Assembly: GCA_029880665.1 (NCBI GenBank)
Contig: JAOUNZ010000004.1
Location: 1-19,399, forward strand
Direction of reading: 5' to 3'
From: Nitrosopumilus sp.
Lineage (GTDB): Archaea; Thermoproteota; Nitrososphaeria; Nitrososphaerales; Nitrosopumilaceae
Length of the DNA: 19,399 nucleotides
The notes under the pieces were generated by a model. That model did not search any database and was not told the DNA's origin. It saw only the letters and a program-made list of their open reading frames with translations. Numbering within the stretch: position 1 is the first letter of the stretch; the number at the start of each line of letters is the position of its first letter. This document shows, in pieces, positions 1-19,399 of this stretch. Both the position numbers and the translations under genes were made by a program.

Positions 1-377
1 TTCCAATGTTGCTTGAGAAGATTCTAGACGGAGAATCCGGCGAAATTGATGAAATTACAATCAAAGACAATCTGTGCTTTACTGCAAGTGAGCAATATGA
101 CGATTATTTCCATCAAAATTTTGGCAAAAAACTGATAGCCAAGGATCCAAAGACTGCGTTTTGCGGGATATTTGAATCTGGTCCAACTGTACGCATTATG
201 GTGTATGCAGGAGAGCAGTCAGGGATCAATGCAGGTACAATTGCCAAGGAGATAGCCTCAATTTTGGGCGGGTCAGGCGGAGGAGATGCCAAGTTTGCCC
301 AAGGCGGTGGAAAAGACACATCTAAAAAAGACGCTGCAATAGCCAAAGCAAAATCAATGGTTTTAGGACAAGTGTGA
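1..377 (+). CDS. alaS: alanyl-tRNA synthetase, C-terminal DHHA1/C-Ala end (5'-partial, runs off left edge)
   Basis: The frame of ORF 6..377 is open back to nt 3. The tail INAGTIAKEIASILGGSGGGDAKFAQGGGKD is the Gly-rich ..FAQGGG signature found at the extreme C-terminus of AlaRS (and AlaX-L). Stop TGA at 375-377 lies 3 nt before the leuS ATG. Confidence 0.65.
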   Translation, partial: PMLLEKILDGESGEIDEITIKDNLCFTASEQYDDYFHQNFGKKLIAKDPKTAFCGIFESGPTVRIMVYAGEQSGINAGTIAKEIASILGGSGGGDAKFAQGGGKDTSKKDAAIAKAKSMVLGQV

Positions 378-380
378 TCT

Positions 381-3251
381 ATGACGATTAATTGGAATGC
401 GATTGAAGACAAATGGAGAAAAAGGTGGAACGAAACCAAAGACTTTGAGACAGATCCAAATGACAAGGAAAAAAAATTCATAACAGTTGCATACCCGTAT
501 CCCAACTCACCGCAACATATTGGGCACGGTAGAACATACACACTGGCTGATGTTCATTCAAGGTTTTACAGAATGCAAGGATACAACGTATTGTTTCCAA
601 TGGGGTTCCATTATACTGGAACGCCAGTGCTTGGGATGGCAAAGAGAATTCAATCTCAAGAAAAAGAGATCTTGGACGGGTTGAGAAACATTTACCATGT
701 TCCAGAAGAGGACATCAAAACATTTGTAGAGCCAATAAAGATTGCAGACTATTTTCATGAGGAGATAAAATCTGGCATGATTGAGATGGGGTATTCCATT
801 GATTGGCGCAGAGAGTTTACAACCATAGTTCCAGGCTATCAAAAGTTTATCGAATGGCAGATCACAACCCTCAAAGAAAACGGCAGAATCATTCAGGGCT
901 CTCATCCAGTTGGATGGTGTCCACGTGATCAAAACCCAGTATCACAGCATGATACGATGGGAGACGTAGAACCAAAGATCGATGACAAGAATTATCTAGT
1001 CAAATTCAAGCTGGATGATTTTATATTTCCAGTCACAACACTGCGGCCTGAAACAATTTTTGGGGTCACTAATCTCTGGGCGAATCCAAATACTGTTTAC
1101 AAAAAGATCAAAGCAGATAATGAAAGGTGGATAGTGTCAGAAGAATGTGCAAAGAAACTAGAGTTCTTTGAAAAAGAGATTTCAATTGAAGGGGACATTG
1201 TAGGCAGTGAGTTAATTGGAAAATACGCCACCGCGCTTCACAATGGCTCAGAAATTCCAGTACTAGAGGCAGACTTTGTAGAGCCTGGCATGGGGACAGG
1301 TTTGGTAATGTCAGTGCCAGCCCATGCGCCAAAAGACTACCAGGCATTGATGGATTTAAAGGCCGCAGGCCACGAACTAGCCTTAAAGATTGAGCCCATT
1401 CCAGTCATAGTCACTGAAGGATATGGCGACATTCCAGCAAGAGATGTATGTGAAAGACTGGGGGTAACTAACCAATCTGATCAAAAACTAGAAGAGGCAA
1501 CAAACGAGCTATACCTCAAAGAGTTTACCGGCGGAAAATTAAATGACAGATGCGGGAAATTCCAAGGAATCAAAGTAGAGTTTGGACGAGACAAGGTAAG
1601 GGAATGGCTGCAGGATAACGGACATCTAGAAAGATTCCCAGTACTTGAGAACGGTCCTGTAAGGTGTCGTTGCGGAACCGAATGTGTCGTAAAGATTCTA
1701 TCAAACCAATGGTTTTTGAATTACGGGGATGAGGAATGGAAAGAAAAGGCAAGAGATTGTCTTGACGGGATGAACATCCTGCCTAACAAAATCAAGACAG
1801 AGTTCAAAGACGTGATTGACTGGCTACACGAGCGAGCATGTGCAAGACAGCAGGGACTTGGAACAAAACTGCCATGGGACAAGGACTGGATTGTAGAGAG
1901 CCTGTCAGACAGCGTAATCTACATGGCATACTATGCCATTTCACGATTTGTAAATGATGGAACAGTATCTCCAGAGAACCTCACCAAAGAGTTCTTTGAC
2001 TATATTTTCCTAGACAGGGGAAACATTGCATCAGCTGCCCAGACTTCAAAGTTGCCAAGAGAGGTCATCGAGATGATGAAAAAAGAGTTCCAGTATTTCT
2101 ATCCAGTAGACTCTCGTCATTCGGGCAGGGATTTGGTTCAGAATCACTTGTCATTTTTTGTGCTAAATCACGTCGCAATATTTGATAGAAAATACTGGCC
2201 AAAAGAGATTGTAGTTAACGGCTCTGTAATGATGGATGGCGCTAAAATGTCAAAGAGCATGGGAAATATCATTCCGCTCCGAACCGCAATCAGGGATCAT
2301 GGTGCAGACCCGATCAGACTGGCAATAATATCATCAGCAGAGCTACTGCAAGACGCTGACTTTAACATGGAATCAGTCTCTGGCATTCAAAACAAGCTAG
2401 AGTCACTTCTTGAGGAATGCTCCAATACAAAAGAAGGGAAAATTGATAATTTAGAGGCTGAGGACAGGTGGATCTTATCTAAAATCCAGAGCATGATATC
2501 TGAGGTGACTGACGCAATCGAGAAGATGAGGCTGCGAGAAGCCTTGCATGATATTTTGTTTTCATTTGAATCTGATCTAAGCTGGTATCGAAAAAGGACA
2601 GAGGCAAAAGGAAGGAAAAACATTTCAGGGATATTGCACAGGATAATCTCCGTACGAGTTGCAATGCTGTCTCCATTTGCCCCACACATATCTGAAGAGA
2701 TGTGGGAAAGACTTGGACATTCCAACCAAGTGTCAAAATCAGCTTGGCCTGAATATTCCAAAGAAAGTGTCGATGCCACATCAATCCAGGCAGAAGAATT
2801 ACTCAAATCAACAATTGACGATATTGCAAACATACTCAGAGTTACAAAGATCACTCCGCAAAAGATTGTAATCTATGTCAATTCCGATCAGTTCAGACTA
2901 ACCGTATATCGCAAGATACTTGGCATAATGGTGAGAGGTCAAAACAACATGGGGGATGTGATGAAAGAGTTGATTGCAGACCCTGAGACTAGAGAAGCCA
3001 AGAAGATGCCAGACTATATACAAAAAGTAATCAAGGATTTACATTCAGAGTCAGAGGTTATCAAAGAGATGAAATTGAAATCAAAGGGGTTTGATGAGAA
3101 AGAATTCTTGTCTTTGGAACTAGGAGACATTGGCAGAAAAGAGTTCGGGGTGGAGATACAGGTGTACTCTGAATCAGACAGCGACATTTATGATCCCAAG
3201 GGCAAGGCAAGGCATGCAAGGCCGTTCAAGCCTGCGATCCTGATTGAGTGA
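381..3251 (+). CDS. leuS: leucyl-tRNA synthetase, archaeal type (956 aa)
   Basis: Long uninterrupted ORF with an ATG start. Class I signatures are present: HIGH-type motif (PQHIGHGRT) and KMSKS (AKMSKSMGN). It has CP1 editing-domain length and an archaeal-style C-terminal extension. Confidence 0.95.
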   Translation: MTINWNAIEDKWRKRWNETKDFETDPNDKEKKFITVAYPYPNSPQHIGHGRTYTLADVHSRFYRMQGYNVLFPMGFHYTGTPVLGMAKRIQSQEKEILDGLRNIYHVPEEDIKTFVEPIKIADYFHEEIKSGMIEMGYSIDWRREFTTIVPGYQKFIEWQITTLKENGRIIQGSHPVGWCPRDQNPVSQHDTMGDVEPKIDDKNYLVKFKLDDFIFPVTTLRPETIFGVTNLWANPNTVYKKIKADNERWIVSEECAKKLEFFEKEISIEGDIVGSELIGKYATALHNGSEIPVLEADFVEPGMGTGLVMSVPAHAPKDYQALMDLKAAGHELALKIEPIPVIVTEGYGDIPARDVCERLGVTNQSDQKLEEATNELYLKEFTGGKLNDRCGKFQGIKVEFGRDKVREWLQDNGHLERFPVLENGPVRCRCGTECVVKILSNQWFLNYGDEEWKEKARDCLDGMNILPNKIKTEFKDVIDWLHERACARQQGLGTKLPWDKDWIVESLSDSVIYMAYYAISRFVNDGTVSPENLTKEFFDYIFLDRGNIASAAQTSKLPREVIEMMKKEFQYFYPVDSRHSGRDLVQNHLSFFVLNHVAIFDRKYWPKEIVVNGSVMMDGAKMSKSMGNIIPLRTAIRDHGADPIRLAIISSAELLQDADFNMESVSGIQNKLESLLEECSNTKEGKIDNLEAEDRWILSKIQSMISEVTDAIEKMRLREALHDILFSFESDLSWYRKRTEAKGRKNISGILHRIISVRVAMLSPFAPHISEEMWERLGHSNQVSKSAWPEYSKESVDATSIQAEELLKSTIDDIANILRVTKITPQKIVIYVNSDQFRLTVYRKILGIMVRGQNNMGDVMKELIADPETREAKKMPDYIQKVIKDLHSESEVIKEMKLKSKGFDEKEFLSLELGDIGRKEFGVEIQVYSESDSDIYDPKGKARHARPFKPAILIE

Positions 3252-3301
3252 TCAGAATACCAAGTGTTAACGAGCTTATCGACAAAGAGTAAAAATAGAA
3301 T

Positions 3302-3315
3302 CCCCCCCCCTTTTT
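3302..3315 (+). terminator. C9 followed by T5 homopolymer tract; candidate oligo-T terminator for leuS
   Basis: tCCCCCCCCCTTTTTa lies about 50-60 nt after the leuS stop. Archaeal RNAP terminates at oligo-T runs. A C9 run is conspicuous in this AT-rich sequence. Confidence 0.35.
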
Positions 3316-3594
3316 ACGAACAAAATTGTGCTATGTTTTGAGATGACAAGCTAAATGTCAAGATAAAAACAAGGGAAAAGATCCCGATCTGATCCAGATT
3401 GGAAAAAAGAAATAGACTATTAATAATTGGACATCTTATGAAAAATTGTCTCATGGCAGGCGTTATACTACGCTCTACAAGATTGCAAATCTTGCGGGAA
3501 CGTACCAGTCTGTCATGAAGACCCCTAGTACATAATGCACTAATGAAATTTGTAAATGTATCTTTAATTTAATATTTTATACTACTCTTTCAAT

Positions 3595-4461
3595 TTATAA
3601 TCCTTCTATTTTATTTTTAATAATGATATGAGATAAGGGTAATGGCATTGACTCATTCATTCTTCCATCATCCATACTCTCAATTCTTCCCAACCAAAAC
3701 CTCTTCCTGTCTGCATTAAGATTAAACTCTCTTGTTTGCGGTTTGATTTTACCAATGTCTCCAATTCTATTTTGAAGAATGGATGATCTTAACCTGCTAT
3801 TCCTATTTACAACAAAACTATAGTATAATCTCCTGTTCTTCTCAAATGTATCTAGATGCTCAATTTCCTTGCCATTTAGTTTGCCTAGACCTCTCTGCTT
3901 CCACTTGCCATTGAACCGATAGAAACCATTCTGTAAAACAAACACGTCACTAGCCTCATTGTCAAAGGAAAAATCACCCAGTTCTGTAGAATTCACACCA
4001 AGTCTCTTTCTGGTGCATATGGAATCCGTGGCAAAGAACACTACATCCTTCTCAATGCCATTTTTACGCACAAAATCGTACAATTGGGCACGGCAAAAGC
4101 CGGTGATAAAGGCAAAGATTACGGGATTGAATAGATTTCCAATCATATGATTTACACTCTGCCCTGTCTTGCCATAGATGGAATTCAGGATTATCTTGAT
4201 TGGCAACTGCAAAGGATTGTTCTGTTGTTTTAGTTCCATTCTTTTCTGGTATAATTTTTGAATGAAATCACGGTATGGATAAATATCAGATTCGGGTATG
4301 AACTGATATCCTTCAAGAATCCTGTAGAAGGTTTTACTTTCACAGGCTTGAAGTTCTGCTAATGTTACATACGTCTCAAACTTTCCTGACGGAAAAATTG
4401 ATGAGTTATTTTCTTTCGGAATTCCAATTTTAAAGGAAGTTACACTTGCACGCGTATCCAT
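3595..4461 (-). pseudogene. family B DNA polymerase, protein-primed type (pPolB), C-terminal palm/thumb fragment only (288 aa)
   Basis: Motif B Kx3NSxYG is present as KIILNSIYGKTG. The motif C region reads VVFFATDSI (canonical YxDTDS). Downstream ELGDFSFDNE....FYRF resembles the LGxWxxE...KxY segment of phi29-type polymerases. No Exo I-III motifs and no motif A (DxxSLYP) are present. The 210 nt upstream (4462-4672) has no frame that continues the ORF. Confidence 0.7.
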
Positions 4462-4620
4462 TCATACCTATTGTGAAAAATTAAAAAATTTAGATAATTA
4501 TGGAGAATTTGTCAATCTCATTCCAGATTCCACCCTAATCCTAGAACGAATTGATGCTGCACTCAAAAATTTACCTGAATCAGGACTGCATAAGAAACAA
4601 TTCTTCTCTTTATCTATTTT

Positions 4621-4646
4621 TTCACAATCTTAGATAGGATTGTGAA
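4621..4646. repeat. perfect 9-bp inverted repeat TTCACAATC-N8-GATTGTGAA; a third ATTGTGAA copy at 4470-4477
   Basis: Read directly from the sequence. The hairpin or operator-like palindrome lies between the stop of the 4673-5206 gene and the PolB-fragment start. The third half-site sits 9 nt upstream of the PolB-fragment ATG. Confidence 0.6.
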
Positions 4647-4672
4647 TAATCTAGTTTTATTTTAACAGAACT

Positions 4673-5206
4673 TTATTTCTTATCTTTTAAAGATAAAAAC
4701 ATGTTCTTTACATTTTCCCAATCATACATCGTACCTATAACCGTTATATCGAGTGGACTCCGTTCTTCTATCCGTTTTATTTTAATAAAATCATATTTGC
4801 GTTCTTTCTTTCCATCTTGATATACTACAAGTAATTTATTTGCCAGAAAATGATAGTCACCAACTTCAAGACGGATTATACTGTCAAACTTAATCTCAAA
4901 ATTAAGATCATTCTTCATATCCTGCTCAAAATCTTCATAGGTGTATTTCCCGATTAAATGAGATATTTCATGTTCTGTGTCAACACCCATTCCCCGTGCA
5001 ATATCTTTGCCTAGGTCTTTCCAAGCACCATCTACTTTTTCCTCCTTTAAATTTTCAGAACTGCTACTTGTTACAATAGCTATGGAATCGGTTGTTAAGA
5101 TTAAGAATCCTTTTCTTCCTGGTGAGAAAAATTTTTTTTCCTTTAACCATACAAATGGTTCAATACGCTTGATTTCTTTTTTCAAAATCCCACAATCTTT
5201 GTACAT
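4673..5206 (-). CDS. hypothetical protein (177 aa); weak resemblance to bacterial PH-like (bPH/YokE-like) domains
   Basis: ATG-initiated ORF with no competing frame. The segments GFLILTTDSIAIVT and IRLEVG...LLVVYQDGKK recall bPH beta-strands, but this is a pattern impression only. Confidence 0.55.
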   Translation of the reverse strand: MYKDCGILKKEIKRIEPFVWLKEKKFFSPGRKGFLILTTDSIAIVTSSSSENLKEEKVDGAWKDLGKDIARGMGVDTEHEISHLIGKYTYEDFEQDMKNDLNFEIKFDSIIRLEVGDYHFLANKLLVVYQDGKKERKYDFIKIKRIEERSPLDITVIGTMYDWENVKNMFLSLKDKK

Positions 5207-5267
5207 TCACTTACAATTAAGATTTTTTTACTAGTTCTTAATTGAATTTTCATAATCCTATATAAGA

Positions 5268-6012
5268 TTAGGTAACAGCACTAAGCAATTCTAAAACAAT
5301 TTTATTCCCAGGATCTAACTGTAATACCTTCTCAAATAATTGCTTTGCATTATCATCAGATCCACGTTCTGCAAACCACTCTCCCTGCTCTATTAATGAC
5401 TGAATGACTTGCTCTCTGAATTGTGCAAGTTTGTTTATCATTTCACTGACTTTGTCCTGATCATCTTGTTACAGGTATATTGACAACAAACTCGACAGAG
5501 CATCAGAGTTGTTTCTGTCAATATCCAAGGTATCATCATAGTAAGATTCTGCCGTACCAGATTTCCTGATTTTAGTTGAGCATTTGCTATGCCATTTATG
5601 GTTACGATTCTCTCAGAGTTTATTTCAAGTGATTTTCCAAAGTATTCCATTGCCAAATCTTTGTTTGATGATTTTTACTCGGTATTTTTCCCCTTCTGAA
5701 TGTCTTGGGCTAATTGAGTAGATCTGCCGTTATCAAAAAATTTCCCACAATCATCCTCGACGTATAAAAATTCTTTACTCCGTCAAACTCTTCTTCAGTT
5801 TCAATTATTTCAGCAATGGTTTCTTTCCCAACTTTTTTTTCAACGTTCTCAACTTTCATAATAGTGAAAACACCCTTATCATCCAGTTTTGAAAGCGGTG
5901 ATTCGGCCATATCCTACTCGCCATCTTGCCCATCAGTATTGACATTGTCACATTCAGGCATTGACATTGAAATTTGATCATTTTGTTTTATCAAATAATC
6001 CAGCGCGTTCAT
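5268..6012 (-). pseudogene. decayed gene with a TPR-like C-terminal half; at least 2 frameshifts and 3 in-frame stops
   Basis: A sensible protein can be followed only by crossing five disruptions: TAG at 5914-5916, a frameshift near 5762-5775, TAA at 5675-5677, a frameshift near 5552-5560 and TAA at 5469-5471. The pieces read KDLAMEYFGKSLEINSERIVTINGIANAQLKSGNL / TAESYYDDTLDIDRNNSDALSSLLSIYL / ...GEWFAERGSDDNAKQLFEKVLQLDPGNKIVLELL, which is TPR-like. Track ORFs 5438..5656 and 5710..5910 are fragments of it. Confidence 0.55.
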
Positions 6013-6091
6013 AATGACGCTGATTTTATCCTATTGATAATTATTTTCTTTGGAATCAGATCATGTTAGAACTTATCAAACCATGCAGATG

Positions 6092-6343
6092 TCATTGCTT
6101 GTCATGAGTGTTTAGTTTTTTGAAAATCTCTTGATACTTGTCAAACTCGTCAAGTTCCTCCAATCTCATTATTTGAATAAGGTTTGCAGTCTCATCTATT
6201 AGCTTGGCAAGTCGTCGCAGCGATTGGTCATATTCTTTATCTTCCTTGTTTTCCCATTCTTCTAGTCTTGTCTTAAAGAATTCAATGCGGCCAAGTTTGT
6301 AGTCAATTTCGCCTGTCAATATTTTAATTGATTCTGGTTTCAT
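6092..6343 (-). CDS. hypothetical small K/E-rich helical protein (83 aa)
   Basis: ATG ORF. Its start overlaps the stop of the upstream ORF in an ATGA 4-nt overlap (6340-6343), which suggests a translationally coupled pair. No recognisable family. Confidence 0.5.
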   Translation of the reverse strand: MKPESIKILTGEIDYKLGRIEFFKTRLEEWENKEDKEYDQSLRRLAKLIDETANLIQIMRLEELDEFDKYQEIFKKLNTHDKQ

Positions 6344-6537
6344 TCCAATCCTTTTTCCAGTTTGATTTTTGCAATAACGTCTCTGACCAGTTCCTCATCT
6401 TTTATGACTAATTCTTGAAGCTTTTTCTTGTATTTCTCATCACCCCATTTGTCTTGACTAAACATCTCTTTGACTAGATTTACAATTTCAGATTTGTTTC
6501 TCTGATGGTCTCGTTTTGCAATTTCAGAGCCTTCCAT
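6340..6537 (-). CDS. hypothetical small helical protein (65 aa)
   Basis: ATG ORF coupled to 6092..6343 by a 4-nt overlap. Charged, coiled-coil-like composition. Confidence 0.45.
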   Translation of the reverse strand: MEGSEIAKRDHQRNKSEIVNLVKEMFSQDKWGDEKYKKKLQELVIKDEELVRDVIAKIKLEKGLE

Positions 6538-6707
6538 AAATTTGTCAGAACGATTTTAAACTTAAGCGTAACTGAAATCCACCGAGTCCTGATCATCTTT
6601 ATTTCCGGTAATCGCGGCAGATTGAGTTTGAACTTTGCAAATTTGAAGCCAGACGCCATTGTACAGTCCTAGGAACTGCATAGAGGGCTTGAGTCTGTTG
6701 GCAGATC

Positions 6708-6914
6708 CTATTTTTTCTTCAGTTTCTCAATGGCCTTGTTAATCTTCTCAACGTTTGAACTCCAGATCTTGACCATCTTCTCTTCGTTTGCAATCTCCTT
6801 TTTCGTTCCCACATCTTTGAGCTGCTTCATCTTGTCCAAGTGTCTCCGAAGGTTGTCCTGTGCTTCTGCCAGCTTCTTTTGTTGATATCCGAGAACTTTA
6901 TCTGCAAAGCCCAT
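6708..6914 (-). CDS. hypothetical small coiled-coil protein (68 aa)
   Basis: ATG ORF with heptad-like K/E-rich sequence. It is divergent from the zinc-ribbon gene at 6996. Confidence 0.45.
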   Translation of the reverse strand: MGFADKVLGYQQKKLAEAQDNLRRHLDKMKQLKDVGTKKEIANEEKMVKIWSSNVEKINKAIEKLKKK

Positions 6915-6995
6915 AATTTTCCTTGTTGTATATTGGTCTTAAGCGTGTTGGGGAACAGTCCAACATTCTTAAGGCCACAATTCCAACAAAAACAG

Positions 6996-7229
6996 ATGAC
7001 GTTATTTTGCAAGCAATGCAGCAGTAGACGATTACCAAAGTATATTGAAGCAGAAAAGACCACATTATGGTTATGCGAAAAGTGCAAGAATTTTACAGAT
7101 ATCAATGATCTTGTTATTCGCAAGCAGACAGACGAGGAAAGAGAGACAGCCAAAAGAAAAGAAAAGGAATTTGAAGAATCCACAAATTTTCCAAAAGCAA
7201 AATTGAACAGAAGAAAGGGCGTAAACTAG
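6996..7229 (+). CDS. zinc-ribbon protein with a charged tail (77 aa); start re-set to an internal ATG of track ORF 6840..7229
   Basis: MTLFCKQCSSRR...LWLCEKCKNF gives CxxC-N17-CxxC. The first 52 codons of the track ORF are Cys/Leu-rich junk that overlaps the opposite-strand gene 6708..6914. Confidence 0.55.
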   Translation: MTLFCKQCSSRRLPKYIEAEKTTLWLCEKCKNFTDINDLVIRKQTDEERETAKRKEKEFEESTNFPKAKLNRRKGVN

Positions 7230-7268
7230 ATCAGCAATGCAAAAACTTACAAAATTTGTGTTCAAATC

Positions 7269-7288
7269 AAGATTACTATTGTAATCTT
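7269..7288. terminator. hairpin AAGATTAC-TATT-GTAATCTT between convergent genes, followed by a T5 run at about 7302
   Basis: An 8-bp perfect stem (10 bp with one bulge) lies 40 nt after the 6996..7229 stop and 57 nt after the stop of the - strand ORF 7345..7479. Confidence 0.3.
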
Positions 7289-7344
7289 TGACTGGAAGTT
7301 ATTTTTCAGACCATACAGTTTCAGAAACCAGAGGAATTAAAGAT

Positions 7345-7479
7345 CTAATATGTTTGTAATCTTCGATATTTTTCTTCTAGCTTTTCATGTACATCTAGTT
7401 TTTTATTTGAATCAGCGATCATTCTGAGCCCTGAAATTGTGTTTTCAAAGATTTTTATTTTTTGTTCTTTTGTTGTCAT
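7345..7479 (-). CDS. possible small helical protein (44 aa, below the track threshold)
   Basis: ATG...TAG ORF read by hand: MTTKEQKIKIFENTISGLRMIADSNKKLDVHEKLEEKYRRLQTY. It lies 39 nt downstream of the 7519..7698 gene on the same strand. The only support is the ORF and its context. Confidence 0.3.
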   Translation of the reverse strand: MTTKEQKIKIFENTISGLRMIADSNKKLDVHEKLEEKYRRLQTY

Positions 7480-7518
7480 GCTATATTAGGCAGTTCATCA
7501 CAGATAAAGATAAACATC

Positions 7519-7698
7519 CTAGACTCCAAATGGATCAGACTTGCATCTTGGGCATTTAGAGCCATCTGTCTTTGTCCCACACTTTGCACAATGAATGTCA
7601 ATTCCCACGATATCATGTGGGTTAGTCTTTGATACCTTTACAATCAGGACTATGGCTAGTAAGACACCTATTGCAAGCCCTATCCATATCAGTACCAT
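7519..7698 (-). CDS. membrane-anchored zinc-ribbon protein (59 aa, missing from the track)
   Basis: Hand translation: MVLIWIGLAIGVLLAIVLIVKVSKTNPHDIVGIDIHCAKCGTKTDGSKCPRCKSDPFGV. It has an N-terminal TM helix followed by CxxC-N8-CxxC. A/T-rich TATA-like sequence lies 20-30 nt upstream. The overlapping + strand track ORF 7595..7807 looks spurious. Confidence 0.55.
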   Translation of the reverse strand: MVLIWIGLAIGVLLAIVLIVKVSKTNPHDIVGIDIHCAKCGTKTDGSKCPRCKSDPFGV

Positions 7699-7879
7699 GG
7701 TGTTCCATTCCCTTTATGCCTTAAAAACCAGTGACGATGGAAATTGTAATCAGAAAAACCAAGATTGGACATGCCCTTTATCTGTCGGGCTGAACAATGG
7801 CAGATGAATGCACAGAATTCAACCGTTTAACGGCATATGTTGTATTAGATGATAAAAGGCATTCATTTCAGATGCGGTT

Positions 7880-8482
7880 TTAGAATTTGTTCTCAAAAAC
7901 CACGTCAGATAGCGGCAATTGCCCGCCTCTGGGGGGCGCATCTTTGGTCTTTTTTCCCACAACCACCATCATAGATATGATGTGATCTGTTGGCAGATTA
8001 ATCATGTTTCCAACCGCGTCATAGTCAAATCCCTTCATTGGGCATGTGTCGTATCCCATGGATTTTGCTGCAATCATTATTGTCTGGGCTGCCATGCCAC
8101 AAGAGCGCATTGCCTCATCTCGTTGTTGCTGGAGTTTTCCACTGTATGAGTTTCTAAGAGACTTGACTAATGCATTGCGTGATTCTTGCGGCATGTTTGC
8201 CCAGTATCTCTCAGGTTTTTTGTCCCAGGAGTTCAAGTCAGCGCATAAAATTATCACAAGTGACGCGTCAGATACTTGCTGTTGTCCGTGAGAGAGCTCA
8301 GATAATTTGTCTTTGATTGCCTGATCAGTTATTGTAACAAATCTCCAGTTTTGGATGTTGTATGATGTTGGAGACAGGACTGCAAGTTCCAAGAGTTTGT
8401 CAATCTCAGATTTTGCCATTTTGTGGTTTTTATCAAAACTTTTCACAGAGCGTCGTTGGTTAATTGCATCAAGTGTGTCCAC
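7880..8482 (-). CDS. nitroreductase family protein (200 aa), GTG start
   Basis: The N-terminal DAINQRRSVKSF plus SPTSYNIQNWRF is the classic nitroreductase (NfnB/NfsB-fold) opening. The length is typical. No upstream in-frame ATG exists. Confidence 0.85.
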   Translation of the reverse strand: MDTLDAINQRRSVKSFDKNHKMAKSEIDKLLELAVLSPTSYNIQNWRFVTITDQAIKDKLSELSHGQQQVSDASLVIILCADLNSWDKKPERYWANMPQESRNALVKSLRNSYSGKLQQQRDEAMRSCGMAAQTIMIAAKSMGYDTCPMKGFDYDAVGNMINLPTDHIISMMVVVGKKTKDAPPRGGQLPLSDVVFENKF

Positions 8483-8589
8483 GATACAACAAAAAAGATA
8501 CCAAATTTAAAAGATGAGTGGAGTTAAGAGTGATTCTAAAAGGAGTGGCCAGAGAGATCACATCTTAAGATCAGTGATGTTCAATCTCT

Positions 8590-8639
8590 GATGACAGATG
8601 TCATCCAAGATCTGAGACGTTGGTAATCAGATGACAGAT
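8590..8639. promoter_or_regulatory. two copies of GATGACAGAT (8590-8599, 8630-8639) in the divergent intergenic region; the first is part of the palindrome GATGACA-GA-TGTCATC
   Basis: Read directly. They sit in the unusually long 257-bp spacer between the divergently transcribed nitroreductase and flavoprotein genes. Confidence 0.35.
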
Positions 8640-8739
8640 TGTCTTGTTAAACATACCGTGCAGTTTTGATATTTAACCGGCATTATTTCCTACTAACAAT
8701 CAATGCCAGAAAAATTTCCAGATAGTATATTTATTAGGC

Positions 8740-9774
8740 ATGATTCAATCGCAAATCATCTTGAAGATTGCAGTAATGGGAATGGGTGTTGCAGGATCTT
8801 ATCTCATGGCACGACTAAAAAATTCTGAACATGAGGTTGTAGGTTATGAAAGAAATGTTGAAGAAAAACATGATTCAATTTGTGCATGGGGAACAATCAA
8901 ACCAGTGCTAAGAGAGTTTTGTAAAAAGACAGGAAGAAACTTTGATGATTTTTTGATTCATGACGGCAAAAACATGCATGTCAAGATGAACGATAATGTG
9001 AAATTTGATATCGGATTGAAGGGGTTATGCACATATGACAAACTTGGGCTGATCAAGGACTTCATAAAAGACTCAAAGATAATTTATGGCCAGACTCCAA
9101 AGCTTGAGGAATTGGAAAAAGAGTATGACATGATAGTTGACTGCACTGGGTTTAACAGAGTATATCTTCCAAAACTAAAGGAGGATTTTTTCCTGCCAAC
9201 ATACGAATACAAGGTAGAGTATGAAAATGGCTTGCCATATGACGACTTTTACATCGAGCCATTTCCTGGAATGTCAGGATACTTTTGGTATTTTCCACTA
9301 GGTGAAAAATGGGCACACATTGGCGCAGGAGATTACAATAAACAGCACATCAAAGCAACAGACGAGTTTTTGAAAAAACATGGAGGCAAAGTGATTGCAA
9401 CAAAAGGACGTCCAATTAGACTTGCAACTCCAGATAGATGCAAGCCATACTATTCAGGCAAAGTGGTGGGTGTTGGCGAATCAATTGGAACAGTTTATGC
9501 GTTGCTGGGGGAAGGAATCATTCCATCAATGCAGTGTGTTGAGATATTTTTAGAAAACATGAACGACTTTAAGGCATATGAGAAAGCAGTAGAGAAACAC
9601 TACAAAGTATATGCAAAAGTGTTTAATTTTGTCAGGGCAAAAATTCACAAAGACTTTAGTTTCTTCAAGGCATTGCCAGATTTTATCTCAATATTTAGAT
9701 ATATGAAAAAGAATGAAGACAGGTTTGGAATGGACATTAAAATTGCTGATCTGATGAAAGTAGCTAAAGCCTAG
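8740..9774 (+). CDS. FAD-dependent oxidoreductase, geranylgeranyl-reductase-like family (344 aa)
   Basis: N-terminal Rossmann GxGxxG (IAVMGMGVAGSY). GYFWYFPLGEKWAHIGAG matches the GYxWxFPxG...vGxG block, and GVGESIGTVYALLGEGIIPSM matches the GDAAGxxxPxxGEGI block of GGR/FixC-type flavoproteins. Its stop shares the palindrome CTAG (9771-9774) with the convergent gene. Confidence 0.6.
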   Translation: MIQSQIILKIAVMGMGVAGSYLMARLKNSEHEVVGYERNVEEKHDSICAWGTIKPVLREFCKKTGRNFDDFLIHDGKNMHVKMNDNVKFDIGLKGLCTYDKLGLIKDFIKDSKIIYGQTPKLEELEKEYDMIVDCTGFNRVYLPKLKEDFFLPTYEYKVEYENGLPYDDFYIEPFPGMSGYFWYFPLGEKWAHIGAGDYNKQHIKATDEFLKKHGGKVIATKGRPIRLATPDRCKPYYSGKVVGVGESIGTVYALLGEGIIPSMQCVEIFLENMNDFKAYEKAVEKHYKVYAKVFNFVRAKIHKDFSFFKALPDFISIFRYMKKNEDRFGMDIKIADLMKVAKA

Positions 9775-10475
9775 ATGAAACTCACAGAGCTGAATCCTTC
9801 TCTGGTTGTTCTATTTGAGGCCATATTGTAATCATAGATTGTTTTTGAATATGCCTTGAATTCGTCCTTCATAGGATCTAGGTTTTCTGCCAAGTAAAAC
9901 CCAGGGCAATCACCTGTAAACTGATAAGTTGCATGGACACGAGCCTTTCCCTTTTCATTTTCAAGCCAGCTGGAAAAAGGATACAGATAGCAGACCCCAG
10001 GCCTGTCTGGATGCATACTGCAGCCTCCTTTTTCATCTAAGAATCTGCAAGAGATGTGCGTCCCATCATCTTCTTCAGTTTCATCGTTTTTTCTTTTTAG
10101 ATTAATTGTAGTCATTGTAGTCATCTGCCCAGAGGGCCCAGGTTCCTGATATGTAACAGTAAGGGTTTCATTTTTTACAAAATCAGACGGCTTTCTGTAT
10201 TTTAGACCATTTCCAATTGTAATCAGATCATCAGATGTCAATGGTAGCCTTCCTTGTCTATCGCAGCAGTTATGGCAATCAGGCCAGTAGCATTTCCACA
10301 AAATGTATTTTTTTTCAGAATTCAGATAGGGCACATGAAACACCACGTCTTTTACTTTGATTGGATAGTCAGAGACATCTGTAATTCTACCCAACATGAA
10401 TTCCCGCAGAATTGGATCTACAGTCCAGTCTTTTTCTAACAAGTTTAGAGATTCTTCAATTTCTTTTTGTGACAA
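9771..10475 (-). CDS. YkgJ/UPF0153-type Cys-cluster (putative Zn/Fe-binding) protein (up to 234 aa; start uncertain)
   Basis: CYWPDCHNCC followed by CRFLDEKGGCSMHPDRPGVCYLYPF matches the CxxCxxCC ... C.fl...g.C.iy..RP..Cr.yP architecture. The track start is a TTG immediately after a stop. The first ATG is 26 codons further in (10397). Confidence 0.75.
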   Translation of the reverse strand: MSQKEIEESLNLLEKDWTVDPILREFMLGRITDVSDYPIKVKDVVFHVPYLNSEKKYILWKCYWPDCHNCCDRQGRLPLTSDDLITIGNGLKYRKPSDFVKNETLTVTYQEPGPSGQMTTMTTINLKRKNDETEEDDGTHISCRFLDEKGGCSMHPDRPGVCYLYPFSSWLENEKGKARVHATYQFTGDCPGFYLAENLDPMKDEFKAYSKTIYDYNMASNRTTREGFSSVSFI

Positions 10476-10501
10476 CTATTAAGTTATAACATCATTTGCA
10501 G

Positions 10502-10830
10502 ATGTTATTAATGTTGAGTGAAAAAGGAAAGTATGCCTCAGCGACAGAGAACAGGAGATTTGTGTGGAGGGAAATAATTTGGCCCTTGATTTTAGAAATC
10601 AATGATGTTGCATTCTCGTTAAAACAGTTTCAAAAAAAAGAGAGCAAATATGTAAAGAAAAGAACGTAACAATTACAATCCCATCAAGAGGACTTGCATC
10701 ATTGATTCAAAAAGGAATTTTGCTAAAAGAAAAAGACATCTATTCAATTCACTTTAGATTGATTCCATACATGAGATTAAAAGCAGACTGTGACTATGGA
10801 ACTGCAATTCATGAGGTCAGAATAAAGTAA
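10502..10830 (+). pseudogene. small wHTH-like regulator split by a -1 frame change at an A8 run (10632-10639)
   Basis: The frame from ATG 10502/10511 reads ..ENRRFVWREIIWPLILEINDVAFSLKQFQKK and stops at 10667-10669. The -1 frame is open from 10606 with no start codon and reads REQICKEKNVTITIPSRGLASLIQKGILLKEKDIYSIHFRLIPYMRLKADCDYGTAIHEVRIK, ending at 10828-10830. Joined at the A8 run, the two give a protein of about 108 aa. Both halves are under 60 aa and so are absent from the track. Confidence 0.45.
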
Positions 10831-10843
10831 TCTCAGCAAATGA

Positions 10844-10849
10844 TTATAT
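10844..10849 (+). promoter_or_regulatory. TATA-box candidate (TTATAT) for the tRNA gene
   Basis: Centred about 29 nt upstream of the mature tRNA 5' end (10876), which is the usual archaeal TATA-to-TSS spacing. Confidence 0.4.
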
Positions 10850-10875
10850 GTTAAAACATTGGGGTTTGATCTAGT

Positions 10876-10980
10876 AGCCCGATAGTCTAGCGGTCAAATA
10901 ATATTTTAGATCAAGGATTCTGCCCTCTGGATCTCAAGAGTGGATAGGCGGAGACGGCAGTTCGAATCTGCCTCGGGCTA
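10876..10980 (+). tRNA. tRNA-Gln (anticodon CUG) with two predicted introns (D-loop, about 10898-10914; canonical 37/38, 10931-10945)
   Basis: Acceptor AGCCCGA/TCGGGCT plus discriminator A, which is the archaeal tRNA-Gln style AGCCCG... start. T arm GGCAG-TTCGAAT-CTGCC. Anticodon stem CTGCC/GGCGG encloses 22 nt, read as loop CT-CTG-G..A plus a 15-nt intron. D arm GTCT-AGCGGTCAA[17 nt]-GGAT. Total length is 105 nt against a 73-nt mature form. No CCA is encoded. Confidence 0.7.
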
Positions 10981-10993
10981 CTGGAAAAATTTT

Positions 10994-11593
10994 CTATCTA
11001 GATGCCTGTGCTATACGCTCTAACTCATTTTTCTTTTTTACAGAAGGAGCATTAGGATCATTGGCTGCTGCAAGCATTAGTTGTTCTGCCATGTGCTCTT
11101 CAATTGGTTTTGGGTTTGAGAATGTTGATTCTTTAATAGCATCAGCGATAAATTTCAAAGCCAAGTCAACTCTTCTGAGCGGTGCGACATCAACTGACAC
11201 ATGGTAAACTGTACCACCATATACAATCCTAGTTGTGTCCTCGTTTGGTGCAGAAAATTCAACTGCTCTTACAAGAATTTCAACCGGGTTTTGGCCAGTT
11301 TTAAGGGCAATGATATCAAACGCAGTTTTTACAGTGTTGAGTAGTTTTGTTTTTTTACCAGTCATTCTACCAGTGTTCTTTGCATATTTCTTTCCAAAGT
11401 GCATTGTCTTGTTGATTAATCTCTCAACAATGTTAACATCAGCTTTGTTGAATCTTTTTAGTGCGGAGCGACCATACGTGTAAGGCAAAATTTGTTTTCT
11501 CAAAGAGATTGCGGTCTTTAATCCAGGATCGTTTACTTCTATGTTAGATAGATCCCATTTTCTAAATAACAATAAATTTTTAGTTTCAGCCAT
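10994..11593 (-). CDS. rps7: 30S ribosomal protein S7 (uS7)
   Basis: 199 aa with an ATG start and a typical archaeal uS7 sequence (..YGRSALKRFNKA..ERLINKTMHFGK..VDVAPLRRVDLAL..). Lies immediately downstream of rps12. Confidence 0.95.
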   Translation of the reverse strand: MAETKNLLLFRKWDLSNIEVNDPGLKTAISLRKQILPYTYGRSALKRFNKADVNIVERLINKTMHFGKKYAKNTGRMTGKKTKLLNTVKTAFDIIALKTGQNPVEILVRAVEFSAPNEDTTRIVYGGTVYHVSVDVAPLRRVDLALKFIADAIKESTFSNPKPIEEHMAEQLMLAAANDPNAPSVKKKNELERIAQASR

Positions 11594-11595
11594 AT

Positions 11596-12033
11596 CTATC
11601 TCCTTGGTTTCTCCTTCTTTCCAATTACTAATTCATGAAGGGATGTACCGTTAACTTTGAAAACTTTGAATCTGACACCAGGAATATCTCCCATTGCACC
11701 ACCTTGAGTTGCGCCCATACCTTGAATATGAACCTCATCGTGTTCATCAATAAAGTTCATGGCACCATCTCTTGGCAAGAATGCTGTAACTGTTTTACCG
11801 TTTTTAATTAATTGAACTCTAACACATTTTCTAATAGCGGAGTTTGGCTGTTTTGCTGCAATACCGACTTTTTCTAAGACAATACCTCGGGCTTGTGGAG
11901 CTCCACCTAGTGGATCAGCCTTTTTATCAATTCCAAGTTTTCTTCTTTTGTAAGTTGAGATGGCCCATCGTTGTGTCTTCTTTTTAGAAGTCAAAACTCT
12001 GCCAGCAAATAATCCAAGTGGTGACTTTCTCAT
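11596..12033 (-). CDS. rps12: 30S ribosomal protein S12 (uS12)
   Basis: 145 aa. [27 protein letters not shown] is the uS12 signature region. Confidence 0.96.
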
Positions 12034-12036
12034 ATA

Positions 12037-12501
12037 TTACATCTCCAAAGTTGCACGTTCAGGACTATTAATCAATACGCTGCTAATATCAAAATATCGT
12101 TTCGCAAGTAATCTTGCTTTCTCGGCATTTCTGCCTTCTCTTCCAACAACTATTCCTTTCTTTCTTGGGTCTACCATGACTATTGCTTGTTTTGACCCAT
12201 CTGCTCGTGTATTTATTTTTACTTCTGAGATAAGTTTTGAATTAAGCAAAGTCGATAAAAATTTGGCTGGATCCTCATCGAATTCAACTAATTCGACATT
12301 TCTTTTAACAATATTTTGCAAGGATTTGATGTGAATGCCACCTTTGCCAATCGCAAGTCCCATTTTACCAGAATTAACTACAAAAATTACTCTGTCTTGT
12401 TTTTCATCTTCCACGCAATCACGAGCTGTTGCACCAGTCACATTTTGGAAAAGAGACATCATACGCATCTGATCAGTTGTGAGTTTAATTGATTGTGTCA
12501 T
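12037..12501 (-). CDS. nusA: archaeal NusA-like transcription termination/antitermination factor (two KH domains)
   Basis: 154 aa. It has two GxxG KH cores (AIGKGGIHIKSL and VVGREGRNAEKA) and sits in the conserved position between rpl30e and rps12. Confidence 0.9.
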   Translation of the reverse strand: MTQSIKLTTDQMRMMSLFQNVTGATARDCVEDEKQDRVIFVVNSGKMGLAIGKGGIHIKSLQNIVKRNVELVEFDEDPAKFLSTLLNSKLISEVKINTRADGSKQAIVMVDPRKKGIVVGREGRNAEKARLLAKRYFDISSVLINSPERATLEM

Positions 12502-12565
12502 TAGGATTCCTATTTATCTACGAACAAGAAAAGTCTCATTTAAACTTACATTACAGAAAATATAA

Positions 12566-12889
12566 TTATTCATGTTTATCCTCAGCTTCTGTATCTTTTA
12601 AAATTGATTTGATGTTTGCATCATCAATGGATGTAAATGATATTGTTGAGATTCTAAATTGTAAGCCGCACAATCTACCTAACGCGACTGATGTTCCTTG
12701 AAAGTTTACTAAAGGTATTTTTTCTTTTTTTGCATCTGATTCAATTTGCTCGAGTGTTTCTTTTTTTACTGAACGAGACAATACAATTAGCTTGGAATTT
12801 TTTAGAGAGTTCAGAACTTGCTTAGTACCCATTGTTAATGTATCTTCTTTTCGGGCATCTTTTAATAATTTTTCAAGTATCTTACTCAA
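12566..12889 (-). CDS. rpl30e: 50S ribosomal protein L30e (eL30), TTG start in the track
   Basis: 107 aa. MGTKQVLNSLKNSKLIVLS...IPLVNFQGTSVALGRLCG matches the L30e/L7Ae fold pattern, and the gene has the canonical rpl30e position upstream of nusA. A TATA-like CCTATAAAG lies about 45 nt upstream. Confidence 0.88.
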   Translation of the reverse strand: MSKILEKLLKDARKEDTLTMGTKQVLNSLKNSKLIVLSRSVKKETLEQIESDAKKEKIPLVNFQGTSVALGRLCGLQFRISTISFTSIDDANIKSILKDTEAEDKHE

Positions 12890-12965
12890 TGTTGTTTCCT
12901 TATGTCAATCGTCTTGACAGGGCTTTATAGGTTTATTGAAAAGACATATGTGTTTTAGAAGAAGA

Positions 12966-14513
12966 TTAGTTCAGAAATCCAAATAGAGAGCCCAAAGTGG
13001 AAAATACAAGACTTATTTCATCAATAAAGTTAGTCGGTTCTTGTGTTTTCTGATTGGTTTGCATAAGTTTTTCAGATATGGGAGATGATTCTGTAGAAAC
13101 AATATTTTCAATAGAGTTTGTTGGCGTATGGTCTAAATTATCAATATTTGCATTCAGTGACAATACAATATCAAGATTGTTTTTGGCAGTTAGATAAGTA
13201 GGGCTTTTATCTAAGACTTCGTTATATAATGAAATGGCAGCATCGTAATTTCTCAGATTTGCAAGGGCATTTGCCTTATTATTTTTAGCAGGCAAAAAGT
13301 CAGGATCAATTTTGAGTGCCTGGTCATAGTACATTATTGCCTCAGAAAAACGCCCTAATTTTCCTAATGCAGAGCCCTTGTTTGCAAGGACTTCAGTATT
13401 GTTAGGAGTTTTGGCCAATGACTCATTAAAAGAATTCAAAGAACTATCAAATTTACACAGCCTATACAAAGCAGGCCCCATTCCATCATAATATGAAATA
13501 GTGTCAGTCAAGATGCTAGAATCACATTCTAGATTAATTTGGTTTAGCATTATTCCAAGTTCTACATCTTCAACAGAGAGATTATTTTGTTTTTTAAATT
13601 CAGAATTATTTGTTTTTGAAACAAAATCATTATTGTTATCATTAATTTTTTTAATTGGTGCATCAGATCCTTGAACAACACCAGTATCAGTTGTTTGCAC
13701 TTTAGGAGATTTCTCTTTGGTGTCTGCAGGATCATCTTTGGTGTCTGCAGGATCATCTTTGGTGTCTGCAGGATCATCTTTGGTGTCTGCAGGATCATCT
13801 TTGGTGTCTGCAGGATCATCTTTGGTGTCTGGAAGAATTTCATAATAATCAAAAAAAGATATCATTTCCGCTTCGCCATAGTGGGCTTTAATCGAATATG
13901 TCCCGTCAACTCTAAAATTAACTCCAGACTTGACAAGAAAACTTGTAGAGAATTCCAGATTAGAGTCAACTGAACCAAAATAAAACCCTCCCGGCATTCC
14001 AAACGGATCATAAATTCCAATCAACACCGATGGGGAATCTATTGCAGAGACCAGACCTGTGATTTTAATTACATCGTTATCTGTATATTGTTTTTTGTCA
14101 GTGTATAGTAAAATTATTTCAGTGTCATCAAAGGTTTCAATAACGATTTCAGGATCAGAATTATCTATTGTAAAAAAATGATTTTCGGAGATCTTTCCGT
14201 AGCTAATTTTTACTGCATATTCTCCAGATTTTTCATAAAAGATAGAATCCAAAACAAAGTTTTTTGAAAATGTCTTGTTGGGTAAAATCTCCAAGTTATT
14301 GGCAGATAGTATTTTTCCATCCGGATCATAAATACTCATGGCAATTACTGGCATTCCAAAGTCAAGAATCTCACCTGATATGGTGATCGAATCACCACTG
14401 CTGTATACTGGCTTGTCAAAAGTCACAGTGAATGATTCGGCAAAAATGTCTTCTAAGATTAACGGAGACAGTACGGTTAACACTAGAGTAATTGCTGCAA
14501 AGTATCCTAACAC
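12966..14513 (-). CDS. secreted/cell-surface protein: signal peptide, two beta-sandwich-like repeats, acidic DTKDDPA linker, three TPR repeats, hydrophobic C-terminal tail (515 aa; GTG start)
   Basis: Hydrophobic N-terminus (LGYFAAITLVLTVLSPLILEDIFA). Two domains of about 110 aa each open with DKPVYSSGDSITISG and DKKQYTDNDVIKITG. TPR-like stretches include GRFSEAIMYYDQALKIDPDFLPA and RNYDAAISLYNEVLDKSPTYL. The C-terminus is ISLVFSTLGSLFGFLN. Confidence 0.8.
   Translation of the reverse strand: MLGYFAAITLVLTVLSPLILEDIFAESFTVTFDKPVYSSGDSITISGEILDFGMPVIAMSIYDPDGKILSANNLEILPNKTFSKNFVLDSIFYEKSGEYAVKISYGKISENHFFTIDNSDPEIVIETFDDTEIILLYTDKKQYTDNDVIKITGLVSAIDSPSVLIGIYDPFGMPGGFYFGSVDSNLEFSTSFLVKSGVNFRVDGTYSIKAHYGEAEMISFFDYYEILPDTKDDPADTKDDPADTKDDPADTKDDPADTKDDPADTKEKSPKVQTTDTGVVQGSDAPIKKINDNNNDFVSKTNNSEFKKQNNLSVEDVELGIMLNQINLECDSSILTDTISYYDGMGPALYRLCKFDSSLNSFNESLAKTPNNTEVLANKGSALGKLGRFSEAIMYYDQALKIDPDFLPAKNNKANALANLRNYDAAISLYNEVLDKSPTYLTAKNNLDIVLSLNANIDNLDHTPTNSIENIVSTESSPISEKLMQTNQKTQEPTNFIDEISLVFSTLGSLFGFLN
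13719..13831. repeat. perfect 21-bp tandem repeat GGTGTCTGCAGGATCATCTTT, 5 full copies plus an 8-nt partial copy, in frame (heptapeptide DTKDDPA)
   Basis: Counted directly. The copies start at 13719, 13740, 13761, 13782 and 13803, with a partial copy at 13824-13831. All five full copies are identical at the nucleotide level. Confidence 0.95.
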
Positions 14514-14533
14514 ACGACTAGAAACGTAATTTT

Positions 14534-14543
14534 CTATTTAATA
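14534..14543 (-). promoter_or_regulatory. TATA-box candidate (TATTAAATAG on the - strand) for the 515-aa gene, flanked by TAGAA/TTCTA palindromes
   Basis: Lies 21-30 nt upstream of the GTG at 14513, which implies a leaderless or short-leader mRNA. TAGAAA-N6-TTTCTA (14519-14536) and TAGAA-A-TTCTA (14550-14560) bracket it. Confidence 0.35.
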
Positions 14544-14564
14544 ATCACGTAGAAATTCTACTAA

Positions 14565-15746
14565 TCATTCAACTGTTATTGACGTAGACGTTAGATTAGA
14601 TAGCGGTATGGGATCATTTAGAGAATTCCAAACAAACGTTTCAATACGATATATTCCAGATTTCTCAGGAACCCAAGATTGTGAGACATCTAAACGTTGT
14701 TTTGATGACAGTTCGCCTTGAACCCACGAAATTGAATCTACTGAATTATTTGCATTCTTAACTTGAAAGAGATAAACAAATTTTTGTTTATACTCTTGAT
14801 CATTTTGTATGGTTCCAACTATTTGCAACGGAGTATTTGCCGAAAAAGAATCCATCTTATTTGCAAAGATGTCAGAAAAGGTAATTGGCAAGTTTGTCAG
14901 GCGTTCAGTTGATGAGATAGATGAATCAACCACAGCAAAAGTTTCAATTTCCAGATGATCTGATTTGGAAAATGGTTTTGGCAGTGTATAATCAGCATAT
15001 TTTGCAGATAGTTTATCTCCAGGTAGGGCATAAAGCCTGTTCCCACTTGAGGGTAAAGTTTGGGACAATGATATTGTTCCAACAAAAGAGCCGGAGCTCT
15101 CAGATGTTTCTATTCCTTCAATTTCAATTCCTGCAGTATCAGAATCTGAGAATATTTGTATCTGAATGTGATCTAGTGCCTCAGGATTAAGATTCATGTC
15201 AGGATCAATTACACGAATCATTACAGAGGCATTATACAAAGGAATTTCTTTCAGAAAGGAAATAGAGCCAACATTCCAAGTGACAGGAACGGACTTGACT
15301 AGCACTACTCCATCTGCAAATTCAAAAGAGATCGTTACAGAAGAATCTCTATCAACTTCTAAAAATCCACTGGTAGGACCTTTGCCGGTTGTTCGCGGCA
15401 TAGTGTCAATATCTCCATCGCCATTTGCATCATGTGGGAAACCTGTAAGGGTAATCTCAGCTGTAAAGATTCCAGAATTCACATTTGTCTCAGTAAACCT
15501 ATAGGATTTCAGAGAGTTCTCAGAGGTATTAATTTTAATTGCATGATCTGCGTCATCGCCAATTGAATCAATCAAATGGTTATCAGTATTCCAACTCGGT
15601 GCAAGAATAGTCATTTTTATTTTATCTGTCCAAGTATACACGGGCTTGTCTGTAAAAATTGGTGCATATGGTTTATCATAATTTGGAATTGGTTCAGCAA
15701 ACACAGGAAGAAGAATCAAGGGCAAAAACAAAAAGAACAAGTGCAT
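14565..15746 (-). CDS. secreted protein (393 aa) with a signal peptide and beta-rich repeats; related opening motif to the neighbouring 515-aa protein
   Basis: MHLFFLFLPLILLPVFA/EP is a signal peptide. DKPVYTWTDKIKMTILAP resembles the DKPVY..D.I.I domain opening of the adjacent gene. No TM segment or recognisable catalytic motif. Confidence 0.8.
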   Translation of the reverse strand: MHLFFLFLPLILLPVFAEPIPNYDKPYAPIFTDKPVYTWTDKIKMTILAPSWNTDNHLIDSIGDDADHAIKINTSENSLKSYRFTETNVNSGIFTAEITLTGFPHDANGDGDIDTMPRTTGKGPTSGFLEVDRDSSVTISFEFADGVVLVKSVPVTWNVGSISFLKEIPLYNASVMIRVIDPDMNLNPEALDHIQIQIFSDSDTAGIEIEGIETSESSGSFVGTISLSQTLPSSGNRLYALPGDKLSAKYADYTLPKPFSKSDHLEIETFAVVDSSISSTERLTNLPITFSDIFANKMDSFSANTPLQIVGTIQNDQEYKQKFVYLFQVKNANNSVDSISWVQGELSSKQRLDVSQSWVPEKSGIYRIETFVWNSLNDPIPLSNLTSTSITVE

Positions 15747-15790
15747 GACAAAAAGTACTCAGTATTGAATTTAATGTTTGGTGAAGTATG

Positions 15791-16030
15791 CTAGGATTCG
15801 TCTTCAGGCAAAGATACTGCCAATATATTGTCGCCACGGAGTAAAATTTTTCCGAGTTTTTCTGTTTTTCCTTCAGAGATATCCTCAGCATCATCCAGAG
15901 TCAGATTCATGTGAATGTCAAAATCAATCAGAGTGCCTTGAACAGTTCTTGTATTTCTCAATCGAAGTAAAACAACTTTATTCTTACTATTATTCATCAA
16001 TGTTGTAATTTCATCTGCCATAATTGTCAC
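15791..16030 (-). CDS. Sm-like (LSm/SmAP) RNA-binding protein (76-79 aa)
   Basis: Sm1 motif VLLRLRNTRTVQGTLIDFDIHMNLTLDDAEDI and Sm2 motif LGKILLRGDNILAVS. The track start is GTG at 16030, abutting the rpoA stop (16031-16033). An in-frame ATG at 16021 is the more likely start. Confidence 0.9.
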   Translation of the reverse strand: MTIMADEITTLMNNSKNKVVLLRLRNTRTVQGTLIDFDIHMNLTLDDAEDISEGKTEKLGKILLRGDNILAVSLPEDES

Positions 16031-19000
16031 TCATTTCTTTTTGGAGACTTGCATGTACAAATCAACAGTGCCACTTCCAATTGGAATGTTGCTTCCGACA
16101 ATAACATTTTCAGTAATGCCTTTAAGATGTTCAATCTCTCCGGCAAGCGCGGCGTGTGCAATTGTTGGAACTGTGATTTCAAATGCAGCTCTTGCAAGAA
16201 CACTGTCTTTAGTACCAGCAATGCCGTGCCTACCAATTTGTTGCATGTAGCCTCTTGAACACATCAAATCAGATACGAGCATGATGTATCTATTATCAAC
16301 TTCTAATCCTTGGTCTCCCAAAGTATTGTTAAGCTCATCAATTAAGGAGTTTCTTGCGGCTTCAATGCCCAAAGTTCCTGCAATTTCAAAGACGTTGTTT
16401 GTTCTTACATTTCTTTTATCAATTCCGTTAACTTCAAGCACCTTGGCAACGTTAGAACCGGTTGTTTGGATAACCCATTCATCACCCTTTTGAACGAGTG
16501 TGACACGCTCGATGTCTGGAACTCCCTTTACGGTAGTGTTTAGAACTTTGTTTCTAATTGCAATCACAGTTGCAGTATCAGACTCTTCAACCAGTTTTAG
16601 CGTGATCATCTCACCGGTAGTTTCCGTTTTGAATTTCTTGTTGGATGCAAGCGAAGCCTCAACTTCGGCAATCGAGCATCCTCTTTCTTTGAGTCTGTTT
16701 GGACTTAGGATTAATGATATTTGTGTAGAATAATCAGTCTCGCTGTTTGAAATCAATGCACTTACTTTTGTTTGTAAGACATTTCTTGCAACCTCAATTG
16801 CTTTTTCTCTAGACTTTTTTGATTCTTCATTAAGGTAGATGTCCATTGTTGGTGTGACTGGTTTCTTTCTAGCATCAACCAATTCAATCAATCTTGGCAA
16901 TCCTAACGTTACGTTTCTTTCTTTAATTCCTGCAAAGTGGAATGTTCTTAGAGTCATCTGAGTACCAGGTTCACCGATTGACTGTGCGGTGATAATTCCG
17001 ACCGCCTGACCAGGTTCTACTTTTGCTTTGTTGTATAACGAAAGTCCTTTTTTACATACAGCTTCTACACCTTCTTTGCTGAGATTGGAATGAAGTAACG
17101 CTTCAGTTACAAGTGAAGTTAATCTTGGATTGAATGTCTTTGTGTATTTTTTGGCAAGTGTCTCAATCTCATCTTTTGTTGCCTTGTTTCCGGAATCTAT
17201 GATGGTTTGTGACTCTGCTAATCTGCTTGGGTTGAATGCTTCACCATGATCGCTCTTTTGCACATCAATGCCATCTTCACCGTAAAGGAACTGAATGATG
17301 TGACCGTGTGGGTCCCTTACAGTTCCGTCATATTCTAGTCTAATGTGTTCTAATGCATTAATTAGTCTGCGTTGCATGTAACCGCTTTGTTGTGTTCTAA
17401 CTGCCGTATCTACAAGTCCTTCACGGCCTCCCATTGCATGGAAAAAGAACTCTAATGCGGAAAGGCCTTCTCTATAATTAGATTTTACAAATCCATGGGC
17501 ATCAGGATTACTGTCATGTTCTTGGAAATGTGTTAATGCACGATTTTGGAAACCGTCATGTAATCTATTGCCTCTTCTTGATTGTTGACCCAATGCACCT
17601 GCCATCTGCCCAATGTTCAAAGCTGAGCCTCTTGCACCGGTAGTAGCCATGATTCTTCCAGCGTTAGTCTGATCAAGAGATTGGTCTGCAGTAGATCCGG
17701 CCTTATCTCTTGCTTTACCTAATTCATTAACAATGTATGCTTCTAGTGCTTCTTCGGCCTTCATACCCCTAGTAAGTTTAAGAGTTCCTTTCTCATATTG
17801 ATCGGTCAGATCAGAGATTACATCATAAGTTCCTTGAATGTCAGTCAAAATTTGTTGTCTTTCTTTTTCTGGAACTTCAAGATCACCATAACCATAACTA
17901 AAGCCATAATGTGTGATGAATTGTTTTACCATAATCAGAATTGAGTTAAGGAATGTTTTTCCTACACTGTTACCATAATCTTTAGTAATTCTATGAAGAA
18001 CACTTTCCGGCTCTTCTGCTCCAATTGAGGCTTTGTCAATTACACCACTGATTAATTGACCATTTTTAATTACAACATCTTTTGGCGAACCTTGCGTGCC
18101 CTTTGACCATTTTGATGTAAGGACATAGTTGAAATCTTTTGGAAGGAACAATGAGAATAACTGTTTTCCAGTATATGCGGGACCGTCTTTTGTTTTGGTA
18201 CTAGGTTTTGGAAGAAGATCAGTGTAACCACCAAGCATTGCATAATTTGAAAATTCTTGGACAGTTAGAGTTGTATCGTCCTTAGTTAGAAGGTATGCTC
18301 CAGTGACAAAGTCTCTTAGCGCTCCAATAATTGGACCGCCATATCTTGGAGAAATAATTTGATCTTGAACTCTCATCAAAAGAATTGCTTCTGCTCTAGA
18401 TTCTTCACTTTGAGGAACATGAAGATTCATTTCATCACCATCAAAATCTGCGTTGTAGGGAGGGCAGACAGACGGATGTAATCTGAAAGTTTTACCAGGA
18501 AGCACACGAACATAGTGTGCCATAATAGACATCTGATGCAATGATGGTTGTCGGTTAAACATCACAATATCGCCATCGGCCAAATGTCTTTCAATCAAAT
18601 ACCCGATCTCAAGAGATTCGGCAATAATAGAGCGGTCTTCAACGAAATCTAGTCTAATCTTCACACCGTCAGGTCTAACGATGTAGTTTACACCTGGAAA
18701 TTTCTCAGGTCCGTTGATCACAAGTTTTCTCATTCTATCAATATTCCATTCCGTCACAATTTCAGGAATTGTTAGCTTCATAGCTACTTGTTCAGGAACA
18801 CCCACTTCAGACAAATCCAAATTAGGATCTGGTGAAATCACGGTTCTACTTGAAAAGTCAACTCTTTTTCCAGAAAGTGATCCTCTGAATCTGCCTTCTT
18901 TTCCTTTGAGTCTTTGGGTTAATGTCTTGAGTGGACGACCAGAACGATGATGAGCTTGAGGTATTCCAGAAACTTCATTATCAAAATAGGTCGTGGAATG

Positions 19001-19399
19001 ATACTGCAATAGGTCAACTAAATCTTGAACAATTAGCGGTGGAGTTCCTGCTTCCTTGCTTTCCTTTAGCCTCTGATTTACCCTGATGATGTCAACCATT
19101 TTGTGTGTCAAGTCATCTTCAGATCTAATTCCTGTTTCAAGAATGATTGAGGGTCTAACAGTAACAGGTGGGACAGGTAATGCTTGCAGAATAAACCATT
19201 CTGGTCTAGCAGTACGAGGATCATAAGATAGCAGTTCTAAATCATTATCAGAGATTTGTGAGAATCTTTCTCTAATTGTAATAGGAAGTAATCTGTGTTC
19301 ACCGATTTCGGTCTTCTCAACAAAGATGGTCGGCTTTGTAAAGACCAGTTCATATTGTGTTTTTCCACAATGTGGGCATTCTTTTGCTTTTTTTGCTTT
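16031..19399 (-). CDS. rpoA: DNA-directed RNA polymerase large subunit A, unsplit A'+A'' fusion (5'-partial; N-terminus beyond the right edge)
   Basis: The track ORF begins at an internal TTG (19111). By hand translation the frame stays open to 19399 (..KECPHCGKTQYELVFTKPTIFVEK..ALPVPPVTVRPS..). It contains the A' catalytic NADFDGDEMN and, with no stop between them, the A'' trigger-loop block AQSIGEPGTQMTLRTFHFAG and the A'' C-terminus. Confidence 0.95.
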   Translation of the reverse strand, partial: KAKKAKECPHCGKTQYELVFTKPTIFVEKTEIGEHRLLPITIRERFSQISDNDLELLSYDPRTARPEWFILQALPVPPVTVRPSIILETGIRSEDDLTHKMVDIIRVNQRLKESKEAGTPPLIVQDLVDLLQYHSTTYFDNEVSGIPQAHHRSGRPLKTLTQRLKGKEGRFRGSLSGKRVDFSSRTVISPDPNLDLSEVGVPEQVAMKLTIPEIVTEWNIDRMRKLVINGPEKFPGVNYIVRPDGVKIRLDFVEDRSIIAESLEIGYLIERHLADGDIVMFNRQPSLHQMSIMAHYVRVLPGKTFRLHPSVCPPYNADFDGDEMNLHVPQSEESRAEAILLMRVQDQIISPRYGGPIIGALRDFVTGAYLLTKDDTTLTVQEFSNYAMLGGYTDLLPKPSTKTKDGPAYTGKQLFSLFLPKDFNYVLTSKWSKGTQGSPKDVVIKNGQLISGVIDKASIGAEEPESVLHRITKDYGNSVGKTFLNSILIMVKQFITHYGFSYGYGDLEVPEKERQQILTDIQGTYDVISDLTDQYEKGTLKLTRGMKAEEALEAYIVNELGKARDKAGSTADQSLDQTNAGRIMATTGARGSALNIGQMAGALGQQSRRGNRLHDGFQNRALTHFQEHDSNPDAHGFVKSNYREGLSALEFFFHAMGGREGLVDTAVRTQQSGYMQRRLINALEHIRLEYDGTVRDPHGHIIQFLYGEDGIDVQKSDHGEAFNPSRLAESQTIIDSGNKATKDEIETLAKKYTKTFNPRLTSLVTEALLHSNLSKEGVEAVCKKGLSLYNKAKVEPGQAVGIITAQSIGEPGTQMTLRTFHFAGIKERNVTLGLPRLIELVDARKKPVTPTMDIYLNEESKKSREKAIEVARNVLQTKVSALISNSETDYSTQISLILSPNRLKERGCSIAEVEASLASNKKFKTETTGEMITLKLVEESDTATVIAIRNKVLNTTVKGVPDIERVTLVQKGDEWVIQTTGSNVAKVLEVNGIDKRNVRTNNVFEIAGTLGIEAARNSLIDELNNTLGDQGLEVDNRYIMLVSDLMCSRGYMQQIGRHGIAGTKDSVLARAAFEITVPTIAHAALAGEIEHLKGITENVIVGSNIPIGSGTVDLYMQVSKKK

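Follow-up and report, generated by a model that had tools for sequence, protein, structure and literature searches.

The window, by which we mean the whole analysed stretch of 19,399 nucleotides from Nitrosopumilus sp. (contig JAOUNZ010000004.1), contains an island between two host genes. On its left is an intact leuS gene, encoding leucyl-tRNA synthetase (381-3251, + strand; Pfam tRNA-synt_1, Anticodon_1 and the LeuRS editing domain), and on its right a nitroreductase gene (7880-8482, - strand; Pfam PF00881, E=1.7e-34). The 4.6 kb between them have no counterpart in most relatives, so that an earlier, sequence-only reading was right to see an accessory island downstream of leuS. The comparison of leuS-to-nitroreductase intervals across Nitrosopumilaceae that it had suggested does reveal empty sites: nitroreductase lies only 9-520 bp from leuS in L045, L030, L051, L063, L062, L069, L033, L035, L065 and L049, in close and distant relatives alike. 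Across 80 related genomes, with LeuS 74-91% identical, leuS and nitroreductase (or o344) are between 9 bp and more than 10 kb apart. As in a flexible interval, the flanks are conserved, the content is variable and gene clusters are shared between genomes as a mosaic; the interval is a variable spot of Nitrosopumilus chromosomes. The sequence had also been said to change character here. G+C does fall, from 0.41-0.45 in leuS to 0.31-0.37 in the island. However, window positions 8.5-16 kb are equally AT-rich, and composition therefore does not mark the island.

Immediately after the leuS stop codon is a copy of the last bases of ef-2 (3252-3277, + strand; …CAGAATACCAAGTGTTAACGAGCTT). This leader can be aligned with …CCAGAnCCACCAGGTGTTAACGAGTTT, the 3' end of ef-2 in seven casposon loci at ef-2 sites (L094 2090-4282 is identified as EF-2 by Pfam), and comparable copies of the ef-2 3' end occur at several other loci. 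It is followed by a target-site duplication (TSD) of 13 bp in single copy, ATCGACAAAGAGT (3278-3290, + strand). The TSD is identical at 11 of 13 positions to the tested NitAR1 TSD ATTGATAAAGAGT, the biochemically defined target of Nitrosopumilus koreensis (PMC8464041), and retains A1, A11 and T13. The same 13-mer also separates tandem casposons in L094, L123, L125, L132 and L145. Next comes a 56-bp casposon terminal inverted repeat (TIR), AAAAATAGAATCCCCCCCCCTTTTTACGAACAAAATTGTGCTATGTTTTGAGATGAC (3291-3346, + strand), representing the polymerase-proximal end. It is about 90% identical to both ends of casposon 1 of L094 (left 4286-, right -11462), a complete casposon from a metagenome, and its first 17 nucleotides match the published NitAR1-C1 TIR (PMC6563490, supplementary file 3) without differences. 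The junction GTTAACGAGCTT|ATCGACAAAGAGT|AAAAATAGAATCCCC has the same anatomy as ef-2 sites and tandem arrays.

The target at leuS is a 20-40-bp copy of the ef-2 3' end placed directly behind the leuS stop. The insertion begins beyond that stop and leaves leuS undamaged, as expected of family-1 casposons, which integrate site-specifically at the 3' ends of protein-coding genes, usually ef-2, without harming them. The leader is missing from 77 of 80 leuS flanks, and 77 of the 80 related genomes have neither the element nor any target-like sequence downstream of leuS. The sequence-only reading had found no TIR. It is true that the window contains no inverted pair: the sole candidate partner of the TIR, at 6700-6718, has 3 mismatches and is at chance level, and no second direct copy of the TSD is present with up to 2 mismatches. 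However, one terminus, with its TSD, had been overlooked at 3278-3346.

The polymerase fragment reported by the earlier reading (3595-4461, - strand) is confirmed as the 3' half of a protein-primed DNA polymerase B (pPolB) from a casposon, corresponding to about residues 306-594 of 594 and reading toward the TIR. Its 288-aa ORF matches Pfam PF03175 (E=7.7e-10) and PHROG 11768 (E=1.5e-28, model positions 345-531 of 647). It retains motif B (KIILNSIYGK) and motif C (FATDS) and lacks the exonuclease domain and motif A. A tblastn search with the 594-aa polymerase of L106 aligned residues 326-593 with window positions 4416-3613, and homology extends to 4452 with P0006; no remnant of the N-terminal part was found anywhere in the window. 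We retrieved 84 relatives. About 25 of these lie within complete units, in which Cas1 is followed by small genes (homologs of the 110-, 111- and 105-aa ORFs of L001) and then by pPolB; homologs of the 111- and 105-aa ORFs are directly upstream of pPolB in more than 40 loci. The window polymerase is 60-89% identical to cas1-linked copies (78-89% to those beside cas1 in complete family-1 casposons) and 82-85% identical to the full-length members L085, L087 and L088, so that it belongs with family-1 pPolBs, although as a fragment only. None of 79 conserved columns is altered. As the part that remains is undamaged, the truncation probably occurred recently.

Between the TIR and the stop codon of the polymerase lie 250 bp that are not casposon-like, and the link between the two therefore rests on position and orientation rather than on continuous homology. 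Part of this sequence is a scrap of a host gene (3334-3431, + strand), consisting of the last ~26 codons (one W codon having become a stop) and 14 bp downstream of a gene for a 97-aa protein. Over 97 bp it is 83.5% identical to L037 20254-20350, the 3' end of an ORF (20043-20336) upstream of a thyX-like gene, and it meets the TIR at a common octamer, TTGAGATG, i.e., at 8 bp of microhomology. The non-coding spacer between this scrap and the polymerase stop codon (3432-3594) matches nothing in 167 loci, gives no Rfam hit at E<=1 and contains no tRNA.

Beyond the break point of the polymerase, non-coding sequence (4462-4672) carries three ATTGTGAAAAA copies in an inverted arrangement (inverted repeats I4 and I18), and shows neither homology to any fetched locus nor polymerase homology in any frame. 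This is one of the three long non-coding gaps that had been pointed out from the sequence (3252-3594, 4462-4672 and 6538-6707), all of which are present. It is followed by o177 (4673-5206, - strand), an intact gene whose family is very rare, with only 5 clusters in a set of 1.8 billion representatives, and whose product has a predicted PH-like fold. The model reaches a pLDDT of 79.8; the top fold hits are weak (E>=8e-3), and PH-type domains make up most of them. The o177 homolog P0123 has an HTTM/VKGC gene on one side and an AsnC-type gene on the other. o177 is without a link to mobile elements. Neither o177 nor 4462-5240 has informative relatives, and both could be former casposon cargo.

The next segment had been read as a single gene riddled with stops. 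The decay is real, but it affects two separate pseudogene pieces at about 5241-5912. The first (5241-5659, - strand) comprises the ~135 codons at the 3' terminus of a large gene for a TPR protein, with one frameshift and one in-frame stop; it matches L106 4827-5244, where a 904-aa TPR protein ends, at 89% identity over 420 bp. The second (5646-5912, - strand) derives from a gene for a 100-aa host protein, has two frameshifts, and is cut at its 3' end where it joins the TPR piece; its first frame is the ORF o66. It is 81% identical to L072 16519-16793, an intact 100-aa ORF that adjoins nitroreductase.

Six small intact genes occupy the remainder of the island. The overlapping genes o83 and o65 (6092-6537, - strand) encode small helical proteins and also occur as a pair in L026 (75% and 69% identity), with o65 found in 12 leuS-downstream intervals (omega 0.10-0.26). 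o68 (6708-6914, - strand) encodes a small charged helical protein that clusters with ORFs of the same interval in L026, L027 and L079. A 77-aa zinc-ribbon protein is encoded at 6996-7229 (+ strand). We rejected a 129-aa ORF starting at 6840 as an over-extension of this gene, because the homologs (L034, L040, L041, L046, L048, L073, L084, L102 and L109) are exactly 77 aa long; their dN is 0.36-0.41, dS is saturated in most pairs, and the one measurable omega is 0.20. o44 (7345-7479, - strand) encodes a small helical protein 52% identical to an L027 ORF. Finally, o59zn (7519-7698, - strand) encodes a predicted membrane-anchored zinc-ribbon protein and is 54% identical to L115 3224-3400, which likewise lies between nitroreductase and a polymerase remnant. 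Two zinc ribbons had thus been correctly recognized from the sequence, but the description of the small ORFs as orphans does not hold, since other Nitrosopumilus loci contain homologs of each of o66, o83, o65, o68, the 77-aa zinc ribbon, o44 and o59zn. Homologs of all six intact genes exist elsewhere, mostly in casposon-free genomes. Omega is 0.07-0.32 for o65, o66 and o44, for which dS is measurable, and three of the six intact genes, those with measurable dS, show purifying selection. We conclude that the six belong to the flexible gene pool of the leuS-nitroreductase interval.

The stretch after leuS is therefore a patchwork, with a casposon end of ~1.2 kb followed by gene debris and small conserved host genes. 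Our preferred interpretation, to which we assign a probability of roughly 85%, is that the leuS-proximal 1.2 kb (3278-4461) are what is left of a family-1 casposon, a casposon origin being unsupported for the remainder of the island. A complete casposon would have been inserted behind leuS by its own Cas1 integrase (casposase): its 3' ends would attack the 13-bp target on either side, and the target would become duplicated when the gaps are repaired. Deletions and illegitimate recombination would then have eliminated cas1, the conserved small genes, the 5' half of the polymerase gene and the distal terminus, which are the parts now missing; one junction of the remnant has 8 bp of microhomology. 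As the earlier reading had stated, no Cas1 is visible: neither tblastn with ORFs of L001 and 84 casposon loci nor Pfam searches of the island ORFs detect this integrase, which in family-1 casposons has ~340 aa and lacks an HTH domain, in the window (Pfam recognizes Cas1 in L001 at E=4.7e-43 and in L094 at E=8e-40). With casposon-locus ORFs as queries, the three or four conserved small genes upstream of pPolB are also absent from the window, and there is no trace of other casposon genes in it. The remnant is dead, unable to copy itself or to move, because it has no integrase, no working polymerase (no exonuclease domain or motif A) and no second end. With a single terminus and a single TSD copy left, the original insertion cannot be measured for its extent.

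The sequence-only reading had taken 3252-7700 as a whole for the decaying remnant of a self-replicating element. In a rival explanation of this kind, all of that interval derives from one eroded casposon (or another element with a pPolB), and the small ORFs represent cargo that has survived. All genes but one share the strand of the polymerase, G+C is low throughout, and family-1 casposons do carry element-specific cargo; moreover, o59zn is near a polymerase remnant in L115 too, and in L102 and L109 the zinc-ribbon gene and casposons are no more than a few kb apart. However, a second TIR or TSD is nowhere in the window, and, host-flank genes aside, none of 1,963 ORFs from the 84 casposon-bearing loci matches 4462-7700. 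In addition, o65, o83, o66, o68 and the zinc ribbon turn up downstream of leuS in L026, L031, L040, L041, L072 and L073, where the intervals contain neither Cas1 nor pPolB, omega is low wherever dS is measurable, and the TPR piece in the middle derives from the 904-aa host-type gene. We therefore consider it unlikely that the 4.4 kb are a single decaying self-replicating element. The idea of a deeply eroded casposon survives for 3278-4461 only; for the remaining 3.3 kb it is not supported.

It could also be supposed that the truncated polymerase is not junk but has been kept for a host function as an exapted palm-thumb protein. An ORF of 288 codons that is intact, has an ATG of its own and shows no change at any conserved position would also fit selection on the fragment; ORFs of 200-300 aa cover the same part in many other genomes, and truncation points cluster at residues 274-376. 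However, the fragment lacks motif A and the exonuclease domain, and its conservation is explained by its 82-89% identity to active-looking full-length copies, omega values of 0.05-0.08 against such copies reflecting history inside casposons. Break points and neighbors vary between loci, and other remnants decay, with stops in L095, L096, L103/L104, L122 and L140 and with conserved columns altered in L122 (11/79) and L140 (9/71). We regard exaptation as quite improbable. An origin from a protein-primed virus (e.g., a spindle-shaped Nitrosopumilus virus, the provirus option of the sequence-only reading) or a linear plasmid is very hard to credit: such viruses typically have protein-primed PolBs, PHROG polymerase families give matches and there are distant relatives in viruses (His2, Acidianus bottle-shaped virus), but viral matches are 22-33% identical versus 60-89% for cas1-linked copies, an IMG/VR scan found no relative, the adjoining terminus and TSD are of family-1 casposon type, and the island has no capsid, packaging or other PHROG matches.

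The casposon remnant can be compared with several known systems. It has a protein-primed PolB of the same casposon-associated family as the family-1 Nitrosopumilus casposons NitAR1-C1, NitSJ-C1, NitAR2-C1 and NitNF5-C1/C2 (Krupovic et al. 2014, 2019), begins with AAAAATAGAATCCCCCC like the NitAR1-C1 TIR, has a 13-bp TSD resembling the NitAR1 target, and is inserted just 3' of a protein-coding gene that is unharmed. In contrast to them, it keeps one end and half a polymerase gene only, and its site is the leuS 3' flank, where the target is a short copy of the ef-2 end and not ef-2 itself. NitEve-C1 of Nitrososphaera evergladensis, described as 'intergenic', is likewise off ef-2 with a published TSD, GCGACAAAGAG, that still resembles the ef-2 type; however, it is complete, with Cas1 and both TIRs, and belongs to a different genus.

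The most direct comparison is with the closest species, L001 (Nitrosopumilus sp. HKST02, JAGQHE010000012.1), whose LeuS is 91% identical. Its casposon also has the leader and TSD behind the leuS stop, with 88% identity over window positions 3201-3310. However, HEPN, Cas1 and the small genes are present, the pPolB is full-looking, with its first 480 residues intact up to the end of the contig, and the cas1 end faces leuS, an orientation opposite to that in the window. The interior of its TIR also differs (TGCCCCTCCCCTAGGCGTG…), which indicates a different casposon lineage at the same leuS site. Finally, casposon arrays in Methanosarcina and N. adriaticus NF5 exemplify the tandem re-use of integration sites and the decay of integrated elements. 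Arrays split by single 13-bp TSDs also occur in L094, L150, L155, L111, L130 and L139, and remnants that keep the leader-side end are common among the loci. The window has a single remnant and no array. The literature searched makes no mention of casposons with leucyl-tRNA synthetase, and a casposon on a short copy of the ef-2 3' end behind leuS is a new point.

In the sister species Nitrosopumilus sp. HKST02 (locus L001), the closest species to that of the window (LeuS 91% identical), leuS is directly followed by a HEPN/AbiV-like gene, a gene for the casposase Cas1 (PF01867, E=4.7e-43), further ORFs and a protein-primed DNA polymerase (pPolB) that reads without a stop through 480 residues, where the contig ends. 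Nucleotide homology between this locus and the window extends from leuS (381-3251, + strand; preceded by the alaS C-terminus with its DHHA1 domain) to window position 3310, and then ends. The shared 60 bp read, in the window version, TGA TCAGAATACCAAGTGTTAACGAGCTT ATCGACAAAGAGT AAAAATAGAATCCCCCCCCC. The 13-mer ATCGACAAAGAGT (3278-3290) is two positions off ATTGATAAAGAGT, the biochemically defined target-site duplication of the N. koreensis AR1 casposase, and retains the three bases that are essential in that system, A1, A11 and T13 (PMC8464041). Tandem casposons in metagenomic loci are separated by this 13-mer or by close variants (…GGGGGGATTCTATTTTT/ATCGACAAAGAGT/AAAAAGGCAG…), so the element terminus is AAAAATAGAA… and the duplication is 13 bp long. 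The terminal inverted repeat (TIR) that follows at 3291-3346 matches casposon 1 of the metagenomic locus L094 (starting at 4286 and ending at 11462) at both of its ends with about 90% identity, and its first 17 bases are those of the published TIR of NitAR1-C1 (supplementary table of PMC6563490). The polymerase fragment in the window reads toward the terminus, as pPolB does in complete elements such as that in L094, where no other large gene lies between it and the TIR. Given the duplication, the TIR and the polymerase orientation, we conclude that a family-1 casposon left its polymerase-side end, together with the target duplication on the leader side, at 3278-4461. This is a dead element of a known kind; its leuS site is one for which no casposon is described in the literature searched.

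The fragment itself is a 288-aa ORF (3595-4461, - strand; 100% identical to NCBI protein OEY17_00530) that matches PF03175 (E=7.7e-10) and PHROG 11768 (E=1.5e-28), both over the C-terminal part of the model. It corresponds to residues 326-593 of an intact 594-aa relative (L106 1452-3236), and homology to another relative, P0006, extends up to window position 4452. Motif B (KIILNSIYGK) and motif C (FATDS) are kept, while motif A (LYDINSAYPYA in relatives) and the exonuclease motifs have been lost; searches of all frames, both upstream and in the rest of the window, found no trace of the N-terminal half. The protein database contains 258 relatives, many of them short, which nearly all come from Nitrosopumilus-like contigs. 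Identity is 82-85% to full-length copies (L085, L087, L088), 88.6% to a truncated copy (L097) and just 22-33% to viral protein-primed polymerases (those of His2, Acidianus bottle-shaped viruses and actinophages). Scanning with the polymerase alignment retrieved zero loci from IMG/VR and 80 from metagenomes. In about 25 of these 80, a full-length pPolB directly follows homologs of the 111- and 105-aa ORFs of L001, at 3-4 kb downstream from a Cas1 gene. Published family-1 casposons are built in this way: they have pPolB, three or four conserved small genes ahead of it, and a Cas1 that lacks an HTH domain. The window fragment belongs to this family.

The truncation can be read as fairly recent: 79 alignment columns are conserved at 95% or more across 83 relatives, and the window fragment departs from none of them. 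Other remnants decay: 11 of 79 such columns are altered in L122 and 9 of 71 in L140, and stops occur in L095, L096, L103/L104, L122 and L140. Omega against relatives is 0.05-0.08, at dS of at least 0.9. These values mostly reflect history inside active elements. Selection on the fragment itself may have acted, but nothing requires it.

The remainder of the casposon is missing. Neither Cas1, the conserved small genes, a second terminus nor a second copy of the 13-mer was found in the window, and a self-comparison of 2900-9000 for inverted and direct repeats gave none above chance. Candidate matches for a second target-site duplication, or for a leuS-derived duplication (ATTGAGTGATCAG), were at chance level only. 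A potential partner terminus at 6700-6718 was rejected for its 3 mismatches, its missing C-run and its overlap with the end of o68. Scans of the window found no tRNA genes and no Rfam matches, which excludes a tRNA gene as the insertion site.

Other sequence has taken the place of the lost parts. At the octamer TTGAGATG, within the terminus, casposon sequence gives way to the 3' end of a 97-aa gene (3334-3431). The captured scrap comprises the last ~26 codons, one of them changed from W to stop, and 14 bp of downstream sequence, and is 83.5% identical over 97 bp to L037, a relative's leuS locus in which the 97-aa gene precedes a thyX-like gene. The junction (window 3334-3346; L037 20254-20266) sits on the octamer, which is common to both parents and therefore suggests microhomology-mediated joining. 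The non-coding sequence from the scrap to the polymerase stop codon (3432-3594) matched none of 167 loci. The polymerase break point (about 4452-4461) is followed by 210 bp of non-coding DNA that carries three copies of ATTGTGAAAAA in inverted arrangement (4470-4480, + strand; 4618-4628, - strand; 4639-4648, + strand); the related AAATTGTG occurs inside the TIR at 3323-3330. The next gene, o177, is 99% identical to OEW49_01960. Its family is very small, with 5 clusters in a set of 1.8 billion representatives, and one homolog lies between an HTTM/VKGC gene and an AsnC-type gene. The AlphaFold model of o177 has a pLDDT of 79.8 and only weak fold matches (E of at least 8e-3), most of them to PH-type domains.

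The sequence-only reading described a single gene riddled with stops in this region. There is indeed damaged sequence there, which resolves into two separate pseudogene pieces. One (5241-5659; one frameshift, one in-frame stop) is the 3' end of a large gene and is 89% identical to the end of a 904-aa TPR-protein gene in L106. The other (5646-5912; two frameshifts) derives from a gene for a 100-aa protein, its end cut where the TPR piece joins; this gene is intact beside the nitroreductase gene in L072.

That reading had also taken the whole island to be a decaying self-replicating element. The observation holds with corrections, and it correctly listed the zinc ribbons, ORFs and gaps that lie between leuS and the nitroreductase gene, but the interpretation as an element is right for 1.2 kb (3278-4461) and wrong for the remaining 3.3 kb. 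Composition was rejected as a marker of foreign origin: G+C is 0.41-0.45 in leuS and 0.31-0.37 in the island, but other parts of the window (8.5-16 kb) are just as AT-rich. We mapped the window proteins onto the leuS neighbourhoods of 80 species-level genomes, whose LeuS is 74-91% identical. These genomes share the conserved order alaS-leuS … (nitroreductase)-o344-o234-o199-o145-o154-o107; in the window, a geranylgeranyl-reductase-like gene (8740-9774) comes after the nitroreductase gene (7880-8482, - strand). Between leuS and the nitroreductase gene or o344 lie from 9 bp (L045) and 43 bp (Nitrosopelagicus) up to more than 10 kb, and clear empty sites occur in L045, L030, L051, L063, L062, L069, L033, L035, L065 and L049. 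Clustering of the ORFs from all these intervals shows that the small genes form a mosaic pool. The window's o65 has relatives in 12 loci, its zinc ribbon in 6-9, o83 in L026, o66 in L072 and L031, and o68 in L026, L027 and L079, and most of these loci lack Cas1 and pPolB. In three loci (L040, L041, L073), the interval opens with a putative uracil-DNA-glycosylase-like gene, followed by a putative DEAH helicase and ordinary-looking genes (names read from sequence). Omega against homologs is 0.10-0.26 for o65 and 0.07 for o66 (against L072), compared with 0.03-0.08 for leuS; for the zinc ribbon, dN is 0.36-0.41, dS is saturated in most pairs, and the single measurable omega is 0.20. Because the small genes belong to a mosaic pool, lie mostly in casposon-free loci and have low omega where it is measurable, the island is, in its right-hand part, made up of flexible host genes and not of the debris of one element.

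Several additional observations were made. A 77-aa zinc-ribbon gene, homologous to window 6996-7229, is paired in three loci (L084 1642-2181, L102 15276-15757, L109 3603-4127) with an ~85-aa gene, which is a distant relative (24% identity) of the 97-aa gene that left its scrap at window 3334-3431. The 170-bp non-coding gap at window 6538-6707 has a G+C of about 0.41, above its surroundings; none of the fetched loci contains a homolog of it, and Rfam gives no match. One MAG chromosome (OZ245040.1) carries two alaS-leuS loci about 100 kb apart (L037 and L043), each 81% identical to the window and differing in downstream content; this represents either a duplication or a mis-assembly of two strains. 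Nitrosopumilus-type alaS-leuS loci (81% identical) in records assigned to a Rhodospirillales bacterium (L029, JAJFID010000192.1) and to Candidatus Rhodobacter oscarellae (L059, NZ_LFTY01000001.1) are probably binning or assembly contamination.

Truncated casposons in other loci decay in a similar pattern, in which the leader-side end and the 3' half of the polymerase persist and the interior is lost. All truncated copies examined keep the polymerase-proximal terminus and the adjacent 13-mer; those in L099 and L105 are identical. Among 14 independent break points (L082-L149; window 4452-4461), 12 fall within residues 274-376 of 594, at or beyond motif A, and the others are at 133 and 161. A uniform distribution over the detectable range of 1-410 would place about 25% in this interval, which makes the observed excess look strong (binomial probability about 3e-6, for an interval chosen after the data were seen). 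A common inserted element is ruled out, as the sequences upstream of the break points in 16 remnants are unrelated to each other. We also considered an ancient truncation common to the window and L115, both at leuS with breaks at residues 325/326. We rejected it because homology in L115 continues upstream in other frames, and because the polymerases are of different lineages, 65% identical to each other versus 85% and 75% to full-length copies.

Other loci show further arrangements. At L094 4286-20834, at least three family-1 casposons stand behind one ef-2 gene with single 13-bp duplications between them; the first two are tail-to-tail, polymerase ends facing, and their polymerases are just 44-47% identical. 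L096 9026-11673 is a 2.65-kb internally deleted casposon in which Cas1 residues 1-127 are fused to pPolB residues 287-594; both TIRs are kept, the flanking direct repeat matches at 12 of 13 positions (ATTGAAACTCTAT / ATTGAAATTCTAT), and it may be a non-autonomous element. A separate island lies between aspS and leuB (L084 4467-11240; OZ252092.1, about 885-891 kb). It contains one casposon terminus, a scrap of the Cas1 N-terminus, three polymerase fragments that point in both directions, and two genes whose products have a phage T4 gp19 (tail tube) domain. Other 13-bp targets of family-1 casposons, each with its own leader, are ACTGAYAATCTCT (L102 4394-4406, L111 150-162), the commonest among truncated copies, GATGATGTTTGGT (L129 1604-1616, L148 3175-3187) and ATCGAGCCACAAT (L131 105-117, L136 1617-1629).

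Taken alone, the window contains one more dead casposon, which is ordinary. The leuS site is new relative to the literature searched, and the full element in the sister species together with the many empty sites provides clean junctions before and after insertion. The part most worth following up is the target, which mimics the end of ef-2. The 3' end of ef-2 is the known main casposon target, and in seven loci the leader before the 13-mer is the EF-2 gene end, …RKRKGLAPEPPGVNEFIDKE and stop (in L094, Pfam identifies 2090-4282 as EF-2). In the window (3252-3290), L001 (12872-12915) and L115 (9121-9168), the stretch that separates the leuS stop from the 13-mer shows homology to the final 20-40 bp of ef-2. 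The leuS flank of L061 (6204-6239) has a more diverged version, and the other 77 leuS flanks have no ef-2-like sequence. When flank alignments were compared with shuffled controls, L001 scored z=22 and L061 z=6, with all others within noise; the empty flank of L002, a candidate target-like sequence, showed no significant similarity.

The carriers of these copies at leuS (window/L001, L115 and L061) are not monophyletic by LeuS. The nearest relatives of the L115 LeuS C-terminus are in L065, L069 and L049, all with empty sites, and the window's nearest relatives after L001 (L002 and L013) have an empty site too. The three leuS occupants differ in TIR interior and in orientation. Beyond leuS, ef-2-like leaders precede casposon ends after a cl37-type gene (L100 2942-2975, L103 2003-2036, and L104), adjoining ABC-transporter genes (L097 11754-11787, L089 6588-6621), in a tandem array (L155 244-277) and in L157 (2754-2787). 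The ef-2 homology of the copies is about 16 to about 40 bp long, different casposon lineages occupy them, and the empty leuS alleles have no copy.

These mimics raise the question of how a Cas1-driven, site-specific transposon gains new targets, which bears on the possible origin of CRISPR leader-repeat units from casposon target sites. A casposon might occasionally be mobilised along with its upstream flank, and the transplanted ef-2-like target could then be re-used by later casposons. The idea of flank mobilisation fits the relaxed end-sequence requirement of the family-1 casposase (PMC8464041). Family-1 casposons would in this way spread their own landing pad, the co-mobilised flank planting a new functional target that is re-used later; we regard this as possible but doubtful, with a probability of roughly 0.3. 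If true, it would be a route by which a strictly site-specific transposon colonises new loci. The published casposon NitEve-C1, described as 'intergenic', likewise has an ef-2-like duplication (GCGACAAAGAG).

Follow-up and report, generated by a model that had tools for sequence, protein, structure and literature searches.

The question raised by the locus described here is whether a short, tidy reading frame that resembles half of a DNA polymerase is still a gene. The window, which is the whole stretch of 19,399 nt that was analysed, contains a minus-strand open reading frame (ORF) of 288 codons. [quoted passage not shown] A preliminary description, made from the sequence without database searches, proposed that the ORF is either a recently truncated pseudogene or an exapted, catalytically dead polymerase domain.

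Identity and extent of the ORF

The frame is as it was first described: the translation starts with ATG and contains both a motif B of the KxxxNSxYG type (KIILNSIYGKTG, aa 89-100) and a motif C region, FFATDS (aa 142-147). The codon that precedes the ATG is TGA; thus, the stop-to-stop length of the ORF is also 288 codons, and the frame does not continue upstream, in agreement with the preliminary description. The assignment to the pPolBs is borne out by significant profile matches, to Pfam family PF03175 (DNA_pol_B_2; E 7.7e-10, 38.7 bits against a cut-off of 25.8) and to PHROG 11768, "DNA polymerase" (E 1.5e-28), in which aa 16-190 of the ORF align with profile positions 345-531 of 647.

An exhaustive HMMER search found 2420 relatives of the ORF. 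The complete relatives are 575-665 aa long, typically ~595 aa, with 590-636 aa for the full-length proteins used in the comparisons, and HMMER, tblastn and a protein alignment (A1) agree that the ORF corresponds to their last ~270 residues, that is, to family residues ~325-592. For example, aa 20-279 of the ORF align with residues 333-592 of the relative P0122 in the HMMER search, and residues 336-592 of the same protein match window positions 4395-3625 by tblastn (E 1e-73). Firm pPolB homology spans 3625-4412 (tblastn, alignment A1). The full-length relatives in alignment A1 contain the exonuclease motifs Exo I (DTET), Exo II (NLGFD) and Exo III (YCIxDC), motif A (YDINSAYP, the form that DxxSLYP takes in this family), and motifs B and C. 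The ORF starts ~40 residues downstream of motif A, and neither Exo I-III nor motif A is present in it. Since the break falls downstream of both the exonuclease domain and motif A, and a tblastn search with seven full-length relatives revealed no N-terminal polymerase remnant in the window beyond 3625-4413, the reported absence of these parts holds. Such a remnant is also missing within ±10 kb of the identical gene on two other contigs.

An AlphaFold2 model of the ORF, built with a 57-sequence alignment, has a mean pLDDT of 72.6 and a pTM of 0.43. A Foldseek comparison of this model with the PDB gives no match at E <= 0.001, the weak matches to Pyrococcus PolB having E ~1. A PDB search with the family profile gives no match, and one with the single protein returns only coronavirus spike proteins (best E 3.8e-4), a resemblance that consists of short, low-scoring stretches and is spurious. 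Because there is no usable structural match, the domains listed in Table 1 are mapped by sequence alignment. The polymerase fragment also matches, in 50 separate stretches at 34% identity, a database protein of 5975 aa (P0128), which represents a giant repetitive protein or, if mis-predicted, an array of polymerase-derived repeats.

Motif C

In PolB structures, the second Asp of motif C is a metal ligand. The preliminary description treated FFATDS as a canonical YxDTDS motif that has lost its first Asp in this ORF, and took the change as a pointer to catalytic death. Neither point survives comparison with the relatives. All 120 of the closest homologues shown by the first search have xFATDS or a close variant, and FATDS is also found in full-length proteins with every other catalytic motif (tblastn set, alignment A1). 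Indeed, Ala in place of the first Asp is the consensus, present as well in 28 of 28 intact genomic copies that have the exonuclease motifs and motif A. By comparison, T145, D146 and S147 are invariant in a second alignment of 57 sequences (A2), T145 and D146 are invariant in A1, and the Thr, Asp and Ser of motif C are invariant across the alignment of the 28 intact copies. In His2, a replicating virus, the polymerase reads VMFATDC at this position. Since the first Asp is absent from all homologues shown, from the intact copies and from His2, its absence is a trait of the clade rather than a lesion. Judged from these alignments, FATDS is the normal state of this polymerase clade, including members that putatively work. 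Consequently, it would be wrong to infer from an xFATDS motif C that a casposon or His2-type polymerase is inactive.

Full-length relatives lie in family-1 casposons

A scan of one genome per species, for which motif-B peptides served as search patterns, identified 56 pPolB loci, nearly all in Nitrosopumilales. Clustering of the neighbouring genes reveals, in 15-28 loci, three small conserved ORFs that immediately precede the polymerase gene. A protein of 290-345 aa, encoded a few kb from the polymerase in 22 loci, is Cas1 (PF01867, E 1.6e-42). The elements are bounded by 34-55-nt inverted repeats (TAAAAATAGAATCCCCCC...) and short direct repeats, and they often abut the 3' end of the aEF-2 gene. 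They thus fit the published description of family-1 casposons, transposons that replicate themselves in ammonia-oxidising archaea: cas1, a pPolB gene, three small genes, and the 3'-distal part of aEF-2 as the target (PMC4046053; PMC6563490); casposon targets other than aEF-2 are on record, aEF-2 being the commonest rather than a universal one (PMC6563490).

The casposon copies are 50-88% identical to the ORF. In a neighbour-joining tree of the C-terminal half, the ORF groups with the marine Nitrosopumilus and Nitrosarchaeum copies from loci L007, L004, L006, L005, L017 and L008; this tree and the identities together uphold the suspected kinship with thaumarchaeal casposon polymerases. Of the genomic copies, 41 are uninterrupted by a contig end, and 28 of these are intact, with ORFs of 590-640 aa.

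Several of these loci have unusual arrangements of their own. The N-terminus of Cas1 is joined directly to the C-terminal part of the polymerase in L005, L033 and L047. In Nitrosarchaeum sp. LAS73, the element at L033:9677-10809 measures 1.13 kb. It has terminal inverted repeats (TIRs) of ~50 nt that are nearly perfect and share their subtype with the window's casposon end, a 13-bp duplication (ATTAAAAATCTAT) at a non-canonical target site, and a single ORF of 306 aa (protein P0119) in which Cas1 residues 1-43 are fused to polymerase residues ~278-497. This element is a recently moved, non-autonomous mini-casposon. The same species contains two full-length casposons back to back beside aEF-2 (L004:5540-~17400), with convergent polymerase genes at 8543-10318 (+) and 14625-16442 (-); the pair is a tandem or nested insertion. 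Older, degenerate ends (...AAAAAGGCAACGCCCCCCTTTTACGAAT, reverse complement), at L018:3326-3365 and L013:4482-4521, lie outside the distal target-site duplication (TSD) of complete casposons at aEF-2. These solo ends show that insertion at the same target was repeated and left ends behind.

Break point and upstream flank

Profile searches and alignments with the relatives locate the truncation at family residue ~325. At the DNA level, similarity of the ORF to other casposon copies stops at 4398-4412 (blastn, pairwise DNA alignments); thus, the first ~16 codons, including the ATG, are junction sequence. A conserved PPFPFR segment of the family (alignment A1, columns 382-402) is missing from the ORF, and past 4412 the DNA resembles none of the casposon loci. 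The ATG probably arose at the deletion junction or was brought in by it.

The A/T-rich stretch that had been reported upstream of the ATG is there, as a run of 17 pure A/T nucleotides (TAAATTTTTTAATTTTT) at -14 to -30, and it is moderately unusual: in a frequency control, a 10/10 A/T stretch at -36..-18 is found at 2.5% of window positions and at 4.4% of positions within the surrounding low-G+C island. Given this background the stretch is real, yet not decisive. It could be a putative TATA-like element. A σ70 promoter scan of the window was set aside as inapplicable to archaea. The non-coding gap between the polymerase fragment and the upstream ORF of 177 aa also contains a 19-nt inverted repeat (4470-4488 and 4610-4628; 84% complementary, 121 nt apart).

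A casposon end behind leuS

The polymerase fragment is oriented towards a casposon end, as is the polymerase gene of the complete casposon in L018. Past the stop codon of leuS, the order of sequences is ...ACCAAGTGTTAACGAGCTT, then ATCGACAAAGAGT, then AAAAATAGAATCCCCCCCCCTTTTTACGAAC..., which correspond to a leader, a casposase TSD and a casposon terminal end (Table 1).

Table 1. Features of the window from leuS to the upstream flank of the polymerase fragment.
Feature	Position	Strand	Basis or remark
Leucyl-tRNA synthetase gene leuS, host gene that marks the insertion site	381..3251	plus	ORF translation; Pfam families in L060
Leader, copy of the last aEF-2 codons (...NELIDKE*)	3259..3277	plus	Starts 7 nt past the leuS stop
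Casposase TSD ATCGACAAAGAGT, 13 bp	3278..3290	plus	Single copy in the window
Casposon terminal (inverted-repeat) end AAAAATAGAATCCCCCCCCCTTTTTACGAACAAAATTGTGCTATGTTTTGA...	3291..~3354	plus	blastn, TIR identity
Sub-terminal non-coding stretch, casposon end to polymerase stop	3355..3594	unstranded	~240 nt
Truncated pPolB ORF	3595..4461	minus	3' ~45% of a family-1 casposon protein-primed PolB gene
Domains kept in the ORF	3595..4461	minus	Part of TPR1, fingers with motif B, C-terminal palm with motif C, thumb
Junction region, first ~16 codons MDTRASVTSFKIGIPK including ATG	4413..4461	minus	pPolB DNA homology lost or doubtful
Upstream flank, non-casposon origin	4462..4500	minus	With 17-nt A/T run TAAATTTTTTAATTTTT

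Together, leader and TSD form a 32-nt copy of the aEF-2 3' end (3259-3290) just past leuS. For the casposase of N. koreensis, a 13-bp TSD has been determined experimentally, and a short T-rich leader is also needed (PMC8464041). The TSD of the window is identical to the N. koreensis TSD (ATTGATAAAGAGT) at 11 of 13 positions, and the leader ends in CTT/TTT next to it. The same TSD flanks the casposons in L018 and L004. The casposase target arrangement, GCTT followed by ATCGACAAAGAGT and then by AAAAATAGAAT..., is present at 3274-3301, on one side only. Within the casposon end, TAAAAATAGAATCCCCCC is identical at 18 of 18 positions to both TIRs of the complete casposon in L018, and 3291-3354 as a whole is matched by casposon ends in L004, L007, L033, L001/L017 and L006 (blastn). 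When 3259-3307 is compared with the true aEF-2 3' end and adjoining casposon end of L018, 43 of 49 positions are identical.

The remainder of a casposon is missing. The window contains no second casposon end at up to 3 mismatches, no inverted repeat partner and no second TSD copy. A tblastn search with 22 casposon Cas1 proteins gives nothing in the window below E 0.01, and the three small casposon genes (clusters 1-3, with members from 15-28 loci) likewise have no tblastn match there. Cas1 and the other missing parts are also absent within ±10 kb on the two contigs with the identical gene. For the sub-terminal stretch at 3355-3594, blastn finds no homologue among 59 genome loci and 119 metagenome loci.

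The element has an aEF-2-type target, yet its neighbour is leuS, not the aEF-2 gene itself. A second Nitrosopumilus genome (the MAG of L044), whose LeuRS is 90.7% identical, has the same junction of leuS, leader and TSD (L044:3640-3680; 88% over 111 nt), followed in that case by a complete casposon of a different lineage and in the opposite orientation. Since this junction is used in both the window and L044, it is a real, re-used casposase target. Consequently, casposons have, downstream of leuS, a secondary target that is conserved, has been re-used and mimics the aEF-2 site.

Genomic context

The window is a segment of a Nitrosopumilus-like chromosome, with genes for the AlaRS C-terminus, LeuRS, the ribosomal proteins S7 and S12, NusA, L30e and RpoA'. 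An island of ~4.6 kb, filled with small minus-strand ORFs, separates leuS from a nitroreductase gene (7880-8482); its G+C content is lower, at 32-37% versus 40-44%. The island ORFs at 4673-7700 have no significant Pfam match and no homologue in other pPolB loci. The 177-aa ORF next to the polymerase fragment has only two homologues, 68% identical, in HTTM/AsnC contexts. These island neighbours are unlinked to casposons. Scans of the window for tRNA genes and Rfam families give nothing.

Two features of the surrounding genes are recorded here. Adjacent ORFs of 57 and 72 aa (5268-5656, minus strand) have weak similarity to TPR repeats and look like one TPR gene that has been frameshifted, a further sign of island decay. 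A minus-strand ORF at 12966-14513 encodes a secreted or TPR protein in which the peptide DTKDDPA is repeated five times in tandem (13640-13760). Since the sole length difference between the window and the near-identical contig of L060 begins at ~13748, the number of these repeats appears to vary.

A probable remnant of a decayed casposon

The ORF is very probably a recently truncated pseudogene, the remnant of a decayed family-1 casposon that inserted beside leuS (probability about 0.85). The homology, the truncation point, the end with its TSD and leader, the missing casposon parts and the series of decaying copies elsewhere can be read directly from the loci, and from these the order of events would have been as follows. 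A family-1 casposon, integrated by Cas1 and encoding its own pPolB, would have inserted past leuS in a Nitrosopumilus-like chromosome, at a target composed of the aEF-2 3' end copy and the 13-bp TSD, with the polymerase gene facing that end. A later deletion or replacement would then have taken everything beyond polymerase codon ~325: the exonuclease domain, motif A, the three small genes (including a candidate for the terminal protein), cas1, and the distal end. What would be left are the leader, the TSD, one casposon end, a spacer of ~240 nt, and the 3' half of the polymerase gene. By chance, the deletion junction would have supplied an ATG after a stop codon together with an A/T-rich stretch, so that the remnant reads as a tidy 288-codon gene. 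Both the tidy ORF and the A/T run upstream of it are best explained by a young deletion and an A/T-rich flank.

A product of this ORF could not polymerise, since it lacks the motif A aspartate, which is one of the two catalytic aspartates, as well as the proofreading domain. With the terminal protein and a replicable element also missing, the product most likely does nothing.

Decay of this kind is common among the relatives. Of the 41 genomic copies that are not cut by a contig end, 13 are degraded, and each is degraded differently: some are truncated, at family residues between ~135 and ~383, and others have in-frame stops or frameshifts. Within the window's own clade of the neighbour-joining tree, degraded copies account for 6 of 7. 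Beside the same subtype of casposon end, 3' remnants of the polymerase gene encode 288 aa (window) and, on metagenome contigs, 122 aa (L111), 80 aa (L154, at a true aEF-2 site) and 32 aa (L112/L155). In a collection of 5.8 billion proteins, the closest other protein is 88% identical, and the exact ORF is found only on near-identical contigs (one mismatch in ~13.7 kb in L060); thus, the truncated form is specific to this strain. Casposon decay commonly leaves 3' fragments of the polymerase gene that gene callers report as tidy ORFs. Fragments of this kind, 170-500 aa long, number well over a hundred in the protein databases, a few of them owing merely to a contig end. For the window, the locus is a decayed copy of a known transposon family, and an annotation as "DNA polymerase" would mislead.

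The ORF itself shows slight signs of drift. A Gly that is invariant in the 28 intact copies is replaced by Arg, the PPFPFR segment is lost, and the C-terminus is extended by 3 aa relative to the relatives. Otherwise, the surviving half is conserved to the degree of intact genes, which speaks against a relic: it deviates at one of 37 invariant columns, a number within the range of the intact copies. Pairwise dN/dS between the ORF and its relatives is 0.07-0.14, as in pairs of intact copies, with dS saturated (0.9 to >3); a crude three-taxon estimate from these values gives a terminal-branch dN/dS near 0.05. Such low values are equally compatible with a very recent truncation and with continued purifying selection. 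Because dS is saturated, the comparison has little power and most of the dN/dS signal dates from the time when the polymerase gene was whole; the values suit a truncation that happened late on a long terminal branch.

Alternative explanations

Of the two possibilities left by the preliminary description, the recently truncated pseudogene is favoured by the decay series and by breaks that differ from copy to copy, and exaptation has found no positive support. An exapted, catalytically dead polymerase half would be kept and expressed as a DNA- or terminal-protein-binding protein, for example as a dominant-negative inhibitor of incoming casposons or of viruses that encode a pPolB. Such a role would suit the intact 288-codon ORF with its ATG and A/T-rich upstream stretch, the near-complete conservation of invariant residues, and the low dN/dS (obtained with saturated dS); it would also suit the window's clade, in which 6 of 7 copies are degraded yet C-terminal halves are still recognisable. 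However, the apparent excess of C-terminal remnants arises from ascertainment, motif-B peptides having served as the search patterns. The truncated form is found in no other species represented in the 5.8-billion-protein collection, and the break points vary (P0122 residues ~278, 294, 325, 340, 345, 357 and 383). Moreover, the remnants in L005, L039, L043 and L047 have stops inside this same half, a series of decay extends down to remnants of 122, 80 and 32 aa, and an otherwise invariant Gly has become Arg. There is no conserved neighbour either: the upstream 177-aa gene is an ORFan with two homologues in unrelated contexts. Exaptation is therefore improbable, and the narrower proposal, that this dead polymerase half itself is kept as an inhibitor, is if anything slightly more so.

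Three other origins are less probable still. pPolB genes are also found in archaeal viruses, and the ORF has distant matches to His2, to Acidianus bottle-shaped viruses and to a Methanosarcina spherical virus, as would be expected if it were the remnant of a virus or plasmid with a pPolB gene rather than of a casposon. However, these viral proteins are 23-34% identical to the ORF versus 50-88% for the casposon copies, the 27-nt leader-plus-TSD sequence is absent from 2.9 million viral contigs (IMG/VR), and ~240 nt from the stop codon there is a casposon end, oriented as expected and accompanied by its leader and TSD. This origin is very improbable. The ORF might also be one half of a split polymerase, with the exonuclease domain and motif A encoded elsewhere and the two halves cooperating; nothing speaks directly for this arrangement, the inspected stretch being ~30 kb of a 187-kb contig. 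Against it, the break falls inside a conserved segment (PPFPFR is lost) and not at a domain boundary, the first 16 codons are non-homologous, none of the 28 intact copies is split, and, with Cas1, the terminal-protein candidate and the second end missing, there would be nothing to replicate. A split polymerase is scarcely credible. An assembly artefact, with a chimeric join within the polymerase gene, is equally hard to credit: repeats such as casposon ends can cause breaks or mis-joins in metagenome assemblies, but here the break lies in unique coding sequence, and the same arrangement is present on two further contigs from other samples, L060 with one mismatch in ~13.7 kb.

Comparison with known elements

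The casposon remnant of the window most closely resembles the family-1 casposons of Nitrosopumilales, such as NitAR1-C1/NitSJ-C1, NitAR2-C1, NitNF5-C1/C2 and NitDev-C1 (Krupovic et al. 2014, 2019). It shares with this family the polymerase, which is 50-88% identical to copies that lie beside Cas1 and the three small genes, the type of terminal repeat, and a TSD and leader that match the casposase target of N. koreensis. Unlike these casposons, the window retains one end, 45% of the polymerase gene, no Cas1 and no small genes, and its element lies past leuS, at a copy of the aEF-2 3' end. Decaying casposons have been described before, namely a second casposon remnant in Methanolobus psychrophilus R15 and NitNCS1-C1, with its fragmented PolB. 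Like these, the element in the window has lost genes and ends after integration, and its polymerase gene is broken. However, both of the earlier examples are family-2 casposons with a PolB of the RNA-primed type, whereas the window contains a family-1 element in which a one-sided deletion has left a clean ORF.

Among viral polymerases, that of His2 (Gammapleolipovirus) belongs, according to the literature, to a sister clade and shares motif B and the FATD motif C with the ORF. It is 23% identical to the ORF, but unlike the ORF it is a full-length (720 aa), active viral polymerase. The phi29 DNA polymerase belongs to the same Pfam family, PF03175, with the same order of motif B, motif C and thumb; its motif C is YCDTDS, in contrast to xFATDS in the window's clade. 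PDB searches and Foldseek give no significant sequence or fold match between the phi29 polymerase and the ORF.

Dispersed copies of the target sequence

The copy of the aEF-2 target past leuS has been used more than once. Since casposon targets have been discussed as precursors of CRISPR leader-repeat units, this copy, together with the dispersed units described below, may merit a study of its own. These units were identified as metagenome contigs (L066-L184) that match the 27-mer at window positions 3264-3290. The 27 nt of leader and TSD (GTGTTAACGAGYTYATCGACAAAGAGT) are present in at least 119 metagenome contigs. Among the matches listed, only about six lie behind real aEF-2 sequence; the others are preceded by at least 77 distinct sequence contexts, and a casposon-type end follows the 27-mer in ~117 of 121 occurrences. 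Also among the matches listed, 102 of the 119 contigs contain the 27-mer with none of Cas1, pPolB and aEF-2, and long contigs run from the unit straight into host genes. Right casposon ends are absent near the units in the contigs listed. The conserved unit is ~110 nt long and sharply bounded on both sides, and subgroups of units have a further 40-100 nt upstream in common. Two units in the same orientation are present in L086 (324 nt apart), L128 (1283 nt apart), L151 and L149. Short cassettes with tiny ORFs of the zinc-ribbon type lie between such paired units, and the same ~90-nt module precedes each 27-mer; in layout, they resemble a small array.

The units may be travelling landing pads, rearrangements at casposase sites, or, in part, assembly chimeras at the repeat. 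It is conceivable, if doubtful, that leader and TSD, instead of being rearrangement debris, constitute a portable landing pad for the casposase that travels with casposon ends and seeds integration hot spots; use of the leuS site by two different casposons in two species, as well as the wide dispersal of the units, would support such an idea. If it were true, family-1 casposons would spread their own leader-repeat-like target, and the units would stand, as a natural intermediate, between site-specific transposons on the one hand and leader-repeat arrays on the other.

Other identities for these sequences were considered and discarded. The 27-mer was discarded as a viral attP, having no match in the IMG/VR viral contigs, and one group of 27-mer sites that had seemed to abut a tRNA gene has no tRNA there. 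A motif that recurs in the metagenome loci (CCTTCCCAAAAAATAATTT) was taken as a candidate for a sequence specific to mobile elements; it also precedes ordinary host genes, and it is therefore treated as a promoter consensus of the lineage.
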